64,000 nucleotides of DNA, taken from positions 4,787-68,786 of the forward strand of contig CAJAQO010000038.1 of the NCBI GenBank assembly GCA_903944085.1, read 5' to 3'. The position numbers and the translations under genes are program-made. This stretch comes from an uncultured Verrucomicrobia subdivision 3 bacterium. GTDB taxonomy: Bacteria; Verrucomicrobiota; Verrucomicrobiia; Limisphaerales; UBA11358. Of the stretch, positions 1 through 64,000 are shown piece by piece. The notes under the pieces were generated by a model. That model saw only the letters and a program-made list of their open reading frames with translations, made no database searches and was not told the origin of the DNA. How positions within the stretch are numbered: the stretch's first letter is position 1; each line of letters begins with the position of its first letter.

Positions 1-134
1 AACCCGGTTTGGTCGAACTTGCCCAGGCCAAAATCCGAGATGTCCCAGCGCGGTTCCGGCGGGAGCTGCCAGTTGTTTTTCTCGAAGCAAGCTTTCGCTT
101 GCCGATAGGCGCGATTGATTTCAGAACGTTTCAT
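1..134 (-). CDS. D-lyxose/D-mannose ketol-isomerase-like cupin protein, 5' end only (gene runs off the left edge)
   Basis: Absent from the ORF track because it is truncated. The reverse complement from ATG at 134-132 reads MKRSEINRAYRQAKACFEKNNWQLPPEPRWDISDFGLGKFDQTG. This resembles the N-terminus of YdaE-type D-lyxose isomerases (MKRSEIN..LPP..WDI(T/S)DFG.G.F). Confidence 0.55.
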   Translation of the reverse strand, partial: MKRSEINRAYRQAKACFEKNNWQLPPEPRWDISDFGLGKFDQTG

Positions 135-498
135 GGTTAAAGGAATTTTGCGGGAGCTGAATTGAAAGTAAGCCTGGCGACGGCGCGAGACAAGCCTTGA
201 ACCGCGTGTTTGCATTTGAAAAATGGGCCGTGCCGGCGGCCTCGCCGGCAGGTGGTCAAATAAATTGACACCTTTGCAAAACGCCGAATTTAACTGGAGC
301 GCGGAGCAATGCTCCGCGCTCCGGCAGCCCGTTGGTTCGGCAGAGGTCGCGGTTTATGATCATATTATGACCATGATCGGCAGACCGATTGAATATTCAA
401 ACGACGAAAAGTTTCCGACTGGATCTGGCGCCATAATTTTGATCCAAGCTTCATTGGCCCGCATTGACGCCGTCGCCTGGCGGAAGTAACTTTTCCGC

Positions 499-1515
499 AT
501 GATTGATGTCGCAGAAATGCAGCCGCGCGCGGCGATGACCAAAAAACAGTTTGACCCGCTGGCGAAGGAAATTTTCACGCTCAAGAAACAGCTCAACGCC
601 GTCATCCTCGCGCACAATTACCAGGTGCCGGAAATCCAGGACGTGGCCGATTTTGTCGGCGATTCGCTCGGCCTCGCGCAGCAGGCGGCGAAGACGGACG
701 CGGATGTGATCGTATTCTGCGGCGTGCATTTCATGGCGGAGACGGCGAAGATTTTGAACCCGAATAAAATCGTGGTGCTGCCGGACAAGGACGCGGGCTG
801 TTCGCTGGAAGAAAGCTGTCCGGCGGAAAAGCTCGCGGCGCTGCAAAAAACCAATCCGAATTTTTGGACGATTGCCTACATCAATTGCAGCGCGGCGGTG
901 AAAGCGTTGTGCGATGTGATTGTGACGAGCGGCAACGCGGAAAAAATCGTCAATGCCGCGCCGAAAGACCGCGACCTGCTGTTTGTGCCGGATGAAAATC
1001 TTGGCCAGTGGGTGATGGAGCAGACCGGACGGCCGATGACGCTGTGGAAAGGAAATTGTTACGCGCACGTGGAATTTCAGCGCGAGCAAGTGCTGGCGGC
1101 GAAGCGGCAGTTTCCCGACGCAAAAATTGTCGTTCATCCCGAAAGCTTGCGCGAAGTGCGCGACTTGGCGGACGCGGTTTGCTCGACGGAGAAGATGATC
1201 ACGTTTTGCAAAACCGATCCGGCCAAGCGCTTCGTCATCGTGACGGAATCCGGCATCATTCACCGGATGCAGCGGGAATGTCCCGGCAAGGAATTTCTCT
1301 GCGCGCCGACCTTCGATGCGTTGCGGGTGCCGACGGACCATTGCCGGTGCAGCGAATGCAAATTCATGAAGTTGAACACGCTGGAAAAAGTGCGCGATTG
1401 CATGAAGAAACTGTCGCCGCGCGTGGAGCTGCCGCCGGAAATCATTAAACGCGCGCGCCTGCCGATTGAGCGGATGCTGGAGATTTCGGCCAAGCCGATT
1501 GAGAATGCAGGTTGA
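499..1515 (+). CDS. nadA: quinolinate synthase NadA
   Basis: 338-aa ORF with ILAHNYQ, DFVGDSL, FCGVHFMAETAKIL, YINCSA, PESL and a C-terminal Cys cluster, typical of NadA. Confidence 0.95.
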   Translation: MIDVAEMQPRAAMTKKQFDPLAKEIFTLKKQLNAVILAHNYQVPEIQDVADFVGDSLGLAQQAAKTDADVIVFCGVHFMAETAKILNPNKIVVLPDKDAGCSLEESCPAEKLAALQKTNPNFWTIAYINCSAAVKALCDVIVTSGNAEKIVNAAPKDRDLLFVPDENLGQWVMEQTGRPMTLWKGNCYAHVEFQREQVLAAKRQFPDAKIVVHPESLREVRDLADAVCSTEKMITFCKTDPAKRFVIVTESGIIHRMQRECPGKEFLCAPTFDALRVPTDHCRCSECKFMKLNTLEKVRDCMKKLSPRVELPPEIIKRARLPIERMLEISAKPIENAG

Positions 1516-1524
1516 TGGTGGGCC

Positions 1525-2259
1525 ATGAAGTCTAGCCTCGTTATCTTCATGGCTATGCTTCCGTTGCTCTTGCCCGCTGCTGAAAATCAGGAATACGTCA
1601 TTCTGCTTCACGGCCTGTGTCGCACCAGTCGCTCGATGCTGCCGATGGAACGGGCGTTGGCGAAAAGCGGCTATCACGTCCTGAATGTGGATTATCCGTC
1701 CCGCACGGCTGGAATTGAAAAATTGAGCGAGGAAGCGATTGGCCAGGCGGTGGCCGATTGCCAAAAGGCTGGCGCGGAAAAAATCCATTTAGTCACTCAT
1801 TCGCTCGGCGGGATTTTGGTGCGCAGTTATTTGTCGCGGCACAGCATTCCAAATCTTGGGCGAGTGGTCATGCTTGGGCCGCCGAATCAAGGCAGCGAAG
1901 TGGTGGACAAATTGGGCTCGTGGTGGATTTTCAAGCAGCTCAACGGCCCGGCGGGAAATGAGCTGGGCACGGACAAAAATTCCACGCCAAACAAACTCGG
2001 CCCGGCGCATTTTTGCGTGGGCGTGGTGGCCGGCGACCATTCAATCAATTGGATCAACAGCCGGCTGATTCCCGGCCGCGACGACGGCAAGGTTTCTGTC
2101 GAACGCACCAAGCTGGCCGGGATGGCCGACCAGATTGTCATTCACGCTTCACATCCATTTTTGATGCGCAATCGGACGGCCATCCGGCAGACGATCTGTT
2201 TTTTGCGCGCCGGGCGATTTGAACCGGTTTCGGCAACGCGGATTGGGAAAGTGGTTTAA
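1525..2259 (+). CDS. secreted alpha/beta-fold hydrolase (lipase/esterase-like)
   Basis: N-terminal signal peptide (MKSSLVIFMAMLPLLLPAAE), an LLHGL oxyanion-type motif, and the nucleophile elbow THSLGG. Confidence 0.8.
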   Translation: MKSSLVIFMAMLPLLLPAAENQEYVILLHGLCRTSRSMLPMERALAKSGYHVLNVDYPSRTAGIEKLSEEAIGQAVADCQKAGAEKIHLVTHSLGGILVRSYLSRHSIPNLGRVVMLGPPNQGSEVVDKLGSWWIFKQLNGPAGNELGTDKNSTPNKLGPAHFCVGVVAGDHSINWINSRLIPGRDDGKVSVERTKLAGMADQIVIHASHPFLMRNRTAIRQTICFLRAGRFEPVSATRIGKVV

Positions 2260-2354
2260 GTTCACGCTCCTCCAGATTCCAATGCTGGCGTTGTTTGCGG
2301 GCGCGGCGCTGCTGGCGGAATCTGGCTGCGCCAGCCTTGCCCGGCCACTTCCCA

Positions 2355-2389
2355 GAACGAAAAGGCCGGAATGACAAATCATACCGGCC
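2355..2389 (-). terminator. rho-independent terminator, minus-strand orientation
   Basis: Minus strand reads GGCCGGtATGA-tttg-TCATtCCGGCC followed by TTTTCGTTC. The plus-strand reading has no T-tract. It therefore terminates a minus-strand transcript coming from the 2400-2720 region. Confidence 0.5.
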
Positions 2390-2520
2390 CTCGCAGAAAT
2401 TTTTAATCACCAAGCCTAGGTCGCCATGTGGCTGACCGGCTCGCTCCACTCGCGGCGCTGGTTGCCGACCCCATGCACGCAGACGCGGATGGCCGGCGCG
2501 GCCATCTGTAATTCTCCGTT

Positions 2521-2662
2521 TTTCCTTTGAAGAGTGGCCGGCAACCTTTGAAGGTTTCGGTGCGACCTTTGAAGGTCGAGCCAGGACCTTTGCCAGTTGC
2601 GACGTAACCTTTGAACTTTACGCCGAACCCTTTGAAGGTTTTGATAAACCCTTTGAAGAGAA
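2521..2662. repeat. 7 x 21-bp phased direct repeats, each with a CCTTTGAAGG-centred inverted repeat (operator/iteron-like or RNA mini-hairpin array)
   Basis: CCTTTG cores start at 2524, 2545, 2566, 2587, 2608, 2629 and 2650, exactly 21 bp apart. The best units are AACCTTtgAAGGTT (2543-2556) and CGACCTTtgAAGGTCG (2563-2578). Spacers between cores are unrelated. Confidence 0.85.
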
Positions 2663-2764
2663 ATGAGCGGTTCTTGCCCCAATGTGTCTCAAAACCCGTC
2701 CGGCGCATACAATTATGTATTAAAACAGGACAAAACCGGATTGCACGACGCCATGCGAGGTGGC

Positions 2765-3262
2765 GTCAGGCATCTTTGCCTGACGTAGAGGGCGAGCATC
2801 CTTGCTGCCCGGACAAAGACGGACGGATTTTACCGCGTTGCCAAATGTTCTGGGACGTATGGCTGGCCGACGGTTGGCTGGAAGTCCCGGCTCTACGGCA
2901 GGCAGGATGCCTGCCGCCACCGCAGGCCGAAGGCAGTTTGGGGTGGACGAACGGGAGCGGAGTGCGGCTGTCCCCGGCCGCAGCAAGGTCCAAAGCGCGA
3001 CGCGCATTCGCCAATCCGATGCCGGCCGGTTTAGCCATGTTGCAGCGCCCGGGGACGGGCGCGCTCCGTAGTGTCAGGCATCTTTGCCTGACGTAGAGGG
3101 CGGGCATCCTTGCCGCCCGGACAAAGACGGACGGATTTTACCGCGTTGCCAAATGTTCGGGGACGTGTGGATGGCCGACGGTTTTTTCCGCCGGGCTGGA
3201 AGCCCCGGCTCTACGGCAGGCAGGATGCCTGCCGCCACACCGGGCCAAAGCCAGTTTGGGTT
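2765..3262. repeat. tandem duplication (308-bp offset) of a composite GC-rich hairpin repeat element
   Basis: GTCAGGCATCTTTGCCTGACGTAGAGGGCG.GCATCCTTGC.GCCCGGACAAAGACGGACGGATTTTACCGCGTTGCCAAATGTTC starts at 2765 and again at 3073. Both copies continue through GGCTCTACGGCAGGCAGGATGCCTGCCGCCAC. Each copy contains three stacked hairpin modules. Confidence 0.8.
2932..3069 (+). repeat. repeat family A, copy 1 (about 135 bp; ends in GTTGCAGCGCCCGGGGACGGGCGCGCTCCG)
   Basis: Aligns by eye along its whole length with 13081-13216. A 3' fragment recurs at 58683-58716. Confidence 0.7.
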
Positions 3263-3515
3263 GGACGAACGGGGTAAAGGGCGGTTGAATTCGTATGCGA
3301 GTTTCGTGCGCGATGAAAAAGCGGTGGAGGGCCACCGCACTCCAAAACGCTGGCGCGTTGACCGATGACCACCGAACCGCGCGAAGCGTCTTGGAGTGCG
3401 CCAGCCCTCTGGCGCTTTGGGCGGCCGATGGAATTTAACACTAAGGCGCAGAGAATGGTGACCGTCGGCAATGACCTGGCCAAAGTGCGTTTGCTCACGG
3501 GAGCAAAAGGCAAAG

Positions 3516-3601
3516 GAAGAAGTATGAATGAAGAATGAAGAAATAAAATGGCAACCGGCTCGCGTCGGCGTTAATTCATCATTCATCATTCATACTTCTT
3601 C
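3516..3601. repeat. inverted repeat built from 7-nt tandem units, overlapping the 3' end of the MFS gene
   Basis: GAAGAAGTATGAATGA (3516-3531) is perfectly complementary to TCATTCATACTTCTTC (3586-3601). The arms extend as TTCATCA/TTCTTCA heptamers. The right arm encodes the last MFS codons and its stop. Confidence 0.75.
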
Positions 3602-4825
3602 ATTCGGCGACGACTCGTCGCCGCTATGCGATGGCAGTTCTCTTTGATCCTTAAAGGCGATCAGGAAATAAGCCAGCACCACGACCACCAACGCCGTCAA
3701 GCCCCACCAGAACAGCGGCCAGTGCGTGCGGTTCACGGGCGTGCAGGCGGCGAACCACCAGCCGCTGCCGAGGTAGCCAATGAGGTTGCCGATGCCGCCG
3801 TTCAGCAGCGTCATCAAGGCCTGCGCCCGCGTGCGCCACGCAGGATCAATGCGCTGGTTCAGGTAAATTTGCGCGGTGATGAACACCAGCACAAACGATG
3901 CGCCGTGCAGCGTCACGCCGAGCAGCAATGAACTGTCCGTGTTCAGCGCGCTCAGCGCGAACCGCACCACGCCGAAGACCAGGCCGCAGGCGAAAATCCA
4001 TTTCAACCGCCAATGATGCAGCAGCCACGCGAGGCTGAACATGGCGACGATCTCGCTGATTTGCGCCAGGCTCATCCACGCGCTCGTGTGCGCGAAGCCG
4101 CGTTCGTGCAGGTGCGCCGGCGCATAGGGATAAAACGCGCAGAGCGGAATGTTGAACAGCGTGGTGGTGATGAAGACCACGCGCGTGTCGCGGTTTTTCA
4201 AGAGCGTCAGCGCGTCGAGTCCGAGCCGTTCGCGCCAGGAAAGATGTTCGGCGGAAGGCGGAATTACCAGCGCCGGCAGAAAATAGGTGAACGCCGCCAC
4301 CAGCAGCCAGATGACCGCGCCGAGATACCCGGCCAGCGCCGAGCGGTCCAGGCTCAACAGCCCGATGAGCAGCGCGCCGGCCATCCAGCCGAGCGTGGCC
4401 AGCGCGCGGACGGAGCCGAATTCTTTTTTGGCATTCTCCAGGCGCGCGAGCACGAGCGCCGTGGAGATGCTGAACATCGGCGCATAGGACAGCGAAAAAA
4501 TCTGGATCAGCGCCAGCACCAGCCACGGATTCCAGCCGTTCTGAATGGCGGTGGCGATGACCGCCGTGGTCACGCCCGTGGCCGTGGCGAGCCAGCGCAG
4601 CACCTTGGCCGGCGGCACATGCCGGTCGGCCATCGCGCCAAACATGAGCGGGGAAATGAACGCCGCCACGCCGATGGCCGCGAACGCAAATGGCTTGATG
4701 CTATGCAGTCCATTCGCATCCAGGATGGTGCCGAGCGGCACAAACCAGATGGCCATCGCCACCGCCTGGATGAAGAATAAAATCATCAGCTCGGCGTATT
4801 CGGCTTTGCGCAACGTCCGTAACAT
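3590..4825 (-). CDS. MFS transporter (nucleoside:H+ symporter-like)
   Basis: About 12 predicted TM helices. The N-terminal region (MLRTLRKAEYAELMILFFIQAVAMAIWFVPLG..) resembles NHS/YegT-type MFS proteins. I chose the ATG at 4825 because the longer ORF to 4990 reads through repeat family C. Confidence 0.8.
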   Translation of the reverse strand: MLRTLRKAEYAELMILFFIQAVAMAIWFVPLGTILDANGLHSIKPFAFAAIGVAAFISPLMFGAMADRHVPPAKVLRWLATATGVTTAVIATAIQNGWNPWLVLALIQIFSLSYAPMFSISTALVLARLENAKKEFGSVRALATLGWMAGALLIGLLSLDRSALAGYLGAVIWLLVAAFTYFLPALVIPPSAEHLSWRERLGLDALTLLKNRDTRVVFITTTLFNIPLCAFYPYAPAHLHERGFAHTSAWMSLAQISEIVAMFSLAWLLHHWRLKWIFACGLVFGVVRFALSALNTDSSLLLGVTLHGASFVLVFITAQIYLNQRIDPAWRTRAQALMTLLNGGIGNLIGYLGSGWWFAACTPVNRTHWPLFWWGLTALVVVVLAYFLIAFKDQRELPSHSGDESSPNEEV

Positions 4826-4890
4826 TGGCGCGGAGAATAACAGGCCCGTGCGCAGAATTAAAGAACGGGACAACCGCCGCCCCAGCTTTG

Positions 4891-4970
4891 GGAGTGCGCG
4901 GACAAGTCCGCGCTTTGGAACTGGAAGACAGGTCTCCCAGTCGGCAAGCGGCGACGTGTCGCTGCGCTCC
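4891..4970. repeat. repeat family C, copy 1 (three-hairpin element of about 80 bp)
   Basis: GGAGTGCGCGGACAAGTCCGCGCTTTGGAACTGGAAGACAGGTCTCCCAGTCGGCAAGCGGCGACGTGTCGCTGCGCTCC. A near-identical copy lies at 40511-40595. Confidence 0.7.
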
Positions 4971-5155
4971 ATGCGCGGCCAACCACTCATTGGCCGAGGC
5001 TTGGCTCGGAATTAAAACTGGCGGCGGAACGGCGACGACCAAAGCGGGCGGCGCGCGCAATAATACGCAGCAAATAAGCGGAGCATAACCACCATTTGAA
5101 AACTGGTGTTGCCAGCAGCCTGATTCCCGGCCGCGAGATTTTTATTGGGCCAAGT

Positions 5156-5911
5156 TCACTTGACGGAATTGACGAGCGGCGTGAGGCCTTGAATCCGCAC
5201 CTCCAACTTATCGCCGCTTTGGATCGGGCCGACGCCGCTGGGCGTGCCGGTGAGAATCACGTCGCCCGGCAGCAGCGTCATGTTGGTCGAGATAAAACTG
5301 ACCAGTTCGGCGGGCTTGAAAATAAGCTGGCTGGTGTTGGAGTTCTGGCGGAGCTGGCCGTTTTGAAACTGCTGAATGTTGAGTTCGTTCGGATCAATCA
5401 TGGTCTCCACGAACGGGCCCAGCGGCGTGAAGGTGTCGAACGATTTGCAACGCGCCCATTGTGCCTCGGCCTTTTGAATCGTCCGGTCGCTGATGTCCTG
5501 CGCGGCGGTGTAGCCGAAAATGTAGCGCGCGGCCTGCGTGGGCGAGACGCTGCGAATTTTGCGCCCGATGACGATGGCGAGTTCGGCCTCAAAATCCGTG
5601 CGGTGCTGCGGAAATGGGATTTCAATCTTACCGCCGTCCGGCAGCAGCGACGTGGTGGCCTTGAACCAGATGAGCGGTTCCTTGGGCAGTTCGCGGCCCA
5701 TCTCGCGGGCGTGGTCGAGGTAATTGATGCCGACCGCGATGATCTTGCTTGGCACGATGGGCACAAGGGTTTTGACACCTTTGCGCGGCGTGGGATTTTT
5801 ATCGAAGGACGGCGAACCGAAAACATCGCCATGCAGGCGAAACAATTTCCCGTCCACCACTTTGGCGTGGAAAATTTCGTCGTCTTTTTGGAAGCGTCCG
5901 ATGGCAGCCAT
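5156..5911 (-). CDS. fumarylacetoacetate hydrolase (FAH) family protein
   Basis: KIIAVGINYLDHA, EPLIWFKATTSL, DFEAELAIVIGR and GDVILTGTPSGVGP are typical FAH-fold motifs. The track ORF extends to 5950; I prefer the start at MAAIGRF. Confidence 0.85.
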   Translation of the reverse strand: MAAIGRFQKDDEIFHAKVVDGKLFRLHGDVFGSPSFDKNPTPRKGVKTLVPIVPSKIIAVGINYLDHAREMGRELPKEPLIWFKATTSLLPDGGKIEIPFPQHRTDFEAELAIVIGRKIRSVSPTQAARYIFGYTAAQDISDRTIQKAEAQWARCKSFDTFTPLGPFVETMIDPNELNIQQFQNGQLRQNSNTSQLIFKPAELVSFISTNMTLLPGDVILTGTPSGVGPIQSGDKLEVRIQGLTPLVNSVK

Positions 5912-5988
5912 TTGTGGGAGCAGGCTAAAACGGTTGCGCGGGCGTCGCAAGGCTTAAAGGCGCGTGCGGCTTGGGCCGCGCCGACCGC

Positions 5989-6570
5989 CTATTTGCTCTT
6001 GACCTGCGTGAGCGCGTAAAGAATCAGGCCCACGATGACCAAGCTGACAATGATGCCGCCGATGATGAAGTAAGTGTTGACCTTGTTGGTCTTTTTCGAG
6101 AAGCCGGTATTCTTGGTGTCAAAGCCGGGGGCGCGGGCACCGCCCTGTTCGAGTTGTTCCAAACTGACACCTCGGGGAATAATCATGGTGCCTTCCCCGG
6201 TTTTCTTTGGCGCAGCCGGCGCTGGTGCCGCCGCACCGAACGGTGCCGCCCCGACTGGTGCCGGTGCCGGCGCGGCCACGCTCGCCCCGTCGTCAATCTT
6301 CAGTTCCACCTGGCCAAATCGCAGCGTCTGGCCGGGCTTGAGCACGGTCTCGGAAATTTTTTCGTTGTTGATGAACGTGCCGTTGGTCGAGTTGAGATCC
6401 TTGATGACGATTTCGCTGCCGCGCAAAATAATCTCGGCGTGATGGCTGGAAACCGAGCCGTCGGCGATTTGAAAAGTATTATCCTCCACGCGACCAACCG
6501 TCGTGCGCTCGATGTTCAGCTCGAACGTGCGCCCGGTCATGCCCTGATTCAGGATAACGAGTTTGGACAT
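5989..6570 (-). CDS. FHA domain-containing membrane-anchored protein
   Basis: N-terminal FHA signature (TVGR..N.F.I....VSSHHAEI......VIKDLNSTNGTFIN), an Ala/Pro-rich linker, and a C-terminal TM helix. Confidence 0.85.
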   Translation of the reverse strand: MSKLVILNQGMTGRTFELNIERTTVGRVEDNTFQIADGSVSSHHAEIILRGSEIVIKDLNSTNGTFINNEKISETVLKPGQTLRFGQVELKIDDGASVAAPAPAPVGAAPFGAAAPAPAAPKKTGEGTMIIPRGVSLEQLEQGGARAPGFDTKNTGFSKKTNKVNTYFIIGGIIVSLVIVGLILYALTQVKSK

Positions 6571-6640
6571 AGAATGTTTAGTGCGATTATGGGCGCGGCG
6601 GGTTTCAAGTCAAACGCAAATCCAAGGTTGCCGCATTTTT

Positions 6641-7810
6641 TCAGCCCCGCGTTTCGATCATCCGCCGGAATTCCGCAAACAATGGCGTCGAATCGTGCGG
6701 CCCCGGCGAGGCTTCGGGATGATATTGCACACAAAACACCGGCTTGGTCTTGTGCCGCAAGCCTTCAACGGTCCGGTCGTTCAAGTTGATGCGATGCACC
6801 GCGACGTCCGACGGCAGCGAGGCCATGTCCACCGCAAAGCCGTGATTCTGCGAGGTGATTTCGACGCGGCCGGATTCCAAATCCTTCACCGGCTGGTTGC
6901 CGCCGCGATGACCGAATTTTAATTTAAACGTTTTGCCGCCGAACGCCTGGCCCAGAATCTGGTGGCCGAGACAAATGCCGAAAATCGGGATGCCAGTGTC
7001 GAGCAGCGTCTTTACTTCGCGCACAATGTAATTCAAAGCCGCCGGATCGCCGGGGCCGTTCGAGAGGAAAATGCCGGCGGGCTTGTGCTTGAGCGCTTCG
7101 GCGGCGCTGGCGGTCGCGGGCAGAACCTGCGTCGCAAAACCATGCTGCCGCAGCCGCCGGAGGATGTTGTATTTCATCCCGTAGTCGAACGCCACAATCG
7201 GAATGTCCGCCGCCGGGAGCGGCTTGCGGAAATTCCGCGATTCGGCAATTTTATTGCCGCGCACGAGATCGAAGGCTGCACTCTGCTCGTCTTTTTCATC
7301 CCAGCGGAACGCCTTTTTGTGGGTGACTTCTTTGACGTAATCCACGCCGAGAAAGACGAATTCTTTCGCGCGTTTGACGGCTTCGGCCTCGGAAAATTTC
7401 TCGGTGGAGATAAATCCGTTCAGCGCACCACGCACGCGAAGTTTTTTGGTGAGCGCCCGCGTGTCAATGCCTTGAATGCCGGGAATGCCGTTTTGCTCCA
7501 GATATTCCGCCAGCGAGAAATCCGCGCGCCAGTTGCTCACCACCGGCGACAGTTCGCGGATGACAAAGCCCGCCGCGTGCGGCCGCCAGGATTCCACGTC
7601 CTGTGAATTGACGCCGTAATTGCCGATGAGCGGATAGGTCATCGTGACGATCTGGCCTTTGTAGGACGGGTCGGTGAGGATTTCCTGATAGCCGGTCATC
7701 GAGGTGTTGAAACACACCTCGCCGACGGCTGACGCCTTCGCGCCAAAACCTTCGCCGTGAAAAACCGAGCCGTCTTCGAGGGCCAGAATTGCTTTCATCA
7801 AATTATCCAA
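6641..7810 (-). CDS. carA: carbamoyl-phosphate synthase small (glutaminase) subunit
   Basis: Full-length CarA pattern: [32 protein letters not shown], and [13 protein letters not shown]. The start may instead be the MKAILAL Met at 7798. Confidence 0.95.
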
Positions 7811-7960
7811 TGCTAAAGATTTGCGCGCGCCGGTTCAAGAACGAAGCCACCGGTGCCGGCAGCCCGCGCTGCTGGAAGCCTTGGGCAAAACCGCTGCCGG
7901 CGCTGGACCAAACTTGTCAGCTTTTGGATTTATTGACCGGCTAATTTGCGCGACCAACTT

Positions 7961-8428
7961 TCAATAACTAATTTTGTCGGCCTTGGCCTGCCATTCGGCG
8001 AACACTTTCAGCGCCTGCGGACGCAACAGTTGTTGCATCGGAATGAGCCGCCGGGCAACCGGCCGGGCCACTTCACGATAAATCAAAGCGTCGTCAAACT
8101 GAATCTTCGCCGCGTCCCGGCGCGTGTTCGCGTAATAAACTTTTTTGAACCGCGCCCAGTAAATTGCCGCGAGGCACATCGGACACGGCTCGCAGCTGGT
8201 GTAAAGTTCGCAGTCGTCCAATTTGAAGGTCTTCAGCTTCTGGCAGGCGGCGCGGATGGCCGTGACTTCGGCGTGAGCGGTGGGGTCGTTCGTGGATGCC
8301 ACTTGGTTCCAGCCCCGCGCGACGATTTTTCCCCGGCGCACGACGACCGCCCCAAATGGCCCGCCGTGGTTCGCCCGCATTTTGACCAGCGACAGCCGGA
8401 TGGCGGCGCGCATGAATTGCTCTTTCAT
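7961..8428 (-). CDS. guaD: guanine deaminase (CDA-fold, B. subtilis GuaD type)
   Basis: GGPFGAVVV, TNDPTAHAEVTAIR, LYTSCEPCPMCLAAIYWAR and FDD..IY match GuaD-type zinc deaminases along the whole length. Confidence 0.85.
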   Translation of the reverse strand: MKEQFMRAAIRLSLVKMRANHGGPFGAVVVRRGKIVARGWNQVASTNDPTAHAEVTAIRAACQKLKTFKLDDCELYTSCEPCPMCLAAIYWARFKKVYYANTRRDAAKIQFDDALIYREVARPVARRLIPMQQLLRPQALKVFAEWQAKADKISY

Positions 8429-8439
8429 GGGGAAATTTT

Positions 8440-8530
8440 AACCACGGATGCACACAAATGGACACGGATAAATTCCAGAATGAACAGGATTCGCATTTTC
8501 ATCCGTGTTTATCTGTGTCCATCTGTGGTT
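8440..8530. repeat. repeat family E: 30-nt inverted arms (AACCACGGATGCACACAAATGGACACGGAT / ATCCGTGTTTATCTGTGTCCATCTGTGGTT)
   Basis: 25 of 30 arm positions are complementary. The right arm encodes the ATPase C-terminal tail (..HEPQMDTDKHG). A single-arm copy lies at 41270-41299. Confidence 0.65.
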
Positions 8531-10865
8531 CATGTTTTTTATTTCCGCCAAACAGCAGCCGCAGGCTGTTCATCACCACAACCACGGTGCTGCCTTCGTG
8601 GCCAACCACGCCGACCGTCAGCGGAATTTTCCCCAGCATCGCAAAAGTTACCAACACCACGACGGTGCCGAGCGAGATGAAAAGATTTTGTCGGATTACG
8701 GCGCGGGCGCGCTGGCTGAGGCGGAAGGCGGCAAGAAAATTTTCCAGCCGGTCATGCATCAGCACCACGTCGGCCTGCTCCAGCGCGGCGTCGGAACCGC
8801 GCGCACCCATCGCCACACCAATGTGCGCGGCAGCCAGGCTCGGCGCGTCGTTCACGCCGTCGCCGATCATGGCCACGCGTTTCCCTTGTCCGCTGAATTC
8901 GCGGATGGCCGCCACTTTCTGCTCCGGCTTCAGTTCGGCGCGCACGTCGTCCAATTTCAATTCGGTGCGCAAATGTTCGGCGGCGGCTTTGCGGTCACCG
9001 GTCAGCACGACGCTGCGCAAACCTTCCTCGCGCAACTCATCAATGACCTGCGCCGCCTGCGGGCGGATGTCGTCGCGCAAAATCACGCGGCCGACCAAAT
9101 TGCCGGCGTCCAGCCAGACCTCGGAAAACCCGGCGTCCGTCGCGGGCACGCGCGCCAGGATTTCCGCGTGCCGGCCTTGTTCAAACCAGTCGCGTCCGCC
9201 GAGCGTGCAGGCCACGCCGTTCCAGTCCGCGCGCAAGCCGTGGCCGGTGACGGATTCAAAATGCGCGAACTCGATGGCCGCAACGCCCTGCTGCTTGCCG
9301 TGGCGCGTGATGGCGCGGGCGAGCGGATGCGTGGATAATTTTTCCAGCGAGTAAGCCAGCTGCGCGATTTCGTTTTCGCGTCCAGGCGGAAAGCTTTCGA
9401 CTTTTTCCACGCGCAGCTCGCCGGTAGTAAGCGTTCCGGTTTTGTCGAGGCAGACGATGTTGACTTCCGCCAGTTTTTCCACCGCGGCACCGCCACGAAA
9501 CAAAATTCCGTGCCGTGCGCCAAACGCTATCGCCGCCAGCACCGCCGACGGAATGGACAGCACCAGCGCGCACGGTGACGACACGACCAGCAGCGTCATC
9601 GTGCGATAAAACGCGCTGTGCGATTCGACGCTCGAAGCAAAGGCCGCCAGATGAAAGCCGAGCCACCACACAAAGAACATCGCCAGGGACAAGCCGAGGA
9701 CGCCGTAAGTGTAAACCGTGCTGAACTTGTCGGCGAACTGCTGGGCGGGCGCTTTTTGCTGCTGGGCTTCCTTGATGAGCGTGATGATTTTTTGCAATGA
9801 ACTTTCGGCGGCGGGCCGGGTGACGAGGACTTCGACTGCGCCCCAGAGATTGATCGTGCCGGCGAGCGCGAGGTCGCCGATCTTTTTTTCGACCGGCGCG
9901 GCTTCGCCGGTGAGATTGGATTCGTCGGCGGCGGTGGTGCCTTTCAAAATTTCCGCGTCCACGGGAAATTGCGCGCCGGGCTTGATGAGCAGGCGCGCGC
10001 CTTTAAGAATTTTTTCCACGGCAACTTCCGTTTCAACGCCGCTCGCATCAATCGCGGTGGCGGTTTTGGGCGCGTCGCGGAACAGCGACCGGATTTCTTT
10101 TTGCGTGCGGCCCAGCGCGTAATGTTCCAGCGCGCCGGAGAAGGAAAACAAAAACAGCAGCGTCGCGCCTTCGGCCCAGGCGTTGATGCACGCGGCGCCG
10201 ACGGCGACGGCCAGCATGAGAAAATGCACGTCCAGCACGCGCTTTTGCAATCGCTCCCAAACTTCTTCCGCCGGGAAAAATCCGCCGGCAAGGTAAGCGG
10301 CGACGAACGCGGCGACTTTGAACGGCGCGGGCAGGACGAATGCCGCCAGCAGGCCGCACACGCCGCAAAGCAGCGCGGCGGCGAGCTGCCATTTCCATTC
10401 GTCCACCGGATGCTCGTCGTCCTCAATCTCCAGCTCAATCGTGCGCGGCTCGATGCGTGGAAACGGCAGGTCGCGCCAGCGCCAGAATTTCGGCGCGGTC
10501 GGACACGTGACGCGCGCGATGGTGGTGGCGTTGCCTTCGGTGCGGATGGTGATTTTTTTGCGCTCGGTTTCGGAAAGCGGCTGGTTGCAGGTGGCGCAGT
10601 CACTTTTGCCGGCGAGCAGGCTGCAATGCTTTTCGGCAACGGCGGATTGCGCGGTGGAAAGCTTTTGCGTGAGCCGTTCCGTCAGCTTCTCCACGTCGGT
10701 GCGGCCCAGCGTGGCGACGGAAATTTTCCGGCGGGCGCGGTCAATCGTCACCGCCTCCAGCGACGGTTCCTCGGCCAGCGTGTCGGCCAGCGAACGCGCG
10801 AGACATTTCTCCAGCTCGCGGCGCGGGCGCGGTTCCTGAGTTTCTTGGGCGGGCGTGGCAGCCAT
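8499..10865 (-). CDS. heavy-metal translocating P1B-type ATPase
   Basis: Motifs present: DKTGTLT, TGD, MIGDGVNDAP, and an SPC motif in TM6 (VVSSPCALVLS). The N-terminus carries HC..(8)..CATC rather than a classic CxxC HMA motif. I chose the start at MAATPAQ (10865); the track ORF extends to 10928. Confidence 0.9.
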   Translation of the reverse strand: MAATPAQETQEPRPRRELEKCLARSLADTLAEEPSLEAVTIDRARRKISVATLGRTDVEKLTERLTQKLSTAQSAVAEKHCSLLAGKSDCATCNQPLSETERKKITIRTEGNATTIARVTCPTAPKFWRWRDLPFPRIEPRTIELEIEDDEHPVDEWKWQLAAALLCGVCGLLAAFVLPAPFKVAAFVAAYLAGGFFPAEEVWERLQKRVLDVHFLMLAVAVGAACINAWAEGATLLFLFSFSGALEHYALGRTQKEIRSLFRDAPKTATAIDASGVETEVAVEKILKGARLLIKPGAQFPVDAEILKGTTAADESNLTGEAAPVEKKIGDLALAGTINLWGAVEVLVTRPAAESSLQKIITLIKEAQQQKAPAQQFADKFSTVYTYGVLGLSLAMFFVWWLGFHLAAFASSVESHSAFYRTMTLLVVSSPCALVLSIPSAVLAAIAFGARHGILFRGGAAVEKLAEVNIVCLDKTGTLTTGELRVEKVESFPPGRENEIAQLAYSLEKLSTHPLARAITRHGKQQGVAAIEFAHFESVTGHGLRADWNGVACTLGGRDWFEQGRHAEILARVPATDAGFSEVWLDAGNLVGRVILRDDIRPQAAQVIDELREEGLRSVVLTGDRKAAAEHLRTELKLDDVRAELKPEQKVAAIREFSGQGKRVAMIGDGVNDAPSLAAAHIGVAMGARGSDAALEQADVVLMHDRLENFLAAFRLSQRARAVIRQNLFISLGTVVVLVTFAMLGKIPLTVGVVGHEGSTVVVVMNSLRLLFGGNKKHEPQMDTDKHG

Positions 10866-11004
10866 AAGTTGAATTTTATCATAGCCCCCGGAAAACGGCG
10901 ATGGCAAAAAAGCGCCATAAAATGACAATTCCCGGTATTGTCCTGCGGGGTATTAAATGGCATTGTTTGACGTCATCAGTTTTAATACAGCTTTAATATA
11001 AATT

Positions 11005-12822
11005 ATGTCGAACACCCAAATCAAACGTCCCGTCACCGCCAACTCAAAACTCAACGCCTGGGTGCAGGAAATGATCCAGCTGTGCGAACCCGCCGCCGTG
11101 CATTGGTGCGACGGCTCGGCCGCCGAGAACCAGGCCTTGTGCGACCTCATGGTCAAGCACGGCACGTTTATCAAACTCAACGAAAAGCTGCGCCCTGGCT
11201 CGTATCTCGCGCGGTCGCATCCGAGCGACGTGGCGCGCGTGGAGGACCGGACGTTTATCTGCTCCAAAACCAAGCAGGAGGCCGGGCCGACAAATCACTG
11301 GGCCGATCCGGTCGAGATGAAAAAGACGATGCTCGAACGCTTCAAGGGCTGCATGCAGGGCCGCACCCTGTATGTCATCCCCTTCGCGATGGGGCCGCTG
11401 GACTCGCCCATTTGTAAAATCGGCATTGAAATCACCGACTCGCCCTACGTCGTCGTCAACATGCGCATCATGACGCGCATGGGCAAAATCGTTTTGGACA
11501 AGCTCGGCGCGGACGGCAAATTCATTCCCTGCATGCACTCGGTCGGCGCGCCGCTGGCACCCGGTCAAAAGGATGTTTCCTGGCCGTGCGAACCCGATCC
11601 AAAAAAGAAATACATCGTTCACTTTCCCGACGATCCTTCCATTTGGTCTTACGGCTCCGGTTACGGCGGCAACGCGCTGCTGGGTAAAAAATGTCTCGCG
11701 CTGCGCATCGCCTCGGTGGTTGCCAAGCGCGAAGGCTGGCTGGCGGAACACATGCTCATCCTCGGCCTCACCTCGCCCGCCGGCAAAAAATATTATGTCG
11801 CCGCCGCGTTTCCGAGCGCCTGCGGAAAAACCAACCTCGCGATGATGCAGCCCACGCTGCCCGGCTGGAAAGTCTCCACGCTCGGCGACGACATTGCCTG
11901 GATCCGCATCGGCAAGGACGGCCACCTTTACGCGATGAACCCGGAAACCGGATTTTTCGGCGTTGCGCCGGGGACTTCCAAACAGTCCAATCCGCACGCG
12001 CTGACCTCGTGCGCGAAGAACACCATTTTCACCAACGTCGTGCTAACGCCGGACAATGATGTTTGGTGGGAAGACATGGGCGTGCCCGCGCCCGCGCACG
12101 GCATTGATTGGGAAGGCAACGCGTGGACGCCGACCAGCGGCAAGAAAGGCGCGCACGCCAACTCGCGCTTCACCGCGCCGGCTTCGCAATGTCCGGTGAT
12201 TGATCCTGACTGGCAGAATCCCGAAGGCGTGCCGCTCGCGGCCATCATGTTCGGCGGCCGCCGGCCCAGCACCATTCCGCTCGTCAACGAAGCCTTCGAC
12301 TGGGAACACGGCGTGTTCATGGGTTCGGCCTGCGGCTCGGAAACGACCGCGGCCGCGCTGGGCGCGGCCGGCGTTTTGCGCCGCGATCCGTTCGCGATGC
12401 TGCCGTTCTGCGGCTACAGCATGGATGATTATTTTGCGCACTGGCTGTCCTTCGCCAAGAAAACCGACCGCGCCAAACTGCCGAAGGTTTATTTCGTGAA
12501 CTGGTTCCGCAAGAGCGCCGAAGGCAAATTCCTCTGGCCCGGCTACGGCGACAACTCCCGCGTGCTGAAATGGATTTGCGAGCGCGTGGAAGGCACCGGC
12601 AAGGCGCACAAAACGGCCATCGGCAATCTGCCCACGCCGGACGCGCTGGATTTGAAAGGCCTGAACCTCACCGCCGAAAACGTGAAGGAACTGCTGGCCG
12701 TGGACGTGGCCGGCTGGCGCAACGAAATCACCGACGTGGCGGCCAACTACGCCAAGTTCGGCGACCACCTGCCCAAAGCCCTGAACCAGCAGCTCGACAG
12801 CCTGCGCCAGCGGCTGGGTTGA
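11005..12822 (+). CDS. pckG: phosphoenolpyruvate carboxykinase (GTP)
   Basis: 605 aa with [11 protein letters not shown] (kinase-1a), [15 protein letters not shown], and FGGRRP, typical of GTP-PEPCK. Confidence 0.95.
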
Positions 12823-12853
12823 GCACGCACGGGCACGCTGCCTTAAAATCAAA

Positions 12854-12887
12854 CTGCCGGAACGTTTCCCGTTCCGGCAGTTTTTTT
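12854..12887 (+). terminator. rho-independent terminator of pckG
   Basis: CTGCCGGAACG-tttcc-CGTTCCGGCAG followed by TTTTTTT. Confidence 0.8.
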
Positions 12888-13080
12888 ATCGGTCGGCGCT
12901 GCGCCCGCCCCGAAAGCTCATACCGCCATCACGCCGGCGGACACCGCCCAAACGCCCGGCTGCTTTGCGCGAAAAGCAGGGATGCTGGGTCTAAAGAGCA
13001 GGGCTGCGCATCGCCTTCAGCACCAGTGCTTGGCTTGAGCCGCAAGGATGCAAAACCCGCTCGGCAAGGATGCAGAAACG

Positions 13081-13216
13081 GCAGTTTGTGGGGACGAGCG
13101 CGGGCGGAGCGCGGCCGTCCCTGGCCGAAGCAATGTCCAGACGGCAACGCGCATTCGTCAATCCGATGCCGGAGTGTTTTGCCGCGTTGCAGCGCCCGGG
13201 GACGGGCGCGCTCCGG
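13081..13216 (+). repeat. repeat family A, copy 2
   Basis: CAGTTTGTGGGGACGAGCGCGGGCGGAGCGCGGCC...GCGCATTCGTCAATCCGATGCCGG...GTTGCAGCGCCCGGGGACGGGCGCGCTCCG aligns with 2932-3069. Confidence 0.7.
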
Positions 13217-13382
13217 GCGGTTTTTAGGCGTGAGGATGGACGGCAACCGGGATGCTCGCGCTTGTATCTGAATTTCCATCTAACCTTGTCTGTGCGCGAA
13301 GGCTTGGAAAGATGGGACAATCCTGCCGCCGGCACGACTCCAGGCAAAACGCCTTGGACGAAGCGGCTGAATAGTGAAAAGT

Positions 13383-13418
13383 AAACCGGCGGCGGTCACA
13401 TCTGACCGCCGCCGGTTT
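13383..13418 (-). terminator. 16-bp perfect hairpin downstream of icd (possibly a bidirectional terminator)
   Basis: AAACCGGCGGCGGTCA-catc-TGACCGCCGCCGGTTT, with T-rich runs on both sides. Confidence 0.65.
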
Positions 13419-13467
13419 GAATTTTTATTTAGGCAAGGTGGCCGCGCGGCAACGCCGCCCGGGCAGA

Positions 13468-14733
13468 TTACATATGCGCGATGATATTATCGCCGAATGC
13501 GGAGCATTTGATCTCGGTGCCGCCTTCCATCTGCCGCGCGAAGTCGTAGGTGACGCGCTTGCTGCCAATCGCGCCGTTCAGACCTTTCAAAATCAAGTCC
13601 GCCGCCTCGGTCCAGCCCAAATAGCGGAACATCATTTCGCCAGAGAGCACGACGGAGCCGGGATTGACGACATCTTTGTTCGCATATTTTGGCGCGGTGC
13701 CGTGCGTGGCTTCAAAAATCGCGTGGCCGGAGACATAATTGATGTTGCCGCCGGGCGCGATGCCGATGCCGCCGACTTGCGCCGCGAGCGCGTCGCTCAA
13801 ATAATCGCCGTTGAGGTTGAGCGTGGCGATCACGTCAAAATCCGTCGGGCGCGTGAGCACCTGCTGGAGCGTGATGTCGGCAATGGCATCCTTGATGACG
13901 ATGCCCGCGCCGGGTTTGCCTTCGGGGATTTTGCACCACGGGCCGCCGTCAATTTCCACCGCGCCGAATTCGCTCTTGGCGAGTTCGTAAGCCCAGTCGC
14001 GGAAGCCGCCCTCGGTGTATTTCATGATGTTGCCCTTGTGGACAATCGTCACGGACTTGCTCTTGTTCGTGATGGCATATTGCACGGCGGAGCGGAACAG
14101 GCGCTGCGTGCCGGTCTTGCTCACCGGCTTGATGCCGATGCCGACGACTTCGGGCGTTTCGCCGAAACGGATTTTCTTGAAATCTTTCGGAAAATTCGTT
14201 TTAAGAAATTCAATCGTCTTGAGCGCCGCTTCCTTGCCGGCCTCAAAATCAATGCCCGCGTAAATGTCCTCGGTGTTCTCGCGGAAGATGACCATGTTGA
14301 CCTTCTCGGGATGTTTCACGGGTGACGGCACGCCGGTGAACCATTGCACGGGCCGCAGACAGACGTAGAGATCCAGCATCTGGCGCAACGCGACGTTGAG
14401 CGAGCGGATGCCGCCGCCGACGGGCGTGGTGAGCGGGCCTTTGATACCAACGAGATATTCCTTGAACGCCTCGACGGTGTCGTCGGGCAGCCAGTTGTTA
14501 AATTTCTTGAAGGATTCCTCGCCGGCGAAGACTTCGAACCAGGAAATTTTGCGTTTGCCGCCGTAGGCTTTTTCCACCGCCGCGTCGAACACGCGCACGC
14601 TGGCGGCCCAGATGTCCGGGCCGGTGCCGTCGCCGCGGATGAACGGCAGGATGGGATTCGCCGGCACGTTGAGCTTGCCGTTGGTGATGGTAATTTTTCC
14701 GCCCGCAGGCGGGGTCACGTCTTTATAGGCCAT
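13468..14733 (-). CDS. icd: NADP-dependent isocitrate dehydrogenase
   Basis: 421 aa with [33 protein letters not shown] and HGTAPK, typical of homodimeric Icd. Confidence 0.95.
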
Positions 14734-14864
14734 GATGTCAATTTTGTTTATTAAAAGCTTAAATCCTTCGGCGGAATGAAACGGAGGAATGCGCCCGAAA
14801 TCAAGAAAAGAAAACGGAATTGAGAAAATTATTTGGCCGCATCGGTGCGCGGCGCGGTTCCCGG

Positions 14865-15494
14865 CTAGGTTTCCACATCCTCGCCCAGCTCAACATTCCA
14901 ATAGGCGAGGTCCACAAAATGCCGCCAACTGTCGTGCTTGTGCAGCGTGAAGTTGATCTGCACGAACGGCCGCCATTTCGGCCGCTTGGGCTTGCGCACC
15001 AGGTTCATGCCCGCCTCGAACGGCGTGCGGTTGGACTTGCGCGTGTTGCAGGCGATGCACGAGCACACGATGTTTTCCCAACTCGTCGGGCCGCCCCGGT
15101 CGCGCGGGATGACGTGGTCGAGGTTCAGGTCGTTGCGCGCAAAAATTTTCCCGCAATACTGGCAGGTGTCCTTGTCGCGCTCAAAAATGTTGTGCCGGGT
15201 GAACTTCACTTCCTTCTTCGGCATCCGGTCATACAGAAACAGCAAAATAATTTTCGGCACGCGGATGCGGAAGGAGATGGCATGGATGGATTCATCCGCC
15301 GGCGCGCCCGCAGAAACATCGCGCCACTCCTGAAAATTGAAGGTGCGGAACGAGCCGTCGGGGTTGTCCATGACCACCTGGGCATGGCCTTGAAACAGCA
15401 GCGTGAGCGCCCGGCGGGCGGTGCAGACATTGACTGCCTGCCAGAGCCGGTTCAACACGAGCACATGTTGGTTCAACGCGGATTTCATCGGCAC
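14865..15494 (-). CDS. HNH endonuclease family protein
   Basis: CQYCG...[31 protein letters not shown] is a CxxC...H-N-H...CxxC nuclease core. Confidence 0.85.
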
Positions 15495-15672
15495 GACGGC
15501 GGGACAATAGCAAAAGGATTTTCACCGGTCAACGGCGCAGGTGCCGCGTTGCCAATTTGTCACCGACCGCAGACGGACTGCTGAAATGGAGTGCCGGACT
15601 TGGTTTGACGTTTAAAATTATCGCGCCGCTTCCGCCGCAATTTATTTCCCTCGGTGAACGAATTGGTTTAGA

Positions 15673-18162
15673 TTGGGTCAAATTGTGCCAAGCATCATGT
15701 TACAGCTTAAAAAATTCTGGCCCGTGCCGTGCAGCGTTGTCGCCGGGTTGGCGATCTGGGCCGGTTGCGAAACCGGCCAAATGGCACCGCCGACGGCGGT
15801 GGCTCTGCCGGTGAACAGCCTCAAGCCGGGGCCGGACGACCCGCGCATCGCCTGGTTCGCGGCGCGGCTGCTGGAGAACTACCATTATTTGCAGCATCCG
15901 CTGGACAAGGAAATGTCGGCCAAGTTTTTCGACGGTTACATTGATTCGCTGGATCCGCGCCACGAGCATTTTTTGCAGAGCGACTTAGCCGGGTTTGCGT
16001 CGTTTCGCACAAACCTCGACAAGCTGACGCTGGGCCGGGAATTCGCGGCGGATTTGTCGCCGGCCTTTGCTGTTTACGAGCGCTACCAGGAACGGTTTCA
16101 ACAGCACACCGCGTATGTGAACGAGCTGTTGAAGCAAGATAAATTCAAGTTCAACACGGACGAGAAAATCCAGATTGACCGGCGGCACGAGCCGTTTCCG
16201 AAAGATCTGGCCGAGGCGCAGCAGCTCTGGCGGCAGCATGTGCGCTATGAATATTTGCAGGACAAGCTGGCGGCGGAAATTTTCGAAACCAACGGCGTGT
16301 TCACCGTCAAGCTGCCGGCGGAGTCGAACACCAACATCATCGCTTCGCTCGAAAAGCACTACCGCTGGAATCTGCATCTGATGACGAATCAGGACAGCGA
16401 CACGGTGCTGTCGGCTTATTTGAACGCGCTGGCGCACGCCTACGATCCACATTCGGATTACATGAGCGCGCCGCACGCGCAGGATTTTTCCATCGGGATG
16501 AATTTGTCACTGTTTGGCATCGGCGCACAACTGATGGAAGACGACGGCTATTGCACCATTCACATGCTGGTGCCGGGCGGGCCGGCGAGCAAAAGCAAGC
16601 TGCTCAGTGAAAAAGACCGCATCGTCGCGGTGGCGCAGGGCGGCAAGCCGCCGGTGGACGTGGTGGACATGGAACTGGAAAAAGTCGTCCAGCAAATCCG
16701 CGGGCCGAAAGGCACGGAGGTGCGGCTGACCGTCAGCCCGGCACCGGATTTCACAACGCGCAAAGTGGTCAGCCTGGTCCGCGACGAAATCAAGCTCGAA
16801 GATTCGGAAGCCAAGGCCAAGCTGATTGAAATGCCGGACAACCACGGCGGCACGAATCGGCTGGGCATCATCGAGCTGCCGTCGTTTTATGCGCCGGTGG
16901 ACTTGTCGGCCAACAACGGCCGTGCCACGCCTAAATTCACGTCGGTGGATGTTGCCAAGCTGGTCAAGAAGCTCAAGCAGGAGCATGTTTCCGGCATCAT
17001 TATTGATCTGCGTTCCAATCCCGGCGGCTCGCTCGAAGAGGCAATCAAGTTCACCGGCCTGTTCATCAAAGAAGGTCCGGTGGTGCAGGCGCGCAATCCC
17101 GACGGCGCGGTGACGGTGGATAAGGACACCGATCCGGAGGAGCTTTACACCGGCCCGCTGGCGGTGATGATCAACCGCTTCAGCGCTTCGGCGGCGGAAA
17201 TTGCGGCGGCGGCGCTGCAGGATTACGGTCGCGCGCTGATCGTGGGCGACACGTCCACGCACGGCAAAGGCACGGTGCAAAATCTGAACCCGCTTAAGCC
17301 GTTCATGATTAACAGCACGAATGATCCCGGCGCGCTCAAAATCACGATCCGCAAATTTTACCGCGTGAATGGCGCGTCCACGCAGCTCAAAGGCGTCGTG
17401 CCGGACATCATTTTGCCGGACGTGCTGAATTACTGGACGCAGATTGGCGAAACGAATTTGGACAATCCGCTGGCGTGGGACACGATCCAGCCGGCGGACT
17501 TCGAGAAATTCAACCTCGTCCAGCCGGCGCTTGCCGAATTGCAGCAGCGTTCCAGCGCGCGCCTTCTGACCAATCAGGATTTCGCCTACGTCCAGCAGGA
17601 CATCGAGCAATATAAAAAATCGCAGGCCGACCGGACGGCCACGCTCAACGAACGCGAGGCCATCAAGGAGCGCGAACGCAACGCGCTGCAAAACAAGGCG
17701 CGCGACAAGGAGCGGGACAGCCGGCCGCTTCCGAACCTGAAAATTTATGAATTGACCGTCAAGAATTCGACCGAGCCGGGACTGCCGGAGGCGAAACCGT
17801 TTTTCACGACGAACTATGAAACGAGCGGTTCGGTAATTTCTGCCCGGCCTGAACTGCGTCCGAAAAATGAGGTGGTCTATGTCTTCACGAATTTTTTCAC
17901 GACCGGTTATGCCACGGATTTCGCGCATTATTTTCACACGAATTATCCCAGCCTGGCGGATGTTAAATTCATTTACACCAATTCGGCCGCCACCAACATC
18001 ATCGCCGAGCACACCAGTCCGCTGGCCGCGACCAACCAGCTCTTCAAGCCAGTGGTGAGCAAGACCTACGGGCCTGACCCGGTGCAGGACGAGACCGAGC
18101 GCATTCTTGAAGATTATATTTCGTTATTGTCAAAAAGTGGTAGCTTGACGGTGAACCCATGA
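15673..18162 (+). CDS. prc: S41 carboxy-terminal processing (tail-specific) protease
   Basis: PDZ-like segment followed by the S41 core (IIDLRSNPGGSL, GDTSTHGKGTVQ). Large 829-aa Prc-like form. The start may be the MLQLKKF Met at 15697. Confidence 0.85.
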   Translation: MGQIVPSIMLQLKKFWPVPCSVVAGLAIWAGCETGQMAPPTAVALPVNSLKPGPDDPRIAWFAARLLENYHYLQHPLDKEMSAKFFDGYIDSLDPRHEHFLQSDLAGFASFRTNLDKLTLGREFAADLSPAFAVYERYQERFQQHTAYVNELLKQDKFKFNTDEKIQIDRRHEPFPKDLAEAQQLWRQHVRYEYLQDKLAAEIFETNGVFTVKLPAESNTNIIASLEKHYRWNLHLMTNQDSDTVLSAYLNALAHAYDPHSDYMSAPHAQDFSIGMNLSLFGIGAQLMEDDGYCTIHMLVPGGPASKSKLLSEKDRIVAVAQGGKPPVDVVDMELEKVVQQIRGPKGTEVRLTVSPAPDFTTRKVVSLVRDEIKLEDSEAKAKLIEMPDNHGGTNRLGIIELPSFYAPVDLSANNGRATPKFTSVDVAKLVKKLKQEHVSGIIIDLRSNPGGSLEEAIKFTGLFIKEGPVVQARNPDGAVTVDKDTDPEELYTGPLAVMINRFSASAAEIAAAALQDYGRALIVGDTSTHGKGTVQNLNPLKPFMINSTNDPGALKITIRKFYRVNGASTQLKGVVPDIILPDVLNYWTQIGETNLDNPLAWDTIQPADFEKFNLVQPALAELQQRSSARLLTNQDFAYVQQDIEQYKKSQADRTATLNEREAIKERERNALQNKARDKERDSRPLPNLKIYELTVKNSTEPGLPEAKPFFTTNYETSGSVISARPELRPKNEVVYVFTNFFTTGYATDFAHYFHTNYPSLADVKFIYTNSAATNIIAEHTSPLAATNQLFKPVVSKTYGPDPVQDETERILEDYISLLSKSGSLTVNP

Positions 18163-18782
18163 CCGTTATGAAAAAATCTGTTTCGATTGCCTGCGTGCTG
18201 TTCACGGCCGGAATCGGGCTGGCGCAGGAAGTCAATTATTCCATTGCCAAGCAGCAGGCCAGACGCGACAGTGCGCAGAACGACGCGGAGCAACAGCGGA
18301 TTGCTCGGGAGGCCAACGGTCCCGGCGGAGCTTCCGCCGCGCCCGGTGCCGCCGCCGCCTCGGCGGCGCCCGTTGATCCTGCGTTGCAGGCGACATTGAG
18401 CAACGTCGCCGGTTTGAAGTCCGATTTTGCCGCCGTGATCAGTTCCACCGGCGACAAGCCTGATCCTGCGCAAAAAGATTCGCTGCTCAACAATTTGTCG
18501 CAGGCGGCGCAGGGCGCGAAAAAGGCTTCGGCCAACTCTGTTAAAAAGCTGGCGGATGACCTTTTGACGGCGGTGGCGGGAAATAAAAAATTGGCGGTGG
18601 CACAGCAGACGAAGCTGGCGCGCGAAGTCCACGCTCTTTTCAACAGCGCGCATCTTTCGGCGGCGCAGCAGCAGTCGCTGTTCACCGACGTGCAGAAAAT
18701 TCTCACCGACGGCGGTGCCACGCTGGACGACGCCGTGAATGTCGTGACCGACCTCAAGGCGGTGGCCGACGAAACCAAGTAG
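18159..18782 (+). CDS. hypothetical secreted Ala/Gln-rich protein
   Basis: Signal peptide (KKSVSIACVLFTAGIGLAQE). ATGA overlap with the prc stop suggests co-translation. No recognisable domain. Confidence 0.55.
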   Translation: MTVMKKSVSIACVLFTAGIGLAQEVNYSIAKQQARRDSAQNDAEQQRIAREANGPGGASAAPGAAAASAAPVDPALQATLSNVAGLKSDFAAVISSTGDKPDPAQKDSLLNNLSQAAQGAKKASANSVKKLADDLLTAVAGNKKLAVAQQTKLAREVHALFNSAHLSAAQQQSLFTDVQKILTDGGATLDDAVNVVTDLKAVADETK

Positions 18783-18784
18783 CC

Positions 18785-18997
18785 ATGCGGCTCGTCAAAT
18801 GCCCGACCTGCAAAAAGTCCGGCGACTGGCTGGCCGGAAAATACGGCCCGTTCTGTTCGCACCGCTGCAAGCTCGTTGACCTCGGCAAATGGTTTAGCGG
18901 TGAAAATGTCATTTCCGAACCGCTCAAGCCGGAGCACTTTGAAAAATACGCCGACCTGCCGCCCGGTGAATATCTCGACAAACCTGAAGCAGAATAA
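18785..18997 (+). CDS. yacG: DNA gyrase inhibitor YacG (zinc finger)
   Basis: VKCPTCKK...GPFCSHRCKLVDLGKW matches the YacG C4 zinc-finger signature. It starts 2 nt after the upstream stop. Confidence 0.8.
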   Translation: MRLVKCPTCKKSGDWLAGKYGPFCSHRCKLVDLGKWFSGENVISEPLKPEHFEKYADLPPGEYLDKPEAE

Positions 18998-19057
18998 TTG
19001 CAAATGGTGTAAGGTTTTCCAATTTGACCCGACCAAGCTGGCGAAGTTGAACCCAAA

Positions 19058-19726
19058 ATGAGAAGCGCTATTTTAATTCTGCTGGCTGTTGGCGCGGTGA
19101 ATTTTTCCTGCTCACGCCCGGTTCAAGCTGTTCCACCCGTTAAACCTGTTGAAACCATGACTACTCCCGAATCAAATCCGACCAACAAAATTGAAATCGC
19201 CGACCTTGGCGGCGGCTGCTTTTGGTGCATGGAAGCTGTTTTTGAGCGGCTGCCCGGCGTGGTTTCCGTCACCAGCGGTTTCGCCGGCGGCACCACCGAG
19301 AATCCGACTTACCGCGAAGTTTGCACCGAGACCACCGGCCATGCCGAGGTGACGGAGATTGCTTTTGATCCCGCGAAAATTTCCTACGCGAAGCTGCTCG
19401 AAGTTTTCTGGCAGGCGCACGACCCGACCACGCTCAACCGGCAGGGCGCGGACGAGGGCACGTCGTATCGCTCCATTATTTTATACCGAGACGAGAAGCA
19501 GAAGTTGCTGGCGGAAAAATCCAAGCTGGAGGCGCAGAAAGATTTTCACAATCTCATCGTCACGGAAATCGTGCCGCTCAAAAAATTTTACCAGGCCGAG
19601 GATTATCACCAGCAATATTACGACAATAATTCCAGCGCCGGCTATTGCCAGGTGGTCATCGCGCCCAAACTGCAAAAACTCGAACACAAGAAAGTCATCG
19701 AGGAAACGCCGCAGGTGAAAAAGTAA
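19058..19726 (+). CDS. msrA: peptide-methionine (S)-S-oxide reductase, with signal peptide
   Basis: GGGCFWCMEAVF, GFAGG...NPTY.EVC...TGHAEV and YHQQY are MsrA motifs. Confidence 0.95.
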   Translation: MRSAILILLAVGAVNFSCSRPVQAVPPVKPVETMTTPESNPTNKIEIADLGGGCFWCMEAVFERLPGVVSVTSGFAGGTTENPTYREVCTETTGHAEVTEIAFDPAKISYAKLLEVFWQAHDPTTLNRQGADEGTSYRSIILYRDEKQKLLAEKSKLEAQKDFHNLIVTEIVPLKKFYQAEDYHQQYYDNNSSAGYCQVVIAPKLQKLEHKKVIEETPQVKK

Positions 19727-19727
19727 A

Positions 19728-20129
19728 TCACTTCACCATCGGCCAGCCGGCGGCGAGCATGCCTTTGTAGCCGCCGATGAGCGAGTGGACTTTTTTGTAG
19801 CCCATTTTTTGCGCCGCCTCACACGTCATCGCCGAGCGGAAACCGCCGCCGCAATACATGATGATTTCGGTGTTCGCGTCCGGATACAGTTTTTCCAGGT
19901 CGCGCTCCAAAATGCCTTTGCCCAGATGCACGGCTTCCGCAGCGTGGCCCGCGTTCCATTCGTGATCCTCGCGCACGTCAATCAGCACCGTCTGGGAATG
20001 TGCGGCGAGTTTCGCGCGCGCTTCGGCCACGCTGATTTCGTTGACGTGCCTTTTGGCTTCGGCGACAAGTTTGAGAAAACCGGGTGAATGATCCATGGCG
20101 CAAATTACGGGCTTCATCGCGCCGGTCAA
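19728..20129 (-). CDS. rhodanese-domain sulfurtransferase
   Basis: LIDVRE..EW..GH, and the active-site loop YCGGGFRS. Confidence 0.85.
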   Translation of the reverse strand: MTGAMKPVICAMDHSPGFLKLVAEAKRHVNEISVAEARAKLAAHSQTVLIDVREDHEWNAGHAAEAVHLGKGILERDLEKLYPDANTEIIMYCGGGFRSAMTCEAAQKMGYKKVHSLIGGYKGMLAAGWPMVK

Positions 20130-20213
20130 ATCAATTTCTCACCCGGTGGCCGTTTGCCACGGACCAATTAAATAACCCCTTGCATTTCTCTGCCGCGTGG
20201 TGAAGGGTGCAAC

Positions 20214-20426
20214 ATGAATCCTGTGCAACAAATGGTGAGCCACACCGGCGGCGCGGGCAGCGTGGTTCATCTCACCGTCGAGGCGGAAGCTGTGAAAAAG
20301 GTGATGGCCGATGATCCGGAACAAGTGATGGAAGAAATGTGGGTGCGGGCAACGCAGGTCAGTTCGGTTTTGGAAAATATTCTGCGGGAACCGCATGGCG
20401 TGCCGCGCTGGGGCATTAACGAATAG
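20214..20426 (+). CDS. hypothetical 70-aa acidic protein
   Basis: The only non-shadow ORF in the 20130-20580 gap. GAAGGG lies 6 nt upstream of the ATG. No recognisable motif. Confidence 0.3.
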   Translation: MNPVQQMVSHTGGAGSVVHLTVEAEAVKKVMADDPEQVMEEMWVRATQVSSVLENILREPHGVPRWGINE

Positions 20427-20580
20427 CCGGTTTTGCCGGCGCGCAGTTTGAAGCGTCTCCAGACATCCGAAGACGTGAGGAGAGTTTTAGACTGGTTTCA
20501 GGCGGCATTTTTGTTCTGGCAAAACTTCACGCGCCTCAATTTTCATTCGCAACTTTCTGGCTTTGGCTTAACTTCGCGGC

Positions 20581-21501
20581 GTGTCGGAAAAAAATAATAG
20601 CAATCCCGCCATTGCTGGCAGCCTGATCCTCGTCGTCCTGCTCTGGGGCGGCAACAACGCCGGCACGAAATGGCTGGTTGGCGCTTGGCCGCCGGTGTTC
20701 ACCGGCATGACCCGGTTTTTATTCGCCGGCATCATTCTGCTCGGCGTGCTGCGGTTCACGAAACTGCTGGGAGAATTTCAGCCGCTTTCTTCCGGCCAGC
20801 GCCGGCAGCTTTGGCTGCGGGGCGGCTTCGGACTTGCCGCTTACACCATCGTGTTCTGCTGGGCGCTGCGGTTGACGGCGGCATCGCATGTCGCGCTTTA
20901 CATTGGCGCGTCACCGATTTGGGCGTTGCTGGTGGAAGGCCGGCCGGGGAAAAACTGGTCGAGCGTCCGCCGCTACGGCGCGGCGTTGCTCGCCGTGACC
21001 GGCGTGTTTGTCCTGTTCTGGCCCGCGTTGAAAAACTCCAGCTACAATCCCGTCGGCGAATGCTGCGGGCTCGGCTCCAGTCTGCTTTGGGCAAATTATA
21101 ACCACCAAAGCCGTATTCTCGCGCGCACGATTCACGGCGTCGAGGTCGCCGCGAACGCCATGTGGATGTCCGGCGTGTGGCTGCTGCCGATCGCGCTGAT
21201 TGAAATTTTTCTCCACGGTTTCGTGCTGGACGCGCCGCATCTCGGCATTCAGTCGCTGGCGATTCTCTTTGGCGGCGTGGTGCCATATGCCATGTGGAAC
21301 TCGGCGCTGCGCCACTGGCAGACGAGCCGCGTGATGCTCTTCAACAATTTCATCCCGCTCTCCACGACCATCTGGGCGCACTACGCGCTGGGCGAACCCA
21401 TCACGCCGACCTTTTGCGCGGCGATGGTTTTGATTGTCGCCGGTGTGGCCCTTGGCCAGATGGATTGGTCAAAAATTTTCAAGGAGCCGGAAAGCTTTTG
21501 A
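20581..21501 (+). CDS. EamA/DMT-family transporter
   Basis: About ten TM segments arranged as two EamA halves. GTG start as in the track. Confidence 0.85.
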   Translation: MSEKNNSNPAIAGSLILVVLLWGGNNAGTKWLVGAWPPVFTGMTRFLFAGIILLGVLRFTKLLGEFQPLSSGQRRQLWLRGGFGLAAYTIVFCWALRLTAASHVALYIGASPIWALLVEGRPGKNWSSVRRYGAALLAVTGVFVLFWPALKNSSYNPVGECCGLGSSLLWANYNHQSRILARTIHGVEVAANAMWMSGVWLLPIALIEIFLHGFVLDAPHLGIQSLAILFGGVVPYAMWNSALRHWQTSRVMLFNNFIPLSTTIWAHYALGEPITPTFCAAMVLIVAGVALGQMDWSKIFKEPESF

Positions 21502-21509
21502 ACTCAAAG

Positions 21510-21563
21510 TCATCTCATTTTCGAAATTTGAGCATGACGATGAGAATGAGATTGAGGATGATT
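21510..21563. repeat. imperfect inverted repeat with 7-nt periodic units (GATGAGA/ATGAGAT/TGAGGAT)
   Basis: TCATCTCATTTTC (21510-21522) pairs imperfectly with GAGAATGAGATTGA (21542-21555). It lies between the EamA and cupin genes. Confidence 0.5.
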
Positions 21564-21569
21564 TAATTC

Positions 21570-21941
21570 ATGGACGTAAAAAACTTAGACGAACTCGCGC
21601 CGTTCGCCACCAAGGACGGCTCGGAAATCCGCGAACTGCTCGCGCACCGCAACTCCGTCATCCGCAACCAAAGCCTTGCCGAGGCCCGGCTGCCGGTGGG
21701 CGGCACGACGCAGGAACATTTTCATCCGCGCGCCGAGGAAATTTATTTCATCACGCATGGCACCGGAAAAATCCGCATCGAAAATGAAACGCGCGCGGTC
21801 AGGGCAGGGGACGCCATCGCCATTCCGCCGGGCCAGAAACATAAGCTTTGGAACACCGGCAATGAAACCTTGCGGTTGCTTTGCTGTTGCGCCCCCGCCT
21901 ACGAACACGGCGATACGGTCATCACGGAAAAATTTGAATAA
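21570..21941 (+). CDS. cupin domain protein
   Basis: Two-motif cupin pattern: G....EHFH...EEIYFI..G, and G..I.IPPG..H...N. Confidence 0.8.
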   Translation: MDVKNLDELAPFATKDGSEIRELLAHRNSVIRNQSLAEARLPVGGTTQEHFHPRAEEIYFITHGTGKIRIENETRAVRAGDAIAIPPGQKHKLWNTGNETLRLLCCCAPAYEHGDTVITEKFE

Positions 21942-22321
21942 TCAGGCAGGCAAAGATTCTGAAAAAGTTCCAGCTTTCGTTTTTTGGATTCGGGCCGGCA
22001 GCCTTCCATTATTTCCGGCGCAACTGGGTCGGTCCGTCCGCGCGCATCAAATGATTGGACGAAAGCCGCTGGTTTTGCCATCGTCAACCAAGTCCAGCGA
22101 TCCCCATCCCTGGCCAGAAAGCTCCGGCGGTGAGCCGCCGATAGCGCCACGCAAAGTCCATTGAGTTCAATGCAACCGGTTACCGGTGTCCGGTGGTTTT
22201 AGACCAAGCTGCCAAGTGGAAGTGCTTCATCAACGGCAAAGAATTGACGGATGAAGTCATTAAAGTTCATGCCAATAACAACCGTTCACCAAGCTAGACA
22301 ATATATCGGTTCAAAACCTGA

Positions 22322-25300
22322 ATGTTTATGAAAACGCCGAAGTTAGTGTTTGTAACCATATTTGCCGTGCTGGCCGCTGCCGCAATTCAGGCGCAGACCG
22401 TCAGTCGGCTAGTTCTGCGTGGGCATCATGTGCCGCCGGGGGTGGCGCAGTTGCCATCTGCCGGACGACTTGAGTCGGCGCAGTCGCTTGAATTGACCAT
22501 TGGCCTGCCCTTGCGCAACCAGGCGGCACTCGACAGTTTCTTGCAGGAGTTATATGACCCGGCCAGTCCAAGCTACCGCCACTTTCTGACGCCGCAACAA
22601 TTCACCGAGCTATTTGGACCGACAAAGAAAGATTACGCGGCGGTCGTCGCCTATGCCCAGGCCAACGGCTTCACTGTAACCGCCACAGATCCCGGTTGCG
22701 TTTTGGTCAGCGTGCGCGCACCGGTCGCCGTCATTGAGAAGGCGTTTCATGTGAACCTGCAGTTATACAAGCATCCACGCGAAGCGCGTAATTTTTTTGC
22801 GCCGGACGCCGAGCCGACGCTGGATCTGGCCGTTCCCATCCAGGACATTGGCGGCTTGGACGATTATGTTGTGCCGCATCCAGCCGGCCTGGTTCGAAAG
22901 CCGCTTCCGCCGGCAGGCGCGTCCGCCGCCGCCACGCCGCAAAGCGGTTCGGGATCGGGCGGCACTTATGCCGGCGATGATTTCCGCGCGGCCTATGCGC
23001 CGGGAGTGACGCTGACCGGCACCGGTCAGTCCGTCGGACTGCTTGAATTTGGCGGCTACTACAGCAACGATATTGTCTATTATGAGAATACGTTTGAATC
23101 TAGTAACTACGTTCCGATTGTAAATGTGCTGTTGAACAGCGTTTCAAACATCACCAACAATCCCGGAGCGGAAGAAGCGCTGGACATTGAAATGCAGATT
23201 GCGATGGCACCGGGAATAAGTTCGATCTATTACTACGACGGCAGTTCGGTGGACACTATCTTAAGCCGTATTGCCAGCGACAACACGGTCCACGAAGTCA
23301 GCGCTTCGTGGTTATACGGCACGAGCGGCAACACGGACGGCTATTATCAACAATTGGCCGCGCAAGGAATCACCTTTCTCAACGCCTCCGGCGACAGCGA
23401 TGCCTATCCGGTGGGCACAAGCATTGACGCGTGTTGCAGCACGCCGTATGTCACGTCGGTGGGAGGGACTACTTTGAGCACGACGGGACCGGGCGGTTCT
23501 TGGAGTTCTGAGACGGTATGGAACTGGGGTGGCGGAACGGGCGGCAGCGGCGGCATCAGCACCAGCTATACCATTCCAAGCTGGCAAACCAACATCAGCA
23601 TGATCGCCAATCAGGGTTCGACCACCATGCGAAATATCCCGGACGTGGCTTTGACGGCCGATAACATTGATGTTTACTACAATGGTTCCTGGGGCAGCTA
23701 TGGCGGCACGAGTTGTGCCACACCGTTGTGGGCGGGCTTCTTGGCGCTGGTGAACCAGCAGGCCGCCTATTACGGTGAGCCACCGATCGGCGCGCTCAAT
23801 CCGGTCGTCTATGCCATCGGCAAAAGTTCGACTTACGCCGACGCCTTTCACGACATCACCGCCGGCAACAATTACAATAGTTCCAGTCCCACCAATTTCC
23901 CGGCGGTGGCGGGCTATGACTTATGCACGGGTTGGGGAACACCGATGGGACAAGCCACGATTAATGCGCTCGTCCCGCCGAACTTTCAGATCACGCCGCT
24001 GGCTGGCTTTATCTCTTATGGCCCGCCCGGCGGTCCGTTCGGCGTGAACTCACAGAACTTTATTCTTACTAACGTATCTTCACAACTATCGTTTACCTGG
24101 TTTCTTTCCAACACGTCGGCTTGGCTCAATGTTTCCTTCACCAATGGCAGTCTGGCTCCAAATGGTTCGACGACGGTCACCGTGAGTTTAAATCCGACCG
24201 TGGTCAACAGCCTGGCGGCGGGGAGTTACTCAACGACCATTTTGTTCACTAACCAAAACCAAGTCTCCGCACAAACCCGGACCTTTAGTCTGGTTATCGG
24301 CAATAACTTTGACGTTTGGACCGGTGGCAACAGTCCAAATGGCAATTGGAGCAGCCCAATTAACTGGCTTGACGCGGTCGCTCCCAATTCCAATGGAGAC
24401 AACCTGGTTTTCGCCGGCAGCGTCCAGCCCATCAGCACCAACAATTTAATTGTCTCCGCCGGCTGGGTGCAACTTAACCCTGGTGTAGCCTTAACTATTT
24501 TTGGAAACTCATTGTCCATTGCTGGCGGGCTAACCAATTCCGCCCAGAACAACACTTGGAACCTTCCGTTGACGCTCAACGCGGGCCAGAATTTTGCGGA
24601 GGCTTCCGGCACCACGCTTACGCTGGCCGGAGTGGTTTCCGGCGGCAACGGCTTGGTTGAGTCTGGACCGGGCACGTTGCTATTGGCAGCCACCAATACT
24701 TATACGGGACCAACCACGATCAATGCCGGCACTTTGACGCTCGGTGGAACCGGCACATTAGGCGGCGGCAGCTATGTCGGCAACATCGTGGACAATGGTT
24801 CCTTGGCTTACAACAGCAGTTCGGCGCAAACTTTAACCGGTGTCATTTCCGGCACAGGCACTGTGCTGCAAGGCGGAGGCAACTTAACGCTGGCAGCCGC
24901 CAATACCTACTCCGGCTCAACCACCATTAGCGCCGGCTCCACACTGGTAATCGCTCCCAGCGGCAGTTTGGGCAGCGGAAAAAATTATGCCAATGTCATT
25001 GCCGGGGGCGGCGGCCTGACTTACAACGGCACCGGCACGCAGACCTTGAGCGGGGTCAATACCTATTCCGGCCCGACGCTGGTAAACTCTGGAATTCTAT
25101 TACTCACCAGCGGCGGCAGTGCTGGAACGGTCGGCAATTCCGCCATCCTCGTGAACAATGGTGCTGAACTAGACTTGAATGGCAGTGACGTGCTGGGATA
25201 TTCCAGTGGCAGCGCCATGACGGTGTATGGCACTGTTAAGAAAATATACAATCAAGCGGAAACGCTTTATCGCCCGATCACGCTTTCCGGCGGCACACTC

Positions 25301-28300
25301 ACCAATACCTTGACGACGTTGCAGCAAGCCTATGAACTTTACGGCGGATATATTGCCACCGCAGCCAATACCACGAATGCCATCACGCGCCCCGGCCAGT
25401 TTGGCTTGCGCACCAGCACGGCCTATTTCACCAATGCGCCGGGCAGCGTGCTTAACATCTCGGCTGTGATTTATCCTTACACAAGCGGCTGTCCTTTGAA
25501 CAAGCAAGGGGCGGGCAAAATGGTGTTGAGCGCGGCCAATACTTACTCCGGCAACACCGTGGTTGGCGGCGGCATCTTGGCCCTGACCGGGTCCGCCTCG
25601 ATCGCCAGCAGTCCGGCGATCCTGATGAATCCTTCTGCTTTGTTCGATGTGTCTGGTCTAGCCAGCACGTTCACGCTGGGCTCCAGCCAGTCGTTGACGG
25701 CCGGTAATCCCGGAGCAGCGATGACTAACATCAACGGCAATTTCAGCAGCGGTGGCACTATCAACGTGGCTGGCTCTGGCATGGCTGGGACGCTATCGGT
25801 TAACGGCAATGTTGCCCTCACGGGCGGCACGTTGATATACGATCTGGGTTCCGGGGTTTCCGATCTCATCACCCTCGAAGGTGTCGGCCGCACTCTATCT
25901 TTGGGTGGCACCATCACGGTCTCGCCAGCGGCTGGTGTGGTTCCGAATGGAACCTACACCTTGGTTAATGGCATCACCAGTGTCACCAGTGGCGGGCCGG
26001 GAAACCTGGTGTTAAGCGCGCCCGGCACTATTCGCGGAACGGCGGCGGCGGCTTTCACGACGTCGCCGCCAAATGTAACTATGACTGTAAGTGGCGGAAC
26101 TCCGTCGGCGCTTCTCTGGAAAGGCAGTGCGACCAATGCGAACTGGGACGTTACCACGACTTCCAACTGGCTGAACAGCGCTGCCGCCGACGAGTTTTAT
26201 AACCTTGACATGGTTACGTTTGGCGACAGTCCCGGAACCAACTATATCTTAGTCGCTGGAAACGTAGGTCCGAGTTCCATGGTCTTTAACAACACCTCGA
26301 CGGTTTATGCGCTGACCGGCTCTGGCGGCATCGTTGGCGGAGGCAGCCTTACCAATAGCGGAAACGGCACCTTGATCATCAGTGGGACCAACCATTTTGC
26401 GGGCGGCACCACCATCAGCGCGGGCACCGTCTGTGTTGGCAGCACGAATCTGGGTTTGTTTGTCAGCCTGGGTGAAAATCCGGCCAGCCTAGGCACCGGG
26501 CCGCTTAACTTGACCGGCGGGACGCTGAAGTTCGCTCCGGGCAGCTCCGGAAGCTCGTTTTATTTCACCAATCCCATTACGCTTAACGGCGGCATTATTT
26601 GGGGCGAGGATGGCGAGCAACATTTGATTGGTCCGCTTAATGTCGGAGCGGTTGGCGGCACGCTCACCGTAAAGTGGGATACCAAGAGCTTGTATGTGGA
26701 TTCTTTGGTGACTGGTTCCGGTCCACTAACCGTGAGTAACGCGAATAATAACACCAGCGGACTGCATCTTTCCAATCCGGCAAACAATTATTCGGGCACG
26801 GTCACGGTCAAAGGCTCCATTGTCCAACTCGATAACTCTTATGCTTTATCCAATGCCATTGTCAATTTGACCGGTGGCACGCTGGCGTGGGGCGGCGGCG
26901 TGACCAACATTGTGCTCGGCGGTTTGTCCGGCACGACCAGTTTTGGCAATAGCGGCAACGCGCTTGCGGTCGGCAACAACAATTCCTCCAGCACTTATTC
27001 CGGCGCGCTGTCTGGCACGGGCACGCTTACGAAACTTGGCACCGGAACTCTCATCCTGGCCGGCAGCAACACTTATTCGGGCGCAACCTTGGTCAATGGT
27101 GGAACTCTGCTGGTGAACGGTTCGCTGGCGGCCGGCAGTGCGGTGACGGTGGCGGCAGGCGCGACGCTCGGCGGCTCCGGCATCATTGGTGGGTTGACTG
27201 TGGTCAGCGGCACCCTTGCTCCCGGCACCAACGGTGTCGGCCGGTTGACCATCAGCAGCAATCTTGTATTGGCCGGCCAGACTTTGATAGCGGTGAGCAA
27301 AAACGGCGGCGTGCCGACCAATACCATGGCCGTCATCACGCGGACTCTGACCGAGGGCGGGATGCTGACGGTGACTAACATTGGCACGAACGCGCTGGCC
27401 GCCGGCAACAGTTTCAAGTTGTTCAATGCCGGAACGTGGGCCGGCGGCTTCACAAATTTCAGCCTGCCCGCACTCGCCAACGGGTTGCATTGGAACCTGA
27501 ACACGCTGGCCACAAATGGCACGCTCGCCGTGGCTTGGAACACCTATAACTTGACTTACGCGGCGGGATTAAATGGCACTCTATCCGGCGCTGCGACACA
27601 AACGGTGAATTATGGCAGCAGCGGTTCGGCGGTTACAGCCGTGCCCAACGCGGGCTACAACTTCGTGAGTTGGAGCGACGGCAGCACGGCTAATCCGCGC
27701 ACGGATAACGGCGTCACCAACAACATCAGCGTCACCGCGAATTTTGCGATCAGCACCTACACGCTGACTTACACGGCCGACGCGAATGGCACGATCTCCG
27801 GCACCACACCGCAGACCGTGAGCTACGGCGCCAGCGGAACGGCAGTCACCGCCGTGCCCAATGCGGAATGTTATTTCGTCAACTGGAGCGACGGCAGCAC
27901 CGCCAACCCGCGCACCGATGCCGGCGTCACCACCAACCTCAGCGTCACGGCAAATTTCGCCATCAACACTTATACGCTCACCTATCTTGCGGGAACCAAT
28001 GGCACGCTCTCCGGAGCCACGCCGCAAATGGTGAACTATGGCACGAGCGGCCTGCCGGTGAGCGCTATTCCCGGCACGGGCTATTCCTTTGTCAACTGGA
28101 GCGATGGCAGCACAGCCAATCCGCGAACTGACTTGAACGTGACGAGCAACCTTTTGGTGACGGCGAATTTCGTGATCAACACTTACACGTTGATGTATGC
28201 GGCCGACACGAACGGGATGATTGGCGGGACAAGTCCGCAGACGGTGACCTATGGCGCGAGCGGTGACGCGGTGTCGGCGGTGCCCAACCTCGGTTATGGT

Positions 28301-28834
28301 TTCACCAACTGGAGCGACGGTTTGACGGCCAATCCGCGCATTGACACAAACGTGACCACCAATGTCAATGTGACGGCAAACTTTGTGCTCAATACTTACA
28401 CGTTGGCCTACCTTGCGGGAACGAATGGCACTATTTCAGGTATTACGCCGCAATCGGTGAACTACGGCACCAATGGAACGCCGGTGAGCGCCGTGCCCAA
28501 TCCGGGTTTTGCTTTCCTCAACTGGAGCGATGGCCGCGCAGCCAATCCGCGCACCGATACCAATGTGACCAACAATCTCGTCGTGACGGCGATCTTTATA
28601 AACTCTGTGCCGCCGGTGATCACCGGCATGGGCATGTCGGTTGGTGGCGGATTCACCTTGGGCGGGACTGGCGGCGTGGGGCAGACTTATATTTTGTTGA
28701 CGTTATCGGATCTCCTATCGCCAGTGTGGACGCCCATTGCGACCAACAACGCGGACACGAACGGGTTCTTTAACTTCAGCGACGCGCAGGCGACGAATTT
28801 CCCGCAGCGGTTTTACCGTTTGCTGTCCCAGTGA
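22322..28834 (+). CDS. giant secreted protein: pro-kumamolisin activation domain + S53 sedolisin peptidase + autotransporter-associated beta-strand repeats + 5 InlB-type B-repeats + C-terminal RFYRL domain
   Basis: Signal peptide is present. The activation domain includes DPASPSYRHFLTPQQF. The S53 core includes GGTSCATPLWAGFLALVNQ. Many G.GTL.L.G.NTY.G.T.I..G.L repeats follow. Five units of 71 aa carry W(S/T)DG..ANPRTD. The protein ends in QRFYRLLSQ. Confidence 0.9.
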   Translation: MFMKTPKLVFVTIFAVLAAAAIQAQTVSRLVLRGHHVPPGVAQLPSAGRLESAQSLELTIGLPLRNQAALDSFLQELYDPASPSYRHFLTPQQFTELFGPTKKDYAAVVAYAQANGFTVTATDPGCVLVSVRAPVAVIEKAFHVNLQLYKHPREARNFFAPDAEPTLDLAVPIQDIGGLDDYVVPHPAGLVRKPLPPAGASAAATPQSGSGSGGTYAGDDFRAAYAPGVTLTGTGQSVGLLEFGGYYSNDIVYYENTFESSNYVPIVNVLLNSVSNITNNPGAEEALDIEMQIAMAPGISSIYYYDGSSVDTILSRIASDNTVHEVSASWLYGTSGNTDGYYQQLAAQGITFLNASGDSDAYPVGTSIDACCSTPYVTSVGGTTLSTTGPGGSWSSETVWNWGGGTGGSGGISTSYTIPSWQTNISMIANQGSTTMRNIPDVALTADNIDVYYNGSWGSYGGTSCATPLWAGFLALVNQQAAYYGEPPIGALNPVVYAIGKSSTYADAFHDITAGNNYNSSSPTNFPAVAGYDLCTGWGTPMGQATINALVPPNFQITPLAGFISYGPPGGPFGVNSQNFILTNVSSQLSFTWFLSNTSAWLNVSFTNGSLAPNGSTTVTVSLNPTVVNSLAAGSYSTTILFTNQNQVSAQTRTFSLVIGNNFDVWTGGNSPNGNWSSPINWLDAVAPNSNGDNLVFAGSVQPISTNNLIVSAGWVQLNPGVALTIFGNSLSIAGGLTNSAQNNTWNLPLTLNAGQNFAEASGTTLTLAGVVSGGNGLVESGPGTLLLAATNTYTGPTTINAGTLTLGGTGTLGGGSYVGNIVDNGSLAYNSSSAQTLTGVISGTGTVLQGGGNLTLAAANTYSGSTTISAGSTLVIAPSGSLGSGKNYANVIAGGGGLTYNGTGTQTLSGVNTYSGPTLVNSGILLLTSGGSAGTVGNSAILVNNGAELDLNGSDVLGYSSGSAMTVYGTVKKIYNQAETLYRPITLSGGTLTNTLTTLQQAYELYGGYIATAANTTNAITRPGQFGLRTSTAYFTNAPGSVLNISAVIYPYTSGCPLNKQGAGKMVLSAANTYSGNTVVGGGILALTGSASIASSPAILMNPSALFDVSGLASTFTLGSSQSLTAGNPGAAMTNINGNFSSGGTINVAGSGMAGTLSVNGNVALTGGTLIYDLGSGVSDLITLEGVGRTLSLGGTITVSPAAGVVPNGTYTLVNGITSVTSGGPGNLVLSAPGTIRGTAAAAFTTSPPNVTMTVSGGTPSALLWKGSATNANWDVTTTSNWLNSAAADEFYNLDMVTFGDSPGTNYILVAGNVGPSSMVFNNTSTVYALTGSGGIVGGGSLTNSGNGTLIISGTNHFAGGTTISAGTVCVGSTNLGLFVSLGENPASLGTGPLNLTGGTLKFAPGSSGSSFYFTNPITLNGGIIWGEDGEQHLIGPLNVGAVGGTLTVKWDTKSLYVDSLVTGSGPLTVSNANNNTSGLHLSNPANNYSGTVTVKGSIVQLDNSYALSNAIVNLTGGTLAWGGGVTNIVLGGLSGTTSFGNSGNALAVGNNNSSSTYSGALSGTGTLTKLGTGTLILAGSNTYSGATLVNGGTLLVNGSLAAGSAVTVAAGATLGGSGIIGGLTVVSGTLAPGTNGVGRLTISSNLVLAGQTLIAVSKNGGVPTNTMAVITRTLTEGGMLTVTNIGTNALAAGNSFKLFNAGTWAGGFTNFSLPALANGLHWNLNTLATNGTLAVAWNTYNLTYAAGLNGTLSGAATQTVNYGSSGSAVTAVPNAGYNFVSWSDGSTANPRTDNGVTNNISVTANFAISTYTLTYTADANGTISGTTPQTVSYGASGTAVTAVPNAECYFVNWSDGSTANPRTDAGVTTNLSVTANFAINTYTLTYLAGTNGTLSGATPQMVNYGTSGLPVSAIPGTGYSFVNWSDGSTANPRTDLNVTSNLLVTANFVINTYTLMYAADTNGMIGGTSPQTVTYGASGDAVSAVPNLGYGFTNWSDGLTANPRIDTNVTTNVNVTANFVLNTYTLAYLAGTNGTISGITPQSVNYGTNGTPVSAVPNPGFAFLNWSDGRAANPRTDTNVTNNLVVTAIFINSVPPVITGMGMSVGGGFTLGGTGGVGQTYILLTLSDLLSPVWTPIATNNADTNGFFNFSDAQATNFPQRFYRLLSQ
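27545..28609 (+). repeat. five tandem 213-bp coding repeats (InlB B-repeat / Listeria-Bacteroides repeat type)
   Basis: Units start at 27545, 27758, 27971, 28184 and 28397. Consensus: YTLTY.A..NGT.SG..PQ.V.YG.SG..V.AVPN.GY.FVNWSDGSTANPRTD..VT.N..VTANF. Confidence 0.85.
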
Positions 28835-28946
28835 TTCGCTTGGGCGACTGCTCAACGCGGTGGATCACCTCGGAGCCGGCGGCGGACCGCAATTGAACCG
28901 ACGGAAATTCGGGTGCCAATTCGCCGGTATGATGCCAGCCGGAACC

Positions 28947-29135
28947 ATGGAACCACGCATCACTTTCATCACGCTGGGTGTAACTGATCTGCTGCGCGAG
29001 GTGTGGATCTATCGCGCTGGACTGAGCTGGCCTTACCCGCGCCGCTCCTGGCCGCCGAATCGCTCGGCCCGCATCGGTCTTGCGCTGGCCACGCAGCAAT
29101 ACGGGAAGTTTATTCAGGTTGAAATGGCGGGCTGA
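28947..29135 (+). pseudogene. possible truncated VOC/glyoxalase-family remnant
   Basis: MEPRITFITLGVTDLLRE..YRAGLSWP resembles a VOC N-terminus, but the frame stops after 62 codons. No clean continuation is seen in any frame up to frr. Confidence 0.3.
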
Positions 29136-29399
29136 TTCTAGCCCATGGGAGTTTGGCCGCCGGGACGGCCGCGCCGCCTGCTGCCTGCGCCAGTGGCAAA
29201 CGCTCCCGTGGTTCAGGCGGTCTAAACCCGACAACATTATTTTTTGCGGATGGTTTGAACGGAAGATCGCAAAGCCAACGAAGTTCTTGGTGGCCTGCGT
29301 TGCCTTCTGTAAAATCATCGGCAATCATTTCTGTCGCGGGTTTAAATTGGCGAATTTTCGTTAGACCCGGCGGGAAAATGTGGTTACAGTTCAAACATT

Positions 29400-29960
29400 A
29401 TGACACTCGACGACATTCTATTGGAAGCGGAAGAGAAGATGATCAAGACCGAGCAGGTGGTCGTAAACGAGTTTGCCGGCGTCCGCACTGGCAAGGCGTC
29501 CACCGGGCTGGTCGAGAACATTCAAGCGGAGGTTTATGGCTCGATGATGCGCATCCGCGAACTCGCCAACATCAATACGCCCGAGCCGCGCACGCTCACC
29601 ATACAGCCATGGGATGTGGCCGCATTGCAGCCGATTGAGAAGGCCATCCAGAAGGCGAACATCGGCCTCTCGCCGGTCGTGCAGGGCAAGCTGATCCGTT
29701 TGTCCTTCCCGGAATTGAGCACGGAGCGCCGGCAGGAATTCGTCAAGCTCATCAAAAAAATGGCCGAGGACGGCCGCGTGTCCATGCGCCATGTGCGGCG
29801 CGACGCGATGGACCTGTTCAAGAAACACGCCCACGACAGCGGCATCACCGAGGACGAAAAAAAGCAGGCGGAAAAAGATTTGCAGAAGCTGACGGACGAT
29901 TACGTCGCCAAGATTGACGCCCACATCGTCGGCAAGGAAAAAGAAATCATGACCGTGTGA
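29400..29960 (+). CDS. frr: ribosome recycling factor
   Basis: 186 aa with F..VRTG.A....L..I.V.YYG, I.PWD, NIGL.P and ELTEERR-like (LSTERRQEFVK) motifs. Confidence 0.95.
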   Translation: MTLDDILLEAEEKMIKTEQVVVNEFAGVRTGKASTGLVENIQAEVYGSMMRIRELANINTPEPRTLTIQPWDVAALQPIEKAIQKANIGLSPVVQGKLIRLSFPELSTERRQEFVKLIKKMAEDGRVSMRHVRRDAMDLFKKHAHDSGITEDEKKQAEKDLQKLTDDYVAKIDAHIVGKEKEIMTV

Positions 29961-30053
29961 CGCCCGGCAGATTTTCAGTGGTTGACGGGCGGCGGCGGCG
30001 GGCTTAAAAGTTTTGACCGGCGATTTTGTCAAACCAAGAACTCATTATGCACC

Positions 30054-30743
30054 ATGAAAACAATTCTGCTGCTGCTGGCGGTTTTGAATTCAGCCATTGG
30101 CGCGCGGGCGCAAGGACTGGTTTATTTTGAAAACCTTCCCAATTAAAAAATAAGCACCAATGCCGTTGACTTCAGCGGGACAACCGGGCTGATGGCGACG
30201 GCGGCCAATCAGTATTGCTTCGCCCTTTTTTATTCCACGACCGCTACGACCGTGGAGGGCACCGCCAACGCGCAAATGCCGGATGTGGATAATTTTGGTT
30301 TCGGATTGGGCGTTTACGCTTTTGAAGATTCGAACTGGACGTTCGCCGCTTATGGAACCAATTCGACATTCGCCGCCGGCAGGTTTTTATCGGCCGCGCA
30401 AAATGCCGACGGCACGACCACTGTTTTCGGTCTTCCTGCCAACGCTTCCGCCCAGTTCGTCGTGCTGGGCTGGTCGGTAAGTCTGGGTTCAAGCTTGACT
30501 GAATTGGAAGCCGCGCTCGCCACTGGCGGCTACGGTTGGCTGGGAGAGTCTGCGGTTAGTGGGCCAATCCTATTGGGAGATGGCGTGGGAATTCCGGTTT
30601 CAGATATTTTTGGAACTTCAAGCCCACGTATCCCAGGTTTCACCCTTGGCGTCATTCCCTTGGTGCCCGAACCTTCTACGTTTGCCTTGGCCGCCGTCGG
30701 CCTAGTCGGATGTTTTTTCTGCCGGCAACGAAAGTCCGTTTGA
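30054..30743 (+). pseudogene. PEP-CTERM sorting-domain protein interrupted by one in-frame TAA (30144-30146)
   Basis: The signal peptide MKTILLLLAVLNSAIGARAQG (ATG at 30054) is in the same frame as track ORF 30192..30743. That ORF ends in VPEPSTFALAAVGLVGCFFCRQRKSV (PEP motif + TM + basic tail). Confidence 0.65.
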
Positions 30744-30808
30744 AAAAATCACCGGCCCAGCCAAACTTCCATAGAATCTCCAAAATTAAAACGGCTCTTC
30801 CGGCTGGT

Positions 30809-30913
30809 GGTGTCCTAATTTTAAAAACCGGTGGGGCGAGCGTTCTCGCGAGCCGTCGTGAGCCTTGGTTTTAACCGGCTCGCGAGGACGCTCGCCCCAC
30901 CAAATCAGGACAC
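30809..30913. repeat. long imperfect palindrome (MITE/REP-like)
   Basis: GTGGGGCGAGCGTTCTCGCGAGCCG (30831-30855) pairs with CGGCTCGCGAGGACGCTCGCCCCAC (30876-30900) with one mismatch. The outer arms GTGTCCT / AGGACAC also pair. Confidence 0.7.
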
Positions 30914-31020
30914 TGCCTCTCTGCTGAATATTTGTGGCGAGCGAGCAGCCCCGCGCAGTTTGCTTGAAGGTGGCGGTGTTTTCACTTCGTCGCCGGGCGG
31001 CATTTTGTTAAAATGTCCGG

Positions 31021-31764
31021 GTGCAGAATTCTGAATTGAATTTTCCAACCGCGTTGATGGTCACCGAGCAGGCCATTGACATTTCCGGCTTTACCCGGCA
31101 GCAAAAAGATTTTTATCTGAACTTGTTTTGGGAAACCGCAGGCATTTACACCGCTGCGAAAAAACCCCGCGTCATCATTGGCCTGGCCGGCCCTACCGGC
31201 GCCGGAAAATCGGTGGTGGCCATCCTGTTTAAAGAACTGGCCAAACAAGCCCGCCTGCCGTTTGCTTTCGAGTGCATCACCATTGACGCTTATCATTATC
31301 CGAACAGCTTTCTGACCTCGCATTTTTCGGCGGGCGTGCCGCTGAAACAGGTCAAAGGCCGGTTTGACACCTATGATGTCATGGCTTTGCTCAACGATCT
31401 GAAAAATTTCAGGGCGGGAGAAAACGTCGTGTTGCCCACCTATTCGCGAAAATTGCATGACCCAGTCCCGAACAGCATTCGCGTGGAATCGCCAGCGACG
31501 CTGCTGGTGGTGGAGGGGCTGTGGTTGCTGTTTGAACTCGGTGGGTGGGAACACGTGGGGCCGCTGCTGGATTTTTGTTATTTTATCGAGTCCGACAAAG
31601 AGCGAACCAAGCAGGCCGTCATCAAACGGCACGTCGCGGGTGGCAGGAACTTTGAGGAGGCGGCGCGGCATTACGCGGAGGTGGATGGCCGGAATTCCGA
31701 TTTGACGCTGCAGACCCGGCACAAAGCCGGCAAGGTAATTCCGCCTTACTATCTAGTCGGGTGA
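31021..31764 (+). CDS. P-loop nucleoside/nucleotide kinase family protein (uridine kinase/PRK-like)
   Basis: Walker A GLAGPTGAGKS, plus VVEG.. and the layout of PRK/uridine-kinase-like proteins. GTG start in the track; the Met at 31057 is an alternative. Confidence 0.7.
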   Translation: MQNSELNFPTALMVTEQAIDISGFTRQQKDFYLNLFWETAGIYTAAKKPRVIIGLAGPTGAGKSVVAILFKELAKQARLPFAFECITIDAYHYPNSFLTSHFSAGVPLKQVKGRFDTYDVMALLNDLKNFRAGENVVLPTYSRKLHDPVPNSIRVESPATLLVVEGLWLLFELGGWEHVGPLLDFCYFIESDKERTKQAVIKRHVAGGRNFEEAARHYAEVDGRNSDLTLQTRHKAGKVIPPYYLVG

Positions 31765-31817
31765 TATTTTCCTCGTCCGCCGGCGGCTTTTTTTCATCTC
31801 GCCAGTTTTTGAAAAAA

Positions 31818-32138
31818 TCACCGGCTCGGCGGAGTGCCGGTGGCTGGTTCAAAGCGGATGACCGTTTCGTTGGTCCGCGCATAGCCCAGTTTATCCCGGG
31901 CAAGACGTTCGACGGTTTGGGGATCATTGCGCAGCGCGTCAAATTCAGCCTGAAGCTGCCGGGACTGTTGCCGCTGTTTTTCCAGTTCCGCATCCAGTTT
32001 GTCAATCCGGCGGCGCATCTGCTCGTTTTGCTGGATGAGCGGCAGGTAAGTCATCCCAATGAGCAGCAACACGGCGATGGCCACGAGGGCGACGATTGCC
32101 TGCGTGAGCCTGCTCCAGATGCCAAGATCTACTTTCAC
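31818..32138 (-). CDS. ftsB: septum formation initiator (FtsB/DivIC family)
   Basis: N-terminal TM helix, a coiled coil, and RLARDKLGYAR..E.V. Confidence 0.8.
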   Translation of the reverse strand: MKVDLGIWSRLTQAIVALVAIAVLLLIGMTYLPLIQQNEQMRRRIDKLDAELEKQRQQSRQLQAEFDALRNDPQTVERLARDKLGYARTNETVIRFEPATGTPPSR

Positions 32139-32224
32139 GCGCGCAGTTTAACGCCGCGCAGCATGGAAGCGAAAGCGGATTTTGTTGTCACGCGCCGGAA
32201 AATGCGTTAATTACCTGTCGAGTA

Positions 32225-32854
32225 ATGATCAAGGTGTTCTTTCTGATTTTCGAGCCGAGCGTGGCCTGGGAAAAAATCGCCCAGGCGCGGCGCGGGTTTG
32301 TGTTCATCACCGTCATCCAACTGCTGCCGCTGATATTGCTGGGCTCGGCGCTGGAAACGTGGGGACTGCTGCGGCACGGCAAATGGCAGCCGGATTATGA
32401 CAAGTTCAAGGTGTTTCCGGCGCCGGACGTTTATACCTACGAAACCATCCAGTTTTTGCTGCTGCTCGCGGTGGTGTTCATCAGCGCGCTGCTCGTCTTC
32501 AAAATCAGCCAGACCTTTCAAGACCGGCTGACCTTTTTGCAGGCGTTCACCACCATCGCCTACGGCTTCAGCCCGATGTTTCTTTTCCGGTTGTTGGATT
32601 ACAGCGCGGATATGCATCCGGCGGTGCCCTGGCTCCTCGGCATGGCCCTGACGATGTGGATTCTGTATCAAGGCATTCCCCGCGTCATGCAGCCGGATCC
32701 GACCCATGCGTTTGGCGTTTATCTTTCGGCCATGATTGTCGTGGTGCTGACTTCGGGCCTCGCGCGGTTGGTCACGGCCATGTATCTGCTCGGCAAAATG
32801 GATTTTCACCATTCTTGGATCTCGAACAAATTCGCCCACTTGCTGGGCCAGTAA
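32225..32854 (+). CDS. Yip1-domain membrane protein
   Basis: Five TM helices with a Yip1-like layout and a conserved start (IF.P...W..I). Confidence 0.6.
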   Translation: MIKVFFLIFEPSVAWEKIAQARRGFVFITVIQLLPLILLGSALETWGLLRHGKWQPDYDKFKVFPAPDVYTYETIQFLLLLAVVFISALLVFKISQTFQDRLTFLQAFTTIAYGFSPMFLFRLLDYSADMHPAVPWLLGMALTMWILYQGIPRVMQPDPTHAFGVYLSAMIVVVLTSGLARLVTAMYLLGKMDFHHSWISNKFAHLLGQ

Positions 32855-32866
32855 TTTTGCCGCGCC

Positions 32867-33124
32867 ATGAATGTTCCGGTCGAAAATGAATTATTGGCGG
32901 CGCTCACACAACTGGCTGAAACCGTCAAAAGCCTGCCCGGCGCGCAGCCCAAACCGGATTTGCTTCCGCTGTTCGCGCGGCTCGACGAACTGGCGCACCG
33001 GCTTCCGCGCGACACGGATCCGACGCTGCTGCATTATCTGCACAAAAAAAGCTATGAGAAAGCGCGGCTCTATTTGCAAGGCCGGGACGCGGAGAACCAA
33101 GTGGGCAACTGCCGGCATGTGTGA
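32867..33124 (+). CDS. hypothetical 85-aa protein
   Basis: ORF in an otherwise empty gap, in the same direction as its neighbours. No recognised motif. Confidence 0.4.
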   Translation: MNVPVENELLAALTQLAETVKSLPGAQPKPDLLPLFARLDELAHRLPRDTDPTLLHYLHKKSYEKARLYLQGRDAENQVGNCRHV

Positions 33125-33215
33125 TGGCCAAATGAATTCTCCGGGTTTCCGGCAGAATTTTCGATTTGCAAATCTCACAACTTGTCGCGCGTAAATCGTA
33201 AATCGTAAATCAAAA

Positions 33216-34601
33216 ATGATTCCCGACGACACCATTGCCGCCATTGCCACGCCGCTCGGCGAAGGCGGGCTGGCGGTTCTCCGGCTTTCCGGTGCCAACG
33301 CATTTGCCATCGCCGACAAATGTTTTCAGCCCGTCGGCAAAAGTTCTTTGCTGCCTTCCGCTGCGCCGACGCACACGATTCAATTCGGTAAAATCGTCCG
33401 CGACGGGAAAGTGATTGATGAAGTGCTGCTTGCCGTCCTGCGCGCACCGCGCACGTTCACGCGCGAAGATAGCGTCGAAATTTCCTGCCACGGCGGGCTG
33501 CTGCCGGCCAAGCTGGTGCTCGACACATTGCTCACCCACGGCGCGCGGCTCGCCGAGCCAGGTGAATTCACCAAGCGCGCGTTTCTCAACGGTCGCATTG
33601 ATCTCGCGCAAGCCGAGGCCGTCGCTGATTTGATCCATTCGCGCACGGAGCTTGCGCTCGCCGCCGCCAACGAACAACTCGCCGGCAAATTGTCGCAGCG
33701 CATCAACCGGCTCCGCGACGATCTGATGCTCACGCTCGCGCATGTCGAAGCGCACATTGATTTTCCTGACGAAGATATTTCGCCGGACACCAAGGATCAA
33801 TTATTGCAGCGCCTGGAAACCGGCATCGCGTTCATGGATGAACTGCTGCGCACCGCGAACGAAGGGCAGTTGCTGCGGCGCGGCATCCGCGCCGCGATCA
33901 TCGGCCGGCCGAACGCCGGCAAATCCAGCCTGCTCAACCAACTGCTCGGCCGCGACCGCGCCATCGTCTCGCCCATCGCCGGCACCACGCGCGACACGAT
34001 TGAAGAAATGGCGAACCTCCGCGGGCTGCCCGTGATTTTCATTGATACCGCCGGCCTGCGCGAAGCGCGCGATGAAATTGAGCTGGAAGGCATCCGCCGT
34101 AGCCGCACCTCGCTCGCGTCGGCAGAATTTATTTTGCACGTGCTCGATGCCAGCGAGCCGCTGACCAGCGCGGATGAAAATTATTTGACCGAGTTCGCCG
34201 ACAAGAAACGGATTCTCGTCCGCAATAAAACGGATTTGCCGGTGAAGCTGGAACTGCCGGCAGCTTTCAACCTTCAACCTTCAACTTTCAACCTTGATGT
34301 TTCCTGCGTGAGCGGGCAGGGGATTGAGGCGCTCAAAGACGCGATCAAAAATTTGATTTGGGCCGGCGAAATCAAGGCCGAGATGTTGCAGGTGGCCATC
34401 AACTCGCGGCATCAGGACGCGCTGAACCGCGCCCGCGCCAGCGCGCGCTTGGCGACCGATGCCCTGCGCGCCGACGCCACGCTGGAACTGGTGGCCATGG
34501 ATTTGCGGATCGCCGCCAACGCCGTCGGCGAAATCGTCGGCAAGACCACCACCGAAGATTTGCTCGACTCCATCTTCAGCGCGTTCTGCATCGGGAAATA
34601 G
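33216..34601 (+). CDS. mnmE: tRNA modification GTPase MnmE
   Basis: TIAAIATP.G.GG....R.SG, GRPNAGKSSLLN, DTAG, NK.D, and the C-terminal FCIGK. Confidence 0.95.
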   Translation: MIPDDTIAAIATPLGEGGLAVLRLSGANAFAIADKCFQPVGKSSLLPSAAPTHTIQFGKIVRDGKVIDEVLLAVLRAPRTFTREDSVEISCHGGLLPAKLVLDTLLTHGARLAEPGEFTKRAFLNGRIDLAQAEAVADLIHSRTELALAAANEQLAGKLSQRINRLRDDLMLTLAHVEAHIDFPDEDISPDTKDQLLQRLETGIAFMDELLRTANEGQLLRRGIRAAIIGRPNAGKSSLLNQLLGRDRAIVSPIAGTTRDTIEEMANLRGLPVIFIDTAGLREARDEIELEGIRRSRTSLASAEFILHVLDASEPLTSADENYLTEFADKKRILVRNKTDLPVKLELPAAFNLQPSTFNLDVSCVSGQGIEALKDAIKNLIWAGEIKAEMLQVAINSRHQDALNRARASARLATDALRADATLELVAMDLRIAANAVGEIVGKTTTEDLLDSIFSAFCIGK

Positions 34602-35018
34602 TCGCGCCGCTCGCAAGCAGATCGGTGACGACGCCGCCATCCGCCGCTTCGTTCACTTTCAGGTCGGGGAACTGCCGATAACTTGCTCATCTAAATCTAA
34701 CTGCTCAAATCTTCGCCAGACCAACCAACTCTGTAAATCCTTAAACCGATCTTGATGCCTGGCCGCCATAACTCCTGCCTTACCAAGTTAGTCCCAACTT
34801 GCTTGCTCGAGAAACAATCTGCTCGAAATATCGTTTCCAGGCTTTACCTCAGTCCTAACCCAATACTTTTCACAGCCTCGCGACTTGATGCTCCGGCTCT
34901 TCTACACTCCCGATAAACATAAATAATCGCATAAAGTAAAAACGGCAACTCCCGCACCAAATCAAACCAAAAAAGATAAAGAATGACAAGAATTGTTCGG
35001 TGTATGTTAAAATACAGC

Positions 35019-35048
35019 TTGACAGTTGTGGTAATCATGAGTTATAAA
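35019..35048 (+). promoter_or_regulatory. sigma70-like promoter for the 1773-aa exoprotein gene
   Basis: TTGACA (35019-35024), an 18-nt spacer, then TATAAA (35043-35048). AAGGA lies 5 nt before the ATG at 35093. The promoter sits in an AT-rich island. Confidence 0.45.
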
Positions 35049-35092
35049 TCGCCAAGTTTTAGGCAACCTCCAAAATAAACCTCAAGGATTAT

Positions 35093-38000
35093 ATGAATCA
35101 GAAGATTGATGGCTTGATCGTTCCCGTTTCCCGCGTGATTTCCGGCGCTGGCATTGGCCATTGCCGCCGCTGGGCGGCGTTGAGCGCGGTGGTGGTGGCG
35201 GCGATGCTCGCGGTGATTTCAAGCCCGGCGGCCGTCTGGAGTTGGTCCGGCGGCGGCGGCGCCAACGCTTATTGGAACAACAGTGCCAACTGGGGTTTTG
35301 CCGGTATTCCCGCCAATGGCGACACGGTGATTTTCCCTGCCAGCCAGCCAAATTTGCTGAACACCAACAACTTGGTTGGGCTGACGCTGAACCAAGTCCG
35401 CTTTGTCGGCGCGGGGGGCGGTTATGACCTGCGTGGCAATGCCTTCACGCTGACTAACGGCATTGTGGCGACGAACACGGCCGGAGCCAACACGATTGAA
35501 AACAGCATTACGCTGGCCACCGCGACGGCTCTGATCATCGTCAGCAACGGCATCAGCCTGACTTTGGACGGCAACCTGGCCGGCTCCGTGGGTGTGACCA
35601 AGGCGGGGCTGGGCACGCTGCTCTATCAATGTGTGGGAGATAACACCTACGCCGGCACCACGCTGATCACCGGTGGCACCTTGCAATTGAACGTCAGCGG
35701 GCCAGAAGCCTTTGGCGGACCGCTCGTGATAGGTGACGGCTCCGGCGCCGGCAGTCCGACCGTTCAAAATCTACGGAGCGAAGAAATCATCGAGTCTGTG
35801 CCCATCACCATAAATTTGAATGGGACACTGAACTTGGCCACTTGGACTGAAACCATTGGGACGAGCCTGACCTTGAGTGGTGGCGTGATTTCCGGCACGG
35901 GCACGCTGTCCTTGTCCGCCAACAGCACGATCACGTTGAACAACGGTTATAGTGACTACATCTACTGCAATCTTATTAACGGCAGCGGCACCCTGACCTT
36001 GCAGGGGAATGGTTATCTTTATGTTGAAGGCAACGTGAGCGGTTCGGCGGCCATTGTGCAAACCAATGTCAGCACCATTTGGTATGGCGCGAACACTTTC
36101 GTGGGCAACTATACCGCCAATGGCGTCGGTTTTTTGGACCTCGTCGGTTCGCAGGTGCTGGGCAACCCCACCAACACGCTGACACTCAATGGCCAGACGT
36201 ATATTCTCATCTATGGCCAGGTCAACCTCACCAACCAGGCCTTGATTCTCAACAGCACCAACAGCTCCTACCAGCTTTACGTTTACGGCGCTTCGATCAA
36301 TTCCACCTGGCAGGCCAATGTCACGAACAACTCCGGTTTCTCGGTTGACGTGACTGCCGCCAACGCGCTCAATCTGATCGGCCCGATCAGCGGTGCGGGC
36401 GGTTTGACCAATCTTGACACCGGGACTTTGACGCTATCCGGCCCGACCGCCAACACTTTTGCCGGCGCGACCACTGTAAGTGGCGGCACCTTGCAACTCG
36501 GCAAAGCTTACGCCACCGTTGCCGTTCCCGGACCGCTGGTCATCGGCAGCGGCAGCACGGTTCGTTTGCTCAATGGTTTTCAAATCAATAACGGCGCCGA
36601 TCCGCTGACGATGTCGGATTCCAGTCTGCTGAATCTCAATGGCTTTGGCGAATGGGTCGGGCCGGTCACCCTGCAAGGGGCGCAAATTACCGGTGGCGAT
36701 TTTTATTTCAGCGGCAACATTACCGTCAATCCTAGCACCGTGGCTTCATCGGTGATCAGCGGCACCGCCACCATCTGGAACAATGTTGTGACCATTACCA
36801 ACACCGGCCATAACTTAGCCCCGGACTTGCTGATCAGCGCCAATATCAACAACGGCGGCAGCACCAACGGTTTGATCAAGGCGGGCAACGGCTCGGTCAG
36901 CTTGGCGGGAAATAACACGTTCACCGGTCCCGTCACCATCAGCGGCGGTAACTTGTGGGTGCCGACTTCGGCGGCGCTGGGCAATACGAACACGCCGCTC
37001 ACCATCAACAGCGGGGGCTGTCTTTATGTGGATGGCGGCACGCTGGATTTCGGGTTGAAGCCGCTGGTTTTAAATGGCGCGGGTTCGTTTAACGAACCGG
37101 GTGCGATCAATTCCATCAGTGGCAGCAGTTCGTGGGAAGGTTCCGTCACGCTGGCCAGCGACACCACGCTTTATCAGAATGCCGGGACCTTGCTTACTTT
37201 GAGCGGCTCTGTCAGTGGTCCAGCGAGCCTCATCAAATCCGGTCCGGGAACCAACACCTTGGCGGGAGCTGGAAGCAACCCCTATGCCGGCACGACCTAT
37301 GTGACGGATGGAACTTTGAATTTGAGCAAGGTGGGCTATTCCATTGGCGACGGCACGCTCACCATTGGCGACGGCACCGGCAACGCCGGCAGCGCCGTCG
37401 TGCGGGAATTCTCGAACCTCCAAATTGATGATGTCAGCGTCATCATCAATTCCGATGGGCTGCTCGATCTCAACGGCCACAGCGACTCAATTGGCACGAC
37501 GGTGACTCTCAATGGCGGGGCCAACATCCAGAACACGAGCGCCGGCACACTGACGCTGCTCAACGGTTCGACGCTGGCAGCCCTAGCAGGGAGTTCCACT
37601 GTTTCCGGCAATCTCAATGTGGGGGCGACTAATACGACTTGTATCCTGACGAATCCATCCGGTTCGGCGCTGACCATGAACGCCAGCGTGAGCGGATCGG
37701 CCACCATATTGATCACGGGTGGTGGCAACACCTTTTTTAACGCTTCCAACTCTTATGCCGGCCCAACGTTAGTCCAGCAAGGCTGGCTTTTTGCAGGGAA
37801 CAACTTTGCGCTGGGCTCAACCGCCAGCGGCACGATGGTCAGCAGCGGAGCTTCCTTGGTGTTGCAGAACAGCATTGGCATCACCAACGAGGCGCTGACG
37901 CTCAACGGCCCCGGCGAGCCGACGTGGGGCGCGCTGGATGTTGAGAGCGGCACCAACAGTTGGGCCGGGCCGATTACTCTGAACGCGAATAGCACTTTGG

Positions 38001-40414
38001 ATGCATATGTGTCCGGAGCGGCGCTGCGCATCAACGGTCCGATCACCGGGGTTGGCGGGCCGGAGTTTTTCGGGGCCGGCGTTCACTATTACGACGGCGG
38101 CAATGCCAACACCTATGCGGGCACGACCACGGTTGACGCCGGCACGACGTTGTTGTTGAACAAAAGTGGGTTCGACGTTGCGGTTCCGACCAATCTGGTG
38201 GTCAACGGCACGGTGCGCCTGCTCATCGTCAACCAAATCGCCAACACCTCCGATGTGACGGTCAATGCCGGCGGACTCTTGGACATTGCGGCGGCCTATG
38301 AAGGCATTGACACCTTGAGCGGCGCCGGCAATGTGAGTTTGAGCGGCGGCTACCTGGTGCTTGGCTACGGCAACGGCTCATCCACGTTCGGCGGCCTCAT
38401 TAGCGGTGCCAACGCCCTGGATAAACAAGGCACGGGCACGATTACTTTGACCGGTGCGAATACTTACTCCGGCAACACTATTATCTATACGGGAGCCCTG
38501 CTGGTGAATGGTTCGCAACCGCAAAGCCCGGTGACCGTGTATTCCGGTGCCACGCTGGGCGGCTCTGGCATGGTCGGCACTATCGCCGCCAGCGGCATTG
38601 TTTCTCCCGGAACCGGGAGCGGTCCGGGCATTCTCACCAGCAGTAACGTGACCTTCTCTTCGTCCGGCAACTTTGCCGTGCAGCTTACGGGACCAGCGCC
38701 GGGCAGCGGTTATGACCAGTTGAACATCAACGGCACGAACATTCTGGCCAATGCCACGCTGACAGTGGTGCCCGCCTTCACCACCCCGGTCGCTCCCGGC
38801 CAGCAGTTCGTCATCATCAACAATAACGAAACATCGGCCAACAGCGGCACTTTCAACGGGTTGGCGGAGGGCGCGACCATCAGCGTCGGCGGTTACAGTT
38901 TTCTCATAAGTTATGTCGGCGGCAACGGCAACGATGTGGTGTTGACCTTGGTGTCCGTGCCCGGTGGAGTGGCTGGTGCCACCGTCACGGCCGGCGATGG
39001 CAGCCACGGCATTGATCCCAACGGATGCAACAATCTTGGCTTGGCGGTTACCAACATGGTCGGCATCGCGATGACGGGAGTTAGCGCGACGCTTTCGACC
39101 ACCACTGAAGGTGTGCTGATTACCCAGCCCTACGCGACGTATGTGAACATTCCCGTCAACGGCAGTGGCACCAATCTCACGCCATTCCAGATCTCCACGC
39201 TGCCCAGTTTTACCTGCGGCACCAGCATCAATCTTCAATTGAGCGTGAATTCCAGTCTCGGTGCGTTCACGATAAATTATGTGTTGAACACTGGCGAAGC
39301 GGCAGCGCCGACGCGGTTTGACAACAACATTGCTACCAATGTGCCGGACGTGGGCACCATTGAATCCACCAATCTGGTTGCCAGTTGGTCCGGCGGTCTG
39401 CTCACCAAGGTCACGGTGTCCTTGTGGCTGGGGGCTCCGATTGATTCCGACTTAAGTTTGGCGTTGATTGCTCCCGATGGCACCACGGTGCCATTGTCCA
39501 CCGGCAACGGTGTCGGTGCTAACTTTGGCACTGGTGGTGCCGACGCCAGTCGCACGACGTTTGACGATTCAGCGGCCACTGCCATCACGGCCGGATCGCC
39601 GCCGTTCGTAGGCAGTTTCCGGCCGCAGTCGCCACTGTCCGCCCTGATTGGCAAGCCGGCGACGGGTGCCTGGGGTTTGCGCATTCAAGACAGCGGATTT
39701 TATGGGGCTCCGGACACGTTGCGCGCCTGGTCGTTGTTCCTCTCCGGCACAGGCTGTGCCACCGGCAGCGGATCCTGCGACTACTGCCTGACTTCGATCG
39801 CCGGCACGATCAACACCAATGGGCTGGCCATGACGAATCGCATTTCAAGAAATCTGGTTGTGACCAGTTGTGGTTCGCCAAAGGTCTGGCCGGGATTTGT
39901 CAATGGAGCCTACCACTATAACCTATACAGCTTCACCAACACGACGGCATCCGAGGCTTGCGTCAGCGTTCTGCTGACCAGCGCCAGTGACGTGCAGGCG
40001 GGCGTCTATCTCTACGCCTTCGACCCGGCCAACATCACGAACAATTATGCCGCCGATTCCGGCAGCAGCACTTCCGGCGGCGCGCAAAGTTGTTCGGCCA
40101 GCATTCCTCCGGGCGCGACATTATTTGTAACCGTAAACGAGATCAGCACCGGTGGTGGCGGCAGTTACACCCTCCAATTGAGCGGTCTGCCGTGTCCGCC
40201 GCCGACCTTGAACATTCAATCGGTGGCACCGAACAAGACCCGGGTTTATTGGGACACCTCGGCCGGTGGTTATCTGTTGGAAGGCGATTCCAACCTGATG
40301 CTCAACGCCTGGGGCACGATTACCAACGAACCCATTGTCAATGGCGGCAACTACAACATTACCAATACTTCCGTGTTGCCCAACAACCGGTTCTATCGCC
40401 TGCACAAGCCTTGA
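35093..40414 (+). CDS. giant secreted protein: autotransporter-associated beta-strand repeats + proprotein-convertase P-domain + PPC-like domain + C-terminal RFYRL domain
   Basis: Long signal/anchor region, then W.GGGG.N..W....NW and many G.GTL.L.G.N.Y.G.T repeats. The P-domain is recognisable from V.V.L...H....DL...L..P.GT...L and G.W.L.I.D......G.L..W.L. The protein ends in NRFYRLHKP. Confidence 0.9.
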   Translation: MNQKIDGLIVPVSRVISGAGIGHCRRWAALSAVVVAAMLAVISSPAAVWSWSGGGGANAYWNNSANWGFAGIPANGDTVIFPASQPNLLNTNNLVGLTLNQVRFVGAGGGYDLRGNAFTLTNGIVATNTAGANTIENSITLATATALIIVSNGISLTLDGNLAGSVGVTKAGLGTLLYQCVGDNTYAGTTLITGGTLQLNVSGPEAFGGPLVIGDGSGAGSPTVQNLRSEEIIESVPITINLNGTLNLATWTETIGTSLTLSGGVISGTGTLSLSANSTITLNNGYSDYIYCNLINGSGTLTLQGNGYLYVEGNVSGSAAIVQTNVSTIWYGANTFVGNYTANGVGFLDLVGSQVLGNPTNTLTLNGQTYILIYGQVNLTNQALILNSTNSSYQLYVYGASINSTWQANVTNNSGFSVDVTAANALNLIGPISGAGGLTNLDTGTLTLSGPTANTFAGATTVSGGTLQLGKAYATVAVPGPLVIGSGSTVRLLNGFQINNGADPLTMSDSSLLNLNGFGEWVGPVTLQGAQITGGDFYFSGNITVNPSTVASSVISGTATIWNNVVTITNTGHNLAPDLLISANINNGGSTNGLIKAGNGSVSLAGNNTFTGPVTISGGNLWVPTSAALGNTNTPLTINSGGCLYVDGGTLDFGLKPLVLNGAGSFNEPGAINSISGSSSWEGSVTLASDTTLYQNAGTLLTLSGSVSGPASLIKSGPGTNTLAGAGSNPYAGTTYVTDGTLNLSKVGYSIGDGTLTIGDGTGNAGSAVVREFSNLQIDDVSVIINSDGLLDLNGHSDSIGTTVTLNGGANIQNTSAGTLTLLNGSTLAALAGSSTVSGNLNVGATNTTCILTNPSGSALTMNASVSGSATILITGGGNTFFNASNSYAGPTLVQQGWLFAGNNFALGSTASGTMVSSGASLVLQNSIGITNEALTLNGPGEPTWGALDVESGTNSWAGPITLNANSTLDAYVSGAALRINGPITGVGGPEFFGAGVHYYDGGNANTYAGTTTVDAGTTLLLNKSGFDVAVPTNLVVNGTVRLLIVNQIANTSDVTVNAGGLLDIAAAYEGIDTLSGAGNVSLSGGYLVLGYGNGSSTFGGLISGANALDKQGTGTITLTGANTYSGNTIIYTGALLVNGSQPQSPVTVYSGATLGGSGMVGTIAASGIVSPGTGSGPGILTSSNVTFSSSGNFAVQLTGPAPGSGYDQLNINGTNILANATLTVVPAFTTPVAPGQQFVIINNNETSANSGTFNGLAEGATISVGGYSFLISYVGGNGNDVVLTLVSVPGGVAGATVTAGDGSHGIDPNGCNNLGLAVTNMVGIAMTGVSATLSTTTEGVLITQPYATYVNIPVNGSGTNLTPFQISTLPSFTCGTSINLQLSVNSSLGAFTINYVLNTGEAAAPTRFDNNIATNVPDVGTIESTNLVASWSGGLLTKVTVSLWLGAPIDSDLSLALIAPDGTTVPLSTGNGVGANFGTGGADASRTTFDDSAATAITAGSPPFVGSFRPQSPLSALIGKPATGAWGLRIQDSGFYGAPDTLRAWSLFLSGTGCATGSGSCDYCLTSIAGTINTNGLAMTNRISRNLVVTSCGSPKVWPGFVNGAYHYNLYSFTNTTASEACVSVLLTSASDVQAGVYLYAFDPANITNNYAADSGSSTSGGAQSCSASIPPGATLFVTVNEISTGGGGSYTLQLSGLPCPPPTLNIQSVAPNKTRVYWDTSAGGYLLEGDSNLMLNAWGTITNEPIVNGGNYNITNTSVLPNNRFYRLHKP

Positions 40415-40439
40415 GCGCGGGCTGAACCAAAATTCAAAA

Positions 40440-40471
40440 CGCCCCGTTCAGGCTTTGGCGTGAACGGGGCG
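40440..40471 (+). terminator. hairpin terminator downstream of the giant gene
   Basis: CGCCCCGTTCA-ggctttggcg-TGAACGGGGCG. The T-tract that follows is weak (CTGCTTTGC). Confidence 0.5.
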
Positions 40472-40510
40472 CTGCTTTGCGGCGGGAATTGTTGGCGGCA
40501 GTGGCTTGAT

Positions 40511-40595
40511 TTGGAGTGGGCGGACATGTCCGCGCTTTGGAACTGGGAGACATGTCTCCCGGTCGGAAAGCGGCGATGTGTCGCCGCACTCCAAA
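40511..40595. repeat. repeat family C, copy 2
   Basis: TTTGGAGTGGGCGGACATGTCCGCGCTTTGGAACTGGGAGACATGTCTCCCGGTCGGAAAGCGGCGATGTGTCGCCGCACTCCAAA. It has terminal inverted ends and three internal hairpins. Confidence 0.7.
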
Positions 40596-40635
40596 TTATG
40601 GCACTCCCTGGTTGGCTGTGCGTTTGGAAAAACTA

Positions 40636-41256
40636 TTAAACTTCAGTCAGGTCCACGAAGTTCTTCAGCAGTTGCAGCCCGACTTTCTGGCTTTTTTCCG
40701 GGTGAAATTGCGTGGCGAAAACATTGTCGCGCCAGACGGATGATGCGAACGCATCGCCATAATCCGTGCGCGTGGCGACGATGCCTGGCTCCATCGGCTG
40801 CGGATAAAAACTGTGGACGAAATAAACATAGCTGCCGCTGGCGATGCCGCGATATAACGGACAATCCGGCCGCACAATTTCGAGCTGGTTCCAGCCGATC
40901 TGCGGAATTTTCAAGCCGTGCCTGGCGGAGAAGCGGACCACTTTGCCGGCAAAAACGCCCAGCCCCGCGGCGCAGGAATTGAATTCCTCGCTCTTTTCAA
41001 ACAAGGCCTGATAGCCGACACAGATGCCGAGAAACGGTTTGCCGGTCTGGATGAAATTTTTCGCCGCCTCCAGCAATTCCTGTTTGCGCAGCGCGTTGAT
41101 GCAGTCGTCAAAAGCGCCGACGCCGGGCAGCACCAAGCCGCGCGCGTCGCCGATTTCACCGGGCCGCTGCACGAGGCGCACATTTGCGCCGACCTTGAGC
41201 AGCGATTTGTGGACGCTGCGCAGGTTGCCGGAGCCGTAGTCGAGTAAGGCGATCAC
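40636..41256 (-). CDS. hisH: imidazole glycerol phosphate synthase, glutaminase subunit
   Basis: DYGSGNLRSV, PGVGAF, GICVGYQ and FATQFHPEKS. Confidence 0.95.
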   Translation of the reverse strand: MIALLDYGSGNLRSVHKSLLKVGANVRLVQRPGEIGDARGLVLPGVGAFDDCINALRKQELLEAAKNFIQTGKPFLGICVGYQALFEKSEEFNSCAAGLGVFAGKVVRFSARHGLKIPQIGWNQLEIVRPDCPLYRGIASGSYVYFVHSFYPQPMEPGIVATRTDYGDAFASSVWRDNVFATQFHPEKSQKVGLQLLKNFVDLTEV

Positions 41257-41304
41257 GCGGCTATTTTAGCCACAGTTGAAACCCAGATGAAACACAGATT
41301 TTAA

Positions 41305-42210
41305 TCAGGCGGGCAGGGGAACTTTGCGGACCCGCGCGGCGAAATCGTCAATCTCTCCCACCGATTCGAAGCCGACGTTGAGAATGTGAACGCAGCCGAG
41401 GCCAAGCACGAATTTCACCGATTCATCCCGGCGCGCATCGTCGTTGCGCAAACGGCCTTCGCCAATGAGCTTCATGCCGATGACGCCCTTGCCGGCGGTG
41501 TGCAGTTTTTTCAAGACCGGCACCACGGTGTCCGGCGGGCCGTCCATGCTCATGCCATAGGGATTGATGCGCGTGTGGACGGAATCCACCCACGGCTCCG
41601 TTGCGGCGGCTTCGAGCGCGGCGAGCGAATGACACGAGACGCCGAGCGCGCGGATTTTGCCCTCCGACTTGAGCTTGGCCAAAATGTCCATCTGCTTGCG
41701 CAATTGCTCCGGCCAGTCCGGCGCCGTGACGCAATGCAGCAGCAGCAAATCAATGTGGTCGGTTTTCAATTCTTTCAGGAAGCGCGCCACCACCACATCG
41801 GCGTCGGGGCGTTCCGGTTCGGGAATGCCGCCGCCGCTCCACCAGATTTTCGAGATGAGGTTGTAATTGTCGCGCGGCAATCCGGCGAGCGCCGCCGCCA
41901 CGCCTTGATGCGACCCGTAAAGATCCGCCATGTCGTAAGTCCGGATGCCGCGGTCATAGGCATCGCGCACCAGTTTTTGGAAAGCGTCGGGACCCTTGCG
42001 CGTCTGGTTGGATTGGCGGTTGCCGCCGCGCATGCCGGTGCCCATGCACACGCGGGAAAATTTCAAATCCGTCTTGCCGAGCGGCACCATGGCAAAAGGA
42101 TCATGAAATTTGGCGTCAGGATTTTCCGCCGCGCGCAACTGCGCGCCCAACAGCAGGCCGCCCGCGCCGATGGCGGATTTTTTGAGAAACTCGCGTCGTT
42201 TGATGTTCAT
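41305..42210 (-). CDS. aldo/keto reductase with a twin-arginine (Tat) signal peptide
   Basis: MNIKRREFLKKSAIGAGGLLLGA is Tat-like. AKR motifs are present (D.ADLYG, LLLH, GVS). Confidence 0.85.
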   Translation of the reverse strand: MNIKRREFLKKSAIGAGGLLLGAQLRAAENPDAKFHDPFAMVPLGKTDLKFSRVCMGTGMRGGNRQSNQTRKGPDAFQKLVRDAYDRGIRTYDMADLYGSHQGVAAALAGLPRDNYNLISKIWWSGGGIPEPERPDADVVVARFLKELKTDHIDLLLLHCVTAPDWPEQLRKQMDILAKLKSEGKIRALGVSCHSLAALEAAATEPWVDSVHTRINPYGMSMDGPPDTVVPVLKKLHTAGKGVIGMKLIGEGRLRNDDARRDESVKFVLGLGCVHILNVGFESVGEIDDFAARVRKVPLPA

Positions 42211-42233
42211 GCATTTTTCCTTTCAAAAATTTT

Positions 42234-43382
42234 TCACGCGCCCGCCAGCTCGCGTTCCGTTTTCAACCGCAACTGCCCGCAGGCGGCGTCAATATCGCCG
42301 CCTTTTTCGCGGCGGAGCGTGGCGGTGACATCGTTCTTTTCCAGCGCGGCGAGAAAACGCTCGCAGACTTCGTCCGCCGGCCGCACCCACGGCAAGTCTT
42401 CCACTTTGTTGTAAGGAATCAAGTTCACCTTGGCATAAAGTTTTTTTGCCAGCGTGGCGAGCGGTCGCGTCTGTTCCAACGAATCATTGATGCCCGCGAT
42501 CAAAATGTATTCCAGCGTGATCATCCGGCCTTTGAGCTTTTGGTAATCCTCGCACGCGGCGGTGAGCTCCGCGAGCGGATATTTTTTGTTGACCGGCATG
42601 ATGCGGTTGCGCACGGCGTCGGTGGCCCCGTGCAGCGAAATGGCGAGGCGAAACTGCATCGGCTCGACGGCGAGCTTGCGGATTTGCGGCGCGAGGCCGC
42701 TGGTGGAAATCGTGATTTTTCGCGCCCCGATGCCGCCGCCCCACGGCGCGTTCAGGATTTTCAGCGCCTTGATTAAATTGTCGTAATTCGCCAGCGGTTC
42801 GCCCATGCCCATGACGACGAGATTGTCCACCAAACGAGTTTTCAGTTTCGAGTTTTCAGTTTTCAGTCCGCCCGCATCTTCCGTCTGAACCGTTGAAACT
42901 GAACACTTCAAACTCGCCGTTGCATGCCACCGCTCCACCGCCGAGATTTGCTCCACGATTTCATGCACGCCGAGATTGCGCTTCCAGCCGTCCAGCCCGC
43001 TGGCGCAGAATTTGCAACCGTAGGCGCAGCCGACCTGCGTGGAGATGCAAAGCGTGTGCCGGTCGCTCGCCTCGCCATAAAGCGCCGGGTTGGCGGGAAT
43101 CAAAACGCTTTCGATGAACTGGCCGTCCGCCAGCTTCCAGAGAAATTTCTGCGTCGTGTCTTCCGCGCCCTGTTTGCGGGCGAGTTCGAGGGTCTGGAGC
43201 GAAAACTGCGCGCGCAATTTTTCGCGCAGCGCTTTTGGCAGATTCGTCATCGCGTCCCAACTTGCGGCGCGGCGGACGTAAAGCCAGTCCAGCAGTTGCG
43301 CGACGCGATACGCTGGTTCGCCCAATGATTTAAATTGCGCTTCCAGTTCTTCGCGGTTCAGGGATTTGATGTCAGGCGGCAC
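42234..43382 (-). CDS. rlmN: 23S rRNA/tRNA (adenine2503-C2)-methyltransferase RlmN
   Basis: Radical-SAM motif CISTQVGCAYGCKFCASG, then MGMGEPLANYDN, and GGDIDAACGQL. Confidence 0.95.
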   Translation of the reverse strand: MPPDIKSLNREELEAQFKSLGEPAYRVAQLLDWLYVRRAASWDAMTNLPKALREKLRAQFSLQTLELARKQGAEDTTQKFLWKLADGQFIESVLIPANPALYGEASDRHTLCISTQVGCAYGCKFCASGLDGWKRNLGVHEIVEQISAVERWHATASLKCSVSTVQTEDAGGLKTENSKLKTRLVDNLVVMGMGEPLANYDNLIKALKILNAPWGGGIGARKITISTSGLAPQIRKLAVEPMQFRLAISLHGATDAVRNRIMPVNKKYPLAELTAACEDYQKLKGRMITLEYILIAGINDSLEQTRPLATLAKKLYAKVNLIPYNKVEDLPWVRPADEVCERFLAALEKNDVTATLRREKGGDIDAACGQLRLKTERELAGA

Positions 43383-43420
43383 ACCGAAACTTTAGCTGTG
43401 ATCGGGCAACGCAGAAACAT

Positions 43421-44272
43421 TTAATTATCCGAGAGCTGCTTCATCGCATTCTGGACACGCTGATAATCGGGCATTTCTTCGGGCGGCACTGACAAGTCAA
43501 CCTCGCGACCTGACTTGGGATACACCCATTTCCAATGTTCGACATGGCCCTCGGCGAAGGCGACATTTGCTCCCCGACTGTGTCGGTCGGATGGCAAATC
43601 CCACCAAACATTCTCCCCAAAAATTCCACCGACGGGCGGATTCCCGAATTCCGCATCTTGAATCGTATCCGCGCTCTCATCAATGAAAACAAAAAGCTCG
43701 CCGGGAATCGGATGCCGGACTTCCGTAATCTTCGTCCAAGCTGGGATGTATGGAAAATATTCGGGATCACCCTGCGGATAGCCGTTGATAGACTGGCTTA
43801 AATTGTAACTTCGCCAGCGCAATTGTGGCAGAGCCTCGCCTTCAGGCGTTTGCAATGTGGACTGGTCCGCCGGGCAATGATAAATAGGGATTGACTTGTT
43901 GTATTGATACAACAGGCCATTGACAATATTCGAAGGGTCAATTTCGGTCGATGCATCAGAGTCCGGGAGCCAGGACGATCCAGAAAGCGAGGCCCAAACC
44001 GGGCCATTTGTCGTCATGGTGAAAACGGCCACGGAATTATTGGGCACAAAATGATCAGTGTTATCCAAGATATACAAATGATGGCACACATTGAGCTGTT
44101 TGAGGTTGTTTTGACAGGCGGTGTTTCTCGCCGTGGCCTTGGCCTTGCTCAATGCCGGCAGCAGCAGCGCGGCCAGAATCGCGATGATGGCGATGACCAC
44201 GAGCAGTTCAATCAGCGTGAAGCCGGCAACCCCGTTTCGTCGCCGGTCTGCGTTGGTTGCGGGATGAAACAT
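43421..44272 (-). CDS. prepilin-type N-terminal cleavage/methylation protein, DUF1559 / H-X9-DG-like
   Basis: [29 protein letters not shown] near the N-terminus. C-terminal [14 protein letters not shown] matches H-X9-(D/E)G. I chose the start at MFHPATN; the track ORF extends to 44314. Confidence 0.8.
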
Positions 44273-44321
44273 GGCGGATTGAATCCAAATTAGGCCAACC
44301 CGCCGCATTCGCAACTGAAAT

Positions 44322-45329
44322 CTAATTGACGAGCAACTCTAATTCGCGCTGGCCCTTGTCCGTCAGTTGCCAGTGGCTGCCGCGCTGCACCACCAGCTTG
44401 CGGCAGGGATGCGCGTGATACTCCGTTTCGTTCACGGAGAGCAGTTGGAATTTTCCAGATCCTTTGATTTCCGAGGCGGCGCGCGGCAGCAGCGCGAAGG
44501 CGACTCCGTTGTAATTCAGCGCCACTTCGTAGCCGGCCACGCCTTCTTTTTCGGCGCGCGGGTTTTTCAGCACGAGCGGCGCGTATCGTTTCAAATACGG
44601 AAAACTCGTCGCCCGCACCAGCACGCGGCACAGTTCGGTCTGGCTGCGCACGAAATTCAACAGGCTGAATTTCCCGCCGCGCTCGCCCAGCAAAATGTCG
44701 CGCGGATCCAGGCCGTTCAGATTCTGCCCGTTCCAAATGCCGTGGTCGTTGCGTTCGCCGGTGAAATATTTTTTATACCAGGTCCCGAAATTTTCGTTCA
44801 CGAACAGGTTCAGTTCAAAATGGCAGTGCGCGCGGTCTTTGGTGATGCGTTCGCCGGTGTTGGACGTGTGGCCCAGCGTGGCGATGGCTTCGCCGGCCTT
44901 TACGGTTTTGCCGGTGGCAATGCCCGGTTGAATTTCACTCAAGTGTGCGTAGAGCGAATAAATTTCCAGTCCTTCCACCAGGTGCCGGATGACAATGTAT
45001 TTGCCGTAGTTCGACAACGCCGCCTTGGTGCTGACATAAACCACCGTGCCGTCGGCGGTGGCCAGCACCGGATCGGTCGGTTCGCCGTGCCGGTCGGTGT
45101 GCTGATGGAGGATGTCCAGGCCCTCGTGCATCTGCCAGCCGTCGGAGCGCACGCAGCCAAAGCTGCCGCTGGTCCACGGTTTGTCGGGCGCGGTGAGCGC
45201 AAAAAATTTCAGTTCCTGGCCCGGCTCGTAAAGCGCGTGATTCGCCGTGGGAAACTGGAACGGGGACTGGGCTCGCGCGTTGCCGGTGATTGCCGCCAAC
45301 GCGGCCACGCTCGTAAGCAGAATTCTCAT
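44322..45329 (-). CDS. M23 (LytM-type) metallopeptidase, secreted
   Basis: Signal peptide, then HEGLDI, Y.HLS, and GHTSNTG......HCHFEL. Confidence 0.85.
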
Positions 45330-45859
45330 TGTTTCATGTTGTCGGCGGCGGTTTTTTTGGCGTTGTCATTCAGTCCCTTCACCAACTGTTCCGCTTCCTC
45401 GCGCGAGGCGTCGGGCGTGAAGATCAGCGCGCCGCCAGCCATGCGCCGGTTGATCAGGGGAGCCGCCAGCCAGCGCCCTTTCGCCAGCTTGTCGCCCCAC
45501 TGGCCGAAAATGACGAAGTGCTTGCCCGGGTTCGTCGCCGAGAATTGTTCCAGCGTCCAGCTCCCAGGCTGGTCGAACTTCAATTCCACCGCAAATCCAT
45601 CCGGTGCCGTGAGCAGCGAGGCTGCGACAATGTTTGCCTCGGTCAAAATCGGCTCGTTGGCGATGGTCACCATCACCGGTTCCGACCGGATCACCGGAAT
45701 GGTTTCGCTCGTGCCGGCCACGCTGGCGGGACTTTCAATGTGGACGCGCAAAGCCGCCATCTGTTTGTCCTTTTTCTTGAAGCTGGCGCACCCCGCCGCC
45801 AGCACCAGCCCCGCCATCAGCAATAAATAAAGATTGAATCGTCGCGTGTAAAAATTCAT
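45326..45859 (-). CDS. hypothetical lipoprotein
   Basis: MNFYTRRFNLYLLLMAGLVLAAGC is a lipobox-type signal. A 4-nt overlap couples it to the M23 gene. The longer track ORF (to 45940) would overlap the divergent sORF. Confidence 0.55.
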   Translation of the reverse strand: MNFYTRRFNLYLLLMAGLVLAAGCASFKKKDKQMAALRVHIESPASVAGTSETIPVIRSEPVMVTIANEPILTEANIVAASLLTAPDGFAVELKFDQPGSWTLEQFSATNPGKHFVIFGQWGDKLAKGRWLAAPLINRRMAGGALIFTPDASREEAEQLVKGLNDNAKKTAADNMKQ

Positions 45860-45904
45860 AGTGCGCACACGAAATCGCAACTCGCGAACAAAGTAAAGAA
45901 ACAT

Positions 45905-46009
45905 ATGGGCCGACAATACAACAAAACCGAACACAAACAACGCCGCAAGGCCTACCTCAAACGCAAAAAAGCCGTCATCAAGACCAAAAAGGCCGCTGCG
46001 AAAAAGTAG
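45905..46009 (+). CDS. 34-aa lysine-rich small protein (candidate, below the ORF-track cutoff)
   Basis: ATG at 45905 gives MGRQYNKTEHKQRRKAYLKRKKAVIKTKKAAAKK, with TAG at 46007-46009. A strong terminator follows 20 nt later. A possible promoter is TTGAAT-N17-CATAGT at 45834-45862. Confidence 0.4.
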   Translation: MGRQYNKTEHKQRRKAYLKRKKAVIKTKKAAAKK

Positions 46010-46028
46010 TCACCGCGCAACTCCAACG

Positions 46029-46057
46029 GGCCGTCCAAACGGACGGCCTTTTTATTT
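46029..46057 (+). terminator. rho-independent terminator after the 34-codon ORF
   Basis: GGCCGTCC-aaac-GGACGGCC followed by TTTTTATTT. Confidence 0.75.
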
Positions 46058-46121
46058 CAGGTGCGGAGCCAGCCAAGGCAGCGCCGCCGCCATGCATTGT
46101 TGCCGCGCGCCCGTTAAAAAT

Positions 46122-46859
46122 TCAAACCCGCCGCAGCGCGCCATCCGTGCCCATTTCAGCGACGATCTTGAAAATATCGCGCTGCGAACAAAACGCCACG
46201 TCTGCGCGCAGTTCGGGGATGGCCAGCAGCCGGCGCGCGTTTTTTGAACCGGCGATCACCGCCGTCAGATCATTTTTCGCGGCGAGAAAAGTGCGGCTGG
46301 CAATTTCCGTGGCGTCCGAAAATTCGCCACCGAGCAAGCCGGCCAGCGCCCCGGCGGCCAGCACGTCTTCCAACGCCACGCCCTCGCCCGTGCCGGCGCA
46401 TACGAGCAAAACTTCCGCCGGCCGCGCCGCGTTCAAAAATTTCGCCGTCGCCGCCAGATTCAGGAACGAGGCTGCCAAAATGATTTTCGCGCCGGCGACG
46501 GCCCGCAGGGCGCGGGTGCCGTTGGTGGTGGTGCTGACGATGGTTTGGCCGCGCACGGTTTCCGGGCGGAACTCGCGCGGGGAATTGCCGAAATCAAAAT
46601 CCAGTCCGCCGGATTGCGCCGCGCGAATTTTCACGCCGTTGCGTTCGCCGGCGAGCCGCCCGTCCGGCATTTTTTTTCTGAACGCGACGGCCTCGGCGAT
46701 GTCCCCGGCCGGGATGACCGCCGCCGCGCCATTTTGCAGCGCGGTGACGAACGTGCTGGTCGCGCGCAGGATGTCGAACACCACGCACGCCGTGCCGCGC
46801 AAATCGCGGTGGCCGAGCGCGGGCAGTTCGGCCGGTGTCAGGAGGGTGTCAATGTTCAT
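46122..46859 (-). CDS. comB: 2-phosphosulfolactate phosphatase (ComB) family protein
   Basis: VVFDILRATST and the overall ComB-family layout. Confidence 0.8.
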   Translation of the reverse strand: MNIDTLLTPAELPALGHRDLRGTACVVFDILRATSTFVTALQNGAAAVIPAGDIAEAVAFRKKMPDGRLAGERNGVKIRAAQSGGLDFDFGNSPREFRPETVRGQTIVSTTTNGTRALRAVAGAKIILAASFLNLAATAKFLNAARPAEVLLVCAGTGEGVALEDVLAAGALAGLLGGEFSDATEIASRTFLAAKNDLTAVIAGSKNARRLLAIPELRADVAFCSQRDIFKIVAEMGTDGALRRV

Positions 46860-46942
46860 GGTGTCGCGCGCAGGCGGCGGTGGCGGCCAAAGGAAATCAA
46901 GCTTTCAACTTATCAAACGGTTAAACCATTTGCCGCGCCGGT

Positions 46943-47872
46943 TTAAGCCGGCGGCGCGGGCAGCCAATCGTTGAACGGGCGCGCGGTGCCGCAGTCCAGG
47001 CATTGCGTGGCGCTGTATTGCGTGCCGCAGTGCGGGCAGGTGGCCTGCGTGAGAAACGTGTCGAACTGCTGGCCGCATTTGCCGCAGCGCCAGAGCGCGC
47101 CCAGCGGCGGCGGCGTTTTGCAGGAGGGACACGCGAAACCTTCGCGGCGCGGTATCTTGGCGATCTTCGCCAGCGCCCGCGCCTGTTTCAAGCCGCCCCA
47201 ACAATTCATCAGGATGAACGCCGCCATGATGCCCAGCCAGACACCAGAGCTTCGGCTTTCTGAATCGAGGAAAAATATTGCCGCCAAAATAAACAGTGCC
47301 GCCACGCCGATGAAGCCGATGATGCTCGCCGCCAGCAAACTGTTCGCGCGCCCAAAAGGAAACCACAGCAGGGAACGCAGGATTTGTCCGCCGTCCAGCG
47401 GATAGACCGGCATCAGGTTGAAAATCAGCAGCACGAGGTTGATGACCCAGATATTGTGAATCCATTCAGACGCGTCGGGATGCGTGTCATTCCAGCCCAA
47501 ATTTGCTGCCGCCAGCATCAACCCGGTGAGCAGCGGAATCAGCGCCACGTTCACCAGCGGGCCGGCGGCGATGCTCCACAACTGCGCGCCGGGGCGTTGC
47601 GGCGGTGAGACGTAGGCCACGCCGCCGAGCGGCCACAACACGATGTCGTGCGTCTGGCCGCCAACCTGACGGCAGGCGAGCTGATGGCCGAATTCATGCG
47701 TCAACACGATGGCGAACAGCGAAAGATATTCCAGCACGTTCCAGATCAGCGAGGAATACTCGTGCGTGCGAAACTGGATGGAATAAATCGCGACGAGAAA
47801 CCACGACCAATGCACATAGACCGCAATGCCGGCCAGCGTGAAAATCTTGAAGGCACCTCGGTTCGTTGGCAT
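46943..47872 (-). CDS. M50 site-2 protease family protein with C-terminal double zinc ribbon
   Basis: HEFGH in a TM helix, and a LDGG-type motif (YPLDGGQIL). The C-terminus reads CPSC...CGKC...CPHC...CLDC. Confidence 0.85.
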   Translation of the reverse strand: MPTNRGAFKIFTLAGIAVYVHWSWFLVAIYSIQFRTHEYSSLIWNVLEYLSLFAIVLTHEFGHQLACRQVGGQTHDIVLWPLGGVAYVSPPQRPGAQLWSIAAGPLVNVALIPLLTGLMLAAANLGWNDTHPDASEWIHNIWVINLVLLIFNLMPVYPLDGGQILRSLLWFPFGRANSLLAASIIGFIGVAALFILAAIFFLDSESRSSGVWLGIMAAFILMNCWGGLKQARALAKIAKIPRREGFACPSCKTPPPLGALWRCGKCGQQFDTFLTQATCPHCGTQYSATQCLDCGTARPFNDWLPAPPA

Positions 47873-48475
47873 TTAGAGCGCTCCTTTGATCAGCGTGAGC
47901 AATGCCGCGTGCGACTCAACGGCCTTGAACTGCGGAAATTCCGACTTCACTTTTTCCGGCGCGTGAATCAGGAAACCGACGTTCGCCTCGCCGAGCATCG
48001 CCGTGTCGTTGTAGGAATCACCGGCGGAAACGACGTGGTAATTCAGCGACTTCAGCGCGGCGACGGATTTCTGCTTCTGGTTCGGCTGGCGCAATTGATA
48101 GCCGGCGATGCGGTCATTTTCCACGATGAGCCGGTGGCAGAACAGCGTGGGCCAGTTCAATTGCTTCATCAGCGGCTGCGCAAACTGCTCGAACGTGTCC
48201 GACAAAATGATGACCTGCACAAACGAGCGGAGCTCATCGAGAAATTCCTTGCCGCCGGGCAGCGGCCGGAGCGTGCCGATGACTTCCTGAATGTGCGAGA
48301 GCTTGATGCCGTGCCGGTCGAGGATGCCGATGCGATAATTCATCAGCTTGTCGTAATCCGGTTCGTCGCGCGTGGTGCGGCGCAGTTCCGGGATCTTGGT
48401 TTTCTCGGCGACGGCGATCCAGATTTCGGGCGTCAAAACGCCTTCCATGTCCAAAGTGACGATTGCTTGTTTCAC
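47873..48475 (-). CDS. thrH: phosphoserine phosphatase / homoserine phosphotransferase ThrH
   Basis: LDMEGVLTPEIWI (HAD motif I) and GDSYND (motif IV). Similar to ThrH over the full length. Confidence 0.8.
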   Translation of the reverse strand: MKQAIVTLDMEGVLTPEIWIAVAEKTKIPELRRTTRDEPDYDKLMNYRIGILDRHGIKLSHIQEVIGTLRPLPGGKEFLDELRSFVQVIILSDTFEQFAQPLMKQLNWPTLFCHRLIVENDRIAGYQLRQPNQKQKSVAALKSLNYHVVSAGDSYNDTAMLGEANVGFLIHAPEKVKSEFPQFKAVESHAALLTLIKGAL

Positions 48476-48533
48476 GCGGGCGCAGTTTTCCAGAACCCCG
48501 GCGGCATGTCCAGATTGGGAACGGATAAAATCT

Positions 48534-50615
48534 TCAACGCAAATTCCATTCGTTCAGCAGATCCTTGGGGATTTCCGAAAGAAAGCGGGAAGGGGATTGA
48601 TAGGTGTCCACGCCGGACGCGCCAAACCCGCCGCGCATATTTGGATACGTCAGATAAAGCTCGTTCTTCGCGCGCGTGACGGAAACGTAAAACAACCGGC
48701 GTTCCTCCTCCTCGCCATCGTTGCTCGCGGTGGAACGCGCGGAAGGAAATAATCCGTCGCACAGCATGATGACGAACACGATTTCAAACTCCAAGCCCTT
48801 CGCCTGATGAATGGTGGAGAGCTTGATTTTTTCTGTGTCGTCCCCCGGATCATCTTCGGCCTCGACATTGGTGAGCAAGGCAAGCTGCGTAAGAAATTCC
48901 TCCACGCTGCCGAATTGAAACGCAAATTCCGCGAGCTGCTGGATTTCGTCCAGCCGGCGCTCGTAGTTGTCGTAAGTTTCCTTGAGATAATCATCGTAGC
49001 CCGCGTCCATCACCAGCCGCAGCATTTTCGCCGCGTTCCGGCGCGTGTTCTCGGCTTCGAGCTGCGAAATCGTCGCCACAAATTGCGCCCACGCGACGGC
49101 GGCTTTTTTCGGCACGGCCTGCGCGCAGGCTTGAAGCGCGCTGGCAATTTTGCAGGGGACGACGTGAGGAGTCTCTGACTCATTTTCGCTTTCCGCTTTC
49201 CGCCTTCCGCTTTCAATTAGAGTCTCGTCACCTCGGCTCCTGCCTTGAAAAAGTTGAAAAAGTTTTTCCGCTCCCTTCGCACCGATGCCGGGCAAAAGTA
49301 AAACGAGCCGCTTGAACGAAACTTCATCGCGCGGGTTCGCCACAAATTTCAGATACGCCGTCGCATCCTTGATGTGCGCCTGCTCAAAAAAACGGATGCC
49401 GCTGGTGATGGAAAATGGAATCTGCTGCCGCGTCAGCTCAAGCTGCAATTCCAGCGCATGAAAATGCGAGCGGTAAAGCACGGCGATGTGGTTCAAGCTC
49501 GTGCCTTCGTCACGCAGTTCCAGTGCTCGCTGGGCGATGAATTGCGCCTGCTGCCCGGCGTCGTGACATTGCACCAGCGCCGGTTTCACGCCGGATTTGC
49601 GCGCGGGCGAAAGCTCCTTGGCAAACTGGTTCACGTTCGCGGCGATGGCGGCATTGGCGACGTTCAGGATTTCCGGCGTGCTGCGGTAATTCATTTCGAT
49701 CTTGAACACTTTCGCGCCGGGATAACGCTTGGGAAAATCCAGGATGTTCGCAAAATTCGCGCCGCGCCAGGCGTAGATGCTCTGCGCGTCGTCGCCGACG
49801 ACCGTGACGTTGTGGTGCCGCGCGGCGAGCAGGTCAATCAGGTCGCCTTGCAGCTTGTTGGTGTCCTGATATTCGTCCACGAGGATGAACTGGAAGCGCC
49901 GCTGATAATGTTCGCGGATGTCCGCGTGTTCCTGCAGCAGTTTCAGCCACAGCGCGAGCAGGTCGTCGAAATCCATGCCGTTCGTCGCGCGCTTGCGGGC
50001 ATGATAACGTTTCTGCTGGTCGGTGATCTCGGCGGCGAATTGGGAGAAATAACTGAACTGCCCGTCCACCAGTTCTTGAACGGTCTTGTGCGTGTTGGCG
50101 GCGAGCGAAAAAATTTCGTTCAGCACATCCGGTTTGGGAAAATGCTTGTCCTGCTTGTCAATCTTCGCATCCGCCAGGCACGCCTTGATCAAATCCTTCG
50201 CGTCGTCGCGGTCCAGAATGGTGAAATCTTTCTGATAGCCCAACGTATCGGCGTGCAGCCGCAAAACCCGCGCGCCGATGCTGTGAAACGTGCCGCCCCA
50301 AAGCGAACGCAGTTCCTGGCCGAGCAAATCAGAAACGCGGCGCATCATTTCCCCGGCGGCCTTGTTGGTGAACGTGAGCAGCAAAATTCTTTCCGGCGGA
50401 ATGCCCTGTTCGATCAGATACGCCACGCGATAAGTGAGCGTGCGCGTTTTGCCCGAACCCGCGCCGGCGATAACCAGTGCCGGACCGGGCGCGGCGGTGA
50501 CGGCGGCAAGCTGCTGCTCGTTGAGTTCGCGCGCATAGTCAATGTTCAACCGGATCTCCGACGTGAAAGGTTTGAGAACGTATTCGTGCGACATCGCCGC
50601 AGATTCAAACGGCAA
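48534..50615 (-). CDS. uvrD: UvrD/PcrA/Rep-family ATP-dependent DNA helicase
   Basis: AGAGSGKTRTLT (Walker A), LLLTFTNKAA, VDEYQDTN, TIHQAKGLEF and VSVTRA. The start may be the MSHEY Met at 50594. Confidence 0.9.
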   Translation of the reverse strand: MPFESAAMSHEYVLKPFTSEIRLNIDYARELNEQQLAAVTAAPGPALVIAGAGSGKTRTLTYRVAYLIEQGIPPERILLLTFTNKAAGEMMRRVSDLLGQELRSLWGGTFHSIGARVLRLHADTLGYQKDFTILDRDDAKDLIKACLADAKIDKQDKHFPKPDVLNEIFSLAANTHKTVQELVDGQFSYFSQFAAEITDQQKRYHARKRATNGMDFDDLLALWLKLLQEHADIREHYQRRFQFILVDEYQDTNKLQGDLIDLLAARHHNVTVVGDDAQSIYAWRGANFANILDFPKRYPGAKVFKIEMNYRSTPEILNVANAAIAANVNQFAKELSPARKSGVKPALVQCHDAGQQAQFIAQRALELRDEGTSLNHIAVLYRSHFHALELQLELTRQQIPFSITSGIRFFEQAHIKDATAYLKFVANPRDEVSFKRLVLLLPGIGAKGAEKLFQLFQGRSRGDETLIESGRRKAESENESETPHVVPCKIASALQACAQAVPKKAAVAWAQFVATISQLEAENTRRNAAKMLRLVMDAGYDDYLKETYDNYERRLDEIQQLAEFAFQFGSVEEFLTQLALLTNVEAEDDPGDDTEKIKLSTIHQAKGLEFEIVFVIMLCDGLFPSARSTASNDGEEEERRLFYVSVTRAKNELYLTYPNMRGGFGASGVDTYQSPSRFLSEIPKDLLNEWNLR

Positions 50616-50718
50616 ATCGTGCGCGGCAAAAGGAAAAAACGTCGGACAAGTGAAAAACAGGCGTCGCCCAGCCGGACTGCGCCCGCGCCAGCCTCAATTC
50701 GGCTCAAAAAATTGAAGG

Positions 50719-53544
50719 CTATTTTTTGGATTTATTTTCGGCCTTTTCCATGTTCGCTTCGTCCTGCCATTTTTTTACGAGGGGAGCTTTCTGGTCCACT
50801 TCCCGCAGCACGTCATTGGCATCTTCCGGCGAGCGGATGACTTTGGGCCGGAGGAAAACGATCAGCTCCACTTCCTGCGTGGACTTGTCTTTTTTGTTGA
50901 AGGCCCATTTCAGGCCGGGGATGCTGCCGAAAAACGGCGTCTTGCGCAGCGTGTCGGAGACCTGCTTTTGAATGATGCCGCCCACGACCAAAGTCTGACC
51001 GTTCTTGGCCGTCAGATCGGTGCGGAAGTTGCGCGTGTCAAAAACGGCGCCGCCGAGCACCGTTTGGCCGGACACGACCGTTGAAGATTCCGCGTGGATC
51101 TTCAATTCCACATCGCCCGCCGAGTTGATATGCGGCGTGACTTCGAGCACCACGCCAACATCCTTGTATTTGATGGTGGTATTTTGGGCGCCGTTCAGGC
51201 CGGAAACCTGCGATGAATCCGGCACCGGCACTTCCTGGCCGACAAAGAGCTTGCCAGTTTCGTTGTCGCGAATGTTGAGCTGCGGTTCCGCCAGCACCGT
51301 GGCGTCGGTGGTCCTCTTCAAAAACTGCACCAGAAAATCCATGCTGACCGAGCCGGACAACACGCCCGAGCGTAATGAAGTCAATGCTTGGGCGATGCTG
51401 CTGGACGAGGCGGCCGGAGTGTTGACGGTGGTGTTTTGGCCCAACCCTCGTTGATATTGGCCAGAAGCGCTGGCGATGAGCGAATTGTCCAAGTCATCGC
51501 CCGTGAACTGGGTGCCATCGGGCGACCAGCGGACTCCGAGTTTGTCGAGAAAATCGCTGGAGACTTCCACCAGCCGGGCTTCGATCAAAACCTGGTCGGT
51601 GGGCGCATCTAAGTCAGAGATCAATTTTAACACTTGCGGGAAGAAATGAATGTTCGCGGAAATCATCAGCGCGTTGCTCCGCTCGTCGGCCACGGCGCGC
51701 ACGCGGCCCACCAGGTCGCTGACGGGCCGGACAGCATGGGTGTCTGAGGATCGCGTGGCGTTGTCCACCTGTCCGCCGAGCCAGGGGAAATAGCCGTCCA
51801 CCTTCGATTCCGTGCCCAGATCAAAACCAGTTTCCGCCGATGAAGCCTGCGGCTGCTGCTGATTTTGCTGCGCACCGGAATTATTCTGCTGGTTTTGCTG
51901 CGCCACTGCGCGCAACGGCGGCGAGCCGTTTTTGGCAAAAATAATGTTGATGCTGTTGGCCAGATCAATTGCCTTGGCAAATTTCAGGCTGACGTGCAGC
52001 GTGCTTTCACTCGCCTCCGGCGGCTTGTCCAATTGATTGATGATTTGCTCCACGGCCGCCAGATTTTCCTTTGAATTCGCGGTGACAATCAGCGCGTTCG
52101 ATTCCGGCTCGCTGGTGATGCGAACCTTGCCATAGAGTCGGCCCACATCCCGGTCAGGGGTCGAGTTGTCAGAACCTTCGTCAAAAAAATCAAAGTAGCT
52201 CCGCTGCACCTGCTTCTTCAAAAATAATTCGTTCAGCACGTCCTCGATGTCGGAGGCGCTGGCATATTTCATCGGAAAAATCTTCGGCGCGAGGCTGTCA
52301 TCGCTCACCGGCGCATCGAGTTCAGTGATCATTTTCTCGATGGACGCCATCTGCGCCGGCGGTGCCTGCACGATGACGGCGTTGCGCCGGCGGTCGGCCA
52401 CCACGGTCATTTTCTTTCCGGCTTTTTCGGAAGAAGAGTAATTGAAAATGTATCGGGCGCTCACGCTTTGTTCCTGATTGAGATCCTGCAACTGCTTCGC
52501 CACGTCCTGCGCGTCGGCATTTTTGAGGCTGAACGTGCGCATGATTTTTTCCTGCGCCTCCTCGGTGTCCAGCGAGCTGACAAACTGCTGGATGACTTTG
52601 AAATTGGCCGCGCTGGACAAAATCAGCAGCGCATTGGCCTGCTCATCCGCCGAGACTTCGACCGTGTCTTTGAGCGACTTGCCGTTTTTTTTCTGATACA
52701 GCGGCCCGATTTCTTTCGTCAAATCCGCCGCCGACACATGCTTCAGCGGGATGACCCGCACCGTGACATCTTCCGGCTTGTCCGTGTCCAGCGCCGCGAT
52801 GAGTTCGCCGACGGCGCGGATGTTGTCGTTGTAATCCGTGATGATGATTTGGTTGGCCTGCTCGTCCACAAAAATGCCGGCCTTGTCCGAAAGCGCCGTG
52901 CCGATGCGATCTTTCACATCCGAGGCTTGAAGATGTTTCAGCGGAAAAACCTTCACCAGCCGCTGCCGGCCTTCGGGCACATTCGTCTGCGAACCGCCGA
53001 GCAGTTCGGGACTCATCCTCGGCTCCTTGTCCTGCGGCACGATGAGGATGGAGTCGCTGAACTCAATCGCCGAATAGCCTTCCAGCGCCAACGCTCGATA
53101 AACCAGATTGATGGCCTCGCGCTGGCCAATTTTTTTGGAGCTGGTGATGGTCAACTGGCATTGCACCTGCGGATGTTTCAGCACGCTTTTGCCGGTCGTC
53201 TGCGATAGCCACTGCACCACCATGTCAATGTTCGCGCCTTGAAAGCTCAACTGGATTTGATCGGTGGCATTAGTGCCGCTGGCCTGATTGGTGGAGCTGC
53301 CGCTCGTCAGCGGCGCGGAGGGAATCCACGGTCCGGTGTCCTTGCCGGCGGAATCTGACTTTGGCGACGACGAATTATCCGGGCTTGACGGCGGCCCACC
53401 GAAGGAAACGCCGGGCGGCAGGTTGAAATTCCTCGGCGGATTTTGCGCCGACGCCGTCGGCGGCAAACTGAAAAGTATCAGCGCGGCGATCACGCCGGCC
53501 AGCGCGCGGAAGAGCCGTTCGTTTTTATGGGTGGTTGTTTTCAT
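50719..53544 (-). CDS. gspD: type II secretion system secretin GspD
   Basis: Signal peptide, several secretin N-domains, and the C-terminal secretin core (PFFGSIPGLKWAFN...E.ELIVFLRP). Confidence 0.9.
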   Translation of the reverse strand: MKTTTHKNERLFRALAGVIAALILFSLPPTASAQNPPRNFNLPPGVSFGGPPSSPDNSSSPKSDSAGKDTGPWIPSAPLTSGSSTNQASGTNATDQIQLSFQGANIDMVVQWLSQTTGKSVLKHPQVQCQLTITSSKKIGQREAINLVYRALALEGYSAIEFSDSILIVPQDKEPRMSPELLGGSQTNVPEGRQRLVKVFPLKHLQASDVKDRIGTALSDKAGIFVDEQANQIIITDYNDNIRAVGELIAALDTDKPEDVTVRVIPLKHVSAADLTKEIGPLYQKKNGKSLKDTVEVSADEQANALLILSSAANFKVIQQFVSSLDTEEAQEKIMRTFSLKNADAQDVAKQLQDLNQEQSVSARYIFNYSSSEKAGKKMTVVADRRRNAVIVQAPPAQMASIEKMITELDAPVSDDSLAPKIFPMKYASASDIEDVLNELFLKKQVQRSYFDFFDEGSDNSTPDRDVGRLYGKVRITSEPESNALIVTANSKENLAAVEQIINQLDKPPEASESTLHVSLKFAKAIDLANSINIIFAKNGSPPLRAVAQQNQQNNSGAQQNQQQPQASSAETGFDLGTESKVDGYFPWLGGQVDNATRSSDTHAVRPVSDLVGRVRAVADERSNALMISANIHFFPQVLKLISDLDAPTDQVLIEARLVEVSSDFLDKLGVRWSPDGTQFTGDDLDNSLIASASGQYQRGLGQNTTVNTPAASSSSIAQALTSLRSGVLSGSVSMDFLVQFLKRTTDATVLAEPQLNIRDNETGKLFVGQEVPVPDSSQVSGLNGAQNTTIKYKDVGVVLEVTPHINSAGDVELKIHAESSTVVSGQTVLGGAVFDTRNFRTDLTAKNGQTLVVGGIIQKQVSDTLRKTPFFGSIPGLKWAFNKKDKSTQEVELIVFLRPKVIRSPEDANDVLREVDQKAPLVKKWQDEANMEKAENKSKK

Positions 53545-54499
53545 CGGGAGTGTTCGTTGGGAGCAGGCTGTCGCCGCCGTAACCGGAAAAAATCGTCAGT
53601 TCTTTTTTCTGTCCGCCCTGTTCGATCAGCACGCGGTTGATGCCGATGCGGAGCAGTTTCAAATCGTCCAGCGAATCGCCTTCTTTCACCAACCCCGTCT
53701 GTCCGTTCGCCGAACGCAAAAACGCGAACTCGCCGGCAATGCCCAGCAGCCCCATCGGCAGCGGGCGCATCACCGGGCCAAGAATTTCGCTGTCCACAAT
53801 CCGGCTGATCCGCGTTTGCATGGCCGGCGAAAGATCGCCGCCGCGTTTGCCCGGCGGTTGAAACGGATTGAAATTCATGCCGGCCATTTCCGGAGCCGGC
53901 GTCGCGCGCGCATTTTTACTTTCCAGTTTCGTCGCGGACGCGGCGTTGGTTCCAGCGGCGGAGCTTGCCAGCGACACATTTGTGCCTTTTACCGTCGCGT
54001 TGGTTGAAACGGCGATGTTCGTTCCAACTGAATTTGTTTCCAGTCGGGCAACGGAATTGGTTTGCTGCTGCCGATCAATCTGATGGGCGGAATTCGTGTC
54101 TGGGATCGCAGCCAAAATGGTTGTGTTGGTGTTCGTGGCCGAAACCGGCGACAACCCATTTGTTCCCAAGCGCACGACCGAGTTTGATTCGGGCCTCCCG
54201 GTTTCCGCGCGGACCATGGAATTGGAATTTGCGCCGGTGACGGACCGCGCGAGATTGGTTCCCTTGGCCGTGGCTGCCGCCGCCAGGTTTGTCCCGTGCG
54301 CGCCGCCCGGCGGCAGGTTGGTGCTGGCGGTCAGCGAAGGCAGCGCCGGCACGGCCACGCCGCGAAATGGATTCCACCGGACAAAAATTCCGGCCAGTTG
54401 AACCAGCACCAGCACCGCCAGCAGCAGGCAGATGATTTTCAAGATCGGTTCGGCACGTTCCCGGAGTTCACGCATGGGGCACCTCTTTCTGCTGGTCAA
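53525..54499 (-). CDS. T2SS-associated bitopic membrane protein (GspC/PilP-like C-terminus)
   Basis: One TM helix, about 170 aa of T/N/S-rich low-complexity sequence with reiterated NSV.RLETN/GTN motifs, then a short beta-rich C-terminal domain (GLLGIAGEFAFL...GQTGLVKEGD.L...KLLRI..N.V.IE). It occupies the slot immediately before gspD. Confidence 0.5.
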   Translation of the reverse strand: MTSRKRCPMRELRERAEPILKIICLLLAVLVLVQLAGIFVRWNPFRGVAVPALPSLTASTNLPPGGAHGTNLAAAATAKGTNLARSVTGANSNSMVRAETGRPESNSVVRLGTNGLSPVSATNTNTTILAAIPDTNSAHQIDRQQQTNSVARLETNSVGTNIAVSTNATVKGTNVSLASSAAGTNAASATKLESKNARATPAPEMAGMNFNPFQPPGKRGGDLSPAMQTRISRIVDSEILGPVMRPLPMGLLGIAGEFAFLRSANGQTGLVKEGDSLDDLKLLRIGINRVLIEQGGQKKELTIFSGYGGDSLLPTNTPDENNHP

Positions 54500-55028
54500 A
54501 ATCCAAAATGCTGATCGTCAAATTCAGTTTCACCTGGCCGGGACGGCTGTTGTCCGCAGTGAATTGCACCGACTCCACCACCACGGGAAACCCGATGCTG
54601 TTCAGGCTGGCGAGAAACGTCAGCACCGCCGGCACCTGGCCGGAACTTTCGAGCTGCACCGTCGCCAGCGTCTTGCCCGCGCCGCGCGCCGGCGATTCAC
54701 GGATCGGGCCGAGTTGCAGGCCGCCGGCCTTGGCCGCTTGCTGGATGGCCGCGCTTGCGTCGGAGACGACCGTTTCTTTTTTCAACTTCGCCGGGTCCAG
54801 GTGAAATTCATCCATCAGCTTTTTCACGACCAGCACCTTGTCTTCGTAGGGCTGGATTTGCCGCCGGAGATTTTGCGCCTCGACTTCCAACTGCCGGTAG
54901 TCCGAACGTTTGGTGTCAAAAAACTTCCAGACCCGGAATCCGCCGAACAGCGCGAGATAAATCGCGAGGCCAATGCCGGCAATTCGCACGGTGCGCGTTT
55001 CGCGGTCCGTCAGGGGACGCGGCTTCAT
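54468..55028 (-). CDS. gspM: GspM/PilO-like T2SS assembly protein
   Basis: Short cytoplasmic N-terminus, one TM helix, a coiled coil and a periplasmic ferredoxin-like domain. Assignment also rests on position after the gspL-like gene. Confidence 0.6.
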   Translation of the reverse strand: MKPRPLTDRETRTVRIAGIGLAIYLALFGGFRVWKFFDTKRSDYRQLEVEAQNLRRQIQPYEDKVLVVKKLMDEFHLDPAKLKKETVVSDASAAIQQAAKAGGLQLGPIRESPARGAGKTLATVQLESSGQVPAVLTFLASLNSIGFPVVVESVQFTADNSRPGQVKLNLTISILDFDQQKEVPHA

Positions 55029-56515
55029 TGTTTCGTCTCCTTTTTTATAACCGGTGGCGCGGCGGGCGCGGCGGCTGAAACGCCCGGCGGCATCGCGCCT
55101 GGCGGCGCGGGTTTGGCGTCTCTGCCGATTTCGTCCGCCGTCGGCCCGACGGACAGCGCGAGCAGTTGCGCGGCGGGTTTTTCCTGCGCGGCGATGCGCA
55201 CGTTGACTCTTTGGCGGTCCGGCGTGGGCACTTGTTCCTCGACGGTGACGTTCGCAAAAAAGCCGGAGTTGATCAGCTTGGTGCGGAAGTCCGCCACCTG
55301 CTGGCCGTCGCGAAACGCACAGCGCAACGAAACTTCCCCGTGACGGTTCAGCGACAGCGCCTCAAAATGCGTGCCCGGCGGCACGGACTTGGAAAAAATA
55401 TACAGCGCGTCGAGATACGGCGGCTGGCTGGATTTCAAATTGCGCAAAAAATCCAGTTCGCGGTCAATCAGCGTCAGGCGCACGGCTTCGGTTTTGAAGG
55501 CGGCGACTTTTTTGGCGAGATGCGGCTTCAGCAGCAAGGCCTCGGCATACGGCAGCAACAGCAGCGCGACGACCAGCGCGCCGACGCGCACGCCCCATTT
55601 TTTGAAATCAATCGCCGCCAGACTCCTGACCTCGCCGCCGGTTTGTTCGACACGGATGACCAGCGGCGGATGGCCACTCTGGTCCACCATTTTTTTGAGG
55701 CCGGCAATCGCCGCTGACATTCTGGTGTCAGCAGATTCCAGCCATGCGCATTGGCAGCCATTGGCCAGCCTCGGAGAGATTTCCGGGGAAATTTTATTGC
55801 CGGAGAAAAAAAGTTTTGTCCCGGTCGGACTGCTATTGACCGCTTGCGCCAGCGCATCCAATTTTGCGTCTGCCGGGCCGGCGGCGCTTTCACTGCCCCA
55901 AAATAAAATCCGTGAGTTGGTCGCCACGCCCGTTTCAAACACCGTCAATTCCGACTGGTGGCGGCCGATGTCCAGCAGAATGAACGAATCCGCCGCCGGC
56001 GTGCCGAGGTGCGTTCGCGCCAATGCCGCCAAGGTGAATTCCGGTTCCGTGCCGCACGCGCGGAGGATTTCGTGATAGTCCGCGACCACCTCTTTTTTTA
56101 CGGCGGCGACGAGCAATTCCTGTTTCGCCACCGTTCCGTTCGCCGCCGGCGGCCCGCCAAGTTTTTGGCAGCCCCAGGCCAGTTCGTCGGGCGGCAGCGG
56201 AAATTCGCTTTCAATTTGCAGCCGCAGGCGCTGGTGAAATTCTTCCGCCGCACCGGCGGGCAGCGACAGCCGCCGCAGCGAAACGCCGCGCGCGCCGATG
56301 GCGCACACGGCGCGGGCGCGCGGCTGCCAGCTTTTGGCCTGCAAAAATTCTTTCAACGCCGCGATGGTTTTTTCTTTGCATGGCGCGGTGAGCCGTCCGT
56401 CGGGCTGGCGTTCGAGCGGCAATTCCACGCTGTCGTTTTCATGCGCCGCCCGGAGCGCGGTCTGGCCGAATTCGACAAAAACCGGCGGCGGATTGAGGAA
56501 GGAAATTTTTTTCAC
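55025..56515 (-). CDS. gspL: GspL-like protein (PilM-type actin-like cytoplasmic domain + TM + PilN-like periplasmic domain)
   Basis: PilM-like N-terminus (..LRRLSLP...EEF.Q.LRLQIESEFPLPPDELAWG), a central TM helix, and a periplasmic domain. Confidence 0.65.
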   Translation of the reverse strand: MKKISFLNPPPVFVEFGQTALRAAHENDSVELPLERQPDGRLTAPCKEKTIAALKEFLQAKSWQPRARAVCAIGARGVSLRRLSLPAGAAEEFHQRLRLQIESEFPLPPDELAWGCQKLGGPPAANGTVAKQELLVAAVKKEVVADYHEILRACGTEPEFTLAALARTHLGTPAADSFILLDIGRHQSELTVFETGVATNSRILFWGSESAAGPADAKLDALAQAVNSSPTGTKLFFSGNKISPEISPRLANGCQCAWLESADTRMSAAIAGLKKMVDQSGHPPLVIRVEQTGGEVRSLAAIDFKKWGVRVGALVVALLLLPYAEALLLKPHLAKKVAAFKTEAVRLTLIDRELDFLRNLKSSQPPYLDALYIFSKSVPPGTHFEALSLNRHGEVSLRCAFRDGQQVADFRTKLINSGFFANVTVEEQVPTPDRQRVNVRIAAQEKPAAQLLALSVGPTADEIGRDAKPAPPGAMPPGVSAAAPAAPPVIKKETKQ

Positions 56516-57828
56516 AAATCATCCTCCCGCCACGAAAGCGTCCGCTGGTCGTTGAGTCCGATGTGCACGATGGCTTGAATCCGCTGCCGCGCGCCGGTGG
56601 AGGTGATTTTTCCCTCGCTCAAAATGCAGAAGGTTTCCGACCGCGCGGTCACCAGCGGCGCGACTTGCTTGAAAATGTCGCGCGTGAAATCCGGCACCTT
56701 CAGCAGTTCGGCCGGGCTGGCAAAAAACCCGCCGGACTGCCGTTGCGAAATGATGGCTTGCGCCAGCTCGCGCGTCACGCCCGGCAGGCAGACCAGCACG
56801 TCCAGACCGGCCGTGTTGATGTTGATCGCGCCCGCCAGATTTTGTCCGTTGTCCGTCGTCACGTTGTCGGCGATGTCCATGAAAAGATTTTCGTCCACCA
56901 CAGTGTTGCCCGATTGATCGGCGTTGTTTGCACCGCCCGCAGCCTGCCCATTTTGATTTTGTGGCGGCGTGACGTCCAGCAAATCGGCGATGCTTTGAAA
57001 CTGATGCTGCCCGCGATACGCGACAATCGCCCGCGCCATCGGCCGCGTGATGCCCCGGATGCCGGTCAGGGAACTTTCATCGGCGGATTGAATGTTGACG
57101 CGGTTTTCGCCGGCGGCGTTCAAATTTTGCACCGACGAATCCACGGTTAAAATTCCCGCCCAGCCCAAATCCTCGCTGTCAACCGACCCAGCCGACTCAT
57201 TTTCTTCCGCCGCCGCGAGCATTCCGTTTTGGTGGGCATCCCGGCCCAAAAGCAAATCCGGCGTGACGCCGCGCACCATCAGCAGTTCGCGCACGGTTTG
57301 AAACGGGCCGTTGCGCGGCTGATACGGCGGCTGCAAGCCGGCATAATACTGCGCTTCCGCCGCGACGGTCGTGCTGTCGCCGCCGCGCCAGTTCACGATG
57401 GCGGTGGCCACGTCGGGCGTCATGTTTTGCAGCTTGGCCAGTTCGTCGCCGCTGGCCGTGTTTAGATTGAGCCGACTTTCTTCGTCACTAACGCCAAAAA
57501 TAATTCCGCCGCCTTCGTCCGTCCGCCCACGACGAACCACACTGAAAACACCGCGACCAAATTGGACCTCGCGAAATTCCTGCGGATCATCGTAAAAATT
57601 TCCACTGTGATTTTTTTGCGTGCGGCTGCGGTCGTGGGCGTCGCGATACAGCAGCGCCTTGGCTTTTTCGATGCCCGCCAGCGCGAGATAATGCGCCTGA
57701 ATCCGGTCGCCATAATTTTTCACCACGAGCAAATCCATCCGCGCCGTGTGCAGCACGCCGATGACGATGATTGACAGCAGCGCCAGACACCAGAGCAGTC
57801 CGACCAGGATGGAAGCTCGTTGTCGCAT
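56512..57828 (-). CDS. gspK: T2SS minor pseudopilin GspK
   Basis: MRQRASILVGLLWCLALLSIIV is an N-terminal anchor. GspK-type features follow (NLNTAS..EL..L, ININTAG). The start at 57828 lies 5 nt after the gspJ stop; the track ORF extends to 57906. Confidence 0.75.
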   Translation of the reverse strand: MRQRASILVGLLWCLALLSIIVIGVLHTARMDLLVVKNYGDRIQAHYLALAGIEKAKALLYRDAHDRSRTQKNHSGNFYDDPQEFREVQFGRGVFSVVRRGRTDEGGGIIFGVSDEESRLNLNTASGDELAKLQNMTPDVATAIVNWRGGDSTTVAAEAQYYAGLQPPYQPRNGPFQTVRELLMVRGVTPDLLLGRDAHQNGMLAAAEENESAGSVDSEDLGWAGILTVDSSVQNLNAAGENRVNIQSADESSLTGIRGITRPMARAIVAYRGQHQFQSIADLLDVTPPQNQNGQAAGGANNADQSGNTVVDENLFMDIADNVTTDNGQNLAGAININTAGLDVLVCLPGVTRELAQAIISQRQSGGFFASPAELLKVPDFTRDIFKQVAPLVTARSETFCILSEGKITSTGARQRIQAIVHIGLNDQRTLSWREDDL

Positions 57829-57832
57829 CGTC

Positions 57833-58630
57833 TTAATTATTGCCTCCATTGTCCGGCGGCTGACCGGGCGAAGCGGGGTTGTCGGAATTTCCGGCGGCGG
57901 AAGCACTGGAATTATTTTGCGTCGTCGCCGCCAGATTCAAACGCGCGACGGTTTGAAAAACGAGCGGCGGTTCAGGCTTTGCTTCACTCGTCAACGCATC
58001 CGGATTTTTTTTTCTGGGCTTGGAATCCAGCAGCAGCGTGATGCGCACGGCATCCGGCAGGCCGGATAAATTATTTTGTTCGCGCGTCGAAGTTTGCGGT
58101 TTGCCCGGCGATTTCACTTCGCCCCAGGAATCATACCAATCCGTCCCGTCAAAATATTCCAGCTTCAAGCCGACCACGCCTTTCGCGATCTCTTCTTTGC
58201 TGCCGCCGGCGAGCGCATCCAGCGCAATGGTCGGATTGCGCCGGCGCCAGAGGCTGAATTGTCCCGTCTCCAAATCCTTGTCGAGATAAAAACTTTCCTG
58301 GCAAAAATCACCTTCGCGGGCGTGGCGCGGCGTGTAATTGTGCGTCGCAAAATCCAAATTATCCGCTTCGATGTTGCCGACCGTCCGCGTCATGCCGAGA
58401 AAATCGTCCGACTTGGACAACGGACACGCGGCGCGCAAATCCGCCGACATGAGCGCCAGCGCCACGCGGCCGTTCTGGATGATTTCGGCGCGCGGCTCGA
58501 TCAGTTTTTGCGCGGAAAACCCCGCGCCCAGACACAGGTAGGCACTCACTAAAATCAACGCCATCAACGCCGAGCTGATCATCACTTCGATTAAAGTAAA
58601 CCCGCTGGAGTGCGCCTGTCCCGGGCGCAC
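57833..58630 (-). CDS. gspJ: T2SS minor pseudopilin GspJ
   Basis: GFTLIEVMISSALMALILVSAY is a prepilin motif. I prefer the GTG at 58630, which gives the leader (M)RPGQAHSS-GFTLIE, because the longer ORF to 58744 reads through a family A repeat fragment. Confidence 0.7.
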   Translation of the reverse strand: MRPGQAHSSGFTLIEVMISSALMALILVSAYLCLGAGFSAQKLIEPRAEIIQNGRVALALMSADLRAACPLSKSDDFLGMTRTVGNIEADNLDFATHNYTPRHAREGDFCQESFYLDKDLETGQFSLWRRRNPTIALDALAGGSKEEIAKGVVGLKLEYFDGTDWYDSWGEVKSPGKPQTSTREQNNLSGLPDAVRITLLLDSKPRKKNPDALTSEAKPEPPLVFQTVARLNLAATTQNNSSASAAGNSDNPASPGQPPDNGGNN

Positions 58631-58682
58631 CAATACTGATATTTCCGATGCATCAAGAAAACCCGGACGCGCTTTGTATTTC

Positions 58683-58716
58683 AACGTTGCTGCGCCCGAA
58701 GACGGGCGCACTCCGG
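58683..58716. repeat. repeat family A 3' fragment in the gspI-gspJ junction
   Basis: CGTTGCTGCGCCCGAAGACGGGCGCACTCCGG compared with CGTTGCAGCGCCCGGGGACGGGCGCGCTCCGG at about 13186-13217. Confidence 0.5.
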
Positions 58717-58740
58717 GGTCAGGTGAAAATCGTTGCGCGT

Positions 58741-59154
58741 TCATGGCCGGCCACCTTTCACTTTCGACGATTTTGTTTTGCTCGACGAATTCGCCGGAAT
58801 CTCGAACAGCAAGGTTTTCAGCTCGTAAATTTCCGCGCCAGTCTGCGAATTTTCCACCACCACGTCCACGTCATGCAATCCGTCAATGTCCGTGGGGCTG
58901 ACGGTTTCCTTCCAGCGGTAAAGCGGCAGGCCCGCGCCGCAATCGCCATTGTCCGTCTCATCAACCAGATCTTTTTCTGCGCGCAACAATTCGATTTGTC
59001 CAGCCGCGAACAGCGCGGCGGTGGTTTGCAATTCCGATTCCTTGCTCGACGCCAGCGCCGTGGTGATGCCCTGCGTCAGCCCGACCAGTGCGATGGCCAG
59101 AATCAAGACGGCCACCATGACCTCGATGAGCGAGAATCCGGCGCGGTGATTCAT
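58741..59154 (-). CDS. gspI: T2SS minor pseudopilin GspI
   Basis: MNHRAGFSLIEVMVAVLILAIALVGL. Size is typical of GspI. Confidence 0.75.
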   Translation of the reverse strand: MNHRAGFSLIEVMVAVLILAIALVGLTQGITTALASSKESELQTTAALFAAGQIELLRAEKDLVDETDNGDCGAGLPLYRWKETVSPTDIDGLHDVDVVVENSQTGAEIYELKTLLFEIPANSSSKTKSSKVKGGRP

Positions 59155-59723
59155 GGCTGCGCCTCGCGTTCCATTTCGATGACGTGGACCCGCGCCGTGA
59201 CTGGGTTGATGTGCAACAGCAGCCGGAAACCCTCGCGGTCGCGGAGCGTGATGTCGCCGGCATCTGCCGTGCCGTCGGGATAAAATGAAATCACCACGCC
59301 GTTCAAATCGTTTTCCGTCGCCGGAGCTTCGGCGGCGGTATCGGCGGCGGGAGCCAGATCGCCCGGCTGATGAAACTCCACCGCGATCCGCGAATCCAGT
59401 TCGCCTTTGTCGCCGGGCACATCATCGGCAGGCACAAACTTTTCTTGCCCGTTTTCGGTCACTTGTTTTTCGACCAGATAACGCCCGGTTTTTTCATCAA
59501 GCCGCACGCGGCGAAGCTGGTTCAGGCTCACCGCCCGGCTGTAGGCGAGGTCGAAGACGTTGATCAGTTCACGGCTCGTCGAACGCAGCAGCGCGTCCTG
59601 AAAAGTCCCTTTCATTTCGGGAATCATCATCGCGGTCATGATGCCGATGATGGTGATCACCACCATCAATTCAATGAGCGTGAAGCCAGCCCGCCTGCGC
59701 TGCCATGACAGTTTTAAATTCAT
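59151..59723 (-). CDS. gspH: T2SS minor pseudopilin GspH
   Basis: [29 protein letters not shown]. Its ATG overlaps the gspG TGA by 1 nt. The track ORF extends to 59789. Confidence 0.7.
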   Translation of the reverse strand: MNLKLSWQRRRAGFTLIELMVVITIIGIMTAMMIPEMKGTFQDALLRSTSRELINVFDLAYSRAVSLNQLRRVRLDEKTGRYLVEKQVTENGQEKFVPADDVPGDKGELDSRIAVEFHQPGDLAPAADTAAEAPATENDLNGVVISFYPDGTADAGDITLRDREGFRLLLHINPVTARVHVIEMEREAQP

Positions 59724-60166
59724 CACCAATTGCCGATGTCCGCATTCGGGCCTTCGCCGCCGTCCGCGCCATCCGCGCCGCGCGACCAAAGATCAAAGCT
59801 GGTTGGATGATGAGTGCCGGGAAAAGCATATTGATACGGATTGCCCCACGGATCGTTGCGCAACTGCTTGATGTAAGGCCCGCGCCATTTTGAATCGGCA
59901 CCGGCTTCCGCGCCCGCTGGCGGGTCAACGAGCACTTTCAAACCTTCTTCCGCCGTCGGGTAGCGGTCCATGTGGATGTAAAAACGTTCGAGCGCGGATT
60001 CGAGTTCGGCGACCTGCGATTTGGCGGCGCTGATTTTCGCGTCCTGCGTCGTGCCCATGAACTGCGGAATGATCGTCGCCGCCAGAATGCCGAGGATGAT
60101 CACGACCACCATGATTTCAATCAGCGTAAATGCGGCTGAACTGTTTTTCTTCAATTGTATTTTCAT
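59723..60166 (-). CDS. gspG: T2SS major pseudopilin GspG
   Basis: AFTLIEIMVVVIILGILAA.I.P........AK....A...I..L..AL..F..D...YP. and DPWG..Y.Y are GspG signatures. Confidence 0.9.
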   Translation of the reverse strand: MKIQLKKNSSAAFTLIEIMVVVIILGILAATIIPQFMGTTQDAKISAAKSQVAELESALERFYIHMDRYPTAEEGLKVLVDPPAGAEAGADSKWRGPYIKQLRNDPWGNPYQYAFPGTHHPTSFDLWSRGADGADGGEGPNADIGNW

Positions 60167-60194
60167 GCGTTTAATTATTGATTGGTTGAAAAGA

Positions 60195-61439
60195 TTAGTG
60201 AATTGCCCGGCTCATCTTGAAAATTGGCAGCAAAATCGCGATGACCATGAACCCGACGAGCGCGCCGACGACCAGAATCAGCGCCGGCGCGAGCAGCGAA
60301 ATTAAAATTTTCGTCCGCGCCCGCATCTGGCGCTCCTCGATCTCCGCGACTTTTAGCAGCATCTCGTCGAGTTTGCCGGTCTGTTCGCCGACATCAATCA
60401 TCTGGATCATCGTGCGCGGAAAAATACCGAGCTTGCGCAGCGGCGTCGCCAGCGAATCGCCGCCGCGCGTTTCTTCCGCCACGCTCGCCACCTGCTGCGC
60501 CAAAATCTGGTTGCCAATGGTGTTCTCGACAATTTTCAGCGCGGGTAGCAGCGAAACGCCGCTTTTCACCAGCGTGCCCAGCGTCCGCGCAAAACGTCCC
60601 AACGCCGCCGCGCGCACGACCGGGCCGATCAAGGGAATGCGCAATTTCAGTTTGTCCCAATTTTTCGCGCCGTCGGGTCGGCGCAAATACCAGCGCACGC
60701 CAAAAGCGGTTGCGACCAGTCCGATCAAAAGCCAGGGCCAGTAGTGATGCAGTCCGTGACTGACTTTCAGTAGAATCAAAGTGGGCAATGGCAGCACCGG
60801 CAGCATGTCTTGCAACATGCTGAAAAGTTTTGGCAAAACAACCGTCAGCAAAACCGTCACGGTGCAAATGCCGAAAATGAGAACAAAAACCGGATACGCC
60901 ACCGCCGACACGACTTCGCCGCGCACTTCGTCCTCGTGTTCGAGCAGGTCGGCGAGGTCGGCCATGACTTTGGGCAGCACGCCGCCTTCTTCGCCGACGC
61001 GCACCATGCTGGAATATAATTTGCCGAACCGCTGCGGATGTTCTTCCAGCGCCGCCGAAAATGCCGCGCCTTTGCGCACCGAGTCGGCGATTTTTAAAAT
61101 GATTTCCTTGAGCGCCGGATTTTCCTCCTCTTCACCGAGACTGTCCAGCGCCTGCGGAATCGGAATCGCTGCGCCGAGCAGCGCGCTGATTTCGCGTGTC
61201 AAGGCCGTGATGTCTTTGCGCTTGATGCGCTGGCCAAAAGAAACCTCCGCCAGCGTTTGGGCTTTGGTTGCCACCGCGGAGGTTTTTATTTCGCCGTTCG
61301 CGGAATTAATTTCCAGTTGCGACGGAAACAGCCCGCGCTGGCCGAGCAGCCGGAGCGCGCTTTTGCGGTCGTCAGCTTCGATGACGCCCGCGACGCTCGC
61401 GCCGCTTTCTTCGACGGCCTGATAACGGAACTCGCTCAT
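60195..61439 (-). CDS. gspF: T2SS inner-membrane platform protein GspF
   Basis: Two GspF repeats and three TM helices. The C-terminus reads AILLPIFKMSRAI. Confidence 0.95.
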   Translation of the reverse strand: MSEFRYQAVEESGASVAGVIEADDRKSALRLLGQRGLFPSQLEINSANGEIKTSAVATKAQTLAEVSFGQRIKRKDITALTREISALLGAAIPIPQALDSLGEEEENPALKEIILKIADSVRKGAAFSAALEEHPQRFGKLYSSMVRVGEEGGVLPKVMADLADLLEHEDEVRGEVVSAVAYPVFVLIFGICTVTVLLTVVLPKLFSMLQDMLPVLPLPTLILLKVSHGLHHYWPWLLIGLVATAFGVRWYLRRPDGAKNWDKLKLRIPLIGPVVRAAALGRFARTLGTLVKSGVSLLPALKIVENTIGNQILAQQVASVAEETRGGDSLATPLRKLGIFPRTMIQMIDVGEQTGKLDEMLLKVAEIEERQMRARTKILISLLAPALILVVGALVGFMVIAILLPIFKMSRAIH

Positions 61440-63145
61440 TCCTGCAAATCTCCCGAGGACACGCGCAAAATTTCTTCGAGCGACGTGATGCCGGCGGCGG
61501 CTTTTTGCAGCGCGTCCTGGTGCATCGTCATCATGCTTTTTTGCGCGGTGGATTTCAGCTCGGCGTTGGAACGCTTTTGCAAAATCATCTCCTTCAACTC
61601 CGGCGTCAGCGACAGCAGTTCAAAAATGCCGATGCGCCCGCGATAGCCGGTATTGCGACATTCTTCGCAACCTTTGCCGGTGTAAAAAACGCCATCAATC
61701 CGTCGGCCGCTCAATGCTTCGATTTTATCGCGCAGGATCGAAGCCACGGCCGTTTCAACGCGGCAGCTTGGGCAAATTTTCCGCACCAGCCGCTGCGCCA
61801 AAACGCCTTCGAGCGAGGACGCGATCAAAAAAGCTTCGACGCCCATGTCAATCAGCCGCGTGACCGCGCCGGTGGCGTCGTTGGTGTGCAGCGTGCTGAA
61901 AACCTGATGGCCGGTGAGCGCGGCGCGAATGGCGATCTCGGCCGTCTCCGAATCACGGATTTCGCCGACCATCACGACATCGGGATCTTGCCGCAAAATC
62001 GCGCGCAGGCCGGTGGCAAAAGTGAAATTGCGGCTCGGCCGCACGGGGATTTGGGCGACGCCGGGCAGCTCGTATTCCACCGGATCTTCGATGGTGAGAA
62101 TTTTCAGCTCCGGCGTGTAGATGCTTTGCAGGATCGAATAAAGCGTCGTGGTCTTGCCGCTGCCCGTCGGCCCGGTCGTCAGAAAAAGCCCGTGCGGTTT
62201 TTCGACGAGTGCGGAAAGCATTTTCGAACGCTTCGCATCCAGACCGAGTTCCTCCGCCGTGGAGACTTTTGAATTTTTTTCCAGCAACCGCATCACCAAA
62301 CTTTCACCGTAAATCGTCGGCATCGTGCCCACGCGGATGTCCACGCGCGCGCCGCGATGATTGATTTGAATGTGTCCGTCCTGCGGCATGAAGCGCTCGG
62401 CGATGTTCATGTCCGCCATGATTTTGATGCGCGAGACGAGCGCGGCGTGAAGATGTTTCGGCGGCGGCGGATTTTCCTGCAACAAGCCGTCCACGCGATA
62501 GCGCAGTTGCAGCGTGTTCTCGAACGGCACGAGATGAATGTCGCTGGCGCGTTCGCGCAGCGCGGTGGCGATGATCAAATTCACCAGGTTGACGACGGTT
62601 GGCTCATTGGCCATTACCTCGATGTCGTGAAGGTTTTTTACTTCGCCATTCGTTTTGGCGGGGTCAAGATTTTCAATCATCTTTTCCACCGTCACCGAAT
62701 AGCACTCGGAAATTTTCGCGGCGATCTCCGCCGCCGGCGCTTCGAACTCCTCGACTTCCAGCCCGCTTAACAGCCGGATGTCGTCAATCACCCGCTGGTT
62801 GCCCGGCGCAGAAGCGGCGATGCGAATGGTGCCATTGCCGATTTCAAAGGGAAGAATGCCGTGCCGCTTGACAAATTCGGCGGGCAGCACGCGGATGATT
62901 TCGGGCGACACCGCAAGCTTGGCGAGGTTGCTCACCTGCCCGTCATGCAATTCGGGCTCGGGCAAGATGCCGGCACCTTGCCCGGTCACCGGGCCGTTTT
63001 CACAGGCCAAACCTCCAGTTGATTTGTTCATACCATCGCCATCCATCCGACAAATTTGCAAAAAGCTCCGCACGCAATCGGCATCTGCACGGAGTCCCTG
63101 ATATTTAGTTCTATGGTGAACATCATTAAAAGCAAAAAGTTTCAA
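61436..63145 (-). CDS. gspE: T2SS ATPase GspE
   Basis: T2SSE N-domain, Walker A GPTGSGKTTT, the Asp box, Walker B ILRQDPDVVMVGEIRD, the His box, and a tetracysteine CPSC...CEEC. The start is ambiguous (Met at 63046 or 63031 is more likely than 63145). Confidence 0.95.
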   Translation of the reverse strand: MKLFAFNDVHHRTKYQGLRADADCVRSFLQICRMDGDGMNKSTGGLACENGPVTGQGAGILPEPELHDGQVSNLAKLAVSPEIIRVLPAEFVKRHGILPFEIGNGTIRIAASAPGNQRVIDDIRLLSGLEVEEFEAPAAEIAAKISECYSVTVEKMIENLDPAKTNGEVKNLHDIEVMANEPTVVNLVNLIIATALRERASDIHLVPFENTLQLRYRVDGLLQENPPPPKHLHAALVSRIKIMADMNIAERFMPQDGHIQINHRGARVDIRVGTMPTIYGESLVMRLLEKNSKVSTAEELGLDAKRSKMLSALVEKPHGLFLTTGPTGSGKTTTLYSILQSIYTPELKILTIEDPVEYELPGVAQIPVRPSRNFTFATGLRAILRQDPDVVMVGEIRDSETAEIAIRAALTGHQVFSTLHTNDATGAVTRLIDMGVEAFLIASSLEGVLAQRLVRKICPSCRVETAVASILRDKIEALSGRRIDGVFYTGKGCEECRNTGYRGRIGIFELLSLTPELKEMILQKRSNAELKSTAQKSMMTMHQDALQKAAAGITSLEEILRVSSGDLQE

Positions 63146-63407
63146 AATGTTATCGAGTCCGCTGGACTGATATCGGACCTCGAGGCCCGCACCGGCGCAG
63201 GAATTTCATGGCAAAGCTTGCCCGCGATGGCAACTTTTACCATCAGGGTTGACGCAAATAATCCGGGGCGTGAAAACTGGCCTGCCGGTTTTGCTGCTGT
63301 TCGGCCTTGCTGGAATTTAGCCGTAAGGCCCGAACCCGGGAAAAGTTTTGTTCAATTCGGGTCCAGCCGGCCAGCTGAAGTTCTCCAGTTCTTACTTGGC
63401 AGGGCAG

Positions 63408-63438
63408 GGAAAAAAAACCATGCATGGGAAATGGTTTT
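63408..63438 (-). terminator. rho-independent terminator of the ZIP transporter gene
   Basis: Minus strand reads AAAACCAT-ttcccatgc-ATGGTTTT followed by TTT. Confidence 0.65.
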
Positions 63439-63497
63439 CATATTCGCCGCAAAAACGGCCAAGCCGATGGCACGCCGGATTTACGCGCTAAAACCGC

Positions 63498-64000
63498 TCA
63501 AGGCTGCCCGGCTTCGAACTGCTTGATGAGAATGGCCACGGACAACCCGGCCAGCAGCGCGACCGAGAGCTTGAAGCGATCGTGCGAATGAAATTGCAGC
63601 TCTGGCAGCAGATCGCTGCTCGCGATGCAGAGGAACGAGCCCGCGCAAAATGCGAGCGAACAGCCGAGCACCGCTCCGTGGGTGTCGGTAAAATGACTGG
63701 CCCCAAAATAAAACAGCGCCGCGCCGAGCGGACTCGCCAGCGCGAACAAACCATTCAAAACGTGCCGCGAAAACCGCGATTTGCCGCCAGCATGCATCAG
63801 GGTGGACACGGCCATCGCGTCAAACGGTTTGTGGAGAATCACGACTAGGGCGACACCGAGTCCGGCCAGTTGCTCGTGTCCTTGTGCGCCGGTGGCGACA
63901 GCGGCGGCCAAGGCCAGTCCGTCCAGCAGCGAGTGCAGCGTCATCCCCAGTGCCGTGCCGACCCAGGAAAGTTGCTGGGCGGATTTGTCGGCGAGGGTAT
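63498..64000 (-). CDS. ZIP-family divalent metal transporter (3' part; gene runs off the right edge)
   Basis: LHSLLDGLAL, ILHKPFDAMA and TM-rich sequence are ZIP/ZupT-like. The frame stays open upstream of the track Met to position 64000 (..SWVGTALGMTLHS). Confidence 0.8.
   Translation of the reverse strand, partial: TLADKSAQQLSWVGTALGMTLHSLLDGLALAAAVATGAQGHEQLAGLGVALVVILHKPFDAMAVSTLMHAGGKSRFSRHVLNGLFALASPLGAALFYFGASHFTDTHGAVLGCSLAFCAGSFLCIASSDLLPELQFHSHDRFKLSVALLAGLSVAILIKQFEAGQP

Follow-up and report, generated by a model that had tools for sequence, protein, structure and literature searches.

What purpose a run of short palindromic sites, placed exactly two helical turns apart in a gene-less gap between convergent genes, might serve is the question raised by this locus of an uncultured Verrucomicrobia subdivision 3 bacterium. 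In the window, as the whole analysed stretch of 64,000 nucleotides is called here, the CCTTTG cores beginning at 2524, 2545, 2566, 2587, 2608, 2629 and 2650 were re-found in exact 21-bp phase, and the two palindromes at 2543-2556 and 2563-2578 as well as the gene-less gap at 2260-3589, all reported by the initial annotation, are present (Table 1). This in-phase chain of seven compares with a longest chain of one (198 times) or two (2 times) in 200 first-order Markov simulations. Two dispersed repeats of approximately 200 bp and a long AT-rich hairpin are also located in the same gap. The gene content, with 3-keto-disaccharide hydrolase, GFO_IDH_MocA and PATR domains, suggests a Verrucomicrobiota/PVC origin. 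The array belongs to a small family of non-coding DNA modules that had not been described before, and sequence comparison tentatively points to a lattice of phased DNA sites on which a regulator, probably a sigma-54 activator, would oligomerise, with a probability of about 0.45.

Table 1. Features of the array locus and the genes that border it (positions in the window).
Feature	Position	Strand	Remark
Alpha/beta-hydrolase gene	1525-2259	+	Borders the gap
GC-rich hairpin followed by UUUUCGUUCU, intrinsic-terminator-like	2355-2389	-	Closes the minus-strand unit
101-codon ORF with FKG heptads, judged non-coding	2403-2708	-	Frame annotated by gene callers in relatives
29-codon sORF (MAAPAIRVCVHGVGNQRREWSEPVSHMAT), probably not a gene	2416-2505	-	Compared with L129 and L136
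Box B, AAAAACGGAGAATTACAGATGGCCGCGCCGGCCA	2490-2523	-	Diverged copy of the family box GAAACGGAGGATTGGGACATGGC
Array, 7 units of 21 nt	2524-2657	-	One 21-nt register; position-weight-matrix scores 14.6-27.4
Block A, conserved 5' box GGTTTTGAGACACATTGGGGCAAGAACCGCTCATTTCTC	2658-2696	-	89% mean identity, 11 loci aligned
Block P, conserved upstream block TTTTGTCCTGTTTTAATACATAATTG, candidate promoter	2710-2735	-	Found in 11 of 14 related loci
Nucleoside-symporter gene	3590-4990	-	Borders the gap

Read on the minus strand, units 1-6 consist of TTCAAAGG or GGCAAAGG followed by a 13-nt spacer, and unit 7 is the final core TTCAAAGG at 2531-2524. Of the nearly invariant core described at first, the pentamer CAAAG holds throughout the family, but only five of the seven cores fit the longer form CCTTTGAAG[GA], the departures being unit 2587 (CCTTTGCC) and unit 2608 (CCTTTGAAC). 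The spacers, which had been considered unrelated to each other, instead show a weak consensus, the minus-strand unit being TTCAAAGGTTTCGTCGNAACC; compared unit by unit, the first five share approximately 85% identity with the related arrays L147 and L148.

Fourteen related arrays of 2-13 units were recovered from metagenome contigs, all of which possess the constant core CAAAG, strictly kept 21-nt phasing, and conserved boxes at the 5' and 3' ends. These arrays contain about 120 strict cores, and each of them, like the independently found L159, keeps a single 21-nt register while adjacent non-coding DNA gains indels (4 gap events to 85 mismatches, and 4-10 gap events to 17-19 mismatches), a comparison to be read with the fact that most arrays were found via FKG-frame ORFs, which biases the sample to arrays without frame-breaking indels. 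Outside the arrays, a position-weight-matrix scan over approximately 140 kb of related sequence returned no site scoring at least 20. The element has no match in Rfam, even at E = 10, neither the element nor the FKG ORF has one in Pfam, nothing related is present in 2.9 million viral contigs, and a literature search gave nothing relevant to the array. The loci found genome-wide with the three-unit pattern (more than 119) are nearly all minisatellites, of Nostoc or other origin, in which whole 21-bp units recur without a consistent frame, and are unrelated to the family.

That the array is a decaying minisatellite, as had been considered, is contradicted by the constancy of the core across diverged loci and by the same copy number in 8 contigs. 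In these contigs, which come from different samples, the 520 nt upstream of an FN3-domain gene, array included, are identical, and the array is therefore not hypervariable. A plain VNTR, or an iteron, origin or centromere-like array of an integrated plasmid or mobile element, is thus a very improbable explanation, as whole-unit identity is also absent and Tandem Repeats Finder calls no array in the window, even though unit number differs (11 versus 5) between the orthologous loci L147 and L151 at species-level distance. Phased repeats of 21-22 bp with a conserved core and variable spacers do resemble iterons, the R6K gamma origin carrying seven 22-bp repeats, and one FN3 locus (L163) adjoins primase and relaxase genes; against this, neither rep or par genes nor DnaA boxes or an AT-rich unwinding element occur in any of the 15 contexts, and the viral contigs without a relative speak against a mobile element. 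Direct repeats about two helical turns apart, a conserved core, variable spacers and a cooperative protein lattice are common to the iterons of R6K and RK2, the ParR/omega-type centromeres and, in its proposed form, the present array. In contrast to them, the array is without replication or partition genes, its chromosomal intergenic contexts vary among relatives, and it is tied to a sigma-54 promoter and the FN3 gene, so that of the operator, iteron or centromere-like array first suggested for a dimeric protein only the enhancer- or operator-like part is favoured.

The 101-codon ORF with its FKG heptads is judged to be non-coding. Conservation at synonymous sites, named by the initial annotation as the mark of an ordinary coding repeat, was analysed with a result against coding: in the FKG frame conservation is highest at third and lowest at second codon positions, among paralogous units as well as in orthologue-like comparisons, with 74, 107 and 59 mismatches at codon positions 1, 2 and 3, respectively. 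The core codons are exclusively TTC (84/84) and AAA (112/112), compared with 54% TTC and 56% AAA in the genes of the window (P below 1e-20). A real F-K-G heptad small protein, possibly a phenylalanine-zipper-like helix (FKEFLKL in L159), is hardly credible with no synonymous variation in the core, with glycine mostly encoded by GGT although the genome prefers GGC (65%), with a start that is ATG, GTG, TTG or none, with the frame interrupted by a stop within the array of L144 and by a TAA in the L159 block A, and with units varying from 2 to 13. Exact heptad spacing, the a/d-type Phe pattern of the L159 version and the annotation of the ORF by gene callers in about 15 contigs would fit such a protein, yet only about 15-20 true relatives exist among 1.84 billion representative proteins, and the lack of a Pfam match adds to this. 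The depletion of stops in the FKG frame, one in 120 units versus 5.4 expected (P = 0.013), is accounted for by the dinucleotide classes of the units. The 'hypothetical proteins' with FKG heptads that gene callers produce are thus almost certainly spurious annotations. An alternative LQR frame, from the TTG in caTTGggg, was rejected as well, since it holds 6 stops in 5 arrays, matching the chance expectation of 5.9, and its TTG start is lost in L133-type loci; its wobble positions fall on the least conserved positions of the unit.

The array is embedded in conserved flanks, relative to which (blocks P and A, box B) the orientation of the module is constant. Block A, present in the window as one copy only, has a 3' half that is a degenerate unit (GGCAAGAA...) in the register of the array. 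Upstream of it, at a variable distance of 0-14 nt, block P may act as a promoter with the -10-like element CATAAT; it is not a consensus sigma-70 promoter and was not called by a sigma-70 consensus scan. On the other side, box B contains the SD-like GGAG (2517-2514), followed after 8 nt by the ATG (2505-2503) of the 29-codon frame closing at 2416, as initially annotated, together with a 7-bp GC hairpin over that ATG. The nucleotides of box B are kept across the family with or without a start codon at this place, which is absent in 4 of 12 relatives. While the sORF DNA shares about 65% similarity and its stop position with L129 and L136, the substitutions between these two loci are 2 synonymous and 3 non-synonymous, and the sORF is probably not a gene. 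The minus-strand hairpin with its U-run at 2389-2355 was likewise confirmed; a simple scan misses this terminator because its loop exceeds 8 nt. Analogous terminators follow the arrays L129, L136, L147, L148 and L151, terminator-like hairpins being present after 6 arrays without a gene partner in all.

The relation of the array to a gene becomes apparent in the relatives. All six FN3-gene relatives, including L159, which was found via the protein alone, have the array upstream, and its last core is located 52-188 bp upstream of a sigma-54-type promoter. The promoter sequence TGGCAT-N5-ATGCT, with 9 of 11 positions of the consensus TGGCAC-N5-TTGCW and the GG-N10-GC signature, is found in five of the six loci and as a near match in the sixth; its -24 and -12 elements are invariant and its spacer is variable, while conservation collapses upstream of the promoter. 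Measured from the array register, and despite the differing absolute distances, the position of the promoter deviates from a multiple of 10.5 bp by -2 to +2 bp at most in all six loci, a match with a chance probability of approximately 0.01 if the loci are independent, in a test that rests on six related loci. The FN3-domain gene encodes a highly conserved product of 205 aa with more than 327 homologues at 64-92% identity, to which fn3 matched weakly; PADLOC gave nothing meaningful, and no match to ToxN or a defence system was obtained. Approximately 35 nt past the -12 element, an invariant TCAAA is located in the 5' UTR of the FN3 gene. A further candidate sigma-54 promoter, within block A (TGGGGCAAGAACCGCT), was rejected, as GG-N10-GC is present in 3-4 loci only and lost in L128, L129, L133 and L147.

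The remaining copies, 9 of 15 with the window included, are orphans without a sigma-54-like promoter within 700 bp. In the case of the window, no sigma-54 match of at least 9 of 11 positions exists within 13 kb of the array, no FN3 homologue lies near it, and no sigma-54 activator motif (GAFTGA or Walker A) is encoded in the window. The gene that complete copies would control was thus either lost from the window copy or never present in it.

Cumulatively, two-turn phasing, a dyad consensus without covariation and an in-register sigma-54 promoter in the complete relatives favour an array for a dimeric protein. The putative regulator, which would be a protein on duplex DNA, would read the core CAAAG, probably as a dimer on the 18-bp pseudo-dyad GNAACCTT-CA-AAGGTTNC. 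As the sites recur every 21 bp, thus at two helical turns, bound molecules would be placed on one side of the helix and be able to oligomerise. Two dyad axes are apparent in the consensus, at which 62-65% of the positions are complementary, compared with 14-53% in slid registers, and unit-by-unit covariation is absent once near-duplicate units are removed (P = 0.17-0.41), which is expected of half-site recognition on duplex DNA and not of RNA helices. The location of the lattice upstream of, and in register with, the sigma-54 promoter of the FN3 gene makes a sigma-54 activator the most likely regulator. In complete copies the array would then be the enhancer of a bacterial enhancer-binding protein, whose binding would also shut off transcription that enters from block P, in the manner of NtrC at glnAp1/glnAp2. 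The window orphan consists of block P, block A, seven units, box B, about 110 nt and the terminator, without sigma-54 promoter or FN3 gene, and its lattice, when bound, might only gate a short transcript or serve as a sink for the regulator.

The closest known counterparts are the NtrC enhancer of Escherichia coli glnAp1/glnAp2 and other sigma-54 upstream activating sequences, which possess 2-5 irregularly spaced sites about 70-200 bp before the promoter and are bound by an AAA+ activator with a C-terminal HTH domain. The common denominators are sites of dyad character that precede a GG-N10-GC promoter and share one helix face, on which the activator oligomerises, and, as at glnAp1/glnAp2, a second, upstream promoter that the same sites would occlude. 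Unlike NtrC enhancers, the present arrays have 2-13 sites, a strict 21-bp period and a strongly asymmetric core; unlike sigma-54 enhancers, most copies, that of the window included, are without a sigma-54 promoter, and the activator is only putative. If the reading is correct, a lineage-specific module of unusually regular enhancer-like design emerges, with up to 13 sites at two helical turns, that is movable between loci and occurs with and without its target promoter.

Several features count against a DNA lattice. A number of sites of up to 13 is far above that of known sigma-54 enhancers, and the core is built around a non-palindromic CA centre that never varies, its right half-site being far better conserved than its left, a strong asymmetry that is unusual for a symmetric dimer. 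Neither isolated sites elsewhere, in the approximately 140 kb scanned, nor a linked activator gene accompany the arrays. The DNA model leaves block A (38 nt, 89% identity) and the SD-like box B without a task, and the fixed orientation of the module together with the terminator-like hairpins after several orphans gives it the look of a transcription unit. A pure enhancer model also does not explain the invariant cores in the orthologous, approximately 85% identical units of orphans.

These features lead to a possible, though doubtful, alternative, a minus-strand small non-coding RNA or leader of about 350 nt comprising block A, array, box B and terminator and transcribed from a promoter in block P, in which UUCAAAG repeats would titrate an RNA-binding regulator according to the CsrB/CrcZ principle, with the FN3 5' UTR motif as target. 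Of the RNA proposed by the initial annotation the minus-strand transcript may exist, but its mini-hairpins are without covariation, and its role as an sORF leader fails because neither the start codon nor the peptide is conserved. The fixed orientation and the promoter- and terminator-like signals that bracket orphans agree with an RNA, as do the high conservation of the 5' block, reminiscent of sRNA 5' domains, the purifying selection that persists on the cores of gene-less orphans, the invariant TCAAA in the FN3 5' UTR and the confinement of the motif to arrays, never dispersed. Predicted RNA ensembles leave positions C3-A6 of the core more exposed than any others (unpaired probability 0.53-0.85 versus 0.17-0.45 in the spacer), and the fold of the full transcript is somewhat more stable than that of shuffled sequence (z = -2.8).

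On the other hand, covariation was found in none of four helices. The core hairpin ACC-UUCAAA-GGU has none, the apparent pairing excess of the spacer hairpin GGUUUC-GUC-GAAACC is gone once near-duplicate units are removed, the block A hairpin shows clade-specific extensions only, and the pairing of box B with the last unit is no better for cognate than for non-cognate pairs (P = 0.89). The exact 21-nt spacing with zero indels is foreign to known sponge RNAs, the units avoid the CsrA-type GGA, with A after GG in just 1 of 120, and a helical register with the sigma-54 promoter would be meaningless for an RNA, for which the missing Rfam match is a further difficulty. In addition, the FN3-linked loci L134 and L149 keep 11 intact units although blocks P and A are absent, which makes the array independent of the putative block P promoter or a 5' leader. 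The titrating sRNAs CsrB, RsmY/Z and CrcZ, the last of which is itself linked to sigma-54 control, do share with the array many short motifs of variable number in one short unit bracketed by promoter-like and terminator-like signals of its own; in contrast to them, the array repeats CAAAG instead of a GGA or CA-rich motif, the spacing is exact, and neither hairpin covariation nor an Rfam match is found.

Whatever molecule reads the cores, the orphan copy may have no function while the family is functional. The window copy would then be a relic left by truncation or transposition of the array/sigma-54/FN3 cassette, or of a mobile promoter module, set among dispersed repeats and not yet decayed. 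The window locus shares synteny with none of the relatives, MITE-like repeats directly adjoin its array, box B is more diverged than in other copies, unit 4 is degenerate, and FN3 homologue and sigma-54 promoter are both missing nearby. A relic is nevertheless improbable, as six of the seven cores are perfect and blocks P and A are intact in the window. Moreover, the orphan type comprising the window, L147, L148 and L151 has a common unit order at approximately 85% identity with core positions 3, 6 and 7 unchanged, which implies that such orphans were maintained across divergence at the species level. Putative mobile promoters, homologous upstream regions before unrelated genes, are likewise modules of 150-400 bp before an unrelated gene or no gene and beside dispersed repeats, but the present family differs by its internal phased array and its one recurrent partner gene. 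That orphans might be dedicated sinks for the CAAAG regulator, as DNA decoys or, if transcribed, as sponge RNA, with the unit number (2-13) setting the threshold for sigma-54-dependent switch-on of the FN3 gene, is an unlikely proposal as well. If true, it would constitute a titration circuit whose strength is adjusted as repeat units are gained and lost, and the orphan copies offer a natural test of decoy arrays tuning regulator availability in bacteria.

Other systems show partial likeness only. The TTTTGAT heptads of ToxR at ctxAB and the arrays of ArcA and PhoB are also variable phased direct repeats upstream of a regulated gene, with a copy number that varies by lineage; unlike these, the present arrays have a period of 21 bp, not 7 or 11 bp, with just an 8-nt core conserved and orphan copies in existence. 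ToxI of type III toxin-antitoxin systems has the same order of promoter, tandem repeats, terminator-like hairpin and a gene for about 200 aa, but its units are near-identical, 34-45 nt long and followed by an endoribonuclease toxin gene, compared with non-identical units of 21 nt followed by an FN3-domain protein here; with no toxin-like protein present, a type III toxin-antitoxin identity was rejected. The likenesses to CsrA, IHF, CtsR, marbox and HMG/LEF-1 (CCTTTGAA) sites are partial, and none fits the invariant positions.

If the DNA lattice is the correct reading, the array would also point to the function of the widespread, highly conserved FN3-domain protein, and CAAAG-N16 may provide a handle for finding the cognate regulator. 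A sigma-54-dependent response regulator gene is located 1 kb from the L151 array, the arrays in general being without such a linked gene, and the lineage therefore uses sigma-54 activators.

Seven CCTTTG cores (starting at 2524, 2545, 2566, 2587, 2608, 2629 and 2650) follow each other in the window at the constant 21-bp step reported in the initial annotation; the hexamer occurs 33 times on both strands, and 200 first-order Markov simulations gave maximal in-phase chains of only 1 or 2 members, against these seven. Tandem Repeats Finder makes no call on the array, because the core alone is repeated. The palindromes described at 2543-2556 and 2563-2578, the GGAG-N8-ATG (2517-2503), the 29-codon frame ending at 2416 and the GC hairpin with its U-run are likewise present, and the gene-less gap between convergent genes (alpha/beta-hydrolase and nucleoside symporter) spans 2260-3589, also holding two dispersed repeats of ~200 bp and a long AT-rich hairpin. 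The array is AT-richer (50% G+C) than the window (58%).

The array represents a real, conserved, lineage-restricted non-coding module. The 101-codon minus-strand frame across it, the FKG ORF with its F-K-G heptads, at first matched one metagenomic 'hypothetical protein', a profile search added eleven matches, and among 1.84 billion representative proteins, searched exhaustively with HMMER, true relatives numbered only about 15-20; Pfam gave no match. The DNA of the protein matches and one metagenome scan yielded 14 further distinct arrays (L120, L128, L129, L130, L133, L134, L136, L144, L147, L148, L149, L150, L151 and L159), most of which share one order of parts on the strand equivalent to window minus, namely block P, a variable gap, block A, units and box B (see table). 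All ~120 strict cores keep a single register per array; across 120 units with the consensus TTCAAAGGTTTCGTCGNAACC, C3 and A6 never vary, and conservation of A4, A5 and G7 is 94-98%. Over all arrays, spacer information is periodic at 3 nt and lowest at unit positions 11, 14 and 17, no frame being consistently open. No synteny with the window was found at the related array loci, and Rfam gave no match for the array region (E up to 10) nor for the window as a whole at gathering level. More than 100 cyanobacterial loci from a genome-contig scan (L001-L119, mostly Nostoc) contain CCTTTGAAC, for example TGAGCCTTTGAACTCGGAAGT, and were set aside as unrelated whole-unit 21-bp minisatellites with no consistently open frame.

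Parts of the array module and sigma-54-like sites of FN3-linked loci
Feature	Locus	Position	Strand	Family form
Block P	window	2710-2735	minus	TTTTGTCCYGTTTYAAYACATWAYTG
Gap, block P to block A				0-14 variable nt
Block A	window	2658-2696	minus	ATTTTGAGACACATTKGGGCAAGAGCCGCTCAWWTCCC; 89% mean identity
Units (7 in window)	window	2524-2657	minus	2-13 per array, 21 nt each
Box B (diverged in window)	window	2490-2523	minus	GAAACGGAGGATTGGGACATGGC
GC-rich stretch, ~110 nt	window	between box B and terminator	minus	
Terminator (GC hairpin + U-run)	window	2355-2389	minus	
TGGCAT-N5-ATGCT	L128	5320-5335		
TGGCAT-N5-ATGCT	L133	6510-6525		
TGGCAT-N5-ATGCT	L134	6462-6477		
TGGCAT-N5-ATGCT	L149	2632-2647		
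TGGCAT-N5-ATGCT	L159	2413-2428		

The array is not a plain VNTR, one of the possibilities initially considered, as eight contigs from different samples encoding an identical FN3 protein are identical over 520 nt upstream, with 12 units in each, and register is kept throughout. Units 1-5 of the window pair one to one with units of L148 and L147 (~85% identity), core positions 3, 6 and 7 being unchanged. At larger distance copy number does vary, with 11 versus 5 units in L147 and L151 between orthologous flanks of 88-90% identity. Non-coding DNA adjoining the arrays shows 4-10 gap events per 17-19 mismatches and array register is never lost, in a sample biased against frame-breaking indels as most arrays were recovered via FKG-frame ORFs; phasing is also perfect in L159, recovered via a neighbouring protein.

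Neither is the array a protein-coding repeat. Core codons of the FKG frame are TTC in 84/84 and AAA in 112/112 cases, versus 54% and 56% in the window's long ORFs (P about 1e-23 and 1e-28), its Gly codons are mostly GGT where the genome prefers GGC (65%), and spacer information is maximal at third and minimal at second codon positions. The synonymous-site conservation by which a coding repeat was to be recognized was not seen; across 84 comparisons of orthologue-like units, mismatches fall 74, 107 and 59 times at first, second and third codon positions, opposite to the trend of coding sequence. The ORF starts with ATG, GTG, TTG or no start codon depending on the locus, and is interrupted by TGA mid-array in L144 and TAA within block A of L159; a mild depletion of stops (1 versus 5.4 expected, P = 0.013) is attributed to the dinucleotide classes of the units. 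The alternative LQR frame was rejected, with stops at chance rate and its start codon lost. The 29-codon sORF is probably not a gene either, as its start codon is missing in 4 of the 12 loci at that position and L129 and L136 differ in it by two synonymous and three non-synonymous changes; the surrounding box shows conservation at the nucleotide level.

With respect to the level at which the module acts, the unit consensus is dyad-symmetric about two axes (62-65% complementary positions versus 14-53% in slid registers), and after removal of near-duplicate units no covariation was detected in the core, spacer and block A hairpins or the box B/last-unit pairing. Consensus symmetry with no compensatory change would be expected from half-site recognition on duplex DNA, in line with the proposed dimer operator, and we tentatively read the array as a phased lattice of protein sites or an enhancer. 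An RNA carrying mini-hairpins, as also proposed, is the less probable main rival, with four candidate helices that lack covariation against it; the constant module orientation, the exposure of C3-A6 of each core in predicted thermodynamic ensembles and terminator-like hairpins after the orphan arrays of the window, L129, L136, L147, L148 and L151 speak for it.

The enhancer reading draws on six arrays (L128, L133, L134, L149, L150 and L159, the last retrieved through the FN3 protein alone with the array still there) that are followed by one common gene, the 205-aa product of which carries a C-terminal FN3 domain and belongs to a family of >327 uncharacterised members of 64-92% identity. Between array and gene lies TGGCAT-N5-ATGCT, matching 9 of 11 sigma-54 consensus positions; all six loci keep TGGCA and the ATG of the -12 element unchanged, the 5-nt spacer varies, and the -12 element reads TGCT in five loci and TGAT in L150. 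Conservation collapses upstream of this putative promoter and is high downstream in the ~75-nt 5' UTR, where TCAAA is invariant. An apparent 'uORF' ATG was dismissed as part of the promoter; it is lost in L128. The promoter stands 52 to 188 bp from the last core, offset by -0.5, +2, -1, -2, +0.5 and 0 bp from a multiple of 10.5 bp counted from the array register (chance probability about 0.01, loci taken as independent). Judged by sequence, array and putative promoter have the architecture of a sigma-54 enhancer. The arrays of L134 and L149 lack blocks P and A, and the array therefore works without them. At glnAp1/glnAp2 the upstream promoter is shut by the bound activator; block P could, by analogy, be such a promoter.

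One contig with the same FN3 locus (L163, 2486-4375; array and protein identical) has primase-like and relaxase-like genes at its flanks, where seven others have an IS110 transposase, which hints at a mobile or rearranged region.

Nine of the 15 copies, including that of the window, are orphans with conserved cores. No FN3 homologue or activator signature was found in the 64 kb of the window, and no sigma-54-like promoter within 13 kb of its array. This core conservation is unexplained by the enhancer model; orphans may be decoys, gates of their own short transcript or RNA-acting. It is mainly because of them that the DNA-level reading is put at only about 0.45, with the RNA-level one, though less probable, as its main rival. 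A sigma-54-dependent response regulator (Response_reg, Sigma54_activat and HTH_8; 1970-3322) is encoded ~1 kb from the orphan array of L151; no other array locus has one beside it.

Among known systems, the sigma-54 upstream activating sequence or operator lattice is closest in working mode. Iterons and centromere arrays share the logic of two-turn phased repeats, but the module comes without rep or par genes, and by their defining properties CsrB-type sRNAs, type III antitoxin arrays, coding repeats and VNTRs do not accommodate it.

Several array loci sit inside dispersed MITE-like repeats. A ~200-bp palindrome-rich element of this kind lies twice in the window in direct orientation (2760-2955 and 3068-3273; 91-94% identity), and L120 holds a related copy (2186-2347) with 88% identity to the neighbouring window segment 3246-3407. 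The AT-rich hairpin (3513-3604), with 34-nt arms of 88% complementarity, lies at the 3' end of the nucleoside-symporter gene and draws spurious Rfam microRNA matches; it occurs twice in L128 (2346-2445 and 2501-2604; 84-86% identity) and is therefore itself a dispersed element. A 213-bp tandem repeat (27599-28125; 2.5 copies, 73% matches) within a 2170-codon ORF (22322-28834) probably corresponds to a repeated domain in a giant surface protein.
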